From Flavobacteriales bacterium (GTDB lineage: Bacteria; Bacteroidota; Bacteroidia; Flavobacteriales_F; PHOS-HE28): a stretch of DNA of 64,000 nt. Below the pieces are notes generated by a model. That model searched no databases and was not told the DNA's origin. It worked only from the letters and a program-made list of their open reading frames with translations. Positions 1 through 64,000 of the stretch are shown one piece after another; the stretch's first letter is position 1, and every line of letters starts with the position of its first letter. The DNA lies in contig JBIQIX010000004.1 of the NCBI GenBank assembly GCA_044507815.1, positions 195,288 to 259,287 of the forward strand, read 5' to 3'. A program made the translations under genes and the position numbers.

Positions 1-106
1 TGGAACCGGCCAGCAGCAACCGCGGCGGCTTCGAGTTCACCGCCATCCGCATATTCCGCAAGCGGCCGCCTGTGCCGGTACGCTACAAAGCCTGCCCCGA
101 CCAACT

Positions 107-2044
107 GTGATGCGGAACCGTAGTATCCATATCCGATTGCTCTTGGCCATGGTCACGGTGGCGGTATCCACGGTACAGGCCCAAAGCCCGGCGCAGTTCA
201 TCACTTGGGGAGACCGGGCAGCCGCACGGGGCGAATTCTACGGCGCTTCGCGGTACTACGGCGAAGCCCTGAAGGTGCAACCGGGCATTATGGCCACGCA
301 ATGGAAATATGCCGAGGCTTGCCGCCAAAGCAACCAATACGTGGAGGCTGCACTGTTTTATGATAAGGTGCAGCGCAAGGACCAAGGCCGCCAGCACCCC
401 GGAGCGTTGCGCTGGTTGGCGGAAATGCAAATGAGCTCCGGCAAGTATGATGAGGCCGCCCGCACCTGGGCCAAGGTGAAGCAAAAAGAGCGCGACAAAC
501 GATCCGTGGTGGCGCAACGTGCGGATAACGGGTTGGAAGGCTGCAACATGGCGGCCATGCCGGGATCGGACAGCTTGGTGCGCGTGGAGCACCTCCCCAT
601 GCCGGTGAACAGCTATGCCAGTGAATTTGCGGCCCGCATAGGACCCGACAGCGCTCTTTATTTCACCTCCTTGCGAGGGGAGGTGAACGATGATGGTGAG
701 GTGCAGGACACGTTGGGCTACCATGCGCGGATCTTCAAGGCCAATGAACACGATGGGAAGTGGTCCGCGCCCGTTGCACTACCCGGCAACGTGAACAACG
801 GCCGTGGCAACGCCAACGGCACGTGGTCCGCCGATCGCCGCTGGTTCTATTTCTCTCGGGAAGAGGCGCCGGGTGAATTCAGCATCCGTGCGCTCGACCT
901 GCACGGCGGCGATACGGCGCAAGTGGTGCTGCGCATACCGGGCCATACGGTCACGCAGCCCATGGCGGCCCTTTACAAGGGAAAGGAAATGCTGGTCTTC
1001 GCCAGCGACATGCCGGGCGGACAAGGCGGTATGGACATCTGGTGGGGCGTCCTGTCCGGTCCGCGGTTGATCGAACCGGAGCCATTGGGCCCCTTGGTGA
1101 ACACGCCCGGCAACGAGGTGACGCCCTACCTGGATGCTGCGCGCAGCGTGTTGTACTACAGCTCTGATTTTCTGCCCGGCCTGGGCGGGTACGACCTGTT
1201 CAGGAGCCAGCTGGGGGCGGAAGGTCCGGGACAACCCATCAACCTGGGGCGGCCTTTCAACAGCGGGGCCAATGATCTGTACCCCGCGGTGGACGAGGCT
1301 TCGGACAACGGCTGGTTCACCAGCAACCGCATGGGGTCGTTCGCCAGGAAAGGGGAGACCTGCTGCAACGACCTCTATCGCTTCAGCTACTCCAAAAGTG
1401 GGTCCACCGTGCCACCGCCCGCACCGGACACCGCCACCACAGCGACCGTGCAGGAGGTCCGCGAGAAGCGGATCACCTCGCTCCGCGAAAAACTCCCCAT
1501 CCGCCTATATTTCCACAACGACGAACCCGATCCGCGGAGTTGGGCCACCACCACCGGCCAGGATTATGCGGCCACCTTCCGCAGCTACGGCGCAAGAAGG
1601 GCCGAGTACGATTCAGCATGGCGGGCCGTGCCCGGTGGCGCGCGCGCCTTCGACGTTTTTTTCCGGGAACGGGTGGAACACGGTTTTGCCCAGCTCAACG
1701 ATTTCACCGCCCTGCTGAAACAGGCATTGGACGAGGGCCAGCAGATCACGCTGGTGATCCGTGGTTACGCCAGCCCCTTGGCAAAGAGCGATTACAACAA
1801 GAACCTCTCGTTGCGCCGGATCGCCTCGCTGGTGCACCACTTTGAGCGCACGCTTGATGGAGCGCTGCTTCCCTACCTGAACGGCACGGCGACGAATGGA
1901 GGACGACTGTCGATCGTGGAGAAGCCCTATGGAAAGAGCACCGCGGATGCCACGGTGAGTGACCGCTTGGATGACCTGCAGCACAGTGTGTACAGCGTGG
2001 CTGCGGCCCAGGAGCGGCGGATCGAGATCGAGCAGGTGGAGTGA
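107..2044 (+). CDS. OmpA-family outer-membrane-associated protein carrying TPR-like, PD40/TolB-like beta-propeller and C-terminal OmpA peptidoglycan-binding domains (PorE-like architecture)
   Basis: The N-terminus has a signal peptide (MMRNRSIHIRLLLAMVTVAVSTVQAQ). A TPR-like helical region is followed by repeated PD40-type motifs (ALYFTS, RRWFYFS, EMLVFASD, SVLYYSSD, NGWFTSNR). The C-terminus has an OmpA-like block (ITLVIRGYASPLAKSDYNKNLSLRRIASLV). The reading frame is also open upstream to the window edge, but the signal peptide supports the ATG at 107. Confidence 0.8.
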   Translation: MMRNRSIHIRLLLAMVTVAVSTVQAQSPAQFITWGDRAAARGEFYGASRYYGEALKVQPGIMATQWKYAEACRQSNQYVEAALFYDKVQRKDQGRQHPGALRWLAEMQMSSGKYDEAARTWAKVKQKERDKRSVVAQRADNGLEGCNMAAMPGSDSLVRVEHLPMPVNSYASEFAARIGPDSALYFTSLRGEVNDDGEVQDTLGYHARIFKANEHDGKWSAPVALPGNVNNGRGNANGTWSADRRWFYFSREEAPGEFSIRALDLHGGDTAQVVLRIPGHTVTQPMAALYKGKEMLVFASDMPGGQGGMDIWWGVLSGPRLIEPEPLGPLVNTPGNEVTPYLDAARSVLYYSSDFLPGLGGYDLFRSQLGAEGPGQPINLGRPFNSGANDLYPAVDEASDNGWFTSNRMGSFARKGETCCNDLYRFSYSKSGSTVPPPAPDTATTATVQEVREKRITSLREKLPIRLYFHNDEPDPRSWATTTGQDYAATFRSYGARRAEYDSAWRAVPGGARAFDVFFRERVEHGFAQLNDFTALLKQALDEGQQITLVIRGYASPLAKSDYNKNLSLRRIASLVHHFERTLDGALLPYLNGTATNGGRLSIVEKPYGKSTADATVSDRLDDLQHSVYSVAAAQERRIEIEQVE

Positions 2045-2083
2045 GTGTTCGCTTCTTCCGGAAGGATCACCATCAAGAAAAAA

Positions 2084-2111
2084 GCCCCTTGGCCAAGGCC
2101 AAAGGGCTTTT
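2084..2111. terminator. Putative bidirectional intrinsic terminator between convergent genes
   Basis: A GC-rich hairpin (gccccttggcc / ggccaaagggc) is flanked by an A6 run upstream and a T4 run downstream. It lies between the stop of the OmpA gene (2044) and the stop of the minus-strand DUF1573 gene (2130). Confidence 0.45.
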
Positions 2112-2129
2112 CGCGCGCGATGACAGGGA

Positions 2130-2717
2130 TCACATTCCTTTCTGCACGTCCGCAAGAATGTGGAGCACCGTTTGTGCCGGCTCGGTATTGGCGGTCACTG
2201 TTACGGTCTTGTTCTGTTGCCCTTCCTGCTTCCCGGGGCGGTATTCCACACGGATCTCGCCCTGTTCGCCCGGTTTCACCGGTTGCTTGGTATAGTCGGG
2301 CACGGTGCAACCGCAGGATGCTTGTGCGTTGGTGATCAGCAACGGCTCTTTGCCGGTGTTGGTGAATTTGAACACGTAATGGTTATCGCTGTCCTGCATG
2401 ATCTTCCCGAAGTTGTGGGAAGGCGAGTCGAACTTGACCGTGGTTGTGGGGCCTGTGGGTTGTGCGGGCGCGGCAGGCGGGGTCAACGGATCGAATGTGC
2501 TTTGCGGCGCGGGTGTTACCGGCGGTGTGGCAGTGGCCTTGCTGGTGGTGGGCAGCGGTGCGAATGTGGCCGGTGTGGACGCTTGGTCGCGGCCGCTGGC
2601 CGCAATGAAAATGACACCCACGGCGATCACCGCCAACAGTGCGATCTTAATGTTCTCCTTCATGGTGTGGAATGGTATGGAAGCCGCGAAAATAACGTGG
2701 TGGCAGGCCTCCGGCAA
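2130..2717 (-). CDS. DUF1573-domain protein (Bacteroidota-typical secreted or membrane-anchored protein)
   Basis: An N-terminal hydrophobic segment and a Pro/Thr-rich linker precede a conserved C-terminal block (FDSPSHNFGKI…YVFKFTNTGKEPLLI…CGCT) characteristic of DUF1573. Confidence 0.7.
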   Translation of the reverse strand: MPEACHHVIFAASIPFHTMKENIKIALLAVIAVGVIFIAASGRDQASTPATFAPLPTTSKATATPPVTPAPQSTFDPLTPPAAPAQPTGPTTTVKFDSPSHNFGKIMQDSDNHYVFKFTNTGKEPLLITNAQASCGCTVPDYTKQPVKPGEQGEIRVEYRPGKQEGQQNKTVTVTANTEPAQTVLHILADVQKGM

Positions 2718-2759
2718 GGCACTCGTGCCGCTTAACAGGTATTTAGATCAACCGTCGGT

Positions 2760-4346
2760 TCACCGCTCCGCCAATTTGTTGCGCTGCAACTCAGGGTCGG
2801 TAATGATGCGCAGCGCCTCGGCGAAGCTGCGGTCAACGGGGTTGTTGTCGTTCACCACCTGCCAGTAGGCCGTGGTATTCCAAAGGTCGCGCGCGATCAG
2901 CGCCTTCAGCCGAAGATCCACCAAGGGCCTGCTGCGTTCCATGCCCGTGCTGTCCAATTTGATCTTGGCCTCTTCGGCCAGCTTCAGCAGTTCGCCCTGC
3001 AGTTCGTCATCCACGGTGAATTCCTTGCGGTAGGTGTCCACATCCTTGTAGCGCTTGCGCAGTTCGGCACGGTGCCGGTCCACGTAGTTGATGGCCGCGG
3101 TGTTGGTGATGCCCTTGCGCACCAGTTGCCCGAACCATGCCGAGCTGAGCGAGGTATCGATGGGCACGAACACGTCGGGCATGATGCCGCCGCCGCCGTA
3201 CACCACGCGTTTGTTGTTGGTGAAGTACCGCACCGTGTCGGCGAAGTGGATGCTGTCCGCATTGGTCAATTCACCTTCCTTCAAGCGGTCGAGCCGTTCG
3301 TGCCGGTACGCTTCAACGCCGTTGGCGTAGGATTTTTGGATGCAGCGCCCGCTGGGGGTGTAGTAGCGCGAAACTGTGAGGCGCACAGCCGAACCGTCGG
3401 GCAGCATAACGGGGCGCTGCACCAGACCCTTGCCGAAGGAACGCCGGCCCACCACAACGCCACGGTCCCAGTCCTGCACGGCCCCGGTAACGATCTCGCT
3501 GGCGCTGGCGCTGCCCTCGTCGATCATCACCACCAACCGGCCCTTTTCGAATTTCCCACCTTTTGTGGCATAGGTGTTCTCACGGGGGGTGGTGCGGCCA
3601 TCGGTGTACACGATCATTTTGCGGTCGGCCAGGAATTCATCGGCCATTTCTATGGCCGATCGCAGGTAGCCACCACCATTGCCCTGCAGGTCCAGCATCA
3701 GGTCCTTCATGCCCTGCTTGCGCAGTTCCTCGATCTTTTCGGAGAATTCCTTTCCCGTGGTGGCCCCGAAACGGCTCACTTTGATGTAGCCCACGCCGGG
3801 AGCGGCCATGTATGCGGCCTCCACGCTATTGATGGGGATCTTGTCGCGGGTAATGGAGAAATCGAGCAGTGCCTTTTCGCCGTGGCGAAGAATGCCCACC
3901 GATACGTGCGTTCCTTTCGGGCCGCGCAGCAGCTTCATGACATCCGCGTTCTTGATCCCCGTGCCGGCCACGGTCTCCTTGCCCACCGTGATCACCCGGT
4001 CGCCGGCGCGGATACCCACGCGCTCACTCGGCCCGCCTGCAATGGCATCGACAACATAAATGGTATCGCGAACAATGTTGAACTGAATGCCCACGCCCTC
4101 GAAATTGCCCTTCAACGGCTCGTTCACTTCCTCCAGGTCTTCCTTGGGGATGTAAACACTGTGCGGGTCCAGCTCGGCCAGCATGCTCACGATGGCCTTC
4201 TCCACTAGTTTCTTGTCATCCACGCTGTCCACGTACATATTGTCGATCTGGTACAGCAGGGCCTGCAACTTGGTGGCGGCCGCGCTGGGCTGGGCGAAGG
4301 AAGGAGAGGCCGCGAGTACGGCCAGGGCAAGGAATAGCTTTTTCAT
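2760..4346 (-). CDS. C-terminal processing (tail-specific) peptidase, S41 family
   Basis: A signal peptide (MKKLFLALAVLAASPSFAQ) is followed by a PDZ-like region and an S41 catalytic core with LDLQGNGGGYL and a later conserved SASASEI segment. Confidence 0.85.
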   Translation of the reverse strand: MKKLFLALAVLAASPSFAQPSAAATKLQALLYQIDNMYVDSVDDKKLVEKAIVSMLAELDPHSVYIPKEDLEEVNEPLKGNFEGVGIQFNIVRDTIYVVDAIAGGPSERVGIRAGDRVITVGKETVAGTGIKNADVMKLLRGPKGTHVSVGILRHGEKALLDFSITRDKIPINSVEAAYMAAPGVGYIKVSRFGATTGKEFSEKIEELRKQGMKDLMLDLQGNGGGYLRSAIEMADEFLADRKMIVYTDGRTTPRENTYATKGGKFEKGRLVVMIDEGSASASEIVTGAVQDWDRGVVVGRRSFGKGLVQRPVMLPDGSAVRLTVSRYYTPSGRCIQKSYANGVEAYRHERLDRLKEGELTNADSIHFADTVRYFTNNKRVVYGGGGIMPDVFVPIDTSLSSAWFGQLVRKGITNTAAINYVDRHRAELRKRYKDVDTYRKEFTVDDELQGELLKLAEEAKIKLDSTGMERSRPLVDLRLKALIARDLWNTTAYWQVVNDNNPVDRSFAEALRIITDPELQRNKLAER

Positions 4347-4484
4347 GAAGTGGAGCCCAAGGCTGGTGCGATGAAGTGCCGTGGCACGGCCAAGGAAGCA
4401 CGAATTTAACGGATGCAGGCACCACCGGGTTGTGCGTGCGGTTAAGCGGTGTTAAACCACCAGGGCCGGTTATTCAGTGGTTCC

Positions 4485-4907
4485 TTAGCGTTCACGCTGT
4501 GCGATCTTGTCGGTGACGGTTTGAAGGATCTCGCGCAGATCGGCCAGCGACATGGGTTTGCATACGTGCCTATCGAACCCGGACAGGGCGGTCTGGACCA
4601 GGTCCGAAGGTTCATCGCGTCCGGTCACGGCCACCACGAAGCTATCGGCGCCCCAATCACTGGCGCGCATTTCCTTGCAAACATCGAATCCGGTGAGGTC
4701 GGGCAGGCCCAGGTCGAGCAACACCACTTGCGGCTTGAATACCGGCCCTTTCGCCAACGCTTCGCGCGCCAAGTGCGCCACCTGAACGGTATGGCCGAGG
4801 TGGCGCAGCAGCAATTCAAGGCCGAGTGCAACATCGGGGCGGTCCTCCACCACCATGGCACGCAGGGGCTGGGGGGTCGGATGGCTCAGGGAGGCGGGCT
4901 GGGTCAT
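4485..4907 (-). CDS. Single-domain response regulator (REC/CheY-like, no output domain)
   Basis: Receiver-domain motifs are present (VVLLDLGLPDLTGFDVCKEMR, then VVAVTGRDEP and a conserved K in the HVCKP segment). The start is ambiguous: ATG at 4907, or ATG at 4856 which would begin MVVEDRPD. Confidence 0.6.
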   Translation of the reverse strand: MTQPASLSHPTPQPLRAMVVEDRPDVALGLELLLRHLGHTVQVAHLAREALAKGPVFKPQVVLLDLGLPDLTGFDVCKEMRASDWGADSFVVAVTGRDEPSDLVQTALSGFDRHVCKPMSLADLREILQTVTDKIAQRER

Positions 4908-5207
4908 TCGCGCGGTATTGCAGTGCGAGTGATCAAGGGCCGTGCCAAGACGCATGCCCGTTCAAACTGCGCACCGCATGGGGCAATATCCCTCCACATG
5001 TGGACTTCCTCCACACTTTTTTGTTGCCCGTGCCACACTCAGCAATGCCCCAGCAGGGTGTACACGAGAATGAAGATCAATACAGTGCCCAAGCAACCAC
5101 CGCCCCATTTGTAAGCGGCGGCACCAGCCAAGATCCCACGGAATAATTTGTTCATGTGTGAACGGGTTGTTTCCATGGGGAACAGCCCATTCAGTTCCAT
5201 GGTTCGG

Positions 5208-5729
5208 TCACCTGCCGAAAAGGAATGTGCGACCCGGAAGCAGTTCTCCCTTGCGCCATTTTTCCTTGCGCACCACCCGGTCGTTTTCATAGAATTTCCA
5301 ACTGCCGTGCTTTTTGCCATCCTTGTAATGGCCCACGATCCCTTGATCGCGGAAGGCCCAGGTACCCTCGCGTTTGCCCATGCGGAATTGTCCTTTCACG
5401 GTGATCCGGCCTGTTGGGTCATACTCCACCCAGTCGCCGTGCAGGCTGCCCCAGCCGTAAACCGCGAAAATGAGCTGTTTGCCATCGGGGTAAAATGCGC
5501 GGTAGATGCCACTGGGCTTGCCACGCTTGAAATCGATCTGCACGGCGGTGCGCGTGGTATCGAAGGCGTATTTGCCGATCAGCCGGAAGCGCTCTTCACG
5601 CGGCATGGGCCCATATTCCACGGGGTAGGCCACGGAAACGCCATTCTCGGGCACATAAAGCGTGTCGGGTTGGGCGAGGACAAGGTGGGTGCCAAGGCAG
5701 CACAGGCAGAACAGCAAATTTCGCAACAT
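5208..5729 (-). CDS. MORN-repeat protein (YwqK-like repeat family)
   Basis: A signal-like N-terminus (MLRNLLFCLCCLGTHLVLAQ) is followed by repeated G-x-W-x-x-Y/F-x-x-G MORN-type motifs (GDWVEYDPTGRI, GTWAFRDQGIVGHYKDGKKHGSWKFYEND). The start ATG at 5727–5729 overlaps the pbpC stop as ATGA. Confidence 0.65.
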   Translation of the reverse strand: MLRNLLFCLCCLGTHLVLAQPDTLYVPENGVSVAYPVEYGPMPREERFRLIGKYAFDTTRTAVQIDFKRGKPSGIYRAFYPDGKQLIFAVYGWGSLHGDWVEYDPTGRITVKGQFRMGKREGTWAFRDQGIVGHYKDGKKHGSWKFYENDRVVRKEKWRKGELLPGRTFLFGR

Positions 5730-8134
5730 CACGGGTTGGATCTGCCCTGGCCACCAACCACCGTAAAGGTGCGGTGCAGCCTGTGGCCACGGGCATCGGT
5801 CAAAGTTATGCGGTGGGTTCCGTCGGCCGGTGAGAGCGCCATGCGGTGATCGCCCGTGGTGCTGCCGAAGTATTCCCCGTCGAGGTCCCAGAACAGCGTG
5901 GCCCCACCATCGCGGTGTGCCACTTCCACCACCATGTTCCCCCGGCTGCCATCCAGCTGCATGGGAATCAGGATCTTGGAACCCGCTTCGGGATAAAGGA
6001 TTTCCATGGGTGCGTCGTTGTCTTGCGTTCCCTCTTTCCACGGCGGAAGGGGTGCATAAGCTGGGTTCCGCTTGGCGTAATAATGTTCCATGGCGGGTGG
6101 CAATACGAACCACACGCTGGGGCGGCCGCTGCCATTGCCGGTGCGGTACATGCCGGACGGATCGAGCGTTATGCGCCGGTGGTAGGGGCAAACGGGGGAG
6201 CGCATGGCTTGTGGCGGCACCCAGAGCGTATCCGGCGCCGGGCAATCGGCACCTGCACGGTGGCCACTGGCGCGGCAGATCTGCGCGCGCACCATTTCGT
6301 CATAGGGCGGTTCCACCGGCGGGTCCTTGGGCAACAGGTTGAACAGGTCGAAAAGCAACGGTGCGGCAGCCAAGGTGCCGGTCAACCCCGGCCTTCCTTC
6401 GCCGGAGGCGTTGCCGGTCCACACGGCGACGCAATGGCGCGAGGTAAGGCCTATGGCCCAAGCATCGCGGTGCCCGTAGCTGGTGCCGGTCTTCCAGGCG
6501 ATCTGCCTGCCTCCGCTGAAGTGGTTCCAACCCTGTTCATCTGCGGGCCTGGCCACATTGCGCAGGGCTTTCAGGGTGAAGTAGATCGAACTTGCGCTCA
6601 ATGCGGGCGCAGTTTCCAAGGGCACCGCACCGGCATCGGAAGATCCCGGGGATGACAGCACGTGGGGCGGCCGGATGTCGCCTTGGCGGTATGCCATGCC
6701 CAAGCGGCCATAGTGGTTCAATACCCGCCCCATGCTGGCATAGGCGCCGGCCAATTCCCACAGGGTCGATTCCGCGCCGCCCACCACAAGTGACAGGCCG
6801 TAATCGTCGGCACCGCGATTTATGCTGGCCAGCCCGTACGCACGCAGCATCAGCAGGGTGCGCTCCAAGCCGTGGCTGCGCAAGGCGCGCACCATGGGCA
6901 CGTTCAACGAGCGCGACAGGGCCTCCGAGGCCGGTACGGCGCCGCTGTATTGTTCATCATAATTGCGCGGCGAAAATTCATTGTACCGTGTGGGCACATC
7001 GGCCAGCAGCATATCGGGTGCCAGCTCACCGCTCTGCAGCATGTCCGCGTACAAGAAAGGCTTCAATGTGCTGCCCGTGCTTCTTTTGGCCTGCACCAGG
7101 TCCACGCTTCCGGCATGGGTGCCGCCGGCCTGGCCAAGGTTGCCCACGTAGGCCAGCACCTGTCCGGAGTTGACATCCATGATCAGTGCGGCGGCATTGT
7201 GCACCTCATTGGCCGCCAGGCGTGCAGCATAGCGGTCGGCGGCGATGGTGGCGCGGCGCTGGAGGCCGCCGTGCAACGTGGTGCGCACGAGCTTGCCGCG
7301 GTGCCCGGTGGCAGCCAAGGTGGCCAACAGGTGCGGCGCATCGCGGGGGAGTTCCTGTGCCTTTCCCGGCAGCGGCTCCTCCTTGGCCAACGACCATTCC
7401 AGGGTGTCGATCGCATGCACGGCCAACAGGCGGTCCAACAGACGGTCGCGCTTGGTGCGCAGGGCCTCATGGCCTTTGCCGGGGTAGATGGCCGAAGGCG
7501 CGTTGGGCAGGACGGCCAAGGTGGCGCATTCGCTCCAGCCCAGGCTGCTGGCCGGGCGGTGGAAATAGCGCCATGCGGCGGCGTCAACGCCCACCACGTT
7601 GCCGCCGAAAGGGGCGTGCGCGGCAAAGAGCCGGAGAATTTCCTCTTTGTTGAACCGCAGTTCCAGCCGTAGCGCCAGCAGTGCCTCGCGGAGCTTTTCA
7701 CCATAGGTGCGGAGCCGGTTGCCCCGGGCCATGCGCGCCAATTGCATGGTGAGGGTGCTGCCGCCGCTTATTACCCGGCCGGCCTTCCGGTTCTGCAGCC
7801 ACGCCCGCACCAGCGCGCCGGGGCTGATGCCCCAATGCCGCCGAAAGCCGCGGTCCTCGAACTGCACCAGGCATACCGTGAAGCGGGCGGGTACTGCTTC
7901 CGGTGGCGGAAACCGCCATTGGCCATCGGTGGCCACGGTGGCCCCCAGCAACTGCCCGTCCCGGTCCATCAATACCGTGGATGTGGGCGCGGGGAAAAGC
8001 GGGGGCATGGGCCACCAACGCGCCCAGGCCAAAAGGGCCAGCAGTAAGGCGGCTGCCAGCCACCAGCGCCAACGGCGCCACCGGCGCCAATGAAACGCAG
8101 GCAAAAAGGGGGTGCTGCGCAACAGCGGGGCCAT
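5729..8134 (-). CDS. pbpC: Penicillin-binding protein 1C (bifunctional transglycosylase/transpeptidase)
   Basis: GT51 transglycosylase motifs EDRGFRRH and GGSTLTMQLAR are present. The transpeptidase domain has STLKP (SxxK) and KTGT. The C-terminus is PbpC-like. The start was chosen at MAPLLRS (8134) because of the following membrane anchor. Confidence 0.85.
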   Translation of the reverse strand: MAPLLRSTPFLPAFHWRRWRRWRWWLAAALLLALLAWARWWPMPPLFPAPTSTVLMDRDGQLLGATVATDGQWRFPPPEAVPARFTVCLVQFEDRGFRRHWGISPGALVRAWLQNRKAGRVISGGSTLTMQLARMARGNRLRTYGEKLREALLALRLELRFNKEEILRLFAAHAPFGGNVVGVDAAAWRYFHRPASSLGWSECATLAVLPNAPSAIYPGKGHEALRTKRDRLLDRLLAVHAIDTLEWSLAKEEPLPGKAQELPRDAPHLLATLAATGHRGKLVRTTLHGGLQRRATIAADRYAARLAANEVHNAAALIMDVNSGQVLAYVGNLGQAGGTHAGSVDLVQAKRSTGSTLKPFLYADMLQSGELAPDMLLADVPTRYNEFSPRNYDEQYSGAVPASEALSRSLNVPMVRALRSHGLERTLLMLRAYGLASINRGADDYGLSLVVGGAESTLWELAGAYASMGRVLNHYGRLGMAYRQGDIRPPHVLSSPGSSDAGAVPLETAPALSASSIYFTLKALRNVARPADEQGWNHFSGGRQIAWKTGTSYGHRDAWAIGLTSRHCVAVWTGNASGEGRPGLTGTLAAAPLLFDLFNLLPKDPPVEPPYDEMVRAQICRASGHRAGADCPAPDTLWVPPQAMRSPVCPYHRRITLDPSGMYRTGNGSGRPSVWFVLPPAMEHYYAKRNPAYAPLPPWKEGTQDNDAPMEILYPEAGSKILIPMQLDGSRGNMVVEVAHRDGGATLFWDLDGEYFGSTTGDHRMALSPADGTHRITLTDARGHRLHRTFTVVGGQGRSNP

Positions 8135-8229
8135 GGCACAAAGATGGAACGGTGGCCACAGCGCTGCGCGGTCCTTCCGGTGCACCCCAGGGCCTAATTT
8201 TGGCCGGATCTCCAACTCCCCGCTATACC

Positions 8230-9891
8230 ATGCTTCGTTTTCCATTGTTGGCCGCGGCCGTTTGCGCCGCATTCCTGCCGCTGCAGGCCCAAGTATCCGT
8301 CGGTGGCCTGCCGTATTCATTGCGCACCGGTGAAGGATCGAGGGAAGTCCCATTGGTATCGGCGCCTGCGTTCGATGCAGCGGAAGCGGCCCTGCGCGAT
8401 GCACAGCGCGACGCTGCGGGTCTCATGCCCGCGTATTCCCGGATCTTGCCCTTGGATGCCGGCCTGGCCACGGGCCAATGGCTCGGGCTGCCCGATGGCG
8501 GCCGCGTTTGGCGGCTGCGTGTGAAAAGCACGGGTGCCCTGGCCACCGAGCTGTATTTCAGCGATTTCAACCTGCCCGCCACCGCCACCATGCATGTGTA
8601 CACCGAGGACGGCCGGCATGTACTGGGCGGATTCACCGCGGCCAACAACATTCCCGATGGCGATTTTGCCACCAGCCTGTTGCCGGGCGACCGGTGCGTG
8701 ATCGAATACCACGAGCCGGCCCCTGTAATTGGCCAAGGCCGGTTCCGGCTCACCGGCATCGGGCATGCCTACCGCCATGTGGGGGAGGTGCTGGCATCAG
8801 GCGCTTGCCAAGTGGACGTTAATTGCAGCGAGGGCAGCGCATGGCAGGAGCAGCGCGATGCGGTAGTAAGGATCGGCGTGGTGATCGGTGGCTGGGGCTA
8901 CTGGTGCAGCGGCGCCCTGGTGAACAACTTGGCACAGGATTGCAAACCATATTTCCTCACCGCCATGCACTGTTCGGTGGATGAGGGCGTGCATTCCACC
9001 ACGGCCAACTTCAACCAATGGAAATTCTATTTCAACTATGAGCGCTCCGGATGCGGCACCGGTGCCACGCCCAGCAACCGTACCGTCACGGGCTGCGTCA
9101 AGCTCGGTTCCAGCAACGACAATGGCGGCGACAATGGTTCTGATTTCCTTTTGGTGGAAGGCAAGACCGCCATTCCCCACAGCTATTCCCCCTACTGGGC
9201 CGGATGGGATGCCAGCGGTGCGGGCAGCGCCAACGGCGTCGGCATTCATCACCCCGATGGCGACCGCAAAAAGATCAGCACGTACAACACCGCGCTCAGC
9301 TCCACCAATTGGAGCATGGTGCCGAACACGCATTGGAAGGTACGGTGGGCTGCCACCGCGAACGGGCACGGCGTGACCGAGGTCGGTTCATCGGGCTCGG
9401 CCCTGTTCAATTCGGCCAAGCGGGTGGTGGGCACGCTGACCGGGGGCAGCACGAGTTGCACCAACCTGAACGGGTTCGATTATTACGGCAAAATGAGCTA
9501 CCACTGGTCAAGCAACCCCGGTACCGCCACCATGTACCTCAAGAATTTCCTGGATCCGGCCAACACCGGTACCAAGGTCATGGACGGCAGCTATGACCCG
9601 TGTGGCCAGTATGCGGGCATTACCGGGCCGGATCGAACGCTGCCGCACCTGGGCGTGTACCCGAACCCGGCGATGGATATGGCCGTGGTGGAGTTGCCTG
9701 AGGGCGTACGCGGCAACGGGCGGGTGGAGTTGCGCGACATGGCCGGCAGGTTGGTGTTGCAGATGCCGCTGCGTGCGGAGGCTGAGGTCCGCTTGCCTGT
9801 AAGCGCCATGGAGAACGGTGCCTATGTGGTCCAAGTGCTGGTGCAGGAGCGGATCATGGCCACGGCCGCGCTCATTGTGGCGGGCCGGTGA
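8230..9891 (+). CDS. Secreted S1-family trypsin-like serine peptidase (lysyl-endopeptidase-like) with a type-A T9SS C-terminal sorting domain
   Basis: There is a signal peptide (MLRFPLLAAAVCAAFLPLQAQ). The catalytic residues sit in TAMHC (His), DFLLVEG (Asp) and GSSGSALF (Ser). The C-terminal ~80 aa has the beta-sandwich pattern of a T9SS C-terminal domain (YPNPA…ELRDMAGRLV…YVVQV). Confidence 0.75.
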   Translation: MLRFPLLAAAVCAAFLPLQAQVSVGGLPYSLRTGEGSREVPLVSAPAFDAAEAALRDAQRDAAGLMPAYSRILPLDAGLATGQWLGLPDGGRVWRLRVKSTGALATELYFSDFNLPATATMHVYTEDGRHVLGGFTAANNIPDGDFATSLLPGDRCVIEYHEPAPVIGQGRFRLTGIGHAYRHVGEVLASGACQVDVNCSEGSAWQEQRDAVVRIGVVIGGWGYWCSGALVNNLAQDCKPYFLTAMHCSVDEGVHSTTANFNQWKFYFNYERSGCGTGATPSNRTVTGCVKLGSSNDNGGDNGSDFLLVEGKTAIPHSYSPYWAGWDASGAGSANGVGIHHPDGDRKKISTYNTALSSTNWSMVPNTHWKVRWAATANGHGVTEVGSSGSALFNSAKRVVGTLTGGSTSCTNLNGFDYYGKMSYHWSSNPGTATMYLKNFLDPANTGTKVMDGSYDPCGQYAGITGPDRTLPHLGVYPNPAMDMAVVELPEGVRGNGRVELRDMAGRLVLQMPLRAEAEVRLPVSAMENGAYVVQVLVQERIMATAALIVAGR

Positions 9892-10306
9892 CCGGGGTGG
9901 GCCTAGGGGGAGTGAAGGGCATCATTTCCGCCCCGATCATGTGCACCTCCAGTTGCCGTTGGCCGTACTTGGCTCGCAGGGTGGCGCGGCTTTCGCGGCC
10001 TTCTTCCGGCGTGGCAAAACGAAGCACGTCCACATCGGCAACGCCCGCGAAGGGGCCGGGCCATTGCATGCCGGCCCATCGCACCAGGTCCACATCGCTG
10101 AACATGCCCGTGGTGCCGAAGAGCGGTGAGATCTGCACCACAGGGCCATTGCGCCAATTGCCCACCACATAGCTGTAGATGGTGTCCTGCGCCCGGGCCG
10201 GCAATGCGGTGAGGAACAGCAGGAGTACGATCGGGTGCAGCCTGTTCAAAAGAAAAGCCCTCCCGAATGCGGGAAGGCTTTTCAATAGGGTGTGCGGCCG
10301 GTTCAT
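9872..10306 (-). CDS. Hypothetical secreted protein
   Basis: Start is assigned to MNRPHTLLKSLPAFGRAFLL (ATG 10306) because that ATG overlaps the Dps stop codon as ATGA; the same frame is open to an earlier ATG at 10333 (MDAGLLQQR), so the N-terminus is uncertain. The signal-peptide-like stretch NRLHPIVLLLFLTALPARAQ does not begin at the chosen Met (22 residues precede it), so the signal-peptide call itself is tentative. No recognisable domain. The 3' end overlaps the convergent protease gene by 20 nt. Confidence 0.4.
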   Translation of the reverse strand: MNRPHTLLKSLPAFGRAFLLNRLHPIVLLLFLTALPARAQDTIYSYVVGNWRNGPVVQISPLFGTTGMFSDVDLVRWAGMQWPGPFAGVADVDVLRFATPEEGRESRATLRAKYGQRQLEVHMIGAEMMPFTPPRPTPVTGPPQ

Positions 10307-10827
10307 CCTTTGTTGAAGGAGCCCAGCATCCAATGGTGCTTTTCAAGTTGCTCAATGAAGCCCTTCACCATGCGTTCGGTACCTGCATCGGACAGCTCCA
10401 GGGCGAGGTCAACGGTCTCGTACATGTGATCAACCAGGGTCACGTAATCCGCCAGCAGGTTTTTCACCATTTGCGTTGAATCGGGCACGCTGGGATCCTC
10501 TTTCAGGCTGCTGTTCTCCAGGTATTCGGCGAAGGTGCTCAGTGGGCGCTCGTGGAATACACGCACCCGCTCGGCGATCAGGTCAATGTTTTCCTGGGCC
10601 TGGGTGTATTGCAGTTCCAATTGCTCGTGGATGTCGAAGAAGTCGCCACCGGTAACGTTCCAGTGGTAGTTGCGCAACTTTTGGTAGTGCACTTGGTAAT
10701 TGGCCAGCAGTTCGTTCAAGGAGTTTGAAAGTTGCTCGCGTTCCTCGGCATTCCACCGGAGCGAGTGCTTGCGGGTTACTTGGTTCTTCGTGTCCGTTTT
10801 CTTGGTTGCCGATTTCTTTGCTGCCAT
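10303..10827 (-). CDS. dps: Dps (DNA starvation/stationary-phase protection protein, ferritin-like)
   Basis: Dps/ferritin-like four-helix-bundle signature: YQVHYQKLRNYHWNVTGGDFFDIHEQLE…DLIAERV. Start at MAAKKSATKK. Confidence 0.8.
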   Translation of the reverse strand: MAAKKSATKKTDTKNQVTRKHSLRWNAEEREQLSNSLNELLANYQVHYQKLRNYHWNVTGGDFFDIHEQLELQYTQAQENIDLIAERVRVFHERPLSTFAEYLENSSLKEDPSVPDSTQMVKNLLADYVTLVDHMYETVDLALELSDAGTERMVKGFIEQLEKHHWMLGSFNKG

Positions 10828-10864
10828 GTTATAATGAAGGTTTGCGGGTAAACATACCGCAACG

Positions 10865-11242
10865 TCAATTGTTCGCGCGCAGGCGCTTGCGGCGGTGCGC
10901 GCCCACGGCCAGCGGCAACATGGCACCGAACGCGATGAGCAGGCCAAGGAATTCCCGGGATTCCTCGATCACCGGCGTGGTGGCCTTCATTTCCCCCGTG
11001 ATGTCGACAAAGCCACTGTTCGCCCATTGCAGCATGGCGGGCGAAGCGGCCAGCATCCACAGGCCGATGATGCCGGCAACGCCCCACATCCACCAGGCCG
11101 GGTAGCGCCCCAATGCGGCCAATGCACAGCTGACGGCCACCAATGAATACCCCGTGATCCAGATCATCGGGTCGGGATCGTTCCATTGTAACGCCGCGAA
11201 CAACAGGAAGACGAGGGTAAGTATGGCGTACAGGATCTTCAT
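10865..11242 (-). CDS. Small multi-pass membrane protein (TMEM220-like)
   Basis: Four predicted transmembrane segments, ending in a basic C-terminus. Confidence 0.5.
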   Translation of the reverse strand: MKILYAILTLVFLLFAALQWNDPDPMIWITGYSLVAVSCALAALGRYPAWWMWGVAGIIGLWMLAASPAMLQWANSGFVDITGEMKATTPVIEESREFLGLLIAFGAMLPLAVGAHRRKRLRANN

Positions 11243-11278
11243 GCAGCTAAGTTCATGTTTTCCGTGGACCGCAGTGCA

Positions 11279-13591
11279 TTAGAATTCAATGCGGTAGCTC
11301 AAATTGGGGATCAACCCCAGTTGGTTCTTCGCCACCACCTTTCCTTGGCGTGCATCCCAATAATGGAAGGCCACGTTCTGTTGGTTGGTAACATTCTGAA
11401 GGTCCAGCGCCCATAGGCCGGTATGCCCCTTACGGTCCTTTTTCAGGTACACCCGCAGGTCCAGGCGGAAATAGGCGGGCAGCTGCTCCCATTCGGACTG
11501 CCCCGCAAAAACCACCTCGCCATTGATGCCGGTGTATGCGGGCAGCGGTGGGTCCCAACCGCCGCCCATGGTGTTCACCCTTCCACTGATGCCCCAGGTG
11601 CGCACGCGGTCCTCCTTTTGCTTCCTGAACTCTTTTCCGCCCAAGAGGTTGCCGATGTAGTTGTTGTTCCAGCGGGTGCCTTCGGTATGGCCGTGCATGG
11701 AGTAAGCGCTGTTGAACAAAGAAAGGTTGGCGCAGTAGAAAAAGCCGGTCGCGAAGCGATGATCGATGCTGGCCTCCACACCCTGGTTCGTGGCGGTGCC
11801 GTTGGCTATGAGGGGAAACGCGAATTGCTCATTCCACAGGTTGACGATGGCCAGGTTGTTGACCGCGGCCCACCAGGCCGCAACGGGCAAAGCGGTGATG
11901 TGCTGATGGTACACTTCCGCATGCAGCACCAAGCGGTCGGCCACGGGGTGGTCATACCCGAGCACGACGTCCAACGAGCGGGACGGGCCGATGGCCTGCT
12001 GCGCGAAGCCATCGCCTCTTGTGGCGAAGGATTGCCATTGCGGCCATTGGGACCTGGTGCCGGCGGCCAATGCGAGCGCGCGTCCTTGGCGCATCCGCCA
12101 AGCAAGTTGCGCACGTGGCTCGGCCAACAATTCCCGCGTGCCGGTGAAATAGGGGAGGCCAAGGCCGGCCCCGATTTCGAGGTGTTCGGTCAGCGTCCAC
12201 CGGCCATGCGCCCACGGACGGAAGGTCCAGGCCGAGGTATCAGGGTCCAGCGGGGTGTAGAGCTGCCGTTCCAGTGCCGTTGCGCCAAGGGCATACCGGA
12301 AGCGTGCGCCCACGGCACCATCCCATTGCACCGCGCCGGAGAGCTTCCGTTCGTTGAGCGCCGCGCGCTCTTGGCCGATCGTCCGGTAATCATCGGCCAA
12401 TTGTTGCTCGTCCCGCACTTGGTCGATCGCTGATGCGCCCAACGCGGCGGAGAAGCTGCCGCGCCGGCCCACGGGCACGCGTATCCTGGCGCCCACCGCG
12501 CCCATACGCGAGCTGTAATCGATGTTCCGGCTGTCCTTGTCCACCTCCCACTGGCTGGTGTCATGCACCGCTTTGAACACGTTGCTGCTGTTGCCACCCA
12601 GGCCGAACAAATGCCATTCGCCGCGCTTGCCCGCCGGTAGCGCCACATGGAAGCTAAGATCTTGGTAGGTGATATGTTCATCGCCGAAATCCACTCCCAA
12701 GCTGCTGAGCAGGCCCACGGTGGAGTAGCGGTAATTGGCCAAGTATGAGGAGCGCCCGCCCTGGGCGATGGGCCCCTCGGTGGCCAGATCAAGGCCGAGC
12801 AGGCCGGCCTGCACAGTCCATTCCTGCTTTTCTTGGTTTCCTTTTCGTAGCCGCATATCCAAAATGCCGCCCAAGGCGTTGTCCCGCTCCATCGGCAGCA
12901 CGCCGGTCAACAGTTGCGAAGGCCCCAGCATTTGTGCGCTGAGCAGGGTCACCCCGCCGCCGCTTAACGTGGGCAGGTCGGTGGCTGTACCGGCGTTGCC
13001 CGTATGGTTCGGGTTCACGATCTCCACGCCTTCGAGCAGCCAAGTGTTCGCGTTGGGCGAATTGCCGCGGATGCTGAGGTGGTTGGCCTCATCGTTGGTG
13101 GTGGCCACCCCGGGGATTGCGCTTACCAACCGGGCCGGGTCGAAGAAGGTGGCGGCCCACCGCAGGCTTTGTTCCACGGTGAAGGGCTGTACCCCAAGGA
13201 GCGACGGTCTTTCGCGGGCCAGGGCACTTATCGTAACGCTGCCCAGGTGCCCCGAGGATAGGTCCAGCTCGATGCGCTGCACATGCTGCTTGCCCGCGCG
13301 CAGCCACAGTTCGGGCACTTCAAGCGTGTCGTGGCCCACGGCCGTGACACGCAGGGCGTAATGCCCCACGGGTATGGCACTAATGCGGAAATGGCCGCTG
13401 CTGTCCGTGGTGGCCGTCAGGTGCGGGTTGCCGGGCAACAAGGCCAGCGATGCGCCGGGCAAGGGCTCCAGCGTTTGGGCGGCAACCACCTGCCCGGTCA
13501 GGGTGGCCATGGGCGGTTGGGCCATGGCCAGTTGGGAGATGAGGCAACCGATGGCCATTGTTGCCGCCACCCTTGCCAAAGAGTTAACCAT
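11279..13591 (-). CDS. TonB-dependent receptor with an N-terminal carboxypeptidase-regulatory-like domain
   Basis: A signal peptide is followed by a CarbopepD_reg-like domain (TLTGQVV…PGASL…TDSSGHFRI), a plug region and a long beta-barrel ending in a terminal aromatic residue (…SYRIEF). Confidence 0.75.
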   Translation of the reverse strand: MVNSLARVAATMAIGCLISQLAMAQPPMATLTGQVVAAQTLEPLPGASLALLPGNPHLTATTDSSGHFRISAIPVGHYALRVTAVGHDTLEVPELWLRAGKQHVQRIELDLSSGHLGSVTISALARERPSLLGVQPFTVEQSLRWAATFFDPARLVSAIPGVATTNDEANHLSIRGNSPNANTWLLEGVEIVNPNHTGNAGTATDLPTLSGGGVTLLSAQMLGPSQLLTGVLPMERDNALGGILDMRLRKGNQEKQEWTVQAGLLGLDLATEGPIAQGGRSSYLANYRYSTVGLLSSLGVDFGDEHITYQDLSFHVALPAGKRGEWHLFGLGGNSSNVFKAVHDTSQWEVDKDSRNIDYSSRMGAVGARIRVPVGRRGSFSAALGASAIDQVRDEQQLADDYRTIGQERAALNERKLSGAVQWDGAVGARFRYALGATALERQLYTPLDPDTSAWTFRPWAHGRWTLTEHLEIGAGLGLPYFTGTRELLAEPRAQLAWRMRQGRALALAAGTRSQWPQWQSFATRGDGFAQQAIGPSRSLDVVLGYDHPVADRLVLHAEVYHQHITALPVAAWWAAVNNLAIVNLWNEQFAFPLIANGTATNQGVEASIDHRFATGFFYCANLSLFNSAYSMHGHTEGTRWNNNYIGNLLGGKEFRKQKEDRVRTWGISGRVNTMGGGWDPPLPAYTGINGEVVFAGQSEWEQLPAYFRLDLRVYLKKDRKGHTGLWALDLQNVTNQQNVAFHYWDARQGKVVAKNQLGLIPNLSYRIEF

Positions 13592-13652
13592 GCCACGATG
13601 TTAAGCATCGCCCGCGATCCATGGTTTCCGCCTGGACCGCAAGCGTTGCCGC

Positions 13653-16130
13653 TCAAGGTGATCCTTTCGCTTGGAACGGCACCTCCACGGTAATGCTGAT
13701 GTTGCGCCCCATGTTCTGGATGCCGCTCCGCCCCGTTGGATTGTCCGGGTAATTATCGAAATACTTCAAGCGGCTGAGGTTGTTTTGGTAAACCCGGTCG
13801 GCCAGGTTGGTGCCCAGCATGGTGAAGGTGAGCACAGTACGGCCCTTGCGGTCCACAATATCTCCGCCGATGCCCGCATCAAAAAGGTGATAGCCCGGCG
13901 TATATGTTTCCGTGCCGTAGGCCGCGAAGAATTTGCCTTGCGCCGCATGTACCTGCAGCCCGGCCTTGATGAAGAGATTGGCCACGGCACCGGCTTTTTT
14001 CTTCCACGTATAGCGCAATTCGCTGTACCCATGCAAGGGCGGGATCATGGGCAGGTACCGGACGCTGTCGGGCACGGTAGTGCCACCGGTACCGAGGTTG
14101 ACGGCCTGCACGTAGGAGATGGAATTGCCAAGATGCAGCCCTGGCAGCAGGTGCAGATCGATGTAGGCTTCGCCTCCGGCAAGCTGCGCCCTGGTCTGCC
14201 TGTACTGGAACACCGGTAGGGTCATGCCACCCGCGGAAAACAAGGAATCGCCGCCATGCATCGCGCCCAACTTTTCATTGTAGCTGTAGTTGTTGATCCG
14301 GTTGGTGAACAGTTCGATGCTGAAGGTGGCCTTGGTGCCGGTCATGTACGCGCCAACGTCGGCCTGGAGGTTCCTTTCCGGCTTCAGCGCGGCATTGCCC
14401 AACTGCATCAGTCCCTCGCCGGCATGCAGGCCGTTGGCGGTAAGCTCGGCCACGCCCGGGGCGCGGAAGCCATGGCCCAGATTGGCCTTCAGCGTAGTGG
14501 TGCTGCTCAGGTGCCAAGCTGCGCCCAAACTGGCCGCCGTGCCGGTGAAACGGGCGTCAAGCGCAGGAAAGACCTCATGTGCGTGGGCATGGCTTTGATC
14601 CACGGCCGCGGGAAATCCCTTGCCAGCATCTTCGACCTCAAACAGTTGCGCAGCGTGAAAATCCCGCGCATCCAACCGAAGGCCGCCCGATACATCCAGT
14701 GCGCCCCAGGTTTTCTTGGCGTGCAGGAACAGCCCGGCATCCAACAAATGATAACTGGGGATCAGGAATTCGGTGCCTTTCGTTGCCGTGTTGTTCTGGT
14801 ACATGCCGTTCAGCCCCCAGGTTGTTTCCCACCCCCCGCGATCGGGCAGGTTGTGCTTTATTCCATAGGTATAGGTATCGAGCACCAGGTACAACGCCGG
14901 GATGGAGCGGTGTTCCGGATAGTCGAATTCACGGCGCTCGCTTCTTTGGAGGCCGAGGTCCACGTTCAGCATTCCGTCGCCTGCCTTCACTCCGGCACTG
15001 GCCAAGGCATGGTAGCGTTGTATACGCTGGTGGGGTGTGCCGATGCGGTAGGAATTCAGGTCCGTGGCATCGGCTACCTCCCACTCCGCGCCTTCATCAT
15101 CCAATGGCTTCATGAATTTGCGCGAGGTGCTGTCGCGCATGCCGTCGGGCACTTCGAGCTGCTTATGGTGCGCGCCCATGCGCAACCTCGCGAAGCCCCA
15201 CGAGCCGTTCATGCCCAAGTAGGCGTTCATGTCCTGCTGCGCGTATTTGGTGCCAAGCACGCGTCCGTCCATGGCATTGCGGTAATTGGCGGCAACCTGG
15301 CCCGAAGCGCGCAGGCCGTACACCAGGTTATCCTTGTTGGCATCGAAGTGGGCCGATGAGGCCATTGCCTTGTTGTTGGTGTTGTAGGCAACCAGCGCAT
15401 GGCCGCGTTGCATGCCGGCTGGCACCGGGGGCGGTGGAAGCAGGTTCACCACACCGGCCAGGGCATCGGAACCATAGGAAAGACTGGCCGGGCCCTTGAT
15501 CACTTCCACGCGGTCGATCAGGAAGGGGTCGATCTCCACGCCATGCTCGGCTCCCCATTGCTGGTCCTCCAGCCGCACCCCGTCGAACAGGGTGAGCACA
15601 CGCGTTCCGCCAAGCCCCCTGATGTACGGCTTGGAGACACCGGGCCCTGAGCTGACCTCGCTTATCCCGGGCACTTTGGCCAAGGCCGAAACAATGTTCA
15701 GTGCAGCATTGGAGCGCAGAAAATCACGGTCCACAAGGGCCATTGGCACAGGCTGGCGGTGCTGCTCGGTTGCCCGTGCCGCTCCGGTCACCACAACTTC
15801 ATGCATTTCAAGCACCGTGGGTGTTAGCACGAAATCCCTGATCGGGGTGGAACCCAGGTCCACTGTTTCCACCAACGTCGTGTAACCTGTCATGCTTACG
15901 CGCACCAAGGCCTTGATGGTGGGCAGGTTGCCAAGGAGGAAGGTGCCGTCGTCCTTGGTTATCGTGCCGGTGTGCAATTCAGGGAAATACACGTGCGCTC
16001 CGGGAATGGGCAGCAGGGTGCCGTGCTCGCGCACGGTGCCCGAGAAAGTGGTGTGGGCGTTGGTATCCGCGGATATCGCCCATGTGGCCTGAAGGAATGT
16101 GAACAGTGTGATCAAACAGCGCTGTGGCAT
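13653..16130 (-). CDS. TonB-dependent receptor (plug plus beta-barrel) with an N-terminal carboxypeptidase-regulatory-like domain
   Basis: A CarbopepD_reg-like domain (FSGTVREHGTLLPIPGAHVYF) is followed by plug motifs (IRGLGGTRVLTLFDGVRLEDQQWGAEHG, DRVEVIKGPASLSYGSDALAGVVNL). Confidence 0.75.
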   Translation of the reverse strand: MPQRCLITLFTFLQATWAISADTNAHTTFSGTVREHGTLLPIPGAHVYFPELHTGTITKDDGTFLLGNLPTIKALVRVSMTGYTTLVETVDLGSTPIRDFVLTPTVLEMHEVVVTGAARATEQHRQPVPMALVDRDFLRSNAALNIVSALAKVPGISEVSSGPGVSKPYIRGLGGTRVLTLFDGVRLEDQQWGAEHGVEIDPFLIDRVEVIKGPASLSYGSDALAGVVNLLPPPPVPAGMQRGHALVAYNTNNKAMASSAHFDANKDNLVYGLRASGQVAANYRNAMDGRVLGTKYAQQDMNAYLGMNGSWGFARLRMGAHHKQLEVPDGMRDSTSRKFMKPLDDEGAEWEVADATDLNSYRIGTPHQRIQRYHALASAGVKAGDGMLNVDLGLQRSERREFDYPEHRSIPALYLVLDTYTYGIKHNLPDRGGWETTWGLNGMYQNNTATKGTEFLIPSYHLLDAGLFLHAKKTWGALDVSGGLRLDARDFHAAQLFEVEDAGKGFPAAVDQSHAHAHEVFPALDARFTGTAASLGAAWHLSSTTTLKANLGHGFRAPGVAELTANGLHAGEGLMQLGNAALKPERNLQADVGAYMTGTKATFSIELFTNRINNYSYNEKLGAMHGGDSLFSAGGMTLPVFQYRQTRAQLAGGEAYIDLHLLPGLHLGNSISYVQAVNLGTGGTTVPDSVRYLPMIPPLHGYSELRYTWKKKAGAVANLFIKAGLQVHAAQGKFFAAYGTETYTPGYHLFDAGIGGDIVDRKGRTVLTFTMLGTNLADRVYQNNLSRLKYFDNYPDNPTGRSGIQNMGRNISITVEVPFQAKGSP

Positions 16131-16226
16131 TGTACATGCTATGGCCGGCAGCGGGCGCATGCCCGTGCTGCACGGCGTGGTAAACCTTGGTTGACGAAGA
16201 ATGGCCAGCGATCGCGGCCGGGGAAT

Positions 16227-16532
16227 TCAAATCGTCGGAGGGCCGCGCAGCTTCGGGGCTTCCTGCTTCAAGACACGTACATGGGCCGTGGTGGGCACAG
16301 CTTGATCAACCCTGGCCAAGGTCTCCGGAAGCGGGGCCATGGCGAGTGGCAGATCAAGAGTGGGCACCGGCGCCTCACAGATCGGGCAGTGGAAATCCGA
16401 ATGCAGGGCCGGGGTGGCCACATGGCGGCCCAAATGCGACCGCCCCTCCATGCAATGGTGGAACAGCGTGCGCGGCAATGCCATGGAAAGCAGCACCGCG
16501 AGCATGAACCATGCAGAAAGGGAGCGTTTCAT
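16227..16532 (-). CDS. Small secreted Cys/His-motif protein (putative metal-binding), function unknown
   Basis: A signal peptide (MKRSLSAWFMLAVLLSMALP) is followed by HHCMEGRSHLGRH…HSDFHCPICE. It lies between the flippase gene and the first TonB-receptor gene on the same strand. No family assignment. Confidence 0.3.
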   Translation of the reverse strand: MKRSLSAWFMLAVLLSMALPRTLFHHCMEGRSHLGRHVATPALHSDFHCPICEAPVPTLDLPLAMAPLPETLARVDQAVPTTAHVRVLKQEAPKLRGPPTI

Positions 16533-16599
16533 CGGAAAGGGGAAGGCGATCCCCGCCTTGGGCAAAGATCGTTGTTTCCGGCCTGCTGTTGGTGCAGCA

Positions 16600-17853
16600 T
16601 CAGCGCGGGCGTGCCAGCAAGCGGCCCAAGCGCTGCACATCCGCGCTGCTCGGCCATAGCTCTGTGAAGCGGGTGCGTGTAATGCGCATGAACATCACGG
16701 TCTGGTACAAGGCGCTGGCCCCATAGGCCAGGCTGGCGCAAAGCGCTGCGCCCACCAGGCCGAACCGGGGCACCAGCAGCACGCCTGCGACGATGGTAAC
16801 GACCATGCCCAGGCCCGAACCGGCCACATTGTGCACATTACGCGCCGTGCCACTGAAAAAGTGGCTCCATGCCTGCGTGGCGGACATGCTGAGGATGCCG
16901 GGTGCCAACAGCGCGATCAACGGGGTGATGCCCACCACTTCGGGCCCGAACAACCATTGGAACAGGGTGGAGGGCAGCACCAGCAATGCCAGCACGATCG
17001 CGCTGGCGCTCGCCATGGATGTTTTCAGGAAGGTGAGGGTGAGCAGGCGTTGTTCCTCGGCCTGTGCCGTATTGCTGATCTTGCTGTAGAGTACCAGCGC
17101 CAGGCTTTTCGGCACCAGCCAGGCCCCCTCAGCCAGCTGGTTGGCCACGGTGTACACGCCCAACTGGGCCGTGCCCTTGAACTTTTCGATCAGCCAATAG
17201 GCAAGGCGGTAGTTGATCAATTGCATGCCGTTGGCCATTTGTATATAGCTGCCTTGGCGGAACAACAGCTTCAGCACATTCACGCCGGGGTCGTCCTGCA
17301 CGGCCACGCGCTTGCGTATGGAAAGCGCTCCCAGAAGCAGCGAGCTCAGGGCGGATGCATAGGCCCCGGCCACGTATGCCATGGCGCTCGCACCCGGTTG
17401 GAACGCCAGCCAAGTGAATACGCCCACGAGCATGACCGCCTGCACCACCGCGATCACGTTGTTCGTCCTGATCCGTTGCTGCCCTACGAGAATGTTGAGG
17501 TGCACGGCGTTAATGCCTTGCAAAAAGGCCAACACGGCAACGTGCAACGCATAGCCCTGGGGCACTAAGTTGAACAGGAATACCACCAGGTATCCGGCCA
17601 CCCCGGTGATCAAGGCCCATAGGTAACTGGGCCTGAGCAACCGGCCGAGCGCTACGCGCGGTGCGAGGTACACCAAGGCGCTACCGGCCACCAGGTCCAT
17701 GCCCAGGCGCACCAGACTGATGCCTAACACCACCAGGCCGATCACGCCCAGTCCCTCGGCCCCAAGGCGGTGCCCGCCCACCACGGCCACCAACAAGCCC
17801 ATCGCTGTTATGATGATGCGCGCCAGGATGGTGCCGGAGATCACTTTCAGCAT
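16600..17853 (-). CDS. Polysaccharide biosynthesis protein / Wzx-like oligosaccharide flippase (MOP superfamily)
   Basis: About 12 predicted transmembrane segments, the typical length (417 aa) and an N-terminal MLKVISGTILARIIITAMGLL motif region. Confidence 0.7.
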   Translation of the reverse strand: MLKVISGTILARIIITAMGLLVAVVGGHRLGAEGLGVIGLVVLGISLVRLGMDLVAGSALVYLAPRVALGRLLRPSYLWALITGVAGYLVVFLFNLVPQGYALHVAVLAFLQGINAVHLNILVGQQRIRTNNVIAVVQAVMLVGVFTWLAFQPGASAMAYVAGAYASALSSLLLGALSIRKRVAVQDDPGVNVLKLLFRQGSYIQMANGMQLINYRLAYWLIEKFKGTAQLGVYTVANQLAEGAWLVPKSLALVLYSKISNTAQAEEQRLLTLTFLKTSMASASAIVLALLVLPSTLFQWLFGPEVVGITPLIALLAPGILSMSATQAWSHFFSGTARNVHNVAGSGLGMVVTIVAGVLLVPRFGLVGAALCASLAYGASALYQTVMFMRITRTRFTELWPSSADVQRLGRLLARPR

Positions 17854-19005
17854 CTAGGCAGGCAGCACGCGTTGGTAAACCGCATCGAATTGCCGGGCCA
17901 CGGCAATGGCACTGAAGCGTTGCCCAATGCTGTTGCGTATGGCAGCTGGCCCGTACCGGTGATGTTCCGCTGCCATGCTGATCATGGCCTGCGCCAACGC
18001 GTTGTTGTTGCCCACCGGCACCAATATGCCATTTGCCGGGGTGATAAAAGCCTCTGGGCCGCCGCAACGCGTGGCGATCACGGGCTTGCCGCTGGCCAGT
18101 GCCTCGCCGGTGACCACGCTGAACGTTTCAACGTTGCTGTTGACGATCACCGAGCCGGCGCGCGCCATCATGGGCATTACCCCGGCCTGGGGCAGCCGAC
18201 CGTGCCAATGAACCACATCGCCCAGGTCCAACTCTTGGGCCAGGCGGTGCAGCATTTCACGGTCAGGTCCGCCACCGATCACCTCAAGTTTCAGGTCGTG
18301 CCCCTGCTTCCGCGCATTGGCCAGGGCGTGCAGCACACCGGAGATGTTCTTGATGCCGTCCACCAGGTCACCCACTACCAAGAATTGGTTGGAGGGGCCG
18401 GGGGCGGGCAGGGGCAGGTCCAAGCCGGGCACCACGTTGGGCACGATGCTCATTTCCTTGCCAAGCCCATGGCCTTCCATGGCCGCGGCCAGATGCTGGC
18501 TTACCGCCGTGGCAGCGGCGGCCTGCCGCAGCAGGAAACGGTCGAAATAACGCGCCGCACCGGATTTGGCCCGCCACCGGCCATTCAGGAAAACACTGCT
18601 TTGCTCACTGGCTATGAAGGGTACTCCCCATTTCCGGGCCAGCAGCCAGGCCATGTACACGCTTCGCGTAAGGATGTGGGCATGCACCAATTCCGGTTTG
18701 CCGCGCTCGCGCACCAAACGAGCGGTTCCCCTGGCCATGGCCTGTTGGTAACGCCGGTAGTTGATCGCTTTGCGCAAGGGCAGCACCGGACTTAGGCTTG
18801 GCCGGTAATAGCAGTGCAATTCCCATGCACCATCGGCAGTGTCCAGTTCCTCGCGGAACATGAGCGGCAATTCGGGCACAGGTGAGGCATGCACTACGCT
18901 CAACCGGTGCAACTGCGCCACGGCCAGCATTTGCTTGCGGATGAAATCGCCCAACTGCGGATCGGGCAGCCCCGGATACCATTTGGGCAAGGCAAGTACA
19001 TGCAT
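17854..19005 (-). CDS. Glycosyltransferase, GT4/GT1 family
   Basis: The C-terminal GT-B donor-binding region contains EALASGKPVIATRCGGPEAFI. The start was chosen at MHVLALPKWYP (19005) so that the gene does not overlap the tRNA-His. Confidence 0.75.
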   Translation of the reverse strand: MHVLALPKWYPGLPDPQLGDFIRKQMLAVAQLHRLSVVHASPVPELPLMFREELDTADGAWELHCYYRPSLSPVLPLRKAINYRRYQQAMARGTARLVRERGKPELVHAHILTRSVYMAWLLARKWGVPFIASEQSSVFLNGRWRAKSGAARYFDRFLLRQAAAATAVSQHLAAAMEGHGLGKEMSIVPNVVPGLDLPLPAPGPSNQFLVVGDLVDGIKNISGVLHALANARKQGHDLKLEVIGGGPDREMLHRLAQELDLGDVVHWHGRLPQAGVMPMMARAGSVIVNSNVETFSVVTGEALASGKPVIATRCGGPEAFITPANGILVPVGNNNALAQAMISMAAEHHRYGPAAIRNSIGQRFSAIAVARQFDAVYQRVLPA

Positions 19006-19079
19006 GCAGCCGCAAAGTAACGTGGTCTGCCCATGCCGATTATATTTGCGGCCCGTTTGGCGGCATGCCGACGGTCCAT

Positions 19080-19156
19080 GGTGGGTGTAGCTCAGCTGGT
19101 TAGAGCGTCGGATTGTGATTCCGAAGGTCGTCGGTTCGAGCCCGATCTCCCACCCC
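19080..19156 (+). tRNA. tRNA-His (anticodon GTG)
   Basis: Cloverleaf structure: acceptor GTGGGTG/CTCCCAC, D-arm AGCTCAGCTGGTTAGAGCG, anticodon stem TCGGA/TCCGA with loop TTGTGAT, T-arm GTCGG-TTCGAGC-CCGAT. The extra 5' G(-1) typical of tRNA-His is present. Confidence 0.85.
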
Positions 19157-19162
19157 CGGTAC

Positions 19163-19190
19163 AGCAGAAGGCCCTTTCGGGCCTTCTGCT
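19163..19190. terminator. Perfect 12-bp stem-loop between tRNA-His and the convergent CDF gene
   Basis: agcagaaggccc-tttc-gggccttctgct. There is no strong T-tract. Confidence 0.4.
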
Positions 19191-19199
19191 CGTTAGGGC

Positions 19200-20192
19200 C
19201 TAGCCCTCGGCCGTGTGCTTTTTGTCCTTCAGCACGCGGTCCAGCGTCCACGGGATCTTGCGCTTGAATGGCGCTTCGCGCACCGGGCAATCGAAGATCT
19301 GGCAAATGGTGCATGATGTGGGCGGGACACAGGGGTCCATGTGGATGAAGAACTCCACCTGCCGCCCCGAGGAGTCGCGGACCAGGTCGGCCAATTCAGA
19401 GATCTCGTGATGGCCGGCCTCCAGGGTGAAATACCAGGGAAGTGTTACATGTGCATCGATGTGGAGCGTGCTACCGTACTTGATCACCCTGAAGTTGTGC
19501 ATGTCTATCCATGCCGCCTTGCGATGCTCCTCGATGATCCGCACCAGGTCACCTGCCACGGCCATGTCCGTTTCATCCATGATCCCGCCCACGCTGCGGC
19601 GCACCATGTTGGCCCCTTGCCAAATGATGTAGGCGGCGAAGCCCACGGCGAACAGGCTATCGAGGCCGTGTATGCCGGTGAGCCAGATGGCGGCCAGCCC
19701 CAGCAGCAGGGCCGCCGTGGTCCAAGCATCGGAAAGCAGGTGCACGCCCCCCGCCTCCATGGTGAATGAGTGCGTGCGCCGGCCCCTTGAGCGCAACAGC
19801 ATGCCCATGCCGAGATTCACCAGGCCCGTGAGGCCGATGAGCAAAATGCCATCCGGGATATTGGAGACCACGTTCCCATGGATCCAGGCCATGACCGCGC
19901 GGTAAATGATCACCAGGCCCGCCAGCGCCACCATGGACCCTTCCAGCATGGCGCTGATGAACTCCACTTTTCCATGGCCATAAGGGTGCTCGCGGTCCTT
20001 TGGCTTGGCGGCCAGCACCAGGCTGTACAGCGCGAAACCACCTGCCACCACGTTCACGATGCTCTCCAGCGCGTCGCTCAGGATGGCGTTGCTGCCCGTT
20101 ACCCGCCAAGCGATGAATTTCACCGCCATCAATCCCACGCCCACTGCCAGGGCCACGGCTTGCAGGCGCACATGGGCACGGGCTTGGGCCAT
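19200..20192 (-). CDS. Cation diffusion facilitator family divalent-metal efflux transporter
   Basis: Six predicted transmembrane segments (signature SNAILSDALESIVNV) and a cytoplasmic C-terminal domain with a Cys-rich tail (CVPPTSCTICQIFDCP). Confidence 0.8.
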   Translation of the reverse strand: MAQARAHVRLQAVALAVGVGLMAVKFIAWRVTGSNAILSDALESIVNVVAGGFALYSLVLAAKPKDREHPYGHGKVEFISAMLEGSMVALAGLVIIYRAVMAWIHGNVVSNIPDGILLIGLTGLVNLGMGMLLRSRGRRTHSFTMEAGGVHLLSDAWTTAALLLGLAAIWLTGIHGLDSLFAVGFAAYIIWQGANMVRRSVGGIMDETDMAVAGDLVRIIEEHRKAAWIDMHNFRVIKYGSTLHIDAHVTLPWYFTLEAGHHEISELADLVRDSSGRQVEFFIHMDPCVPPTSCTICQIFDCPVREAPFKRKIPWTLDRVLKDKKHTAEG

Positions 20193-20256
20193 GCTGCGAA
20201 AATAGGCCGTGGTGGTTGTGCATTAATCTTGCAGCCGCAGAGAACCTGCAACCATC

Positions 20257-21426
20257 ATGAGAAAAACCCTGGACCTGTTGAACGACCTCCTGGAGAACGA
20301 GCGGACCGCCGGTCTGTTGCTGGTGCTTTGCACCGCAATATCACTGCTGTTGGCCAACTCCGCCTGGCACCATGGTTACGTGGGCATCTGGCATTACCCC
20401 ATGGCGGGCCAGAATGTGGAGTTTTGGATCAACGATGGCCTGATGGCCATTTTCTTCCTGATGGTGGGCCTCGAACTGAAACGCGAGATCAGCATCGGGG
20501 AACTGTCGCAACGCAAGCAGGCCATGTTGCCACTGTTCGCGGCGTTGGGCGGCATGTTTGTGCCGGCGGGCATTCACTTCGCCCTTAACCATGGCACGGA
20601 CATGCACGCGGGCGCCGGCATACCCATGGCCACCGACATTGCCTTTGCCATCGGCATCCTTTCCCTATTGGGAAGCCGGGTGCCCTTGCCATTGAAGGTG
20701 TTCCTTACAGCATTGGCGGTGATCGATGACCTGGGCGCGATCTTCACCATCGCCATTTTCTATTCCACCGATACCCACTGGGGCTTTCTGGGCGGGGCCG
20801 CCGGCCTATTTGCCCTTATGCTGGTGCTGAACAAGATGAAGGTGAACAAGCTGCTGCCCTACTTGGCATTGGGCACCGCCATGTGGTACTGCATGCTGCA
20901 CTCCGGGGTACATGCCACCGTGGCCGGGGTGCTCACGGCATTCGCCATACCATTCGGCGCGGGTGACGACCGTTCCATTTCCGCCAAGTTGCAGCATGCG
21001 CTGCACCGCCCCGTTTCTTTTCTTATCCTGCCCCTGTTCGCCTTGGCCAATACGGGGATCGAATTGGAGCACGACTGGTACACCCACCTGTTCACCAGCA
21101 ACGGCTGGGGCATTTTCATCGGATTGGTGTTGGGCAAGCCGGTGGGCATCAGTTTGTTCTGCGCCATTACCATCCTGCTGGGCGTGGGTACCATGCCCAA
21201 AGGCATAAAATGGAGCCAGCTGATCGGTGCGGGTTTGTTGGCGGGGATCGGCTTCACCATGTCCATTTTCATCACCTTGCTGGCCTTCGATGACCATGAG
21301 CTGATCGTTTCATCCAAGACCACCATCCTCATATCCTCCACCGTGGCGGGTATGCTGGGCTATCTTTGGTTGAATGCCGTACTGCCCAAAAAGCGGGTGG
21401 CCACGGGCCTTTCAGGCCATGTATAG
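20257..21426 (+). CDS. nhaA: Na+/H+ antiporter NhaA
   Basis: Full-length NhaA-type topology; the reading frame is consistent and of the expected length. Confidence 0.85.
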   Translation: MRKTLDLLNDLLENERTAGLLLVLCTAISLLLANSAWHHGYVGIWHYPMAGQNVEFWINDGLMAIFFLMVGLELKREISIGELSQRKQAMLPLFAALGGMFVPAGIHFALNHGTDMHAGAGIPMATDIAFAIGILSLLGSRVPLPLKVFLTALAVIDDLGAIFTIAIFYSTDTHWGFLGGAAGLFALMLVLNKMKVNKLLPYLALGTAMWYCMLHSGVHATVAGVLTAFAIPFGAGDDRSISAKLQHALHRPVSFLILPLFALANTGIELEHDWYTHLFTSNGWGIFIGLVLGKPVGISLFCAITILLGVGTMPKGIKWSQLIGAGLLAGIGFTMSIFITLLAFDDHELIVSSKTTILISSTVAGMLGYLWLNAVLPKKRVATGLSGHV

Positions 21427-21486
21427 GCAAAAGGCATCCCTTGCCGCGCACTTACCTTTGGCATCGCAACCGATAATGCGGTTACC

Positions 21487-22428
21487 ATGGAAGTAAGATT
21501 GATCGAAGCGGCCTCTGAGATCGGGGCTGGCACGCGGGGCACCAGCTTGGGCATGGGTGCACTGCGGGTGGCCGCATGGAAGAACGGCAGCGAATTGTTC
21601 GGCCATGCCGAGGAAAGCATCCTGCGGGACGAGAATGATGTGCTGTACGAGGATGACCCGCAATCGCCTAACGCCCACCACATCGATGGACTGATCCGGT
21701 TCGAGTCTGACCTGGCCTACGAGGTATACAGGTTCCTTCGCAATAACGTGTTCCCGATCGTGGTGGGTGGCGACCACAGCATCGCCATTGGCTCGGTATC
21801 CGGCACCAAAATGGCCTTCCCCACCGAGCGGCTCGGCGTGATCTGGATCGATGCGCATGCCGATATGCACAGCCCGTTCACCACGCCCAGCGGAAATGTG
21901 CACGGCATGCCGCTTTCACTGTTGATGGACATTGAGGTGAAGGGAAAGAACCGACCGCGCATGTTCACGCTGGATGTGTGGGACAGGCTGCGAAAGATCG
22001 GGACCAGCGGCCCCAAGGTGCTTCCGCGCGATGTGGTGATCATCGGCCTGCGTGATTATGAGGAGGAGGAAGCGGCCATCATCGAGGAGCACAACATCAA
22101 GGTGGTCACGGTGAAGGAGCTGCGCGGTAAGGGTGCAGAGGCCATTGTTGCCGAGGTGCTGGAATATTTGGCTGAATGTGGCCGCCTGCATGTGAGCTTC
22201 GATGTGGACAGCCTCGATCCGTCCATTTCCACGGGCACCGGCACCCCGGTGCCCGATGGCCTTTTCCTTGATGAGGCCAGGGCACTGCTCACCGGATTTT
22301 GTTCGCAACCGAAAACCGCCACGTTGGACGTGGTGGAGATCAATCCGGCCCTGGATACCAAGAATGCCATGGCGGAGAACGTGCTCACCGTCATGGAGCC
22401 GCTTTTCCACATCCTGCGTGCGCGCTGA
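21487..22428 (+). CDS. rocF: Arginase (ureohydrolase family)
   Basis: The manganese-binding motifs are closest to arginase: VVGGDHSIAIGSVSG, IWIDAHADMHSP, SFDVDSLDPSISTGTGTPVPDGL. Confidence 0.65.
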   Translation: MEVRLIEAASEIGAGTRGTSLGMGALRVAAWKNGSELFGHAEESILRDENDVLYEDDPQSPNAHHIDGLIRFESDLAYEVYRFLRNNVFPIVVGGDHSIAIGSVSGTKMAFPTERLGVIWIDAHADMHSPFTTPSGNVHGMPLSLLMDIEVKGKNRPRMFTLDVWDRLRKIGTSGPKVLPRDVVIIGLRDYEEEEAAIIEEHNIKVVTVKELRGKGAEAIVAEVLEYLAECGRLHVSFDVDSLDPSISTGTGTPVPDGLFLDEARALLTGFCSQPKTATLDVVEINPALDTKNAMAENVLTVMEPLFHILRAR

Positions 22429-22470
22429 ACCCTTGCACACCGTGCCGCATGGCATGTTGCAACCCATTGC

Positions 22471-24270
22471 ATGAAGAACAACTACCAAGATCCATTGCAC
22501 GCCCGTTTGCTCGATGGCCTGCAATCGGCCTTTCAAGCGCTTTACGGGCAGGCCCCTGCGCCGGCGGCCATCCTATTCCAGCCCACCCGCGCCGAATTCG
22601 AGGGCGATGTAACGATCAATGTGTTTCCCTTCCTGAAACTGAGCGGGCAAGGGCCTGAGCAAACGGCCACTGCCGTGGGCGCGCATCTGAAGGCGGCCTT
22701 GCCGTTCGTGGAGAAGTTCAATGTGGTCAAGGGATTTCTGAATGTAGTGGTGGCCGATGCCTACTGGACGGAATTCCTTGGCATGGCCGTGGAGCGCGAC
22801 CTGCTCCAATTCCCTTCCACGGGGGAGCTGGTGATGGTGGAATATTCCTCGCCCAATACAAACAAGCCTTTGCATTTGGGCCACTTGCGCAACAACTTCC
22901 TGGGCCACGCAGTAAGCAGGATCCTGTCGGCCACGGGCAACGATGTGGTGCGTGTGCAGATCATCAACGACCGCGGCATCCACATCTGCAAAAGCATGGT
23001 GGCCTGGCTCCGGTACGGCGAAGGTGAGACCCCTGATAGCAGCGGTTTGAAAGGGGACAAGCTGGTGGGCAACTACTACGTGGCCTTCGATCGTGCCTAC
23101 AAGGAGCAGGTTGCCGCGGGCATGGCCGCCGGGCTCACGGAGGAAGAAGCCGGCAAACAAGCCCCCATTATGTGTGAGGCACAGGAAATGCTGCGCAAAT
23201 GGGAGGATGGCGACCCGGAAGTGCGGGCCCTATGGGAGCGGATGAACGGTTGGGTATACGCTGGTTTTGATGAGACCTATGCCGCCATGGGCGTGGAGTT
23301 CGATAAGCTGTACCATGAAAGCGAGACCTACCTGCTGGGGAGAAAAGACGTGCTGGACGGGCTGGAGCGGGGGATCTTTTTCCGCAAGGCCGACGGCTCC
23401 GTGTGGGTGGACCTGACAGCGGAGGGGCTGGATGAGAAGCTGCTGTTGCGCGGCGACGGCACCAGCGTGTACATCACGCAGGACGTGGGCACCGCGATCC
23501 AGCGGTTCAAGGAATTCCCCGCGCTCCGCCGCATGATCTATACGGTGGGCAACGAACAGGACTATCATTTCAAGGTGCTTTTTCTTGTGCTGAAAAAGCT
23601 GGGCTATCCCTGGGCGGATGAGTTGTACCACCTAAGCTATGGCATGGTGGACCTTCCCACCGGCAGGATGAAAAGCCGGGAAGGCACCGTGGTGGACGCC
23701 GACGACTTGATCGCGGAGGTTGTTTCCGATGCGGCAAAGGCGACCACGGCATTGGGCAAGCTCGAGGACCTCGATGAGACTGCGCGCAAGGAACTCTTCC
23801 GGATGATCGGCCTTGCCGCCTTGAAGTACTACCTGTTGAAGGTGGACCCGCGCAAACGCATGCTTTTCGACCCCCAGGCCAGCATTGACCTGCAGGGGCA
23901 CACGGGACCGTTCATTCAGTACACCTATGCACGCATCCAAAGTTTGCTGTGCAAGGCGGATCCAGGTGATACGGCGGCGGACGCGGGCACCGCGGGTGCT
24001 TGGCTGCCCGAGGAGCGCACCGTGGTCAAGCTGCTCCACCAATTGCCCGCCGTTCTGGCCGATACGGCCCAGCGGCTGGAACCCTCTGCATTGGCCAACC
24101 ACACATACGAATTGGTGAAGGCCTACAATTCATTCTACCAATCGGTGCCGGTACTGCGCGAGGAGGATGCAGCTAAACGGGCGCGGCGGCTGAAACTGGG
24201 CCGGGCTGTGGGACAGGCGGTCAAAAAGTCCATGTGGTGTTTGGGCATCGAGGTGCCCGAGCGCATGTAG
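22471..24270 (+). CDS. argS: Arginine--tRNA ligase
   Basis: Class I HIGH region (SSPNTNKPLHLGHLRNN), a KMSK-like region and a C-terminal anticodon-binding domain. Length 599 aa. Confidence 0.9.
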   Translation: MKNNYQDPLHARLLDGLQSAFQALYGQAPAPAAILFQPTRAEFEGDVTINVFPFLKLSGQGPEQTATAVGAHLKAALPFVEKFNVVKGFLNVVVADAYWTEFLGMAVERDLLQFPSTGELVMVEYSSPNTNKPLHLGHLRNNFLGHAVSRILSATGNDVVRVQIINDRGIHICKSMVAWLRYGEGETPDSSGLKGDKLVGNYYVAFDRAYKEQVAAGMAAGLTEEEAGKQAPIMCEAQEMLRKWEDGDPEVRALWERMNGWVYAGFDETYAAMGVEFDKLYHESETYLLGRKDVLDGLERGIFFRKADGSVWVDLTAEGLDEKLLLRGDGTSVYITQDVGTAIQRFKEFPALRRMIYTVGNEQDYHFKVLFLVLKKLGYPWADELYHLSYGMVDLPTGRMKSREGTVVDADDLIAEVVSDAAKATTALGKLEDLDETARKELFRMIGLAALKYYLLKVDPRKRMLFDPQASIDLQGHTGPFIQYTYARIQSLLCKADPGDTAADAGTAGAWLPEERTVVKLLHQLPAVLADTAQRLEPSALANHTYELVKAYNSFYQSVPVLREEDAAKRARRLKLGRAVGQAVKKSMWCLGIEVPERM

Positions 24271-24312
24271 GGCGGTTCGCGATCGCACATAACGCGACAG
24301 GTCACGGCCAGG

Positions 24313-25323
24313 TCAGAACTTCGGGCAGGGCACGGCGCGGTACTTCCGGTTCTTTCCGGTGCGCGGCCATTCATAGATCACGGAGATCTCATGGGCACCG
24401 CCGCTTTTCATCGTCAGCTTGCTCACCGTAACGTCATAGCTGTACACCAGCCGCAATTGGTAGGGTGTTTCATAGCCCATCATCAAGATCACGGCATCGT
24501 CGTTCGGGTAGCCGGGCTGGTATGCTTTCAGGCCGGGCAGGCCGCGGTACCAAAGCCCGAAGCTCACTTCGCGGTGGTCCACATAGCCGCCCAGGTCCAG
24601 CTGGTCCCATTTCTGTTGTGCCTTGTAGTGCGCGGCCAGCGTCATTTTGGTCTCGCTGTAGCGGAATGACCTTCCATCGAGCGGAAAGCGGTAGCCAGCG
24701 TGCACGCTGCTGCGGATCGGCAGTTGGGCGTCGCCATCCAGATAGATGCTTTGCTGGGGGCGGTTGATGTGGTTGGTGGAAAAGCCCGCCCAAAATTGCT
24801 CCGAGTAATAAAGAAAGCCGGCGGAGAAATCGAGGTAGGACACGTTCTGCATGCTGGGTGCCTCAATGCTCCTGGGCGCATTGTCGCGGATCACCTGGTC
24901 GGCGAACAGCATGTTGCCCTGGTCGAAGGTGCGGGAGGTGTAGGCCGCACGGATGCCGCCCCTAACCGCACGGCGCCGGTTGATGCGCGCCTCGTAGGAG
25001 TAATTGAGGGCCATTTGGGTGAAGGCCAGGTTGAAGGTGCCTGCCCGGTCATGCATCACCATGCCGCCGATGCCGCTGTTGATGTCGGCCGCCCGGTGGT
25101 CGTATGCAACGGCGTAGGTTTTGTAACCAGGTCCGATGCCTGGCCACTGAAGCCTGTAATTTATGCCGATCCGGTCCTGGTGCGTGTTGCCGGTAAGGGC
25201 CGGATTGAGGTACATCGGCGCTGCATACCATTGCGACAGTTGCGGGTCCTGGGCGGAAAGCCGTGCGGTTGCGATGGCCACCACCGCAAGAAGCGGAAGG
25301 ATGCGTGTCATGTTTCGGCTCAT
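24313..25323 (-). CDS. Type IX secretion system membrane protein of the PorP/SprF family (cognate partner of the upstream type-B C-terminal-domain adhesin)
   Basis: Signal peptide plus the family N-terminal signature (QDPQLSQWYAAPMYLNPALTGN…RIGINYRLQW) and a beta-barrel-like remainder. The start ATG (25321–25323) overlaps the adhesin stop codon as ATGA. An alternative start is at 25311. Confidence 0.75.
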   Translation of the reverse strand: MSRNMTRILPLLAVVAIATARLSAQDPQLSQWYAAPMYLNPALTGNTHQDRIGINYRLQWPGIGPGYKTYAVAYDHRAADINSGIGGMVMHDRAGTFNLAFTQMALNYSYEARINRRRAVRGGIRAAYTSRTFDQGNMLFADQVIRDNAPRSIEAPSMQNVSYLDFSAGFLYYSEQFWAGFSTNHINRPQQSIYLDGDAQLPIRSSVHAGYRFPLDGRSFRYSETKMTLAAHYKAQQKWDQLDLGGYVDHREVSFGLWYRGLPGLKAYQPGYPNDDAVILMMGYETPYQLRLVYSYDVTVSKLTMKSGGAHEISVIYEWPRTGKNRKYRAVPCPKF

Positions 25324-28300
25324 CGGAACAGGGTGAGGTCGCCGGTGCGCTGCATTTCCTTGTTGTCCACAAAGCGCACCCACACTTGATAGACATAAAC
25401 ATCCTGTTGGCTCAACTGGCCCCGGTAGTAGCCATCCCAGCCACGCCGGATATCGTCGCTTTCAAATACCAGTTCACCCCAGCGGTTGAAGATCCGCATG
25501 CGGAAATTCTTAACGAAGCGGATGAATGGATAGAACACATCGTTGCTCAGGTCGGAAGGGTCGTAAAACCCATTGCCGCCGCCGTTGGGGTTGGGGGTGA
25601 ACACGTTTGGTATGGTGATATCGTAGATCGGGTTTACCTTTACCGTGTGCCCGACATTCGCGGTGCATCCATGGTCATCGGTCACCGTAAGCCCCACTGT
25701 CCATACCCCGGGTTCTTCGAAATGGTGGTACGGGCTCGGATCCAGGCTCATGGCACCATCGCCGAAGCTCCATTGCCAACTGTTCACCGTGCCGGTGGAT
25801 TGGTCGATGAACTGGATGTTGGCATGGTCTGCATCGGTTTCCCATGGGTTGGCGGTGAATGCGGCCACTGGCGGGGCGAACGCGTGTACGGCGCCTGTGT
25901 TGGCCGCATTTGCCGAGCAGCCCAGCGGGGTGGTGACCGTAAGCGAGACGTTGTAATTGCCCGCCGTATAGGTGTGCACCGGTGACATCGAGGTGCTGGT
26001 GGCGCCGTTGCCGAAATTCCAGAAATAGCTCACGGGCTGGTTGGTAAGCCCTGTGGGGAAGTGTACCGTAAGCGGGGCGCAGCCTTGTGCGATCACCGGC
26101 GGAAGGGTAATGGTGGGCGGTGTTTCCACGGCGATGTTCACCGAGCGTTGGATGGTATTGGCGCAGATGTCGGTGGCCGTTACGGTCAATGAGCGGCTGG
26201 CCTGGGCAGTGATGTGGAACGGTCCGCTGCCGGTGGCCGGTATTTGCGGCCAGGACAGGGAGGTTTGGCCCGGGTAACCCGTTACCCATGCACCCACCGT
26301 GGCCGTGCCGCCAGGGCAGAAGGCGGTGTCGCCATATGTGTTCAAGGTGGCCAGTGCGAGGTTGAGCACGGTTACCGGAAGTTCCACGATGGGGCCATTG
26401 CACCCGTTCTGGTCCGTAACGCTAACGGTCACCACCTGCGTGGCGGGGAAGGAATATTGCAGGCTATCGCCCGTGCCGATGCCTGCCCATGTGATCTGGT
26501 AGTTCCCAGCGCCGCCGGCCGCCTGCGCCGTAAGCGGCACCGGCACGTTCACGCATACGGTATCCTCCACCTGCGCGGTCAGCAGCACCGGCGTTGGGTC
26601 GGGCAGTGTTACGGCGCCCTGCACCTGGCAACCGTGGCTGTCGGTGACCACCACGGTGTAAGCGCCGGCGGTAAGGCTGTACGCGGACGAGCCCGTTTGC
26701 GAATTGGTGTTGGCGCTCCACTGGTAGCTGTAGCCGGGTGTGCCGCCTGCAGGTTGGCCCATGGCCGAGCCATTGGCGCCACCATGGCATGAGGGCGCGT
26801 TGGGTTGAATGTTCACCGTAAGTGGTGCGGGTTCGGTGATCGTGGCGGTTGCCGTGGTGTCGCAGCCATGTTCATCGGTAACCAGCACGCTATATGTTCC
26901 TGCCGAGAGGCCCGTGGCCGTGGCGCTTTGTTGCCCTGCCGCATCGTTCCAGCTATAGGAGAAGCTGTTGTTGGCGGGCAGGAATGCGATTGCGCCTGAA
27001 CCATCGCCGTGGCAGGACAAATGTGTTGGCGTGATGCTGCTTCCAAAGAAGCTTGTGGGCAGCGTGATGTGCACGGTATCGGTGGCCGGAGGGCAGGTGG
27101 GGTTGCCCGTGGTGGTGAGCACCAGGCTCACACCGTTGGCCATGATCTCGGCCACCGTGGGCATGTAGGTCACATTGAGGCCGGTACCGGAGAATTGGCC
27201 ATTGCCTCCGCCCCATTGGCCGCTGGTGGCGTTGGTCACGGTCCCGTTCAGCTGCACGGGCAGGCTGCTGAAGCATCCGATGAGGTCAGCGCCCGCGTTG
27301 GCCGCGTTGGGCTGGCCCAAGGCCGTGATGGTTGCGGTGCCTTGTGCGGCCGCACAGTTGTTGGCGTCGGTAACAGTTAGGGTGTAGGTGCCGGCCGGGC
27401 CGTTCAGCGTGCTTCCCGTTTGCCCGTTGCTCCAGGCATACTGATAGGGCTGTGTTCCACCTGTGACGGTTGCCACAATGCTGCCATCGGCGTTGCCTGC
27501 GCATTGTTCATGGGTCACTTGCAGGGAGGCCACCGCCAATGCAGCGGGTTCGCTGATGGTGACGCTGAAGGTGGTGTCACAGCCGTAGGCATCGGTAACC
27601 AGCAGGTTGTGGTCCCCTGCGGGAAGCCCCGTTGCATTGGCCGTGCCTTGGCCGCTGGGCGTCCATTGGAAGGTCAACCCCGGGGTTGCTGGCGTAAAGG
27701 TGGCCGAACCGGTGGCTGTGCCGTTACAGGTGGCGTTGGTGTGTGAGACACTGCTTCCGAAGAAACTGGTGGGCAGCGTGATATGCACGGTATCGGTGGC
27801 CGGTGGGCAGGTGGGGTTGCCCGTGGTGGTGAGCACCAGGCTCACACCGTTGGCCATGATCTCGGCCACCGTGGGCATGTAGGTCACATTGAGGCCGGTA
27901 CCGGAGAATTGGCCATTGCCTCCGCCCCATTGGCCGCTGGTGGCGTTGGTCACGGTCCCGTTCAGCTGCACGGGCAGGCTGCTGAAGCATCCGATGAGGT
28001 CAGCGCCCGCGTTGGCCGCGTTGGGCTGGCCCAAGGCCGTAATGGTCGCACTGGCCTGGGCCGTGGTACAGTTGTTCGCATCGGTAACCGTTAGCGTGTA
28101 CGTACCTGCAGGGCCATGCAGGGTGGCGGTGGTTTGCCCGTTGCTCCAGCTATATGCATACGGTGGCGTGCCGCCGGTAACAATGGCGGTAATGGTGCCA
28201 TCGGCGTTCCCGGCGCATTGTTCGTCGGTCACCTGCAGGTTTGCGATGGCCAATGCGGCGGGTTGCGCTATGGTGGCTGTAAGGGTGGTGTCGCAGCCGG

Positions 28301-30137
28301 AGTTGTCGGTGACCAGTACGCTGTATGTGCCCGCTGGCAAGTCGGTGGCCGTGGCCGTGGTTTGGGCCGAAGGATCGTTCCATAGGAAGCCCAGCCCTGC
28401 CATAGTGGTGGTTACAGTAGCACTTCCGGTGGCTGAACCATTGCAAAGAAGGTCCGTTGCGCTGATGCTGCTTCCGGCGAAGCTGTTCGGCAGCGCGATG
28501 AACACGGTATCGGTGGCCACTCCGCATGGCGATTCACCGGTGGTGCTCAGCACCAAATGCAAACCGCCCGCGGCCACTTCACTTGGCGTGGGCATATAGC
28601 TCACATTCAGGCCTGTGCCGGACAAGGTGCCATCGCCCCCGCTCCAAATGCCGCCCGGGGCATTGGTTACCGAGCCGCTCAGTGCCACGGGCAAGGCGCC
28701 CATGCATCCTACCAGGTCCGGACCTGCGTTGGCCGTGCTGGGCTGGTTGGCCTCACCGATGGTAACGGCCAACGGCCCGGCAATGCAGCCGTTGCCGTCA
28801 GTGATCACCAAGGTGTAATTGCCAGCTGGCGCCGTGATCGAAGGGGTGGTGGCACCGGTGCTCCATTCATACTGGAACGGGGGCGTGCCCACGGTGATGT
28901 CCACGGTCGCACTGCCGTCCTGGTTGCCCGTGCACGACTCATCCACCACCGTGGGCGCGGCCGTCAGCAGCCCGGGCAGCACTTGCACCGAATACACATA
29001 GGTCTGCAGCGCGGGAATGGGGCATGCTCCATCATTTGCGGTGATGATGAATGGGAAGAAACCCGAAGCGCCGGGCGTGCCGGTCCAACAGACCCGAACG
29101 GTGAGCGGATTGGTGCCAACGGTGGTCAACGTGGCACCTGGCAGATTTTGTGCGAGGTTGGAGGTTACAGTGAGCACATCACCGGAGTTCGGGTCGCCGA
29201 TCACGGCATCGAAACAAAAATTCCCCGATTCGCAAATGCGGATGGCTCGGGGCCCCGTTTGCCATGCTTGGCCACTGAGGTTGCTCACCAGTCCCGTGGT
29301 GGGGTCGGGCGGGATGTTGGTGCAGGGGTAGGCAATGAACTGCATATCGCGCATGATCGATCCGATCCATACGCCATTGTGATCATAACGGTCCACCCGT
29401 ACAACCACCACCCAGTTGCCCACTTGGTTGAGCGTGAAGTTCACTTGTCCTGTGTGCGGGTCGAGGGTGATCCCCGTAATGGGCTCGGTGCCGGAAAATG
29501 GTGGCACATAGGGCAGGTCAACTGCGCCAACGTTACGCGCGTTGATGAAAGTGTAGGTCAATGAATCACCGGCCGGGTCGTAGGCCCCGTAGCTGTATGA
29601 GATGGGGTAGCCGGCACATACGTACGGGATGGCGGCGTTGGTGAAGCGCGGCGACTCCTGGCAAGGCCCATCGACGTTGTTGATGCGCGCCTCGGTGTAG
29701 ATGTTCTTATTGCCGGGGGTCACCAAGTTGGCAATGGCACCGTTGCGGTAGGTGTCCGTCCAAGAGATCGTCCAGTAATCGCAGGGGGGAAGGGTGACCA
29801 CGCCGGTATACACATATTCCTGCATGCCCGGCAATGATCCGTTGCTGTGGCAGGTGCTTTGGGCCATTTGGGCCTGGCAGAGCTGGGAGATTTCGGTGCC
29901 ACCGTTGGTGCTCACCGTAACGGAACGGTTGCCGCAAGGGCTCTGTACGCTGAGCGAGTATGAGTTGGAGAGGTTCTGCCCGGCGCAATCGCGGTACACC
30001 ATCATGGTGATCCGGTATTGGTTTCCGCCCAGGCATTCGTAGTAGATCTCGCCCCCGGCGATGTGCGTGGCCTTGGTGGTGGCGGCGGACAGCAATAGGA
30101 GAATGAGAAGCAGAAAGGCTGGTGATCTGCGTGGCAT
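25320..30137 (-). CDS. SprB-like giant cell-surface adhesin with a type-B T9SS/gliding-motility C-terminal domain
   Basis: There is a signal peptide (MPRRSPAFLLLILLLLSAATTKA). The body is built from many SprB-type repeats (C-x-G-x-x-DG-[ST]…VTGGT-x-PY-x-Y-x-WSNG). A PKD domain follows (WQWSFGDGAMS…GVWTVGLTVTDDHGC). The C-terminal domain matches the gliding-motility-associated type-B class (NVFTPNPNGGGNGFYDP…WGELVFES…GWDGYYRGQ…). The gene is immediately followed by a PorP/SprF gene. Confidence 0.8.
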   Translation of the reverse strand: MPRRSPAFLLLILLLLSAATTKATHIAGGEIYYECLGGNQYRITMMVYRDCAGQNLSNSYSLSVQSPCGNRSVTVSTNGGTEISQLCQAQMAQSTCHSNGSLPGMQEYVYTGVVTLPPCDYWTISWTDTYRNGAIANLVTPGNKNIYTEARINNVDGPCQESPRFTNAAIPYVCAGYPISYSYGAYDPAGDSLTYTFINARNVGAVDLPYVPPFSGTEPITGITLDPHTGQVNFTLNQVGNWVVVVRVDRYDHNGVWIGSIMRDMQFIAYPCTNIPPDPTTGLVSNLSGQAWQTGPRAIRICESGNFCFDAVIGDPNSGDVLTVTSNLAQNLPGATLTTVGTNPLTVRVCWTGTPGASGFFPFIITANDGACPIPALQTYVYSVQVLPGLLTAAPTVVDESCTGNQDGSATVDITVGTPPFQYEWSTGATTPSITAPAGNYTLVITDGNGCIAGPLAVTIGEANQPSTANAGPDLVGCMGALPVALSGSVTNAPGGIWSGGDGTLSGTGLNVSYMPTPSEVAAGGLHLVLSTTGESPCGVATDTVFIALPNSFAGSSISATDLLCNGSATGSATVTTTMAGLGFLWNDPSAQTTATATDLPAGTYSVLVTDNSGCDTTLTATIAQPAALAIANLQVTDEQCAGNADGTITAIVTGGTPPYAYSWSNGQTTATLHGPAGTYTLTVTDANNCTTAQASATITALGQPNAANAGADLIGCFSSLPVQLNGTVTNATSGQWGGGNGQFSGTGLNVTYMPTVAEIMANGVSLVLTTTGNPTCPPATDTVHITLPTSFFGSSVSHTNATCNGTATGSATFTPATPGLTFQWTPSGQGTANATGLPAGDHNLLVTDAYGCDTTFSVTISEPAALAVASLQVTHEQCAGNADGSIVATVTGGTQPYQYAWSNGQTGSTLNGPAGTYTLTVTDANNCAAAQGTATITALGQPNAANAGADLIGCFSSLPVQLNGTVTNATSGQWGGGNGQFSGTGLNVTYMPTVAEIMANGVSLVLTTTGNPTCPPATDTVHITLPTSFFGSSITPTHLSCHGDGSGAIAFLPANNSFSYSWNDAAGQQSATATGLSAGTYSVLVTDEHGCDTTATATITEPAPLTVNIQPNAPSCHGGANGSAMGQPAGGTPGYSYQWSANTNSQTGSSAYSLTAGAYTVVVTDSHGCQVQGAVTLPDPTPVLLTAQVEDTVCVNVPVPLTAQAAGGAGNYQITWAGIGTGDSLQYSFPATQVVTVSVTDQNGCNGPIVELPVTVLNLALATLNTYGDTAFCPGGTATVGAWVTGYPGQTSLSWPQIPATGSGPFHITAQASRSLTVTATDICANTIQRSVNIAVETPPTITLPPVIAQGCAPLTVHFPTGLTNQPVSYFWNFGNGATSTSMSPVHTYTAGNYNVSLTVTTPLGCSANAANTGAVHAFAPPVAAFTANPWETDADHANIQFIDQSTGTVNSWQWSFGDGAMSLDPSPYHHFEEPGVWTVGLTVTDDHGCTANVGHTVKVNPIYDITIPNVFTPNPNGGGNGFYDPSDLSNDVFYPFIRFVKNFRMRIFNRWGELVFESDDIRRGWDGYYRGQLSQQDVYVYQVWVRFVDNKEMQRTGDLTLFR
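26612..28753 (-). repeat. Intragenic tandem repeat array: three copies of a 714-bp (238-aa) unit inside the adhesin gene, with two copies sharing a perfectly identical 234-bp core
   Basis: The sequence at 27036–27345 matches 27750–28059 almost exactly, at an offset of 714 bp, and 27092–27325 versus 27806–28039 is identical. A more diverged third copy is recognisable at the protein level (GEANQPSTANAGPDLVGC… versus GQPNAANAGADLIGC…). The ORF track independently shows duplicated antisense peptides at 26968–27168 and 27607–27882. Confidence 0.75.
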
Positions 30138-30266
30138 GCGAGAGGCTTGGGTGTGTATTCCTACGGGAAACAGCCGACGAGGTTTCAGGAAGCAGCATCC
30201 GCGCCACCGTACAGGTTCCAAGCGCCGGTTGCGGGAATTAACTTCGCGGCCCTGTATGCAAAGAGC

Positions 30267-31607
30267 ATGTTCGAGAACCTAAGCGACAAGTTGGAACGCG
30301 CCTTCAAGGTGCTGAAAGGCCAAGGCCAGATCACGGAGATCAACGTGGCCGAAACGATGAAGGAGGTGCGGCGCGCCCTGTTGGATGCCGACGTGAACTT
30401 CAAAACGGCCAAGGAGTTCACCGATCGGGTGAAGGCCAAGGCCCTGGGCCAGGATGTGCTTACCTCGGTAAGCCCGGGCCAATTGCTCATCAAGATCACC
30501 CACGACGAGCTGGCTGCCCTTATGGGTGGCACCAATGCGGGCATCAACCTTTCCGGCAACCCGACGGTGGTGCTCATGAGCGGCCTGCAGGGCTCGGGGA
30601 AAACCACGTTCAGCGGCAAGCTCGCCAACTTCCTGCGGAAAAAAGGGCGGCGCGTGCTGCTTACTGCGGCCGATGTGTACCGCCCCGCGGCCATCGACCA
30701 GTTGGAGACCTTGGGCAAACAGCTCGATATCAGCGTTTACAGCGAGCGGGACAACAAGGACCCCGTGGCCATTGCACGCAATGCCGTGGCCCATGCCAAG
30801 CAGCATGGCTTCACGGCCGTGATCATCGATACCGCCGGCCGTTTGGCGGTGGACGAGGCCATGATGCAGGAGATTACGGCCATTAAGAAGGCCATCAGCC
30901 CGCAGGAAACCCTGTTCGTGGTGGATGCCATGACCGGCCAGGACGCGGTGAACACCGCCAAGGCCTTCAATGACCGCCTGGATATCGATGGGGTGGTATT
31001 GACCAAGCTGGACGGCGATGCCCGCGGTGGTGCTGCCCTTACCATCCGCAGCGTGGTGGACAAGCCCATCAAGTTCATCGGCACCGGCGAAAAAATGGAG
31101 GCCCTCGACGAGTTCCATCCCGACCGGATGGCCGGGCGCATCCTGGGCATGGGCGACGTGGTCTCGCTGGTGGAGCGCGCGCAGGAACAATTCGACGAAA
31201 AGCAGGCCCGTGCCCTGCAGAAGAAGATCGCCAAAGATCAGTTCGGCTTCGACGACTTCCTGGAGCAGATCCAGCAGATCAAGAAAATGGGCAATATGAA
31301 GGACCTCATGGCCATGATCCCGGGTGTGGGAAAGGCCATGAAGAACCTCGACATTCCGGATGATGCCTTCAAGGGCATTGAGGCCATCATCAGCAGCATG
31401 ACCCCGCATGAGCGCCGTGAGCCCTCGGTGATCAACGGTAGCCGCCGCCAGCGCATCGCCTCTGGCAGCGGCACCAACGTGGCCGAGGTGAACAAACTGA
31501 TGAAGCAGTTCGAGGAAACCCGGAAGATGATGAAAATGATGGGCGACAAGAGCAAGATGAAGGCGATGATGCAGCGCATGCAGCAGATGCAGGGCATGAA
31601 CCGCTGA
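30267..31607 (+). CDS. ffh: Signal recognition particle protein Ffh
   Basis: N domain, then a G domain with the GTPase motifs (GLQGSGKTT, DTAGR, TKLDGDARGG), then a Met-rich M domain at the C-terminus. Confidence 0.9.
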   Translation: MFENLSDKLERAFKVLKGQGQITEINVAETMKEVRRALLDADVNFKTAKEFTDRVKAKALGQDVLTSVSPGQLLIKITHDELAALMGGTNAGINLSGNPTVVLMSGLQGSGKTTFSGKLANFLRKKGRRVLLTAADVYRPAAIDQLETLGKQLDISVYSERDNKDPVAIARNAVAHAKQHGFTAVIIDTAGRLAVDEAMMQEITAIKKAISPQETLFVVDAMTGQDAVNTAKAFNDRLDIDGVVLTKLDGDARGGAALTIRSVVDKPIKFIGTGEKMEALDEFHPDRMAGRILGMGDVVSLVERAQEQFDEKQARALQKKIAKDQFGFDDFLEQIQQIKKMGNMKDLMAMIPGVGKAMKNLDIPDDAFKGIEAIISSMTPHERREPSVINGSRRQRIASGSGTNVAEVNKLMKQFEETRKMMKMMGDKSKMKAMMQRMQQMQGMNR

Positions 31608-31656
31608 CCAGCGAACCTTCGTCATTGCGCTTCGTTCCAACGGCCAAATACGGCTG

Positions 31657-33516
31657 TTGATGCGCTTGGAATGCCTGTTCGGCGTCTTTCTTTCAATTGG
31701 TGCCATGGCCCAAACCGGGCCTGCCGGCATTGGCGGCCCGCCCAGTAATCCGCTGTGGCTGGATGCCGGCACCGGGGTATTCAAGGGTGCCGGAAGCAAC
31801 CCGGCCGGCAACGGCGATGCCGTGCAACAATGGAACAATGTTTCCGGCAATGCCAGGCATGCACAACAATCGACAGCGCCCAACAGGCCGCAATACAGGG
31901 CGAACGTGCTGAATGGCCGGCCCGCTGTGCGTTTCAATGCCTCAAGCGGCACGCGCATGGCCATCTCGGCGTTGAACAGCTCCACGGCCGGAAAGGCTTC
32001 CCTGTGGGCCGTGGTCAGCTATTCCAGCTTGCCCAGCCCCAACCCCGGCGTGTTGCAGGGCACCGCCCCGGGCAACGTGTATTCCAGCATTCCAGCCGAT
32101 AAGAACATCGGCCTGTGGGTGAGCAACGTGCACAAGGTGTGGGGCAGGGGAATCCAAACCGATGGCGCAAGCGTGAATGTGCCCGCGGTCACTTCACTCT
32201 CGGCCAATACGTTCTACATCCTCAGCACACAGTACGATGGTACGCGGATCAGCCAGTATGTGAACAACGCTTCGGCAGGTGTGGCCAGCTACAACGGAAC
32301 CCTGCGGCCATGGCCCGATATGTCGATCGGCACCCAGGCCGGTACGGAGGGTTGGAATGGCGACATCGCCGAGGTGGTGGCCTTCAACACGGTGCTGAAT
32401 GGCACGCAGCAATTGATCATGGCCAACTACCTGGCAGCCAAGTACGGCCTTTTGCTCGGTGCCGACGATATCTACACGCAGGATGATCTGGCCAACGGTA
32501 ACTACGACCACGAGGTGGCCGGGATCGGACGGATATCGGCAACCGATATGCATACCTCGGCCAAGGGAACCGGCATTGTGCAGATCGCCGGTGCCACGGC
32601 TTTGGATAACAACGAATTCTTGATCTGGGGCCACGATGGCGGCACATTGGGCTCTTGGGGAGCAGGAGAACGCCCTGCGGGGGTAATGGAACGGCTGGTG
32701 CGGACGTGGCGGGTGAACGAAGTGAACCGCTCCGGAAACCCGGTGGACGTGGGCGCCGTGGACATCACCTTCGACCTGTCCGGCCTGGGGCCGGTGGTGG
32801 CCGCCGATCTGCGCTTGCTTGTGGACAGCAACAACGACGGTGCCTTCGCCGATGAATCGCCACTGGCCGGTGCGGTGGCATTGGGCGGCGGGCAGTACCG
32901 TTTCAACGGCATCTCCGCCCTAAAGAACAACGTCCGGTTCACCCTGGGCTCGGCCAACCGGGTAACCACGCCACTGCCCGTGGAATTGCTCCATTTCGAG
33001 GCCATTCCGCAGGGCAGGGAGGTGAGGCTGGCCTGGGCCACCGCAAGCGAAAGCAACAATCGTTGGTTCACCGTGGAACGCTCAGGCGATGCACTTGACT
33101 GGGAAGCTGTGGCCACTTTGCAGGGAGCGGGCAACAGCACCCAACCCCTGGAATATTCAACGCGCGACCTTGCACCCTTGGCAGGCACCAGTTATTACCG
33201 CTTGCGCCAGACCGACCACGATGGAAGAACCACATTTTCCGAAGCGAGGCCCGTGGTGAGGGGCATGCCCGCTCCGGTCATCATTTACCCGAATCCCGCC
33301 CGCGGGCCTTTCTCGGTGATGCTTGATCCCATGGAAGAGGATGCCACGGTGGAGCTGGTCGATATGGATGGACGTGTGCTGTGGCAGCGTACCTCAGCAG
33401 GGGCGGGCACCCGTGTGCTTGTGGATATGGCGGAGCTGCCTGCCGCGATGTACATGGTCAGGATCGCATCAGGCCAACATTCCCGCGCAGGAAGGTTGGT
33501 TGTTCCGGCCCATTGA
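31657..33516 (+). CDS. Secreted protein with a LamG/concanavalin-like domain and a type-A T9SS C-terminal sorting domain
   Basis: Signal peptide (MMRLECLFGVFLSIGAMAQ); LamG-like motif (GWNGDIAEVVAFNTVLN); a C-terminal domain with IIYPNPARGPFSVML…VELVDMDGRVL…YMVRI. Confidence 0.6.
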   Translation: MMRLECLFGVFLSIGAMAQTGPAGIGGPPSNPLWLDAGTGVFKGAGSNPAGNGDAVQQWNNVSGNARHAQQSTAPNRPQYRANVLNGRPAVRFNASSGTRMAISALNSSTAGKASLWAVVSYSSLPSPNPGVLQGTAPGNVYSSIPADKNIGLWVSNVHKVWGRGIQTDGASVNVPAVTSLSANTFYILSTQYDGTRISQYVNNASAGVASYNGTLRPWPDMSIGTQAGTEGWNGDIAEVVAFNTVLNGTQQLIMANYLAAKYGLLLGADDIYTQDDLANGNYDHEVAGIGRISATDMHTSAKGTGIVQIAGATALDNNEFLIWGHDGGTLGSWGAGERPAGVMERLVRTWRVNEVNRSGNPVDVGAVDITFDLSGLGPVVAADLRLLVDSNNDGAFADESPLAGAVALGGGQYRFNGISALKNNVRFTLGSANRVTTPLPVELLHFEAIPQGREVRLAWATASESNNRWFTVERSGDALDWEAVATLQGAGNSTQPLEYSTRDLAPLAGTSYYRLRQTDHDGRTTFSEARPVVRGMPAPVIIYPNPARGPFSVMLDPMEEDATVELVDMDGRVLWQRTSAGAGTRVLVDMAELPAAMYMVRIASGQHSRAGRLVVPAH

Positions 33517-33597
33517 AGGCGAACTGGCCGGCGGGCCATGGGAGATGGATCCCGAAATGCTTTTACCGCTGGGGGATGGGCATTAGTTTCGGCCCCC

Positions 33598-34488
33598 ATG
33601 CAGGAACAAACAGCCACGTACCGCTTATTGGACGGCGTGGAATGCGGCAAGGCGCTACGCATTGGCATCGCCTCAGAAGCATCACAGGTGAAGAAGGATC
33701 GTGGACGGGCGCCGCACCTGGTGGCCGTGCTGGTCGGCGAGGACCCGGCCAGCCAAACCTATGTTGCCAGCAAGGTGAAGGCCTGCGAGGAAGTAGGCTT
33801 CAAAAGCACACTGCTGAAAAGGCCCGCCAACACCACCGAGGAAGAGTTGCTCACCCTGGTGCAGCAGCTCAATAATGACAGCGATGTTGATGGCTTCATC
33901 GTGCAATTGCCCCTGCCCGGGCACATCGATGAAGAGCGTGTGACCCTGGCCATCGATCCCGACAAGGATGTGGACGGTTTCCATCCCCAGAACCTGGGAC
34001 GCATGATCTTGGGACTGCCCGGCTACCTGCCGGCCACACCGAACGGTATCTTGGCCATGCTCGCGCATTACGAGGTGCCCACGGAAGGAAGGCATTGCGT
34101 GGTGGTGGGCCGCAGCCACATTGTGGGCACCCCCATGAGCATATTGATGGGGCGCAACAATTCGCCGGGCAACTGCACGGTTACCTTGGCACACAGCCGC
34201 ACACGCGATTTGCCTTCCATCACGCGCCAGGCCGATATACTCATTGTGGCCATCGGCAAGCCGAACTTCATCGGTGCCGAAATGGTGAAAGAAGGTGCCG
34301 TAGTGGTGGACGTGGGCATACACAGGTTGCCGGATCCATCCAGGAAAAGCGGCCATCGCCTGTGCGGCGATGTGGATTTCACGGCCGTGGCACCCAAGGC
34401 CTCGTGGATCACTCCGGTACCGGGCGGCGTAGGCCCCATGACCGTCACCAGCCTGTTGATCAATACGCTCAAGGCCGCGAAACGTTAG
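33598..34488 (+). CDS. folD: Bifunctional methylenetetrahydrofolate dehydrogenase/cyclohydrolase
   Basis: FolD signature regions LVGEDPASQTYVASKVKACEEVGF and VVGRSHIVGTPMSILM; C-terminal GGVGPMTV. Confidence 0.85.
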   Translation: MQEQTATYRLLDGVECGKALRIGIASEASQVKKDRGRAPHLVAVLVGEDPASQTYVASKVKACEEVGFKSTLLKRPANTTEEELLTLVQQLNNDSDVDGFIVQLPLPGHIDEERVTLAIDPDKDVDGFHPQNLGRMILGLPGYLPATPNGILAMLAHYEVPTEGRHCVVVGRSHIVGTPMSILMGRNNSPGNCTVTLAHSRTRDLPSITRQADILIVAIGKPNFIGAEMVKEGAVVVDVGIHRLPDPSRKSGHRLCGDVDFTAVAPKASWITPVPGGVGPMTVTSLLINTLKAAKR

Positions 34489-34556
34489 AATAATCCGTGC
34501 CCTCCTCCGCCAAACACTGGCCCAGGTCCGCACTTCAATCACGAATACACCGAACC

Positions 34557-35213
34557 ATGCCAGAGGAGAGAGCATCATTTTACAACCAGGTCTTCGGCAA
34601 CAACCGCAAATGGATCGAGCAGAAGAAGGCCGAGGACCCCGACTACTTCACGCACCTTGCCCAAGGGCAACAACCCGAAATCCTGTTCATCGGTTGCAGC
34701 GATAGCCGCGTTACCGCGGAGGAACTGATGGGTGCCTCGCCGGGGCAGGTGTTCGTGCACCGCAACATTTCCAACGTGGTGGGCAGCGCCGACCTCAACG
34801 CCCTTAGCGTGGTGGAATATGCCATTGGCGCACTGGAGGTGAAGCACGTGGTGGTATGCGGCCATTATGGCTGCGGAGGGGTGAAGGCAGCCATGCAACC
34901 GCAGGACCTTGGCCTGCTGAATCCCTGGTTACGCATGATCCGGGATGTTTACCGCCTGCACCGTGCCGAGCTGGATGCCATTGGCGATGAAAAGAAGCGC
35001 TACGACCGGCTGGTGGAACTGAACGTGGAGGAGCAGTGCATCAACGTGATCAAGACGGCTGTTTTCCAGAAAGCATTCCTGCGCACAAAGCACCCCCAGG
35101 TGCACGGCTGGGCCTTCAACATGGCCACGGGTGAACTGGTGGACCTGCACTTCGATTTTGAGCGCAAGCTCGATGAGATCAGGGCCATCTACGACCTGAA
35201 GCCTGTCAATTGA
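34557..35213 (+). CDS. Beta-class carbonic anhydrase
   Basis: The CSDSRV zinc-ligand motif is present (FIGCSDSRVTAEELM) and HYGCGGV supplies the second His/Cys ligands. Confidence 0.8.
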   Translation: MPEERASFYNQVFGNNRKWIEQKKAEDPDYFTHLAQGQQPEILFIGCSDSRVTAEELMGASPGQVFVHRNISNVVGSADLNALSVVEYAIGALEVKHVVVCGHYGCGGVKAAMQPQDLGLLNPWLRMIRDVYRLHRAELDAIGDEKKRYDRLVELNVEEQCINVIKTAVFQKAFLRTKHPQVHGWAFNMATGELVDLHFDFERKLDEIRAIYDLKPVN

Positions 35214-35265
35214 TTCACGATCCGGCGTTTGCCCGGGCCCTCAATAACCCAAAACCACCAAAACC

Positions 35266-36849
35266 ATGCGATTTCCAGTGATGCTGCTTGGGGCAGCACT
35301 AATGGCCACAACCTCTGTGGCCGCCCAAAAGAAAACAAACAAGGCCACCGTGAATTGGGGCCCCGACCTTACCGAAAAGGAGAACGGTTCATTCGATGAA
35401 GTGGTCGGCGATAACGGAACATCCACCTTCCTGCTCGTGGACCGCAAGAAGGGCAAGTTCATACAGCGGATGGACGGGCTGAAAATGGCGTGGGAAAAAC
35501 CGCTTGAGCTGAAGATGGACAAAAAGGACATGCGCCTTGAACGGATCATGCTCACGGATGCCGAGATCCATGTGTTCACCAGTTTGTACGACAAAAAGCA
35601 GAACGAAAACCGGCTGTACGTTTCAAGCTATGACCAACAAGGCTTTGCACCGGGTAGGCAATTCCAGTTGCTGGCAACCATGCACGCAGAGAAGCAGTCG
35701 AATGCGGGCACATTTTTCATGCAGCTTTCGCCCGGCAAGGGCAAGATCCTGGTGAATGCCACACCGCCGTATGATAAGAAGTCCACGGAGCGTACCACTA
35801 TGCATATGTTCAGTTCAGACCTGCAGCTGCTATGGTCCCAGGAATTCAAGCTGCCATACACCGATGAGGAATTCAAGATGGAGAGCTGGCGTGTGGATGA
35901 TGACGGCGCCGTGGTGCTCCTCGGCGTGAAGTATGCGTCGAAGCAGGAACGGAGGGAACTCAAGCGTGCCAACCAGGCCACTTACGAATATCATTTGCTG
36001 GTGTACGACGGTGCTTCCGCACAACCTTCGGACAACCTGATATCCGTACCGGATAAATTCCTGCAGGACATGACCATTTCCATGGGTGCCACAGGCGACA
36101 TTTTATGCGGAGGCCTTTACGGGAACAAAGGCAGCTTCAGCGTGCGCGGGGCCTACTATCTGCGGTTGGACCGCAACTCCAAGCAGGTCGTGCACGCGAG
36201 TTATAAGGAATTCTCGGATGACTTCATCACTTCCTACATGGAGGAAAAAGCCGCTGCCAAGGCGAAGAAAAAGGCCGATAAAAAGGGGGAGGAGCTTGAG
36301 CTTCCGGAATTCCAGCTGAACGATATCATCCTCCGCGACGATGGCGGGGCCGTGTTGCTGGCCGAGCAGTACATCGTGCGGGAGGTGACCACCACCTACA
36401 CCTCCAACGGCCAAACGTACACCACCACGAGCACGCACTACTATTACAACGACCTGTTGGTGATCAACATTGACCCAAGCGGCGACATACAGTGGGCGAT
36501 AAAGATCCCCAAGCGCCAACACAGCGTGAACGATCAAGGACGTTTCAGCGGGGTGGCGGTGAACGTGAAGCAAGACAAGATCTACTTCGTGTTCAACGAT
36601 ACCGGTGAAAACCTCTTCCTCAAGCCGGGCGACAAGGTGAAGCAATTCGCGCTCACCGGAAAAGATGCACTGGTGGTGCTGGCCACCGTGGATGCCAACG
36701 GGACGGTAAGCCGCGAGGCCCTGTTCTCACCCGATCGGCGTGACGTGATCCTTCGCCCCAAGGATTGTGTGGAGCTGGAGGACGAAAGCATGTTCATATA
36801 CGCCAACCGTAAAAAGGATTACCGGTACGGGCTGATCACCTTCAAGTGA
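35266..36849 (+). CDS. Hypothetical secreted protein (527 aa, Lys/Glu-rich), no recognisable domain
   Basis: Signal peptide (MRFPVMLLGAALMATTSVAAQ) and a clean long ORF. The local GC content (about 52–55%) is lower than the ~62% background. Confidence 0.5.
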   Translation: MRFPVMLLGAALMATTSVAAQKKTNKATVNWGPDLTEKENGSFDEVVGDNGTSTFLLVDRKKGKFIQRMDGLKMAWEKPLELKMDKKDMRLERIMLTDAEIHVFTSLYDKKQNENRLYVSSYDQQGFAPGRQFQLLATMHAEKQSNAGTFFMQLSPGKGKILVNATPPYDKKSTERTTMHMFSSDLQLLWSQEFKLPYTDEEFKMESWRVDDDGAVVLLGVKYASKQERRELKRANQATYEYHLLVYDGASAQPSDNLISVPDKFLQDMTISMGATGDILCGGLYGNKGSFSVRGAYYLRLDRNSKQVVHASYKEFSDDFITSYMEEKAAAKAKKKADKKGEELELPEFQLNDIILRDDGGAVLLAEQYIVREVTTTYTSNGQTYTTTSTHYYYNDLLVINIDPSGDIQWAIKIPKRQHSVNDQGRFSGVAVNVKQDKIYFVFNDTGENLFLKPGDKVKQFALTGKDALVVLATVDANGTVSREALFSPDRRDVILRPKDCVELEDESMFIYANRKKDYRYGLITFK

Positions 36850-36865
36850 CCCGGCACCGGGGAAA

Positions 36866-36906
36866 CGAACAAGGCCGGCGGAGCATCCACCGGCCTTGTT
36901 CGTTTG
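36866..36906. terminator. Bidirectional intrinsic terminator
   Basis: Perfect 13-bp stem: cgaacaaggccgg - 11-nt loop - ccggccttgttcg, followed by TTTGGG and preceded by GAAA. It lies between the convergent hypothetical gene (plus strand) and ribH (minus strand). Confidence 0.6.
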
Positions 36907-36922
36907 GGCCCGGAGAACCTGC

Positions 36923-37411
36923 TCAGTACGCCCCGCCTTTGCGCAGGGCCGCCATTTTCAGTACTGCCACCGCGGCCTCCACGCCCTTGTTGCCATGCTT
37001 GCCGCCGCTGCGGGCGCGTGCCTGTTCCATGTTGTCATCGGTAAGCACGCAAAAGATCACCGGCATGCTGGTCTTCAGGCCCACTTCCATGATGCCGTGC
37101 GCTGCCGCCTGGCAAACGAAGTCGAAGTGCGGGGTTTCGCCGCGCACCACGCTCCCGATGCAGATCACGCCATCAAGCGCATGTTGCTCCAGCAGCATTT
37201 GGGCGCCCAGGGCCAGCTCGTAGCTGCCCGGTACCTGCCATTCACGCAGATCCTTCAGGGCCACACCGTGCTTCAACAGGGTTTCCACGGCGCCATCGCG
37301 CAGCGCGCCAGTGATCTCGGCGTTCCATTCGCTCACAACCAGTCCCAAACGCAAACCGGTGCCCTTGGGGACACCGGCTGCATCGTATTTCGAAAGATCC
37401 GTGGTGGCCAT
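36923..37411 (-). CDS. ribH: 6,7-dimethyl-8-ribityllumazine synthase
   Basis: Lumazine synthase motifs (LRLGLVVSEWNAEIT, SYELA, HFDFVC). The start ATG overlaps the TAA of the upstream TPR gene by 1 nt. Confidence 0.85.
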   Translation of the reverse strand: MATTDLSKYDAAGVPKGTGLRLGLVVSEWNAEITGALRDGAVETLLKHGVALKDLREWQVPGSYELALGAQMLLEQHALDGVICIGSVVRGETPHFDFVCQAAAHGIMEVGLKTSMPVIFCVLTDDNMEQARARSGGKHGNKGVEAAVAVLKMAALRKGGAY

Positions 37412-38100
37412 TACGAAGGCTGGCCGGCCATGGCCTTGGCACGTGCGGCGTATTTCTTGGCCATGGCCGCATCGGGCGCATTGGGGTAGTCGTTGGTGAT
37501 GCGCCCGAAGCAGTTCGCCGCATTCTTCCAATCGCCCTGTTGCTGGTAAACGATGCCGGCCTTCATCAGGAACATCGGCGTGGTGTAGTCGCTGTTCACC
37601 AGGTTGGCCGCCTTCATGAACTGGGTGGCCGCATCGGCCGGCCGGCCGAGTTCCACCAGCACGTCGCCCTGGTTGCCCGTGGCCATCACGCGCAGCACGT
37701 CATCGCCAAGGTCCGCCTCCTTGTAATACTGCAACGCAGCCTCGTGGTCCCCTTGCTGGTGCTTGATCACCGCGATGTAGAACTTGGCCAGGTTGCCCGT
37801 GGTGGTGCTGCCGTACTGGTCGGCCACATCCAGGAAGCCCAAGTAGTTGCCGTCGCCATTGAGCGCCTTGTCCAATGAATCGATCTCGAAATAATACTGG
37901 GCCTTCCAGATCATCTCCTGCGCCTCCTTGGCGCGCGGCTCGGCAACGAACTTGCGGTAGCCCAGCAGGCCCCCAACGATCACCAGCACTGCCACCACGC
38001 CGATGGTGATCGCCTTCTTGTTCTTTTCCAGAAAGAGCTCGCTCTTGGTGTAGATCTCACCAATGTCCAGGTCTTTCTGCTCACTTGTTTTGGTCGACAT
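37411..38100 (-). CDS. Membrane-anchored tetratricopeptide-repeat protein (YfgM-like architecture)
   Basis: N-terminal transmembrane anchor (ITIGVVAVLVIVGGLLGY) followed by TPR-like helical repeats. Immediately upstream of ribH on the same strand. Confidence 0.65.
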   Translation of the reverse strand: MSTKTSEQKDLDIGEIYTKSELFLEKNKKAITIGVVAVLVIVGGLLGYRKFVAEPRAKEAQEMIWKAQYYFEIDSLDKALNGDGNYLGFLDVADQYGSTTTGNLAKFYIAVIKHQQGDHEAALQYYKEADLGDDVLRVMATGNQGDVLVELGRPADAATQFMKAANLVNSDYTTPMFLMKAGIVYQQQGDWKNAANCFGRITNDYPNAPDAAMAKKYAARAKAMAGQPS

Positions 38101-38248
38101 GGTAGTGGCCGCCTATTTTTTATGGTGCGCAAAAGTATGCGTTGCGGCCAAACTCGGTATCGTATGGACGCGAGGCCGCGAAATACGCACAAATGGCAGT
38201 GCCGTGCAAGCACGCCCAAAGCGGGTGGGTTACCTTTGGGGCACCGCC

Positions 38249-39376
38249 ATGAACGTAGTGCTGGAACGGTTGTCCGTCCTTCAATTCCGCAACCACCGCC
38301 AAGCCACCCTGGAGCTGGGGCCGCAGGTGAATTGCATCACCGGGCCCAACGGCACGGGCAAGACCAACCTGCTCGATGCCATCCACTACCTGTGCATGTG
38401 CAAAAGCTATTTCGAGGCCCAGGACATGCACAACGTGCTGCACGGCGCGGACTGGTTCGTGGTGAAGGGCACCATGCGCACCACCGATGGCCCTGACGAA
38501 CTTTCGTGTGCAGTGCGGAAGGGGCAGCGCAAAGTATTCAAGCGCAACCACAAGGAATATGACCGCCTGGCCGATCATGTGGGCCGTTTTCCGGCCGTAA
38601 TGATCACCCCGTACGATAGCCAGCTGGTGCTGGACGGGAGCGAGGTGCGCCGCAGGTTCCTCGATGGGCTGATCGCACAGTTCGATCGCGTATACCTGGA
38701 CCACCTGATGCGCTACAACAGGGCCCTGGCCCAGCGCAACCTGCTGCTGAAGCAGGACCGGGCACCCGCGCAGCGCATGATGGTGGAGCCGTGGGACGAG
38801 CAGTTGGTGCTGCATGGGGAAGCGGTACACGAGGTGCGCACCCGGTTCATGGCCGAGGTGGCCCCATTGCTGGAGCAGCATTACCAAGGCATTTCGAGCG
38901 GTCCTGAACAAGTGGCCGTAGCGTACCATACCGGCGTGGCATCGGGCATGCGTGCCGTGCTCAATGCGCAATGGGAGCGCGACCTGGCCGCCCAACACAC
39001 CACGGGCGGCGTTCACAAGGACGACCTGCTGTTCACCATCAATGGCAGGGCCTTGAAAAAGTTCGGGAGCCAGGGGCAGCAGAAAACATTCCTGATCGCC
39101 TTGAAGCTGGCACAATTCGACCTGACCGCCCAGCGCAGCGGCATCAAGCCCATGCTCCTGCTCGACGACATCTTCGACAAGATCGACCCTCAGCGCATGC
39201 GGCATTTATTGCGCCTGCTGGGCGATGGCCGCTTCGGCCAGGTGATCATTACCGACACCGATGCCCAGCGTTTGCGGCACGCCTTGGAAGGCACCGGGCC
39301 GGACACGCGCTTTTTTGCGCTGCAACACCAGGCCGGGCAGGAACAAGCGGAATACCTTGCACCCCAGAACGCATGA
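38249..39376 (+). CDS. recF: DNA replication and repair protein RecF
   Basis: Walker A (GPNGTGKTNLLDAI), an SMC-type signature and a Walker B motif (LLLDDIFDKID). Confidence 0.85.
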   Translation: MNVVLERLSVLQFRNHRQATLELGPQVNCITGPNGTGKTNLLDAIHYLCMCKSYFEAQDMHNVLHGADWFVVKGTMRTTDGPDELSCAVRKGQRKVFKRNHKEYDRLADHVGRFPAVMITPYDSQLVLDGSEVRRRFLDGLIAQFDRVYLDHLMRYNRALAQRNLLLKQDRAPAQRMMVEPWDEQLVLHGEAVHEVRTRFMAEVAPLLEQHYQGISSGPEQVAVAYHTGVASGMRAVLNAQWERDLAAQHTTGGVHKDDLLFTINGRALKKFGSQGQQKTFLIALKLAQFDLTAQRSGIKPMLLLDDIFDKIDPQRMRHLLRLLGDGRFGQVIITDTDAQRLRHALEGTGPDTRFFALQHQAGQEQAEYLAPQNA

Positions 39377-39663
39377 AACGGAGCAACGAACTCACCCTAG
39401 GGCAGGCCATGGAGCAACTGGTAGAGGCCTATGGCCTGCGGGAGCGGTTGGATGAGCAGGCCGTGGCCAGCCTATGGGATGAACTGGCCGGTGGCATGAT
39501 CGCGCGCCGCACGGTGGCCGTTAAGCTGCGCAAGGGAAAGCTTTACATCAAGGTGGACAGTGCGCCCTTGCGCCATGAACTCGGTTTCATGCGCGATGGG
39601 CTGAAGAACACCATCAACCAGCGCATGGGCCGGGAGGTGGTGAAGGAGATCCATTTGGATTGA
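39373..39663 (+). CDS. DUF721-domain protein (recF-associated small protein)
   Basis: A 96-aa ORF whose ATG overlaps the recF stop as ATGA, in the conserved position after recF. Confidence 0.65.
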   Translation: MKRSNELTLGQAMEQLVEAYGLRERLDEQAVASLWDELAGGMIARRTVAVKLRKGKLYIKVDSAPLRHELGFMRDGLKNTINQRMGREVVKEIHLD

Positions 39664-39781
39664 GCAGGTGCGCCACGGGACCGGCCAAGAGGGCACCCCT
39701 TCAAAGGCGCCGCCATAATGCAATACAGGGGCGGCAACCCGGTGCCCGTGCGCCGTTGGGGGGCACACGGGCACCAGGCCA

Positions 39782-40201
39782 TCAATACTGCTCGCGCCCG
39801 CTGAAGAAGAACGAACCCTCGATGGCCGCGTTCTCGTCGCTATCGCTGCCATGCACGGCATTCTTCGCCTTGCTCTCAGCGAACTGCTTGCGAATGGTGC
39901 CCTCGGCCGCCTCGGCCGGGTCGGTGGCCCCGATCAAGGTGCGGAAATCGGTCACGGCATTCGCCTTTTCCAAGATCGCCGCCAATACGGGACCATTGGC
40001 CATGTAATCCACCAGTTCGCCGTAGAAGGGGCGTTCCTTGTGCACTTCGTAGAACTTACCGGCCTCTTCCTTGGAAAGACGGGTATATTTCAGGGCCACC
40101 AAACGGAAGCCTTTGGAAAGGATAAGGTCCAGGATCTTGCCCGCATGACCTGCGGCCATGGCCTCAGGCTTGATCATGGTGAACGTTCTGTTGCTTGCCA
40201 T
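39782..40201 (-). CDS. ndk: Nucleoside-diphosphate kinase
   Basis: FTMIKPEA…, the active-site NAVHGSDS motif, and a length of 139 aa. Confidence 0.85.
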
Positions 40202-40320
40202 CGTAGAAATGTTGAAAACGGCGGCAAAAGTAGTCCGAACGCCCGGTCCAGGACCACCACGGATGATGTTTTCTTCGTGCCACAAAGAACCCCTACCCCC
40301 GTCTTCCATCTACCCCGAAA

Positions 40321-41226
40321 ATGCACTCGAAGATCATACTGATAGGCGCGCTTGCGCTGCTGGTGGCCTGTGGCGGCGCGGACGCGCCTGAGGCCGCCAC
40401 CAAGGAACACCTGGTGATCGGTGGCGACGATGCCTCCGACCATGCGGGCAACTACTATCAAATGCCCACACCCAACGAGCTGTTCCAATTGGTGCGCACC
40501 ATGAGCAGCGACGGGCAAAAGCAGATGATGAGCCCTGCGCGCAACGTGGACCGCTATGCCACCACGGCGAAAAAGGCCTTGAACTTCGGTGTGTACGCCA
40601 CCGACCTGGTATACGCCAGCAATTATAAGATCACCAGCGAGGTGGTGCGCTACTACCTCACCTGCAAAAAGCTCGGGGAGCAACTGGGCCTGGCGGGTTC
40701 CTTCACCGATAAGGACTTCAGCCGCTTGGAGCGGAACCTTACCCGGGGGGATTCCCTTGATGTGATCAGCAACGACGCGTACGAGCGGGCCTACCGCCGC
40801 ATGCAGGATGATGACATGGGCCCTACGCTCGCGCTCGTATTGGCCGGTGGCTGGGTGGAAAGCATGCACCTGGTCACCCGGCAAGTGCTGCATGTGGATC
40901 CGCAGGATCCCTTGGTGCAGCGGGTGGCCGAGCAGAAAGTGAGCTTGGACCATCTGATGGAACTGATGGCCCAGTATTCCGGTTCGCCCCAGGTGGACAG
41001 TGTGCGCAACGAGCTGTCGAAGCTTCGCGACATCTATGACACCTTCCCTGTGGTACGCGGCGAACACCCCCAAAAATCCCCCAGCGGAAGGCAAATCCTC
41101 GGCGACGACATCACCATTGTGATCACCACGGACGGGTTCAACCAACTCACCAAACGGGTTGAGGCGTTGCGGGAAAGCATCATCCTTCCGGAAGACATCA
41201 TTTCATCTGCCCCAAACCTGAATTAG
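40321..41226 (+). CDS. Hypothetical lipoprotein
   Basis: Lipobox (ALLVACGG); no recognisable domain. First gene of a plus-strand run of five tightly spaced genes. Confidence 0.5.
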   Translation: MHSKIILIGALALLVACGGADAPEAATKEHLVIGGDDASDHAGNYYQMPTPNELFQLVRTMSSDGQKQMMSPARNVDRYATTAKKALNFGVYATDLVYASNYKITSEVVRYYLTCKKLGEQLGLAGSFTDKDFSRLERNLTRGDSLDVISNDAYERAYRRMQDDDMGPTLALVLAGGWVESMHLVTRQVLHVDPQDPLVQRVAEQKVSLDHLMELMAQYSGSPQVDSVRNELSKLRDIYDTFPVVRGEHPQKSPSGRQILGDDITIVITTDGFNQLTKRVEALRESIILPEDIISSAPNLN

Positions 41227-41229
41227 ACC

Positions 41230-41793
41230 ATGCCCCTGCGATCGATCTTGACCACCACCGTGGCGGCCCTCGCTCTTGGAGTGATGGCGCAAAGCGAGTG
41301 TTCTGAATTCTGGAAATCCGCACCACGTGCCACCGATGCCCGGTTCACCGTGAACGGGCAAAGCCGGGCCGCCAGTGTACAAGTGGGCGCACCGACCGAA
41401 CTGAACATCATCATCTACAAAGGCCAGGATTACCGCATCTCATTCGTGTGGGATGAAAAGATCCTTGGCGATGAGGTGGTGGCCCGCATCATTGAAAAAG
41501 TGCGGGGACCCAAAAAGAAAAGCAGTGCCCAGGGCATGGCCATGAAAGGCACGCAAGGCCAGGAAAAAGCCGAATACGAGGATGTGCGGAAAGTGATCTG
41601 GGACAACCAGGACCATGAAATGGCAAACTCGGTTGAATTCTCGGCCACCTCCACCAAGCGGATCGCCATTGAGGTGATCGCCCCGGGTGCACTGGAGAAC
41701 CCGAAGGACGTGAAAAAGGGCCGTGTGGCGCCGGACATTGGCTGCTTGGGTATTTTGATCGAGCACATGCCCACACCCACGATCGGTTTCTGA
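41230..41793 (+). CDS. Hypothetical secreted protein
   Basis: Signal peptide (MPLRSILTTTVAALALGVMAQ); starts 3 nt after the previous gene. No recognisable domain. Confidence 0.45.
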   Translation: MPLRSILTTTVAALALGVMAQSECSEFWKSAPRATDARFTVNGQSRAASVQVGAPTELNIIIYKGQDYRISFVWDEKILGDEVVARIIEKVRGPKKKSSAQGMAMKGTQGQEKAEYEDVRKVIWDNQDHEMANSVEFSATSTKRIAIEVIAPGALENPKDVKKGRVAPDIGCLGILIEHMPTPTIGF

Positions 41794-41818
41794 GCAGCGC
41801 CGATGCTGGGCGGTACTT

Positions 41819-42853
41819 TTGCCGCCCATGTCATTCTCTTCGCTACCTGAGCAGTCCGTGAAAGCCTTGGCCGCGTTGTTGCAAACGCCCAAGCGCATCG
41901 CCATCACCACACACTACAACCCTGACGGCGATGCCCTCGGCAGCTGCCTGGGACTGGCCCCTGTACTGGCGAAAATGGGCCATGCGGTAGAGGTGGTGCT
42001 GCCGAATCCCGCCCCCAACAACCTGCGTTGGATGCCGGGGCATGACGGAGTGGTGGACCACACGGTGCACAAGGAACAAAGCCTGGCCGCCATCGGCGAA
42101 GCGGAGGTGCTGTTCTGCCTGGATTTCAACAGGGCTGAACGGGTGAATGAGCTGGAACCGGTGCTGCGCTGGGCGCCACTGAAGGTAATGATCGACCACC
42201 ACCGCGGGCCCGATACCATCTTCAACATCATCTTCAGCGATGTGTCGGCCTCATCTACCTGCCAGCTCGTGTATGATGTGATCTGTGCGATCGGGCAGGA
42301 GCACCATATCGACGCGGCTGCGGCCACCTGCCTGTATGCCGGTATCATGACCGATTCCGGCTCGTTCCGCTTCCCCAGCACCAGCGCACATACGCATCGC
42401 GTAACAGCGGACCTTATCGACCGGGGTGCCAGGCCGGACCAGGTGTACCAGGCGATCATGGAGGACAACACCGTGGAAAGGCTGAAGCTGACAGGCTATG
42501 CACTTGGCCAAAAGCTCGAAGTGCTGGAGCAGGGCCAAGCAACGCTGATCGCTCTTTCGAAACGCGAATTGGAGCGCTTTCATTTTGTGCCCGGCGATAC
42601 CGAGGGCCTTGTGAACTTCGGCCTTACCGTACGGGGCGTGCGGCTGGCCGCCTTCCTGGTTGAGCGAGCCGATGGCATCAAGCTCAGCCTGCGCTCCAAG
42701 GGTACATTGCCGGTGAATGAGCTGTTGGCCCAGCATTTTGAGGGCGGTGGGCACGCCAACGCGGCCGGGGGACGCTGGGCCGGCAGCCTCGACGAAGCTG
42801 TGGCCATGCTCAAAAAGGTACTCCCCGGGTTCTTGGCCGCACACTCCGCATGA
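41819..42853 (+). CDS. nrnA: DHH-family phosphoesterase (NrnA-like oligoribonuclease / pAp phosphatase)
   Basis: DHH motifs (ITTHYNPDGDALGS, DHH in MIDHHRG) and the DHHA1 motif GGGHANAAGG. Confidence 0.75.
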   Translation: MPPMSFSSLPEQSVKALAALLQTPKRIAITTHYNPDGDALGSCLGLAPVLAKMGHAVEVVLPNPAPNNLRWMPGHDGVVDHTVHKEQSLAAIGEAEVLFCLDFNRAERVNELEPVLRWAPLKVMIDHHRGPDTIFNIIFSDVSASSTCQLVYDVICAIGQEHHIDAAAATCLYAGIMTDSGSFRFPSTSAHTHRVTADLIDRGARPDQVYQAIMEDNTVERLKLTGYALGQKLEVLEQGQATLIALSKRELERFHFVPGDTEGLVNFGLTVRGVRLAAFLVERADGIKLSLRSKGTLPVNELLAQHFEGGGHANAAGGRWAGSLDEAVAMLKKVLPGFLAAHSA

Positions 42854-43377
42854 ATCGCATCTTGGCATTGGTAATTCCTGTGGCTGTGGTGGCCTGCGGC
42901 GGAAATAACCCCGCACCGCCGGCCGTGGTGGGGCATCGTTCGGATGCACCCGACCAAACGCTGATCGAGCAAAACAAGCGGATGGCCCAGCGCGAAGAGG
43001 CGGACATACAAGACTGGCTCAAGCGGCAGGGTGGGGCCATGATCGCCACGGGCACCGGCCTGCGTTACAAGCTGCTGCGCGACGTGCCCGGCGACACGGC
43101 AAGGCCAGGCCAGGTGGCCGTGCTCACCTATACGGCACTGTTGCTTAACGGCGATACGGCGTATGCATCCGCCCCAGGGGAAACGGCCTCTTTCCGTATA
43201 GCGCACAGCGCGGTGGAAAGCGGCCTGCAGGAAGGCGTACAGCATTTGAGCGTGGGCGACAGCGCGGTGCTGGTGATACCCAGTGCCTTGGCATTCGGCC
43301 TGATCGGTGACCTGGACAAGATACCCATGCGCAGTACCGTGGTGTACCACATTGGCCTGGTGGGCCTGGAGGATTGA
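42850..43377 (+). CDS. FKBP-type peptidyl-prolyl cis-trans isomerase lipoprotein (GldI-like size and architecture)
   Basis: Lipobox (AVVACGG) plus an FKBP domain (VAVLTYTALLLNGDTAYAS…FRI…GLQEGVQHLSVGDSAVLVIPSALAFG). The ATG overlaps the nrnA stop as ATGA. Confidence 0.7.
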   Translation: MNRILALVIPVAVVACGGNNPAPPAVVGHRSDAPDQTLIEQNKRMAQREEADIQDWLKRQGGAMIATGTGLRYKLLRDVPGDTARPGQVAVLTYTALLLNGDTAYASAPGETASFRIAHSAVESGLQEGVQHLSVGDSAVLVIPSALAFGLIGDLDKIPMRSTVVYHIGLVGLED

Positions 43378-43401
43378 AGGGCAACGCATGGACAGGCTGC
43401 A

Positions 43402-44292
43402 TTGTGGAAAATGAAATACCGGACAGGTAACGGCACCGCTCCCTGGATTTCATGCCTGCTGTTCGCGGTATTGTTACTGGCCTGTGATCGGCCGCCCATG
43501 CCGGGGGCCAGCCGCATTGCGAAGGATACCTACTGGCGGCTGCACACCCTGGGCGAGGAGGAGTTGAAGCCAGCGCCGGAGGACAGTGTGCTGGTACGGG
43601 TCCGTATCGCAAGGCCGGGTGAAATGCCCGGTTCACTCTTCAGCACGGAACGCTGGTACGCGATGAAAGCCGCGGGCACGTCATTTTTTTTCGGAAGGCT
43701 GTGCCCCGGCGATAGCGCGTCGGTTTGGCTGCCGGCAACCGGGGTTCCTTGGCAGGCGCTTGGCGTTCCGCCGGAAATGGACACGGTGAATGCCGGTCCG
43801 GTACAGATGGAATTAGCGTTGCTGCAGGTCCGTACCCCTGCTGGATCGGCGCAGCTGATGCAGCAGGCCCTGATGGCCCGGAATGAAAGCGATGAGCAAC
43901 GCATCCTTTCATCCTTTTTCGGAAAGGATGAATGGCCATGGAAACAAGCCATGGGCATTTGGTACCGTTTGGAAGCGGATCCGGGCGGGCCGAAGGTGCA
44001 GAGCGGCGAAACCGTGACACTCATCTGGACGGCGCGGTTCCTGGATTCGGGCGTGATATTCGATGAGCAAACCGAAAAGGAGGGAGGCTTGACCTTCAGG
44101 CTGGGTGATCCCGGCCAGGTGATAATGGGCCTGGAGGCCGCGTGCCACTTGCTGCCCGCAAGGGGCGGGACGGGGGAATTCATCATTCCCAGTTCGCTGG
44201 CCTTTGGCCCCCGGGGTTCATCCTCGGGCATCGTTCCACCGTGGACGCCGGTCCTGTACCGGGTGCAGGTGCTGCCCCAGCGTGGGGCTTAG
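43402..44292 (+). CDS. Secreted protein with FKBP-type PPIase domains (tandem)
   Basis: N-terminal hydrophobic segment. The clearest FKBP-like block is at the C-terminus (VTLIWTARFLDSGVIFDEQ…FRLGDPGQVIMGLEAA…FIIPSSLAFGPRG); a second, N-terminal FKBP-like domain is weaker. Confidence 0.6.
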   Translation: MWKMKYRTGNGTAPWISCLLFAVLLLACDRPPMPGASRIAKDTYWRLHTLGEEELKPAPEDSVLVRVRIARPGEMPGSLFSTERWYAMKAAGTSFFFGRLCPGDSASVWLPATGVPWQALGVPPEMDTVNAGPVQMELALLQVRTPAGSAQLMQQALMARNESDEQRILSSFFGKDEWPWKQAMGIWYRLEADPGGPKVQSGETVTLIWTARFLDSGVIFDEQTEKEGGLTFRLGDPGQVIMGLEAACHLLPARGGTGEFIIPSSLAFGPRGSSSGIVPPWTPVLYRVQVLPQRGA

Positions 44293-44338
44293 CCTTGGCG
44301 CGGGGCCTGGCCGGCAAGCATCCGGCGCATCGGCGTGC

Positions 44339-45532
44339 TCAGTGCGTGTGCTCCCCGGTTCCCTTGGTCAACTCGCTTAGCAGGTAGTATGCGCCCTTGA
44401 TCACAATGCGTTCTTCCGGGCGAACGGGCGATAACGGCATGATCTCGGTATAGCCCAACGCGGTGGTGCCCACCCGCACGGGTGTCATCGCAAAGGTGAG
44501 CGGCTCCTTTTCCACGAAGATGTAATGCTCATCACCGTTGTTCACCACGGCATTTTCGGGTAGGCTCCAAGCGAAGGTGCTGTCGGTGGTGATCAACGCC
44601 TCGATGTACATGCCGGCCAGCAGGTCCTCGCTATGCCCGTCGATCTTGGCATGTGCCAGCACGGCCTGCTGGTCGCTTTGGAACGCCTTGTTCATGGCGT
44701 ATATGGTGGCGGAATGATGGCCGATCGATTCGCCGGCATGGCCGAAGACCACCTTTTGCCCCACCTTCACCTTGGCCACGTCCTGTTCGAAGATGTTGAG
44801 GTCGATGTGCAGGCCGCTGTTGTCCACGAGGGTGAACAGGGGCTTGTTGGGCTCTGCGTTCTGGCCCGTGTTCACGTTGATGGCCTGCACATTGCCCTCT
44901 ATCGGGGCCAGTACGCTGAAGGTGGGGCTGATCCGTTGCGGTGTTATGGTGGCCGGGTCAACCCCGAACAGGCGCAGTTTGGCGGCCATTGCCGATTGGC
45001 GCGCCTGCGCCATGGAAAGGTCGGCCTGTGCCCGTTCGAGCGTGCGCGTTGGGCTTATCCGTTCCTCGTGCAGGCCCTGCTGGCGCTTGAGGTCGGCATC
45101 CAGTGCCTGCAGGTTGGCACCGTTCTCGAGATAATCCTGTTGCAATTGCAGCAACTCCAGGCTTTCCAGCGAGGCCAATGCCTGCCCTTTCTGCACATGC
45201 TGGCCGTCGCGCACCTGTACCTGGCGCACGAGGCCGCCGAAGAGCACGCTCACCTCGGCGCTTTTGTCCGGTGGCAGTACCAAGCGTCCGTTCACGCGCA
45301 ACGATGAATTGAGGCCACGCTTTTCCATGGTGCCCGTGGTCAGCCCGATGGCGGCCACCTGGTCCGTGGTGAGCTTTACCTCGTCGGCATGCGCACCCTC
45401 GCTTTCCTGCCCGGCGTGGTCACCCGGGGCGGCCGGGGTGCTGCACGCGACAACGGCCAGGGCGAGCAAAAAAGGAAGCGTAGATCGCATGGGGTAGTAG
45501 GCTGAACGTGTTTTCATGAAAGGCTTGTTCAT
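44339..45532 (-). CDS. Efflux RND transporter periplasmic adaptor subunit (CzcB/CusB-like)
   Basis: Lipoprotein-type signal peptide, coiled-coil hairpin, and biotinyl/lipoyl-like plus beta-barrel domains typical of HlyD-family adaptors. Immediately downstream of the RND pump gene. Confidence 0.8.
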   Translation of the reverse strand: MNKPFMKTRSAYYPMRSTLPFLLALAVVACSTPAAPGDHAGQESEGAHADEVKLTTDQVAAIGLTTGTMEKRGLNSSLRVNGRLVLPPDKSAEVSVLFGGLVRQVQVRDGQHVQKGQALASLESLELLQLQQDYLENGANLQALDADLKRQQGLHEERISPTRTLERAQADLSMAQARQSAMAAKLRLFGVDPATITPQRISPTFSVLAPIEGNVQAINVNTGQNAEPNKPLFTLVDNSGLHIDLNIFEQDVAKVKVGQKVVFGHAGESIGHHSATIYAMNKAFQSDQQAVLAHAKIDGHSEDLLAGMYIEALITTDSTFAWSLPENAVVNNGDEHYIFVEKEPLTFAMTPVRVGTTALGYTEIMPLSPVRPEERIVIKGAYYLLSELTKGTGEHTH

Positions 45533-45544
45533 CGGTTGCGCGTT

Positions 45545-48500
45545 TTAGCGACCCAGCAGGGCATTGAGGTGAAGTGTGGTCAGGCCCAATTGGAGCAGCA
45601 CATCGAGGTGGGCCTCCTCGATCGCCCTGGCTTGTTCCATGCCTTGCAGGAATTCCATGTAGCTGGCCTCGCCGCTTTGGTAGGCCCGGGTGGCATCATG
45701 GCGCAGGGCCGTGGCCAACGCCGTGCCTGTGCCCTGGTAGTATTCGAGGCTTTGTTGCAATTGGGTCCATTGGGCGCGTGTAGCGGTCAGTTCGGCCACA
45801 CGCCCGCGGCGCAGTTCCTCGTATTGTTGTTCGGCGATCTCGCTGCGCAGGCGGGCCGCACGGGTCTGCGCTCCCTGTCCCGAACCGGGCAGGGGGATGG
45901 AAGTGCCGAGCACGTAACCTTTGTATGGGAATACGCCATCGATGGATTGGAGGATCGCACCGGCTTGCAATGATGGCGCCCATTGGGCGCGCTGCATGCG
46001 CCATTCGGCCCCGGCCACTTGGGCCCGTTGCCGTGCCGATGCCAGCACGGGGTCGTGCCCAGCGTCTGCCGGCGGGTCGGTTAGCTGTGTTGCCATGCGG
46101 GCCAAGGCGGCGGTATCGGCGACGGCCCCGGCCAGTGGGCCGGTCCATTGTTCAAGTTCAACCGCAAAAACAGCCACGTCCGAGCTTGCCTTTTGCCATT
46201 GCAGCCTGGCCTGGTCGGCAGCGCTTTTCGCGCTCATGGCCTCCAAGCGTCCGCTTTGGCCCAGCTGGAATTTGCGGTCGGCCATGCTGGCCAGCAGTTG
46301 CATTGCGCTGTCGTTGCGCTGCAGTAGCCGTGCGCGCCAGGTGGCGGCCGACCACTGCAGGTAGGCCCCGGCCACGTTTTCGCGCACGGCCGCACCGATG
46401 CGCTGCCGGTCGGCCTCGGCTAAGCGCAGGCTTTCCTGCAAGTAGCGGCTGCGTTGGGCAATGGCCGTGGGGAACGGGATACCGGTAACGGCTTGCAGGT
46501 TGAAATCGTGGGCGGCACTGTTGATCTGCCCGCCCTGCAGCTGGGCGCTGACCGGTTGGAGCTGTAATGCGGTTTTCTTCAGGGCCTGCTGCTGCCGCAC
46601 GTCCAGTTCGGCGGCCGTAATGGCAGGGTGGCCCCGCATGGCGCGGGCGATGGCCGTATCAAGGGGCAGCACGGGCGCCTGCGCGCTTGCCGGCACGGCC
46701 GCCGTAATGGCCAAGGCGAGCACCATGATGGGCGCGCCGCCTGGGGAATCGCGCTTCTGCTTCCGTTTCCTGCGCATGAACACCCAGTGGTAGAGCACGG
46801 GAACCACGGCCAGGGTGAGCAGGGTGGAGGTTATGAGACCCCCGATAACCACCGTGGCCAAGGGACGTTGCACTTCTGCGCCGGGGCTGGTGCTGATGGC
46901 CATGGGCAGGAAGCCGAGCGAGGCCACGGCAGCGGTGGCCAGCACGGGCCGCAAGCGGGCCATGGTGCCGCGCACCACGCGCTCGGTCACGTCCTCCACG
47001 CCGTCCGCCTTCAAGCGGTTGAAATAGCTCATGAGCACGATGCCGTTGAGCACCGCCACGCCGAAGAGCGCGATGAAGCCGATGCCCGCGCTGATGCTGA
47101 AGTCCAGCCCGCGCACCCACAGGGCGAGCACGCCGCCCACCGCGGCCATGGGCACAGCGCTGAAGATGATCAGCGCTTCGCTGAGCGAGCGGAAGGCGAA
47201 GTAAAGCAGCACGAAGATGAGGGCCATGGCCAGCGGCACGGTGAGCAGCAGCCGCGCGCTGGCTTCCTGCAAATTCTTGAACGTGCCGCCGTAGCTGACG
47301 AACCAGCCGGTGGGCAGCTTCAGGTCGCGGCCGATCACGGCTTGGATATCTTCCGCCGTGCTTTGGATGTCGCGGCCCCGCACGTTGGCTTCCACCACGA
47401 TGCGCCGCGCGCCGTTCTCGCGGCTCACCTGTGCGGCCGCGCTTTGGAAGCTCACTTCGGCCAGTTGCCCCAGTGGGATCTGCTTGCCCGTGCCGGGCAG
47501 CGGCACCAGAATGCTCTTCACTTTATCGGCGTCCGCATCGCGCATGTCGGCCAGGCGCACCACCAGGTCGAAGCGGCGTTCACCTTCATACACCACGCCG
47601 GCGTGGCCGCCCGCCAAGGCGGTGTTCAGTACGCGGTTCAGCTCGGCGATGTTCAGCCCGTACTGCGCCACGCGGGCACGGTCGTATTTCACCACGAGTT
47701 GCGGCATGCCGGTCACCTGCTCCACCTTGATGTCCGTGGCCCCGGGCACCGTGGCGATCAGCGCGGCGGCTTCATTGGCCTTCTTGAACATGTGGTCGAG
47801 GTCGTCGCCGTAGATCTTCACCGCGATGTCGCTCTTCACCCCGGCGATCAGTTCGTTGAAGCGCATCTGGATGGGCTGCTCGAAGCTGAGGTTGATGCCG
47901 GGGATCACGCCGAGCTTTTCGGCCATCAGCTCCGCCATCTTCTCGCGGTCCTTCGTGGTGGTCCAGTCCTTGCGTTCCTTCATCACGATGATCAGGTCCT
48001 GGCTTTCCATGGGCATGGGGTCGGTGGGGATCTCGCTGCTGCCGATCTTGCCCACCACCTCCTTCACTTCCGGGAATTCCTTCATCAGGATGCGCGCGGC
48101 CTGATCGCTCACGGCGATGCTCTGGCTGAGGTTGCTTCCTTGGCGGATGGTGAGGTTGGTGGCGAAGTCGCCTTCATCCAGTTCGGGGATGAACTCGCCG
48201 CCCAAGCGGTTGAACACGAACAGCGAGATCACCACCAAGCCCAAGGCACCCGCCAAGGTGGACTTGCGGTGGCGCAGCAATCCCTTCAACTTGGGCGCAT
48301 ACCATTGCTGCAGGCGGTGTACCATGCGCTCGCTCCAGCTTTCACCTTTCGGGATCTGACGGTCCATGAAGAGTGAGACCACCCACGGCACATAGGTGAC
48401 GCTGAGCAGCAGTGCGCCGATGATGGCGAAGCTGACGGTGAATGCCATGGGGCGGAACATCTTGCCTTCGATGCCCACCAGGGCGAAGATGGGCACGTAC

Positions 48501-49873
48501 ACGATGAGGATGATCACCTGGCCGAAGACGGCGCTTTTCATGATGCCTCCGGCCGAGCGGATCGTCTCGTCGCTCATTTCCTTCTTGGTGAGAAGGGCTC
48601 CTGCGTGGCGCTTGTGCAGGGCGAAGAGCATGCCTTCCACCACGATCACCGCGCCGTCCACGATGAGGCCGAAATCCAGCGCGCCCATGCTCATCAGGTT
48701 GGCGCTCTGGCCGGCCACCACCATGCAGCCGATGGCGAACAGCAGCGCGAGCGGGATCACGCTGGCCACGATGAGGCCCGCGCGCCAGTTGCCCAGCAGC
48801 AGCAGCAGCACGGCGATCACGATCAACGCGCCCATCAGCAGGTTGTGCTCCACCGTGCCGATGGTCTGCGCCACCAGCTTGGAGCGGTCCACGAAAACAT
48901 CCACGTATACGCCTTCGGGCAGGCTGTGCCGCACCTCTTCCATGCGCTCCTTCACGGCGGTGACGGTGGCCATGGCGTTGGCGCCCTTCATCATCAGCAC
49001 CACGCCGCCCACGGCTTCGCCTTGGCCGTTGCGCGTCATGGCACCGTAGCGCGTGGCATGGCCGAACTGCACTTCGGCCACATCGCGCACGCGCACCGGA
49101 CTGCCGCCGCGCGCCTCGATCACCGTGTTCTCCAGGTCCTTTAGGGAACTCACTAAGCCTTCGCCGCGGATGAAGTAGATGTTCGGCCCTTTCTCGATGT
49201 AGCTGCCACCGGTGTTGGCGTTGTTGCTCTCCAGCGCGTTGAACACGTCCAGCAGGGAAAGCCCGGCACCGGCCAGCTTGCGCGCGTCCACGCGGACTTC
49301 ATACTGTTTCAGCAGGCCGCCGAAGCTGCTTACGTCGATCACGCCCGGCACGCCCAGCAGGTGTTGGCGCACCACCCAGTCCTGCAGCGTGCGCAGTTCC
49401 ATCAGGTCGAATTGGCCTTGGTGGGCGCTGTCCACGGCGAGGGTGTACTGGTAGATCTCGCCGATGCCCGTGGTGGGCGGCGCCATTTCCGGGGTGCCGT
49501 ATCCGGCGGGGATCTGGCTTTGGGCCTGTGCAATGCGCTCCTGCACCAATTGGCGGCTGAGGTAGAGCGGCACGTTGTCCTTGAAGACCACCGTGACCAC
49601 CGAGAGGCCGCTGCGCGAAACGCTGCGCAACTCCACCAGGTCGGGCAGGTTCTTGAAGGCCTGTTCCAGCGGGAAGGTGATGAACTGTTCCACCTCCTGC
49701 GTGGCGAGGTTGGGCGCAATGGTGTTCACCAGCACCTGGTTGTTGGTGACGTCGGGCAGCGCGTCGAGGGGCAGCTGGGTGACGGACCATGCGCCCCAGC
49801 CGATGAAGGCCAGGAGCAGCAGGCCTGTGATGAGCTTGTTGCGTACGGAGAACGAGATGATACGTTCGATCAT
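45545..49873 (-). CDS. CzcA/CusA-type heavy-metal efflux RND permease fused in frame to a TolC-like outer-membrane efflux protein module
   Basis: Residues 1–1032 form a 12-transmembrane RND permease (MIERIISFSVRNKLITGLLLLAF…). With no intervening stop codon this continues into MRRKRKQKRDSPGGAPIMVLALAITAAVPASAQA (a signal-peptide-like segment; ATG at 46777) and about 410 aa with outer-membrane-efflux-protein family helical-repeat character. Confidence 0.7.
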   Translation of the reverse strand: MIERIISFSVRNKLITGLLLLAFIGWGAWSVTQLPLDALPDVTNNQVLVNTIAPNLATQEVEQFITFPLEQAFKNLPDLVELRSVSRSGLSVVTVVFKDNVPLYLSRQLVQERIAQAQSQIPAGYGTPEMAPPTTGIGEIYQYTLAVDSAHQGQFDLMELRTLQDWVVRQHLLGVPGVIDVSSFGGLLKQYEVRVDARKLAGAGLSLLDVFNALESNNANTGGSYIEKGPNIYFIRGEGLVSSLKDLENTVIEARGGSPVRVRDVAEVQFGHATRYGAMTRNGQGEAVGGVVLMMKGANAMATVTAVKERMEEVRHSLPEGVYVDVFVDRSKLVAQTIGTVEHNLLMGALIVIAVLLLLLGNWRAGLIVASVIPLALLFAIGCMVVAGQSANLMSMGALDFGLIVDGAVIVVEGMLFALHKRHAGALLTKKEMSDETIRSAGGIMKSAVFGQVIILIVYVPIFALVGIEGKMFRPMAFTVSFAIIGALLLSVTYVPWVVSLFMDRQIPKGESWSERMVHRLQQWYAPKLKGLLRHRKSTLAGALGLVVISLFVFNRLGGEFIPELDEGDFATNLTIRQGSNLSQSIAVSDQAARILMKEFPEVKEVVGKIGSSEIPTDPMPMESQDLIIVMKERKDWTTTKDREKMAELMAEKLGVIPGINLSFEQPIQMRFNELIAGVKSDIAVKIYGDDLDHMFKKANEAAALIATVPGATDIKVEQVTGMPQLVVKYDRARVAQYGLNIAELNRVLNTALAGGHAGVVYEGERRFDLVVRLADMRDADADKVKSILVPLPGTGKQIPLGQLAEVSFQSAAAQVSRENGARRIVVEANVRGRDIQSTAEDIQAVIGRDLKLPTGWFVSYGGTFKNLQEASARLLLTVPLAMALIFVLLYFAFRSLSEALIIFSAVPMAAVGGVLALWVRGLDFSISAGIGFIALFGVAVLNGIVLMSYFNRLKADGVEDVTERVVRGTMARLRPVLATAAVASLGFLPMAISTSPGAEVQRPLATVVIGGLITSTLLTLAVVPVLYHWVFMRRKRKQKRDSPGGAPIMVLALAITAAVPASAQAPVLPLDTAIARAMRGHPAITAAELDVRQQQALKKTALQLQPVSAQLQGGQINSAAHDFNLQAVTGIPFPTAIAQRSRYLQESLRLAEADRQRIGAAVRENVAGAYLQWSAATWRARLLQRNDSAMQLLASMADRKFQLGQSGRLEAMSAKSAADQARLQWQKASSDVAVFAVELEQWTGPLAGAVADTAALARMATQLTDPPADAGHDPVLASARQRAQVAGAEWRMQRAQWAPSLQAGAILQSIDGVFPYKGYVLGTSIPLPGSGQGAQTRAARLRSEIAEQQYEELRRGRVAELTATRAQWTQLQQSLEYYQGTGTALATALRHDATRAYQSGEASYMEFLQGMEQARAIEEAHLDVLLQLGLTTLHLNALLGR

Positions 49874-49969
49874 GCACGGGTGGGCGCAAGGGCAGCCCGG
49901 GATTAAGAAGGAAGGACTTGGGAAAAGGGGACGCCAACAGGCATTGCCGGGCGCGCGGGCGCTATGCAC

Positions 49970-50347
49970 TCAGGCGCGTGGAGGCTGCCAAATGTCGGCC
50001 GGGCCGGATTGCAGGGCCACGCGGTCCTCCCAGGGCTTCAATACCAGTTCCAAGCCGTCCGATGGTACCAGCGACGGGCCGCATTGAGCAGGCACCTTGG
50101 CCTGCAGGGTTTGTGCGCCGCAATGGTGATCGCCATGAAAAGGCAGGTTGTGGTGGTCGTGATGTTCACCGGCATGGTGTTGGCCGTGCAGGTAATGTTC
50201 GCTGATGAATGCCCACCACCCGGTGTCCTCGGCAGATTGGTGCTCCCAATAATGTTTGAGCAGGCCGGGCACCTTCAGCACTTCGTGCACCTCGGTATGG
50301 GTGGCAACGAAAAGGCTGAGCAGGGAGATGGCGATCCAATGCCGCAT
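49970..50347 (-). CDS. Histidine-rich small protein (putative metal-binding), upstream of the czc-like operon
   Basis: Hydrophobic N-terminus (MRHWIAISLLSLFVATHT) and a His cluster (HYLHGQHHAGEHHDHHNLPFHGDHHC). It ends about 100 nt upstream of the RND gene start. Confidence 0.45.
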   Translation of the reverse strand: MRHWIAISLLSLFVATHTEVHEVLKVPGLLKHYWEHQSAEDTGWWAFISEHYLHGQHHAGEHHDHHNLPFHGDHHCGAQTLQAKVPAQCGPSLVPSDGLELVLKPWEDRVALQSGPADIWQPPRA

Positions 50348-50477
50348 GCGCGGCAAAGATAGTTGGGCCTTCGGCCCATATGGGGGCAATCAGGTGGGGG
50401 TCCTTGCGCCAAATAATGTCAACGGCCGCCTGGCTGATCTGAACGAAAAAGGCCCCAACTTTCGCTGGAGCCTTCCG

Positions 50478-50550
50478 TGATTCCGCTGGGACTCGAACCC
50501 AGGGCCCATACATTAAAAGTGTATTGCTCTACCAACTGAGCTACGGAATC
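50478..50550 (-). tRNA. tRNA-Lys (anticodon TTT)
   Basis: The reverse complement folds as GATTCCG-TA-GCTC-AGTTGGTA-GAGC-A-ATACA-CTTTTAA-TGTAT-GGGCC-CTGGG-TTCGAGT-CCCAG-CGGAATC-A. Confidence 0.8.
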
Positions 50551-50610
50551 AATCCCTCACACCAAGGGGGCCGAAGCCGTTTCCCTGATTTGAGGCCGCG
50601 AAGGTAATCT

Positions 50611-51837
50611 TCATTGCTTCATGTCCAAACGCTCTTCCTTTTTTTCTGCTACCCCACCGATGATCGGCAGTCGCTCGAAGGGCTTGTTGCGGTCGAACAG
50701 GTAGCGGTAGGTGGCCAAGGTGCGGTAATTGGCGGCACCGAGGTTCTCGCAAACGCGGAGCATCTTGGGGTTGAAATCGCCGACCCAGGTGAGCACCGTT
50801 TCCTTGTACCGCCGTGTTTTTTGCAGCCATTCGCTCATGAATGCGATCATGGCGCCTTCCACGCCCTTGCCCTGCCATTCCTTCACCACACCGAACACGA
50901 TCCCGGTCATGGTGGTGGCAGTGCCCCACCATTTGTGCCAAAGGAATTTCAATTTGCCCCACCAGCCCAGGCTGCCGTTCAGGTGCCGGAAGATCTCGTT
51001 CAATTCGGGCAGGTTGATGTAGAACGCGATCGGCTTGCCCCGGTGGTAAACGAAAACAACGATGCGCGGGTCCATCACCGGCTTCATCTGTTTTATGGTC
51101 TTCAGGGCCACTTCCTTGGGCATGGGCCTGAAGCCTTCGTGATCCACCCACGCCTCATTCAATACGGTGCGGAAATCCTCGGCAAGCTGTTCTGTGGACA
51201 TGCCCCGCACATTGCGGACCACGAAATCGGGATCATTTTGGAATTGGCGGTATTTGCGCACGAAAATGGGCTGTGATGGCTCCAGTGCGTCGCGCTTGAA
51301 AAAGAGCTGCCGGAAGTAGAGCTTGAAGCCGTAGCGCTCGAAAAGTTGAACGTAGTAGGAGGGGTTGTAATTGGTACCGTAGATCGGCGGGTCGGTGAAG
51401 TTCTCGATCAGCAATCCCCAGAACATGTTTCGTTCGCCCAGGTTCACCGGGCCGTCCATGGCCTCCATGCCTTGTGCCTTCAACCATGCCTTGGCGGTGT
51501 CGAAAAGCAGGTCTGCGGCGCGCTGGTCGTTGGTGCATTCAAAAAAGCCGCAGCCGCCAGTGGGTTGCTGCTTGTCGGTCCAGGCCGTCTTGGGATCCAC
51601 CCAGGCGGCGATGCGGCCGATGGCCTGCCCGCCATCATCATATAGCACCCACCGTTTGATGCTGCCCGGCTTGCGGTCGGGGCGGGGTTGCAGCAGCTTG
51701 TTCTTGGCCGGGTCGAAAACGCGCTCCACATCCTGTTCCAGGTGTGGGACCCAGTTGCTGTCGCCTGCATAGATCTTCCAAGGCAGCCGTTTCCAATCGC
51801 GCAGGGCCCGGCCGCTGGCCGCTTCCATGATCTTCAT
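50611..51837 (-). CDS. Hypothetical protein with an acyl-CoA N-acyltransferase (GNAT/FemAB-like) fold
   Basis: A 408-aa ORF. The family assignment is tentative and based on overall similarity of its sequence blocks to Bacteroidota proteins annotated as GNAT-family. Confidence 0.4.
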   Translation of the reverse strand: MKIMEAASGRALRDWKRLPWKIYAGDSNWVPHLEQDVERVFDPAKNKLLQPRPDRKPGSIKRWVLYDDGGQAIGRIAAWVDPKTAWTDKQQPTGGCGFFECTNDQRAADLLFDTAKAWLKAQGMEAMDGPVNLGERNMFWGLLIENFTDPPIYGTNYNPSYYVQLFERYGFKLYFRQLFFKRDALEPSQPIFVRKYRQFQNDPDFVVRNVRGMSTEQLAEDFRTVLNEAWVDHEGFRPMPKEVALKTIKQMKPVMDPRIVVFVYHRGKPIAFYINLPELNEIFRHLNGSLGWWGKLKFLWHKWWGTATTMTGIVFGVVKEWQGKGVEGAMIAFMSEWLQKTRRYKETVLTWVGDFNPKMLRVCENLGAANYRTLATYRYLFDRNKPFERLPIIGGVAEKKEERLDMKQ

Positions 51838-51914
51838 TGGGCGAAGATCGGTACGGGCGGGAAAAAGGTCCGGTACGTGGCCAGGGGGTTGAGTACGCTG
51901 CTTACCTTGGCCAC

Positions 51915-52430
51915 ATGCGGGTGTTCCTCATCGGTTTCATGTGCAGCGGCAAAAGCGTGGTGGGCAGGGAGCTGGCCAAGCTCACGGGCATCCGCTTCAT
52001 GGACATCGACCGCGTGATCGAGCAGCAGATCGGTCCCATACTTCCATGGATGCAGGCCCATGGCGAGGCCAAGTTCCGGGAGGTGGAAAACCGGGTATTG
52101 GAGGAGATCCTGAAGGAGCGGGAGGTGCTGGTGGCCTGTGGCGGGGGCACGCCCATGAGCGCTGATAACATGGACCGCATGTTGGCGGCCGGGCAGGTTG
52201 TTTACTTGGATGTGCCGCATGCCACCTTGTTGGCGCGCGCCAAACGCTCGGGCGGTGACCGGCCCCTGTTGTTCGGGCTGAAAGGAGAGGCCCTGGGCCA
52301 CCGCATTGCGGAATTGATGCAGGTGCGCGAGCCCGTATACCGCAGGGCACCGTGGCATGTGCCCGCCACGGGCACCCCCTACGAGATCGCCCAAATGACC
52401 GCCGCCGTGCTGGGCCTTCAGGAAAGATAG
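51915..52430 (+). CDS. aroK: Shikimate kinase
   Basis: P-loop (LIGFMCSGKSVVGRELA) and a length of about 171 aa. Confidence 0.8.
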   Translation: MRVFLIGFMCSGKSVVGRELAKLTGIRFMDIDRVIEQQIGPILPWMQAHGEAKFREVENRVLEEILKEREVLVACGGGTPMSADNMDRMLAAGQVVYLDVPHATLLARAKRSGGDRPLLFGLKGEALGHRIAELMQVREPVYRRAPWHVPATGTPYEIAQMTAAVLGLQER

Positions 52431-52921
52431 ACCGTGTCCTTGCGGCCCAGCTCCACACTGATGTGCTCCTGCAGCGTGGTGCTGAGGGTAAGGCCCACGA
52501 TATCGGCGCGCACCGGAAAGCTGCGGTGCCGCCGATCCACAAGGACCACCGTGGTCAGGCGTTTCACCGGGGAGCCGATCAGGTGCGCCGCCGCATACAT
52601 CAGGGTGCGGCCGCTCATCAGCACATCATCCACCAATACCACGGTGCGGCCGGCCAGGTCCACCGTGCCGTTGCCCAATTTGGCAGGCCCGGCCATGGGG
52701 GCGTCCTTGTCCAGTTCCAACTGGTGCAGCTCGATCCGCAGGGGCGAGATCTGTTCCAATTCGCGGCGCAACCGTTCGGCCACCTTTATGCCGCGCGGGG
52801 CAACCCCCACCAGCACCAGCCCCGGCTCGCCCACATTCTGTTCATACAGTTCAATGGCCATGCGGCGCAGCTTGCGCTGGATCCGCTCATGTTCCAATAC
52901 CACGGTACGTTCGGCCGCCAT
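52418..52921 (-). CDS. pyrR: Phosphoribosyltransferase-family protein (PyrR-like regulator / uracil phosphoribosyltransferase)
   Basis: PRPP-binding motif (VVLVDDVLMSGRTLMYAAAHL) and a PyrR-like C-terminal region (VVLVDRRHRSFPVRADIVG). Confidence 0.6.
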   Translation of the reverse strand: MAAERTVVLEHERIQRKLRRMAIELYEQNVGEPGLVLVGVAPRGIKVAERLRRELEQISPLRIELHQLELDKDAPMAGPAKLGNGTVDLAGRTVVLVDDVLMSGRTLMYAAAHLIGSPVKRLTTVVLVDRRHRSFPVRADIVGLTLSTTLQEHISVELGRKDTVYLS

Positions 52922-52975
52922 GGGCCGAAAATACGTGCCGCGAACAGATCCGTGATCACCTTTGCGGCCCCGACC

Positions 52976-53731
52976 ATGCTGGTACTTCTTTCCCCCGCCA
53001 AAAGCTTGGATGAAACGCCGCAACCGTGCCCACCTGGCGCCAGCGTGCCGGTGTTCGCCGAGGAAAGCAAGGAGGTGATGGCGCGCCTGGCCCGCCTTAC
53101 CGTGCCGGCGCTGCAGCAGTTGATGGGCATAAGCGACAGCCTGGCCGGGCTGAACCACCACCGGCACCGGCGCTGGGCGGAGGCCGAAAGAAAGGCCGCC
53201 CTTTTCCTGTTCGATGGCGAAGCGTACCGCGGCCTCGAGGCCCATCGCTTCACCCCGCACGACCTGGCGGCCGCGCAGCGCCAGCTCCGCATCCTAAGCG
53301 GCCTGTACGGCGTGCTGCGGCCGCTTGACATGATCGCGCCGCACCGCTTGGAAATGGGCACCAAGCTGGCCATGGGGCGCGGCAGGCGGGACCTGTACGC
53401 CTTTTGGGGCGAACGGATAACACGTGAACTGGCACGTACCGTTGCCGCCGAACAGCACCGCGCCGTGGTGAACCTGGCATCGGTGGAATATATGCGCAGC
53501 GTGCAACCGGCAGCGCTGCCCGTGCCCGTGATAACGCCGGTGTTCATGGAACAGACCGCACGCGGCCCGCGCGTGGTAACCGTGTACGCCAAACACCAAC
53601 GCGGGGCCATGGCCCATTGGATCATCCGCCATCGCATGGCCGACCCGTCGGAGTTGCGGCATTATGACCTGGATGGATACCGATTCGTGGAAGAAGAAGG
53701 CCGACCGGGCGAAATGGTTTTTCTGCGTTGA
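52976..53731 (+). CDS. yaaA: Peroxide-stress protein YaaA (UPF0246/DUF328)
   Basis: N-terminal MLVLLSPAKSLD signature. Confidence 0.75.
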   Translation: MLVLLSPAKSLDETPQPCPPGASVPVFAEESKEVMARLARLTVPALQQLMGISDSLAGLNHHRHRRWAEAERKAALFLFDGEAYRGLEAHRFTPHDLAAAQRQLRILSGLYGVLRPLDMIAPHRLEMGTKLAMGRGRRDLYAFWGERITRELARTVAAEQHRAVVNLASVEYMRSVQPAALPVPVITPVFMEQTARGPRVVTVYAKHQRGAMAHWIIRHRMADPSELRHYDLDGYRFVEEEGRPGEMVFLR

Positions 53732-54605
53732 ACCCCCGAACACCCCTTGCGCCGGTAATTTTGCAGCCGTGACCATTTTCCTGCTCTCCGCATTGTTGCT
53801 GCTGCTGTTGGCCTACTTGGCGGTGTGCGCCTTCTATTGGCTCTTCCAAGAGAAGTTCATCTTCGTGCGTTTCCCCTTGCCGGAGCGGTACCGCTTCAGT
53901 TTCACCTTGCCCTACACCGAGTTGTGGCTTGAGCGGCCGGACGGGGCGAAGCTGCACGCCCTGCATTTCACCATGGAAAAGCCGGCCGGCGCGGTGCTTT
54001 ACCTGCATGGCAATACGGGAAGCCTCCGGCGCTGGGGCAAGCGTGCACCGCGGTTCACCACCTTGCGCCATGCAGTGCTGATGCCGGATTACCGGGGCTA
54101 TGGAAAAAGCTCGGGCAAGCTTTCGGAAGAAGCCCTGCATGCCGATGCGCTGGCCTGGTACGATCACTTGGCGGGGATCTATGGCGAGGACCGGATCGTG
54201 GTGTACGGGCGATCGCTTGGCACCGGCATGGCCGTGCCCATAGCGGCCAAGCGCAACCCGCACGCCCTGGTGCTCGAGTCGCCCTTCGCCAACTTTGTCG
54301 ACGTGGCCCGCCATTACCTTTCCATACTCCCATACCGCTGGCTGCTGCGCTATTTCTTCCGGAACGACCAGGCCATACAGCAGGTGAAATGCCCCGTGTA
54401 CATTTTCCACGGCAAGCGCGATCCCCTGGTGCCGTACAGCAGCGCGCTCAGGCTGTACGCGGCCATACCGGTGCAACTTCACCGCGAACTGATCACCTTT
54501 CCCAAGGGCTACCACAGCGACCTGGCGGGCTATCCGCGGTTCCGCAGGAAACTGCGGGCCATTTTGGGGTCTCAGTCGCCGACCGTCAGGACCATCACGC
54601 AGTAA
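53664..54605 (+). CDS. Alpha/beta-fold hydrolase (membrane-anchored)
   Basis: Transmembrane anchor, the nucleophile elbow GRSLGTG and the C-terminal HGKRDPLVP…H catalytic region. The start is uncertain because the ORF overlaps the end of yaaA. Confidence 0.6.
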   Translation: MTWMDTDSWKKKADRAKWFFCVEPPNTPCAGNFAAVTIFLLSALLLLLLAYLAVCAFYWLFQEKFIFVRFPLPERYRFSFTLPYTELWLERPDGAKLHALHFTMEKPAGAVLYLHGNTGSLRRWGKRAPRFTTLRHAVLMPDYRGYGKSSGKLSEEALHADALAWYDHLAGIYGEDRIVVYGRSLGTGMAVPIAAKRNPHALVLESPFANFVDVARHYLSILPYRWLLRYFFRNDQAIQQVKCPVYIFHGKRDPLVPYSSALRLYAAIPVQLHRELITFPKGYHSDLAGYPRFRRKLRAILGSQSPTVRTITQ

Positions 54606-54759
54606 AGATCCTCCAATCCACTTGCCCATCCCGTTTGTTGGAAGCTGCGCATTTCGTCTACCTTTTAACGCGAAATGGTAACATGCCTGCCCATGGGCGG
54701 AACAACAGGTTGGGCATGAACGCCATACACCGCTACATTTGCCGCCCCATTGATCGAAC

Positions 54760-55485
54760 ATGAACATCAAACTCCTGTTTTTCGCGACTTCGGCCTTGCT
54801 GCTGAGCGCATGCACCAACCAGGCCACCGGCCAACTGGGCCGCAACCTCGAACTGAAGACCACCCTTGATTCGGTGAGCTATGGCATCGGTTCCGATGTG
54901 GGCCATAACCTGCAGATGAACCTGCAGCAGGCCGGGCTCGACAGCATGAACCTCGACGCCATGTTCGCAGGCATGCGCGATGCCATGGACAGCAACGAGC
55001 GCATCAGCTCCGAGAAGGTAAAGGCCGTGGTGCAGGCCTACATGATGGATGCCCAGCGCAAAATGATGGTGCAACAAGCCGCCAAGGATTCGGCGCTGCT
55101 GCGCGAAGGCCAGGCCTTCCTGGCGGAGAATGGCAAGAAGCAGGGCGTGGTGACCACCGCGAGCGGGTTGCAGTACGAAGTACTCCAGATGGGAAAAGGG
55201 CCCAAGCCCACCGCCGAGCAAACGGTGAAGGTGAATTATAAGGGCACCCTGATCAACGGCAAGCAATTCGACAGCTCGTATGACCGTGGCGAGCCCGCTG
55301 AGTTCCCGGTGAACGCTGTGATCCCGGGTTGGACCGAGGCGCTGCAACTGATGCCGGTGGGTTCGCGCTGGAAACTTTACATACCCAGCGAACTTGCTTA
55401 TGGGCAGCACGGTGCGGGGCAGGACATCCCCGGCAACAGCGCCCTGATCTTTGAAGTGGAACTGCTGGACATCGTGAAGAAATAG
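54760..55485 (+). CDS. fkpA: FKBP-type peptidyl-prolyl cis-trans isomerase (FkpA-like, with an N-terminal dimerisation domain)
   Basis: Lipobox (LLSACTN), a helical N-terminal domain and an FKBP domain (GLQYEVLQMGKGPKP…VKVNYKGTLINGKQFDSSYDRGEPAEFPVN…IPGW…YGQHGAG…LIFEVELLDI). Confidence 0.75.
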   Translation: MNIKLLFFATSALLLSACTNQATGQLGRNLELKTTLDSVSYGIGSDVGHNLQMNLQQAGLDSMNLDAMFAGMRDAMDSNERISSEKVKAVVQAYMMDAQRKMMVQQAAKDSALLREGQAFLAENGKKQGVVTTASGLQYEVLQMGKGPKPTAEQTVKVNYKGTLINGKQFDSSYDRGEPAEFPVNAVIPGWTEALQLMPVGSRWKLYIPSELAYGQHGAGQDIPGNSALIFEVELLDIVKK

Positions 55486-55510
55486 CCATCGGCACCATGC
55501 CGACCAAAAA

Positions 55511-55538
55511 GGGGGCCGTGCACCGGCCCCCTTTTTTT
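55511..55538. terminator. Bidirectional rho-independent terminator
   Basis: aaaaa-GGGGGCCG-tgcac-CGGCCCCC-TTTTTTT, lying between convergent fkpA (plus strand) and the DUF551 gene (minus strand). Confidence 0.7.
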
Positions 55539-55577
55539 GTTGCACCCGGCCCAGCATGGCCTGTGCGGCAGGTACGG

Positions 55578-55859
55578 TCAATCTATTTCCGGTCCTCCGG
55601 GCAGCGGCCTCCAATGGGTCACCCGCTCGAAGAAAAAGTTGCTGCATCCTTCACCAAGCCAGAAATGGCGGTGCGTGGCGCGGCCGGTCTTGCTGGGGTT
55701 CTTGATGAACCAATCCTCCGCGAAGCGCAATAACACCACCTCCCTCAGCTCGGTCTGCTGCAAACCCGCTAGGTGAGCGGTGTTGCCCGGCACCCAGCAA
55801 AGCACGCGCTGGCCATCCGTGGGCAGGCGCTCCTTACAACTGATCCATCCCTTATCCAT
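55578..55859 (-). CDS. DUF551-domain small protein
   Basis: MDKGWISCKERLPTDGQRVLCWVPG… matches the DUF551 N-terminal consensus (W-I-S-x-x-[DE]-R-L-P). Its ATG overlaps the malate synthase stop codon as ATGA. Confidence 0.5.
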   Translation of the reverse strand: MDKGWISCKERLPTDGQRVLCWVPGNTAHLAGLQQTELREVVLLRFAEDWFIKNPSKTGRATHRHFWLGEGCSNFFFERVTHWRPLPGGPEID

Positions 55860-57418
55860 CAGCGGTCTGTGCAGGCCAGTTCGGTCTCCAGCAACAACAG
55901 CTCCGGGGGTGGCTTTTCGCCAAGCACCACCCGGGTAAGGAATTGAGCGGCCAGCTGCGCGCGCTCATGCAGTGCACCGCCCTCCATGCGGAACATCTTC
56001 TCGCCTTCCTTGCGGATCAGGAATTTCATGACATCGGAATGCACTTCAAGGCCGGTGGCGGTGATGTAGCAATGCTCACTTTGGGTCCAATGCCAAAGGA
56101 GAAGCATGGAAAGCCGCACCGACGATCGGTCGTGCAATCTTCCGCCCTGCACCACCAGCCCGCGTTCGCGGAAATGCACCAGGCCCTTGATCACCGTCCG
56201 TATGCAGCGTTGCATGCCCTCCGTGGTCAGTTCGCCCTGCGGATGCTGCACCAGCTCGGACATGCCGATGCGGTCAGGCCGCTGGTAGTACATCTGATGT
56301 GCGCGCGGCATGCTTTTGTTGAACTCGGTCATGGCCGGGTTCACCAGCCCGGGGTGTGCCACCAGGGTGCCGTCGTGCCCGTCCACGGCCTCACGCTCCT
56401 TGTCGGCGATCATTTCCAGGTAACGCGGTTGCAGGGTGCCTTGATCCTCCGGCGGCAGCACGAAGGCCGGCGCGCCCATGGCGTGCGCCTGCCTACGGTG
56501 GCATATGCTGATCAGCTTCAGGCTAACGCTGCGCAGAAAGACGGCATCGAGCCCGATGTGCTCGCGGTCGGGCAGCACCGGGGATGCAGGGGTGCTGAAC
56601 AACGTGATGTGGTCCGCGGCGTAGCCCTGCGGGTCGAATGCCAGCCCTGCACTGTGGTGGCGCAGGGCGTACAATATCTCATCGGCTTCCAGCACCGCCT
56701 GCAGGCTGTCCACCATCACCGTGGCCCGTATGCTCCCCTTGGGCAGCCCAATGTGCCTTTCGAGGAAGTCGAACTGATGGGCCCACAGTTGCGCCTCTTC
56801 ATGGCCGGCCACCCCACGGAGGTAGAAATAGATGCCCTTTTGGCGGCTGTACAATTGCGTGCCGCTGCTGGCCACATGCACGGCCAGGTCCAGGAAACTG
56901 GCGGGGGAAGGCCCATGGCCCGCGAACCCGGGGTCTTCGATATGCAGCGGCCGGGGTGCCACCATTAACCGCGTATTGGTGCCGGGGTTGATCCGGACCC
57001 GCTCGCCCAGGTCGGAGATGTAGGAGAGGCGCAGGTTGGCGGCACGCGCAATGTTCCGGTGGGCCTTGTGCACGGCCTCGGCCTCGTTGCAGGTCATGTT
57101 CCACAGATCGGCCACGTAGCTCTTGGCACCTGCGTTCAGCCCCTCGATCAACTCCTTCCGGCTGCACCCGCCGATCAGTTCTACCCGGCGTTCCAGCAGC
57201 TCGGGAGGGGCGGGTTCCACCGTCCAATCGCCATCGCGCAATGCGCCGGTATCCGGCGGTGGGGCCAAGGCGCCCGCGCGCAATTCCTGCCGCCGTGTCT
57301 CTCGTTTTTCCAATAACTCCTTGCGCATCGCGCCGGATCGGTCCTGCATTTCCTGCGCCCATGCAAGGGCCTTGCCGCCAAGCCAGCGGTCGAGGGATGC
57401 AACAGAAGGGGGTGCCAT
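55859..57418 (-). CDS. aceB: Malate synthase A
   Basis: Colinear with AceB: VEPAPPELLERRVELIG…, a conserved core, and the catalytic-region motif GHDGTLVAHPGL. Confidence 0.75.
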   Translation of the reverse strand: MAPPSVASLDRWLGGKALAWAQEMQDRSGAMRKELLEKRETRRQELRAGALAPPPDTGALRDGDWTVEPAPPELLERRVELIGGCSRKELIEGLNAGAKSYVADLWNMTCNEAEAVHKAHRNIARAANLRLSYISDLGERVRINPGTNTRLMVAPRPLHIEDPGFAGHGPSPASFLDLAVHVASSGTQLYSRQKGIYFYLRGVAGHEEAQLWAHQFDFLERHIGLPKGSIRATVMVDSLQAVLEADEILYALRHHSAGLAFDPQGYAADHITLFSTPASPVLPDREHIGLDAVFLRSVSLKLISICHRRQAHAMGAPAFVLPPEDQGTLQPRYLEMIADKEREAVDGHDGTLVAHPGLVNPAMTEFNKSMPRAHQMYYQRPDRIGMSELVQHPQGELTTEGMQRCIRTVIKGLVHFRERGLVVQGGRLHDRSSVRLSMLLLWHWTQSEHCYITATGLEVHSDVMKFLIRKEGEKMFRMEGGALHERAQLAAQFLTRVVLGEKPPPELLLLETELACTDR

Positions 57419-57631
57419 GGGTGAAGGCCCTTTCAACGCGATGGAACGTTCCGGGGTTCTTGAATGGTGCGAAGTTCGCGAACATTGGCCGGTTTGCCGT
57501 GCCCGGGACGGGTTGATATGCTGCACTCCCGGCCGCCCGGCCCGGGATGGCACCGCTCGTGTACCGGCCAGGCAAGCGCTGGAACACAATTCCTACATTC
57601 GGCCTCCCTTATCGCCATAAGGCCGCGAAGC

Positions 57632-58951
57632 ATGAGAACGACCACCACAATAACAGCTTGCACAATGGCTATGATCACGGCTGTGGCCCAGCCCCGTGAG
57701 ATCCAATTCACCGAATTCGACCTCCCCAATGGCTTGCACGTCGTGTTGCACCAGGACCGCACCACGCCCATTGTGGCCGTGGGGGTCATGTACCATGTGG
57801 GCAGCAAGGACGAGGCGCGCGACCGGCGTGGGTTTGCACACTTCTTCGAGCACCTGCTCTTCGAGGGAAGCAAGAACATCGGGCGCGGCGAATTCTCGAA
57901 GTACGTGGAGAAGGCGGGCGGCGTGTTGAATGCCAACACCACCGGTGACCGCACCTACTATTACGAGGTGCTCCCCAGCAACCAGCTCAACCTGGGCCTG
58001 TGGCTGGAGAGCGAACGCATGTTGCACGCCAAGGTGGACACCAAGGGCATTGAAACCCAGCGCGAGGTGGTGAAGGAGGAAAGAAGGCAGCGTTACGAGA
58101 ACCAGCCCTACGGCAGCATACTGCCCGAAGTGTTGGCCCGGGCCTACACCAAGCACCCGTACCAATGGCCCACCATCGGTTACATGGAGGACCTGAATGC
58201 CGCTACCGAGAAGGACTACAAGGAATTCTACAAAACCTTCTACGTGCCCAACAATGCCGTGCTCGTATTGAGCGGTGATTTTGACGTAAAGGAAGCCACC
58301 GACGCCATCACGCGCTACTTCGGCCCGGTGCCCAAGGGCAAGGCGGTACCGCGCAACAAGGTGGTGGAACCCCCTTTGACCGCCGAAGTGCGCGATGTGG
58401 TGTACGACAAGATCCAGTTGCCCGCCGTGGTACAGGCCTACCGCACACCGGCGCTGGGCACCCCCGATTTCTATGCCGTGGGCATGCTGAACAGGCTGAT
58501 GAGCACCGGCAACAGCAGCCGGTTGATGAAGGCCGTGAAGGATGAGGAGCAAAAAGCGCTTTTCGTGGGCTCCTTCCAGCTTCCTTTTGAGGACCCCGGC
58601 CTTTCGATCGCCTTTGCCATTGCCAACATGGGCGTGGCCGCCGATAGCTTGGAGGCCAGCATGGACCACCAGTTCGAGCGGGTGCGCAACGAATTGATCA
58701 GCGACGCGGAACTTGCCAAACTGAAGGTGCAGGTGGAGACCGAGGAAGCGATGGAGAACAACCGCATGGCCGGCATCGCGCACAACCTGGCCAATGCCTA
58801 CACCTTTTTGGGCGGCACGGCCAAGGTGAATACCGAGGTGGAACAATACCTGGCCGTTACCGCGGAGGACCTTCAACGCGTGGCCCGTAAATACTTCGTG
58901 CCCGCCAACCGCGTGGTGCTCCATTACCTGCCCCAATCACAGAAACAATGA
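57632..58951 (+). CDS. M16-family zinc peptidase (active subunit of a pitrilysin/PqqL-like pair)
   Basis: Inverted zinc-binding motif HFFEH…E (HFFEHLLFEGSKNIGRGEFSKYVE) and an N-terminal hydrophobic, signal-peptide-like segment. Confidence 0.8.
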   Translation: MRTTTTITACTMAMITAVAQPREIQFTEFDLPNGLHVVLHQDRTTPIVAVGVMYHVGSKDEARDRRGFAHFFEHLLFEGSKNIGRGEFSKYVEKAGGVLNANTTGDRTYYYEVLPSNQLNLGLWLESERMLHAKVDTKGIETQREVVKEERRQRYENQPYGSILPEVLARAYTKHPYQWPTIGYMEDLNAATEKDYKEFYKTFYVPNNAVLVLSGDFDVKEATDAITRYFGPVPKGKAVPRNKVVEPPLTAEVRDVVYDKIQLPAVVQAYRTPALGTPDFYAVGMLNRLMSTGNSSRLMKAVKDEEQKALFVGSFQLPFEDPGLSIAFAIANMGVAADSLEASMDHQFERVRNELISDAELAKLKVQVETEEAMENNRMAGIAHNLANAYTFLGGTAKVNTEVEQYLAVTAEDLQRVARKYFVPANRVVLHYLPQSQKQ

Positions 58952-61125
58952 ACCGCCAACGGAAGATGAGGAACCGGATCCCGTTTCATAGCCTTGCGCT
59001 GGCCGCAACAATTCTTACACCGGCCCTGATGACCGCACAAGTGGACCGTAGCAAAGCACCCCGGCCCGGACCGGCCCCCGAGGTTCGCATCGGCGAACAC
59101 CAGACCTTCCTGCTGCCCAATGGCATGCGTGTGATCGTGGTGGAGAATCATGCCACACCGATCGTTAGCGCGCAGTTGCGGTTCGATATACCGCCGATCA
59201 TGCAAGGGGAAGTGGCCGGTTACAAGGACCTGGTGGGCGAAATGCTCACCAGTGGCACCGCCCGGCGCACCAAGCAGGAATTCGATGAGCGTGTGGACGG
59301 CCTGGGCGCCCAGTTCTCCGGCAGCAGCAATGGCCTTTTTGCCACCAGCCTGAAAAAGAACTTCCCCGCGGTGATGGAGCTGATGTACGAAGTGGCATCC
59401 AGCGCCACCTTCCCCCCGGAGGAATTCGAAAAGGCCAAGACCAGGCTGGCATCGCAGGTACAGGCACGTGCCGACGATCCGGACCAGATCGGGGAAGTGG
59501 TGGGGGAGGCCCTCACCTACGGGAAAAACCACCCCTATGGCGAGGTGACCACCAAGGCCAGCTTGGAAAAAGTGGCCCGTAAACAGGCCTACCAATACTA
59601 CCGCTATTTCTTCCAACCCAAGCAAGGCTACTTGGTGCTGGTGGGCGACATCAGCCTGAAGGAGGCGCAGGACATGGCCGAGCACTACTTCGGGAAATGG
59701 GCGGGCGCTGAAGTGGCCGTGACCAAGGATGCCGAGGGCCGTGACGTGGTGAAGGACCTGGGCCCGATCATTCCTGCAGGAAGCCCACCCCGGGCACCAC
59801 AAGGCGTACGCGTGGCCTTCGTGGACCGGCCCGGCAGTGCGCAAAGCGTGGTGAAAGTGCTCTTTCCTGTGGACCTGAAGCCCAACGATCCCATGGCCAT
59901 GCAGGCCCAAGTGCTCAACTCCATCCTGGGTGGTGGCGTGTTCAACGCCCGCCTGATGCAGAACCTGCGCGAGGACAAGGCATACACCTATGGCTCCTAT
60001 TCCAGCCTGGATGCCGACCGCTGGTGCGGCAGCTTCGCCGCTTGGGCCAACGTGCGCAACGCCGTGACCGACAGTGCCGCCACACAGATCCTGCACGAGA
60101 TCGCGCGCATGCGCACCGCACCCGTGAGCGCGGAAGAACTGGCGCTGACCAAGAGCTTCATGGCCGGCAGCTTTGCACGCAGCCTGGAGGATCCCCGCAC
60201 TGTGGCCCGGTTCGCCCTGAGCACCTACCTCAACGACCTGCCGGCCGATTACTACGCCACCTACCTCAAGCGCCTGGATGCGGTGACCGCGGCCGATGTG
60301 CAGCAGGCCGCTGAGCGACTGCTCAGTCCTGATCATTGCACCCTGCTTGTGGTGGGCGATAAAAAGGAAGTGGCCGGTACGCTCGCCCCGTTGAGCACCT
60401 CCGGCAAAGTGGTGGATTTTGATGTGAACGGGGATGTGGTGCGCATTGACCATACCGAGGGAGCAACCCCGGCCCCGCAGGGCATGACGGCACGGGACGT
60501 GCTGGACAACTACGTGAAGGCCATCGGCGGCAGGCAGGCACTGGAACAGGTGAAGGACGTGCGCCGGGCGTACACCACCAAGGTGCAGGGCATGCCCGCA
60601 ACACTGGTGGAATCGAATGCGGTGCCCAATAAGTACGCCATGGAAATGAAAATGGGCGACATGTTGCTGCAGCGCATCAAGTATGACGGTGGCGAAAAAG
60701 CCAAGCTCGAGAGCTTCATGGGCGAAAAGGAATTGGTGGACACCGACCTCGACGAGGTACTGGCCAATGCCTACGCATTCCCGGAGCTGCACTATGATGA
60801 GCTGCAGTACAGCGCAAAGCTCATGGGCATTGTGGAAGTGGAAGGGGCGAAGGCCTACCGCCTGAACGTGAAGACGCTTTCAGGCGGCGGGTTTGATGAG
60901 TACTACGACACCACCACCGGACTGAAACTGCGGCGCAAGGATTTCCAATCGCAGGAGGGCGGCGGTTATGTGCAGGTGATCACCGACTACAGCGATTACA
61001 AGCCGGTTGAGAACGTGCTGTTCCCCCATGTGCTGCATCAGGGCGGTGCCATGGAAATGACGCTCAACGCCACCTCCATCGAAGTGAACAAGGGCATCGA
61101 CGCTTCCGTGTTCTCGGTGGAATAG
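58948..61125 (+). CDS. M16-family peptidase-like protein (probable non-catalytic partner) with a ~250-aa C-terminal extension
   Basis: Signal peptide and M16 N-terminal and C-terminal domains lacking a clear HxxEH motif, then an additional C-terminal domain (…GDVVRIDHTEG…KYDGGEKAKLESFMGEKE…) of unknown type. The ATG overlaps the upstream stop codon as ATGA. Confidence 0.65.
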   Translation: MNRQRKMRNRIPFHSLALAATILTPALMTAQVDRSKAPRPGPAPEVRIGEHQTFLLPNGMRVIVVENHATPIVSAQLRFDIPPIMQGEVAGYKDLVGEMLTSGTARRTKQEFDERVDGLGAQFSGSSNGLFATSLKKNFPAVMELMYEVASSATFPPEEFEKAKTRLASQVQARADDPDQIGEVVGEALTYGKNHPYGEVTTKASLEKVARKQAYQYYRYFFQPKQGYLVLVGDISLKEAQDMAEHYFGKWAGAEVAVTKDAEGRDVVKDLGPIIPAGSPPRAPQGVRVAFVDRPGSAQSVVKVLFPVDLKPNDPMAMQAQVLNSILGGGVFNARLMQNLREDKAYTYGSYSSLDADRWCGSFAAWANVRNAVTDSAATQILHEIARMRTAPVSAEELALTKSFMAGSFARSLEDPRTVARFALSTYLNDLPADYYATYLKRLDAVTAADVQQAAERLLSPDHCTLLVVGDKKEVAGTLAPLSTSGKVVDFDVNGDVVRIDHTEGATPAPQGMTARDVLDNYVKAIGGRQALEQVKDVRRAYTTKVQGMPATLVESNAVPNKYAMEMKMGDMLLQRIKYDGGEKAKLESFMGEKELVDTDLDEVLANAYAFPELHYDELQYSAKLMGIVEVEGAKAYRLNVKTLSGGGFDEYYDTTTGLKLRRKDFQSQEGGGYVQVITDYSDYKPVENVLFPHVLHQGGAMEMTLNATSIEVNKGIDASVFSVE

Positions 61126-61155
61126 TGCGCGGGGCCGCATAGGCTGGCAAAAGGC

Positions 61156-63045
61156 ATGTTGGGCACGCTGCGCACTTGGCGGTTGATGGCCGCCCGCTAC
61201 GGGCTGGTGCTGGGCCTGCTGATGATCCTGCGGCTGCTGTTCTACCTGGTTTACCGGGCGCAATTCCTGCACATGCCGCCGGGGCAGTGGCCCCAAGTGC
61301 TGCTGCAGGGCCTGCGCTTTGATGCGGCCGCGGTGGTTTTGTGGAACGCGCCGTTGATCGCCGTGCAATTGCTGGGCTGGCCTTGGCTGGGCGGCCGCAG
61401 GGCGCAACGGGTCCTTCGCCTGGTTTTCATGGCCATCAACGGCCTCCTGCTCCTGGTGTGTTCGATCGATCTCGCCTTTTTCGGGTTCAACAACAAACGC
61501 GTGGGCCGCGACCTACTGGCGCAACTCGGCCCGGGCACGCGGAACCTGCACGCCCTGCTGGCCGGGCACGGCTGGGTGGCCGCCGTATTCGCCGGGTTGT
61601 TGCTGGTACTTTGGTGGGGTTATGCCCGCAGGGGTGATCGGCCTGCGCAAGGCGGCCATTGGCGGCACCTGCTCCTGGCGGTGCCGGCCTTGGGGCTATG
61701 CGTGCTGGTGGCCCGGGGCGGTTGGCAATACCAGGGCCTTGCACCGGCCCACGCCGCGGACCATGTGGAAGCGCCTTTTGCGCCGTTGGTCACCAACTCG
61801 GCCTTCACCTTCGCACATTCGCTTGCACGGCCCGCCTTGGCGCCGCACGTCTATTTCACCCCGCAGGAACTCGATCGCCGTTTCACGCTGCCCCTGGCCT
61901 TGCCGCAGCGCCAGGCAGGCCGCCCCAATGTGGTGCTGATCATTGTGGAAAGCCTGGGCAAGGAATACCTGTCCGCCATCAGTGGCGAGGCCGCCTACAT
62001 GCCCTTCCTCGATTCGCTCGCCGCGCATTCGTTGGTCTTCACCAATGCCTACGCGAACGCCGAGCGCAGCAACAAGGCCATTTGCTCCATCCTGGCCGGC
62101 ATCCCCTCCTTCACCGAGGATGCCTTCATGAACACGCCCTATGCCGATAACCGCGTGGAGGGCCTCGGCGCCAGGCTGAAAGAGCTCGGTTACAGCACGT
62201 CGTTCTTCCACGGTGGGATCAACGGCGAATACAAATTCGATTCGTTTGCACGCGGCGCCGGCTTCGACCGGTACTACGGCCGTGACCAATACCCCGGCAA
62301 GGGCGCGTACGACGGGCATTGGGGCATTTATGATGAGGAGTTCCTGCAATTCTTCGCATCCCGGCTGGATGCCACACCTGAGCCGTTCTGCGCCGCGGTG
62401 TTCACTCTTTCCTCGCACGATCCATTCCCCATTCCGGCACGCTGGAAGAACACCTTCCCGAAGGGTGACCAGGAGATACATGAATCATTAGGGTATACGG
62501 ATATGGCGCTGCAGCGCTTCTTCAGCAAAGCGAGGCGTGCGCCCTGGTACAGCAACACCTTGTTCGTGATCACCGGCGACCACACGTTCCAGTACAATGT
62601 GCATCCGCCGTGGTACATGAATCCGGCGGGACGCTTTGCCGTGCCCATCATTTTCCATCGTCCTGGCGGCCACATGGCCGGCACCGATACCACCTTGGCC
62701 CAGCAGCTGGACATTATGCCCAGCATACTCGACCTGGCCGGGCACGGGGGCACGGTAAACAGCTTCGGCCGCAGCCTGTTCAGCCCGGGCCGGGTGCCCT
62801 ACGCCGTGCAATACCTCAACGGGCAGTACCAGCTCATGCAAGGCGACCGGATGCTGTTCTTCAACGGGGAGAAGGCCACCGGGCTGTACGCCTTCCGCAG
62901 CGACACGCTTTTCGCCCACGACCTGCTGCAGGCCGAACCGGCACAAGCCGAACGCATGCGCCTATTCCTGCAGGCCATGGTGCAGCGCTACGGCCAGGCC
63001 ATGGTGAACAATGAATTGGCGGCCCCTGGGGGCTTAGGCCAATAG
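61156..63045 (+). CDS. LTA-synthase/sulfatase-family membrane protein (phosphoglycerol- or phosphoethanolamine-transferase-like, alkaline-phosphatase superfamily)
   Basis: Five N-terminal transmembrane segments followed by a periplasmic sulfatase-like domain (RPNVVLIIVESLGKEYLS…TGDH). Confidence 0.7.
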   Translation: MLGTLRTWRLMAARYGLVLGLLMILRLLFYLVYRAQFLHMPPGQWPQVLLQGLRFDAAAVVLWNAPLIAVQLLGWPWLGGRRAQRVLRLVFMAINGLLLLVCSIDLAFFGFNNKRVGRDLLAQLGPGTRNLHALLAGHGWVAAVFAGLLLVLWWGYARRGDRPAQGGHWRHLLLAVPALGLCVLVARGGWQYQGLAPAHAADHVEAPFAPLVTNSAFTFAHSLARPALAPHVYFTPQELDRRFTLPLALPQRQAGRPNVVLIIVESLGKEYLSAISGEAAYMPFLDSLAAHSLVFTNAYANAERSNKAICSILAGIPSFTEDAFMNTPYADNRVEGLGARLKELGYSTSFFHGGINGEYKFDSFARGAGFDRYYGRDQYPGKGAYDGHWGIYDEEFLQFFASRLDATPEPFCAAVFTLSSHDPFPIPARWKNTFPKGDQEIHESLGYTDMALQRFFSKARRAPWYSNTLFVITGDHTFQYNVHPPWYMNPAGRFAVPIIFHRPGGHMAGTDTTLAQQLDIMPSILDLAGHGGTVNSFGRSLFSPGRVPYAVQYLNGQYQLMQGDRMLFFNGEKATGLYAFRSDTLFAHDLLQAEPAQAERMRLFLQAMVQRYGQAMVNNELAAPGGLGQ

Positions 63046-63654
63046 TGCCTGCCGGGCCCCGGGCCCAAGGTTCATCACCAGGTCGATCACGCATAGGCGG
63101 CCCTGCGGGCCGAGCCGATCAGCGAACACCTGCGGATAGGTCCGGACGGGCTTCAAATCAGAAGGCAGGGGTTTCTTGGGGTGCAGGGCCGTGCGCAGGT
63201 CCCAAACGCCCGGCGGAATGCGTTCCACGAAATGTTGCTGCATTTCAGGCACCGGCAGCCCCAGCCAGGCGCAGGCCAGCCGCATGGTGGCCAGGGTGAG
63301 GCCGGTGAGCAGGGCATGCCTGGCACCCAGCACTTCCTCGATCCCCGGCATGTAATGGATGAACCAGGGCGATTGCCCGTAGGCGCTGCGGATGGCCTGC
63401 AAATGTTGTAGGTGCCATGGCTCCGCATAGGACAACCCCACGGTGCGCATGGGCATTTTTTCGCCGCTGCGGCGTGCGATGTGCACCTGTAGCGCCTGCA
63501 CGCCGTTGGCGCCGGCAATGGTGGTGCGGGTACGGTAGCTCTGCCTCTCGTAATGCTCGCCGACATCCACCAGGCAACGCCCCGCGCGCACCATCAATGC
63601 ATAGTGCTCAACACTGCCGAAATACAGCGCGGGAAAAAGCGGAATGCCGGGCAT
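63034..63654 (-). CDS. WbqC-family protein
   Basis: MPGIPLFPALYFGSVEHYALM… matches the WbqC-like N-terminus. About 206 aa. Confidence 0.5.
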   Translation of the reverse strand: MPGIPLFPALYFGSVEHYALMVRAGRCLVDVGEHYERQSYRTRTTIAGANGVQALQVHIARRSGEKMPMRTVGLSYAEPWHLQHLQAIRSAYGQSPWFIHYMPGIEEVLGARHALLTGLTLATMRLACAWLGLPVPEMQQHFVERIPPGVWDLRTALHPKKPLPSDLKPVRTYPQVFADRLGPQGRLCVIDLVMNLGPGARQALLA

Positions 63655-63697
63655 GGCGCACAAATATGCGGGCACTGGCGTTATTTGGCCAACGCAA

Positions 63698-64000
63698 ACC
63701 GTACACATGAAAAACATCCACCAGATCCTTGTGGCCGCCGTGTTGCTGGCTGCCTGCCAAGGCGCTGAAAAACCAGCCGCCACGCCGGTTGCTGATGAAA
63801 ACGCCCCAACCCCACCCGCATGGAGCGGCTCCTTCACGGATACGCTGCCCTGCGCCGATTGCCCCGGCATACTGACGCGACTGCAATTGCGGCCGGACAG
63901 CATTTATGTGTTCACGCAGGAATACCTGGAGCGGGACAGCATTCCGTACGGCACCATCGGGCGCTGGACAGCCAATGGCGATCGGTTGACGTTGCGCACC
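63698..64000 (+). CDS. Lipoprotein with an NlpE-N-terminal-like domain (copper-resistance NlpE family), 3'-truncated by the window edge
   Basis: Lipobox (LLAACQG) and the C-x-D-C-x-G-I motif (LPCADCPGILTRLQLRPD) typical of the NlpE N-terminal domain. The ORF runs off the window. Confidence 0.5.

Follow-up and report, generated by a model that had tools for sequence, protein, structure and literature searches.

A malate synthase-like gene with a changed active site and a stand-alone DUF551 gene form a conserved pair in one Flavobacteriales lineage

The closest described systems are malate synthase A (AceB; EC 2.3.3.9; TIGR01344; PDB 3cuz and 3cux), the DUF551 proteins of phages and prophages, such as YfdS of E. 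coli CPS-53 and the Ea22 variant V2 of Stx-phages, and the alkB alkane 1-monooxygenase operons (PDB 8f6t), which are headed by AlkB, encode the rubredoxin AlkG and have small or accessory genes downstream. In malate synthase, Asp447 (E. coli AceB numbering is used throughout) is the catalytic base (PMC3112382), and Arg166 is listed as an active site in UniProt P08997, as quoted in PMC11347633. For one archaeal malate synthase, activity without Mg has been reported (PMC3112382). DUF551 proteins have no defined molecular function (PMC10834534, PMC4776307), and a search of the literature on their function found nothing relevant beyond YfdS and Ea22. The role of the alkB genes in Bacteroidota is itself unclear (PMC4021335). 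We also found nothing relevant in the literature on bacterial malate-synthase-like paralogues, and no description of an activity other than malate synthase for this fold family.

The window, i.e., the whole 64-kb stretch of DNA that was analyzed, contains a malate synthase A family paralogue, referred to here as MSL, and directly downstream of it, with no terminator between the two, a gene for a DUF551 protein whose N-terminus is MDKGWISCKERLPTDGQRVLCW (Table 1). The two genes form an operon in the chromosome of a Flavobacteriales (Cryomorphaceae-like) lineage that is uncultured, and their neighbors encode, among others, M16 peptidases, an FKBP, a hydrolase, UvrB and shikimate kinase. The M16 peptidase gene upstream of MSL is on the plus strand and starts with an ATG at 57632. 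The region that separates these two divergent genes is presumed to be the operon promoter; a Bacteroidetes-type TAnnTTTG motif was found neither there nor in the 300 nt that precede the ATG of DUF551.

Table 1. Coordinates of the features of the MSL-DUF551 locus in the window.
Feature	Position	Strand	Remarks
MSL (malate synthase A family paralogue, 519 aa)	55859..57418	-	ATG 57418, stop TGA 55859-55861
Stand-alone DUF551 gene, 93 aa	55578..55859	-	ATG 55857-55859, stop 55578-55580
UGAUG stop/start overlap MSL/DUF551	55857..55861	-	sequence read
Bidirectional intrinsic-terminator-like hairpin	55500..55540 (about)	.	folding energies
Divergent intergenic region MSL(-)/M16 peptidase gene(+), 213 nt	57419..57631	.	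gene calls

MSL resembles malate synthase A in architecture and length and contains the PF01274 TIM-barrel domain (158.5 bits versus a gathering score of 26.4). Its residues 13-505 align with PDB 3cux (phmmer, E 9.5e-75), and 3cuz is matched too. The preliminary description of this DNA had named the gene aceB. The placement in the malate synthase A family stands; however, the protein falls below the cutoff of the NCBIfam malate_syn_A equivalog TIGR01344 (292.8 bits versus 594.5), and its whole clade has other residues in place of the catalytic Arg and the two Mg2+ ligands, so the name itself is not supported. The clade is confined to one Flavobacteriales lineage and accounts for only about six of the 50%-identity clusters in a set of 1.84 billion representatives. 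The malate synthase signature [KR]-[DENQ]-H-x2-G-L-N-x-G-x-W-D-Y-[LIVM]-F (PROSITE PS00510) is matched by E. coli AceB but neither by the MSL of the window nor by any of 120 clade proteins.

The substitutions follow a consistent pattern in the 34 clade members that were aligned. In all of them, Arg166 is replaced by Val, Ala or Gly, Glu250 by Asp, and Asp278 by Gly, Ala or Ser; the last two residues are the Mg2+ ligands, with roles known from the MSA and MSG structures. Across the clade, Glu119 and Asp120 have become Trp and Asn, and every member has DPQGY in place of the GRWDY signature. Asp447 is retained in 34 of 34 proteins (D430 in the window protein), with its flanks changed from E-D-A to H-D-R, and Arg168 is likewise retained in all 34 (R156). 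The scaffold motifs RRVE, PDR, CHxR and HDGT are also common to MSL and malate synthase A, and the replaced positions hold new motifs that are conserved in the clade, namely ADLWN, DPQGYAADH and RLHDRSS. Judged from the aligned residues, MSL is a relative of malate synthase A in which the residues that bind the metal and glyoxylate are gone, and it is not predicted to be an ordinary malate synthase. However, some residual malate synthase-like chemistry may persist, because the Glu250 to Asp change is conservative and Asp447 is kept.

The other half of a glyoxylate shunt is missing from the neighborhood, as had been stated earlier: tblastn searches of the 64-kb window and of about 90 related loci gave no match to isocitrate lyase (aceA). 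This absence is unremarkable, and most of the puzzle disappears, because the catalytic Arg and the Mg2+ ligands of MSL are replaced and the gene is not predicted to be a genuine aceB.

The assignment of the small gene to DUF551 was borne out by a PF04448 search, in which residues 4-91 cover the entire model (1-68 of 68) with 48.3 bits versus a cutoff of 22; PHROGs 924, 7704 and 60 match as well. In common with the phage and prophage proteins, it has the domain at full length, with its typical start (WI..RLP) and end (THW.PLP), and the predicted fold. However, it is a stand-alone, single-domain protein, whereas DUF551 is a C-terminal domain in Ea22 variant V2, and it differs from phage DUF551 in its chromosomal, housekeeping context, in exceeding the length of the Pfam model by about 20 residues and in the strong purifying selection on it across the lineage. 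The AF2 model (pLDDT 91.3) is a mostly-beta barrel, and the protein is predicted to be SH3/Tudor-like; a Foldseek search of BFVD listed mainly DUF551 proteins (best E 2.2e-5, TM 0.65-0.71). Among 43 homologues, 24 columns are invariant, and the most conserved block in the clade is residues 46-77. Only one Cys is invariant; therefore, the protein cannot be a rubredoxin-type iron center. This Cys count and the mostly-beta barrel ruled out both a rubredoxin-like and an acyl-carrier (CitD-like) partner. Membership in a defense system was also rejected, as neither MSL nor DUF551 matches a PADLOC model at E up to 0.01.

The DUF551 gene is under strong purifying selection (dN/dS 0.10-0.21); the value for MSL is 0.11 in comparison with the relative L003, and thus both genes are at about 0.1-0.2. 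As the preliminary description had noted, there are no phage genes nearby. The genes in the roughly 10 kb to each side, and the other large ORFs that were scanned, which reach to about 39 kb, have housekeeping or type IX secretion (T9SS) functions; no phage gene or integrase was found among them, and an IMG/VR pattern scan gave no close viral relative of the DUF551 protein. The locus does not look like a prophage or mobile element, given its housekeeping and T9SS neighbors and its synteny across the lineage. DUF551 is here not the remnant of a phage but a gene of the chromosome that was domesticated long ago.

The stop codon of MSL and the start codon of DUF551 share a single base, A55859, so that the junction reads TGATG and not ATGA, the overlap given originally. 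The UGAUG junction is likely a termination-reinitiation site. The same junction (-1) occurs in L003, three relatives have an ATGA overlap (-4), and the two genes are +2 to +98 nt apart in 20 of the 27 genomes; L023 and L027 have no assignable ATG. The gap thus ranges from -4 to +98 nt, mostly <40 nt, and coupling of the overlap type, as described originally for the pair, is not conserved. A programmed frameshift that would yield an MSL-DUF551 fusion was considered and rejected, because no slippery heptamer precedes the stop codon and the spacers in relatives are variable. Fused proteins were not seen among 120 + 120 homologues.

Downstream of the pair, where DUF551 and the FKBP gene converge, is a G+C-rich hairpin that consists of an A-run, an 8-bp GGGGGCCG stem, a 5-nt loop and a T-run; A-U pairs of the flanking runs lengthen the stem to 12-13 predicted pairs. 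The predicted folding energies are -38.5 kcal/mol for the minus strand (z -3.9) and -32.6 kcal/mol for the plus strand (z -3.2), although a simple terminator scanner did not list a hairpin at this position. Both the ORFs and the folding agree with the earlier view of a two-gene unit that has a stop/start overlap and ends at a strong bidirectional terminator.

The small gene is also present at the orthologous loci, where the preliminary description had proposed looking for it: MSL and DUF551 are adjacent and in the same direction in all 27 species-representative genomes that were found through MSL. When loci were found through DUF551, MSL was present in 53 of the 57 that had enough upstream DNA, and most of the metagenomic loci have the pair. 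Every recovered DUF551 locus is at the same position, and none was found elsewhere; in 69 of 70 informative loci the gene directly follows MSL and/or an alkB-family gene on the same strand. However, the whole neighborhood is syntenic among the relatives (two M16 genes, the cassette, then the FKBP and hydrolase genes), and adjacency by itself therefore says little about a functional link. The position of DUF551 next to the convergent FKBP gene is about as conserved as its position next to MSL.

The alkB-family gene is directly upstream of MSL, between an M16 gene and MSL, in 27 related loci. Its product belongs to PF00487 and matches PDB 8f6t with an E value of 5e-76, and the AlkB-type histidine boxes HELGHR, EHNRGHH and RHSDHH can be read in the ORF translations of the relatives. 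This gene, and not aceA, is the conserved upstream partner on the same strand wherever there is one. The window itself has no alkB gene, three loci have alkB and DUF551 without MSL, and one locus has DUF551 without either upstream gene. The arrangement resembles the alkB operons in that the AlkB-family gene heads the operon and small or accessory genes follow, but the genes downstream are MSL and DUF551 instead of those for rubredoxin, aldehyde dehydrogenase and acyl-CoA synthetase. Both the three-gene alkB-MSL-DUF551 cassette of many relatives and the persistence of DUF551 where MSL is gone had been missed in the preliminary description.

We give an even chance to the reading that MSL has a new chemistry and, with DUF551 as its accessory, represents a reduced, lineage-specific alkB-MSL-DUF551 metabolic cassette. 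MSL would no longer condense Mg-bound glyoxylate with acetyl-CoA and has probably turned to another acyl-CoA-dependent reaction, which would account for the lack of a nearby aceA gene. DUF551 would be translated by termination-reinitiation after MSL, and the pair in the window would be a reduced version of the cassette in the relatives, which likely acts on hydrocarbon- or lipid-derived substrates. DUF551 is probably an accessory factor of the cassette; as its constant member, it may be a small accessory or adaptor factor and not a subunit exclusive to MSL. The alkB link in relatives suggests a tie to hydrocarbon or lipid oxidation in Bacteroidota. The comparison also delineates, within the malate synthase fold, a compact subfamily whose active site has been rebuilt and is strongly conserved, and it provides a rare non-phage, single-domain DUF551 protein under strong selection in a metabolic operon. 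The latter would offer a manageable way into the study of a domain that is common in phage genomes and has no assigned function.

A different reading, which we consider somewhat unlikely, is that DUF551 is an unrelated passenger, domesticated long ago and acting autonomously, e.g., in protein or nucleic acid binding, and that its link to MSL is inherited synteny. Four loci (L052, L056, L091 and L094) lack MSL and retain a DUF551 protein with all or nearly all of the invariant residues, and DUF551 is also kept where MSL is broken into three ORFs (L097, in which DUF551 is intact) or separated from it by an IS110 element (L095). The conserved FKBP adjacency fits a passenger as well, and so do the evolutionary rates, the correlation of which is not distinctive (mirror-tree partial r of 0.47 for MSL-DUF551 versus 0.63 for the unrelated M16a-FKBP pair); this correlation was dropped as evidence of interaction. 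However, it speaks against a passenger that DUF551 directly follows MSL and/or alkB in all but one of the informative loci, that the gaps are very short or overlapping in many genomes, and that in the window DUF551 is not preceded by an internal -7 motif of the Bacteroidetes type. In addition, the pair stays joined in L016, L020 and L024, where the flanks differ; the rearranged flanks contain only unrelated T9SS cargo and oxidoreductase genes and provide no functional hint.

We regard as improbable the more ambitious proposal that MSL and DUF551, with the AlkB-family hydroxylase in many genomes, make up an undescribed enzyme system, in which a rebuilt active site without the canonical Mg2+ ligands carries out a new acyl-CoA chemistry and the phage-derived, SH3-like DUF551 is a dedicated accessory subunit. 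If true, DUF551 would for the first time have a molecular function, and the malate synthase fold family would have its first activity that is not malate synthase.

There is only a slight chance that MSL is a catalytically dead pseudoenzyme that uses the malate synthase fold as a scaffold, sensor or regulator and binds DUF551 as a partner. In favor of this, the protein lacks three of the four core catalytic or metal residues, and no other gene of the block evolves as fast (mean distance of 0.67 compared to 0.58 for FKBP and 0.43 for DUF551). However, the old active-site positions hold new, near-invariant polar residues (Asp, Gln, His, Asp, Arg), and because of these residues, the invariant catalytic Asp and the dN/dS of 0.11, a site that has changed rather than died is the better fit.

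Finally, that MSL is a working glyoxylate-shunt aceB, with aceA elsewhere in the genome and a phage-derived DUF551 that is co-translated, is very improbable: its full-length homology to the malate synthase A structures, the retained Asp447, the conservative change at Glu250, the archaeal enzyme that works without Mg and the JGI label 'malate synthase' on the relatives would fit, but the score is about half of the equivalog cutoff, Arg166, Asp278 and GRWDY are gone in every clade member, the NCBI pipeline withholds the name and calls the relatives 'hypothetical protein', aceA is absent from all of the loci searched, and the conserved upstream partner is an alkB-family gene. The 'malate synthase' label is an annotation trap, now corrected, that would wrongly give these Flavobacteriales half a glyoxylate shunt. 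Among the family representatives from outside the clade, the canonical four residues are kept in 62 of 119.

The preliminary description proposed looking for the small DUF551 gene (Pfam PF04448) at orthologous loci of the malate-synthase-like (MSL) gene. It is present, directly downstream of MSL and on the same strand, in all 27 loci found in a search of species-representative genomes, all of them Flavobacteriales or Bacteroidota MAGs. The reverse search, with DUF551 against metagenome contigs, found 64 loci, and MSL is present in 53 of the 57 that have enough upstream DNA. The pair is also intact where the flanks differ and consist of unrelated genes (L016, L020 and L024 among the related loci). 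The observed gene pair is thus genuine, and its conservation goes well beyond chance.

The two genes do not overlap by ATGA, as originally described; the sequence reads CGC-TGA-TGG, with one base common to stop and start, i.e., a UGAUG junction. Measured from the MSL stop, the DUF551 start lies at -1 in both the window and L003, at -4 in three genomes and at +2 to +98 nt in the other 20 genomes with a callable start (L023 and L027, where no DUF551 start could be called, were left out of these counts). This range implies conservation of tight MSL-DUF551 linkage but not of overlap-type coupling. In the window, the 300 nt before the DUF551 start contain no Bacteroidetes-type -7 motif. The DUF551 gene and the convergent FKBP gene are separated by a GGGGGCCG/CGGCCCCC hairpin with an A-run and a T-run at its sides. 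Its folding energies on the two strands are -38.5 and -32.6 kcal/mol, and 0 of 200 shuffles matched its strength.

Coordinates of the genes and other features, in the window or in related loci (L numbers)
Feature	Position	Strand	Remarks
MSL ORF	window 57418 (ATG) to 55859-55861 (TGA)	-	519 aa, sequence read
DUF551 ORF	window 55857-55859 (ATG) to 55578-55580 (stop)	-	93 aa, sequence read
AlkB-family gene	L015:6415-7476
AlkB-family gene	L021:6871-7923
AlkB-family gene	L022:6862-7953
AlkB-family gene	L056:2808-3980
AlkB-family gene	L095:1792-2862
IS110-family transposase gene	L095:4529-5518	opposite to the pair	DEDD_Tnp_IS110, Transposase_20
Split MSL	L097:4428-5988		three consecutive ORFs (161, 200, 154 aa)
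ACR_tran + OEP ORF	window 45545-49969	-	~1442-1474 aa
tRNA-His gene	window 19080-19157	+
Longest GT4 glycosyltransferase ORF	window 17854-19314	-
ORF	window 50611-51837	-	408 aa
ORF	window 35266-36849	+	527 aa
ORF	window 30279-31985	-	568 aa

Judging from its matches to PF01274 (158 bits) and, over residues 13-505, to Bacillus anthracis MSA (3cux, E 9.5e-75), MSL clearly belongs to the malate synthase A family. Calling it aceB goes too far: it scores only 292.8 bits against the malate_syn_A equivalog (cutoff 594.5), and its relatives are named "hypothetical protein" by NCBI and "malate synthase" by JGI. When 34 clade members were aligned with Escherichia coli AceB, whose numbering we use, the catalytic Arg166 is replaced by Val, Ala or Gly in all 34, as are the Mg ligands of the MSA and MSG structures, Glu250 (by Asp) and Asp278 (by Gly, Ala or Ser). 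In the GRWDY motif, Gly275 is Asp in 31, Arg276 is Pro in 33 and Trp277 is Gln in all 34; Glu119 and Asp120, near the active site, are Trp and Asn in 33. Asp447 is retained throughout, as is Arg168, the neighbor of Arg166, and Glu446 and Ala448, which flank Asp447, are always His and Arg. Arg166 and Asp447 are active-site residues (quoted in PMC11347633), Asp447 is the catalytic base, and the active sites of malate synthases A, G and H are equivalent (PMC3112382). The malate synthase signature pattern, which E. coli AceB does match, was found in none of 120 clade proteins. MSL is a divergent malate synthase paralogue that lacks the glyoxylate- and Mg-binding residues, and it is the first gene of the operon. 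The replacement residues are nearly invariant and polar and the MSL dN/dS is 0.11; therefore, the active site looks rebuilt rather than decaying.

The MSL clade is small, with only ~6 clusters at 50% identity when 1.84 billion representatives were searched exhaustively; beyond these, scores fall to the ordinary malate synthase level. The canonical Arg/Glu/Asp/Asp set is intact in 62 of 119 other family representatives (among P0176-P0318). In the other 57, at least one of Arg166, Glu250, Asp278 and Asp447 is missing. It appears that many divergent paralogues outside the MSL clade have gone unrecognised in this family, though alignment artefacts or fragmentary sequences may explain some of the cases.

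In 27 related loci, which include five of the 27 species genomes, MSL is immediately preceded by an AlkB-family gene (PF00487) in the same orientation, and the FA_desaturase - MS_TIM-barrel - DUF551 order was confirmed by an independent gene call. In three loci (L056, L091 and L094), the gene before DUF551 encodes not MSL but an FA_desaturase-superfamily membrane protein of 370-390 aa, which is a clear AlkB homologue (match to alkane 1-monooxygenase 8f6t, E 5e-76); this protein was the query with which all loci were searched for the upstream gene. Overall, 39 loci, including the window, have MSL-DUF551, 27 have alkB-MSL-DUF551, three have alkB-DUF551 and one has DUF551 alone, and 22 are too short for full scoring. 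In the window's subclade, no alkB-like gene occurs within the 64 kb. Loci without MSL keep all or nearly all of the invariant DUF551 residues. In L095, on a 2.4-Mb contig of GCA_016712535.1, an IS110 element separates MSL from an intact DUF551 gene. DUF551 is also intact in L097, where MSL is split by either pseudogenisation or assembly frameshift errors; L096 encodes an identical DUF551 protein after an intact 509-aa MSL.

The DUF551 assignment holds up, with an end-to-end Pfam match of 48.3 bits (cutoff 22) and further matches to three PHROG families of unknown function. Its homologues form a large, tight family: a profile search gave 393 clusters at 90% identity, and among the 120 matches listed, all are 90-111 aa and every named one is "Flavobacteriales bacterium". 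An alignment of 43 members has 24 invariant columns and is most conserved in the block FAEDWFIKNPSKTGRxTHRHFWLGEGxSNxFF. The window protein exceeds the Pfam model by ~20 residues (68 model positions span 88 of its residues), and this block probably accounts for them. The literature mentions only YfdS, whose mutant is peroxide-sensitive, and an Ea22 variant, and gives no molecular function for DUF551 (PMC10834534, PMC4776307). With a dN/dS of 0.10-0.21 against five relatives, this non-phage DUF551 is under strong selection, and it is the domesticated, strongly constrained last gene of a lineage-specific, chromosomal operon.

We predict that MSL has a different acyl-CoA-dependent activity and that DUF551 is translated in this genome by reinitiation at UGAUG. 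The cassette, which in many relatives includes alkB, would be one functional module, and DUF551 an accessory or adaptor protein of it that is not exclusively tied to MSL. The main alternative, which we consider less likely, is that DUF551 acts autonomously, as a passenger that owes its position to inherited synteny. The partial rate correlation is 0.47 for MSL-DUF551 and 0.63 for the unrelated M16a-FKBP pair, and so it favors neither the module nor the passenger. The locus presents an uncharacterised subfamily of the malate synthase fold, linked to alkB in relatives, and is experimentally tractable.

As noted originally, aceA is not nearby; it is absent from the window and ~90 related loci, consistent with MSL not acting in the glyoxylate shunt. 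The puzzle of aceB without aceA arises because of the family-level label. The reported lack of phage genes also stands: no phage or mobile context was seen among the scanned genes (those within ~10 kb on each side and the other large ORFs up to ~39 kb), which are housekeeping or type IX secretion genes. Within ~10 kb on each side are M16 peptidases, FKBP, an alpha/beta hydrolase, YaaA, shikimate kinase and UvrB, and farther away are type IX secretion cargo, ArgRS, FolD and RecF-like genes. There was no PADLOC defence-system match, and no close relative from viruses turned up in a scan of IMG/VR. The closest relative of the window carries the label Cryomorphaceae.

No Pfam match was found for the 408-aa ORF (precomputed gene-call table) or for those of 527 and 568 aa, the latter two being either real genes or spurious high-GC ORFs. 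One very long ORF combines an RND transporter domain (ACR_tran) with an outer-membrane factor domain (OEP) in a single product, apparently an unusual fusion between an inner-membrane pump and its outer-membrane channel. Finally, the tRNA-His gene lies within the 5' part of the opposite-strand GT4 ORF, which implies that the true GT4 start is farther downstream than the mechanical ORF indicates.
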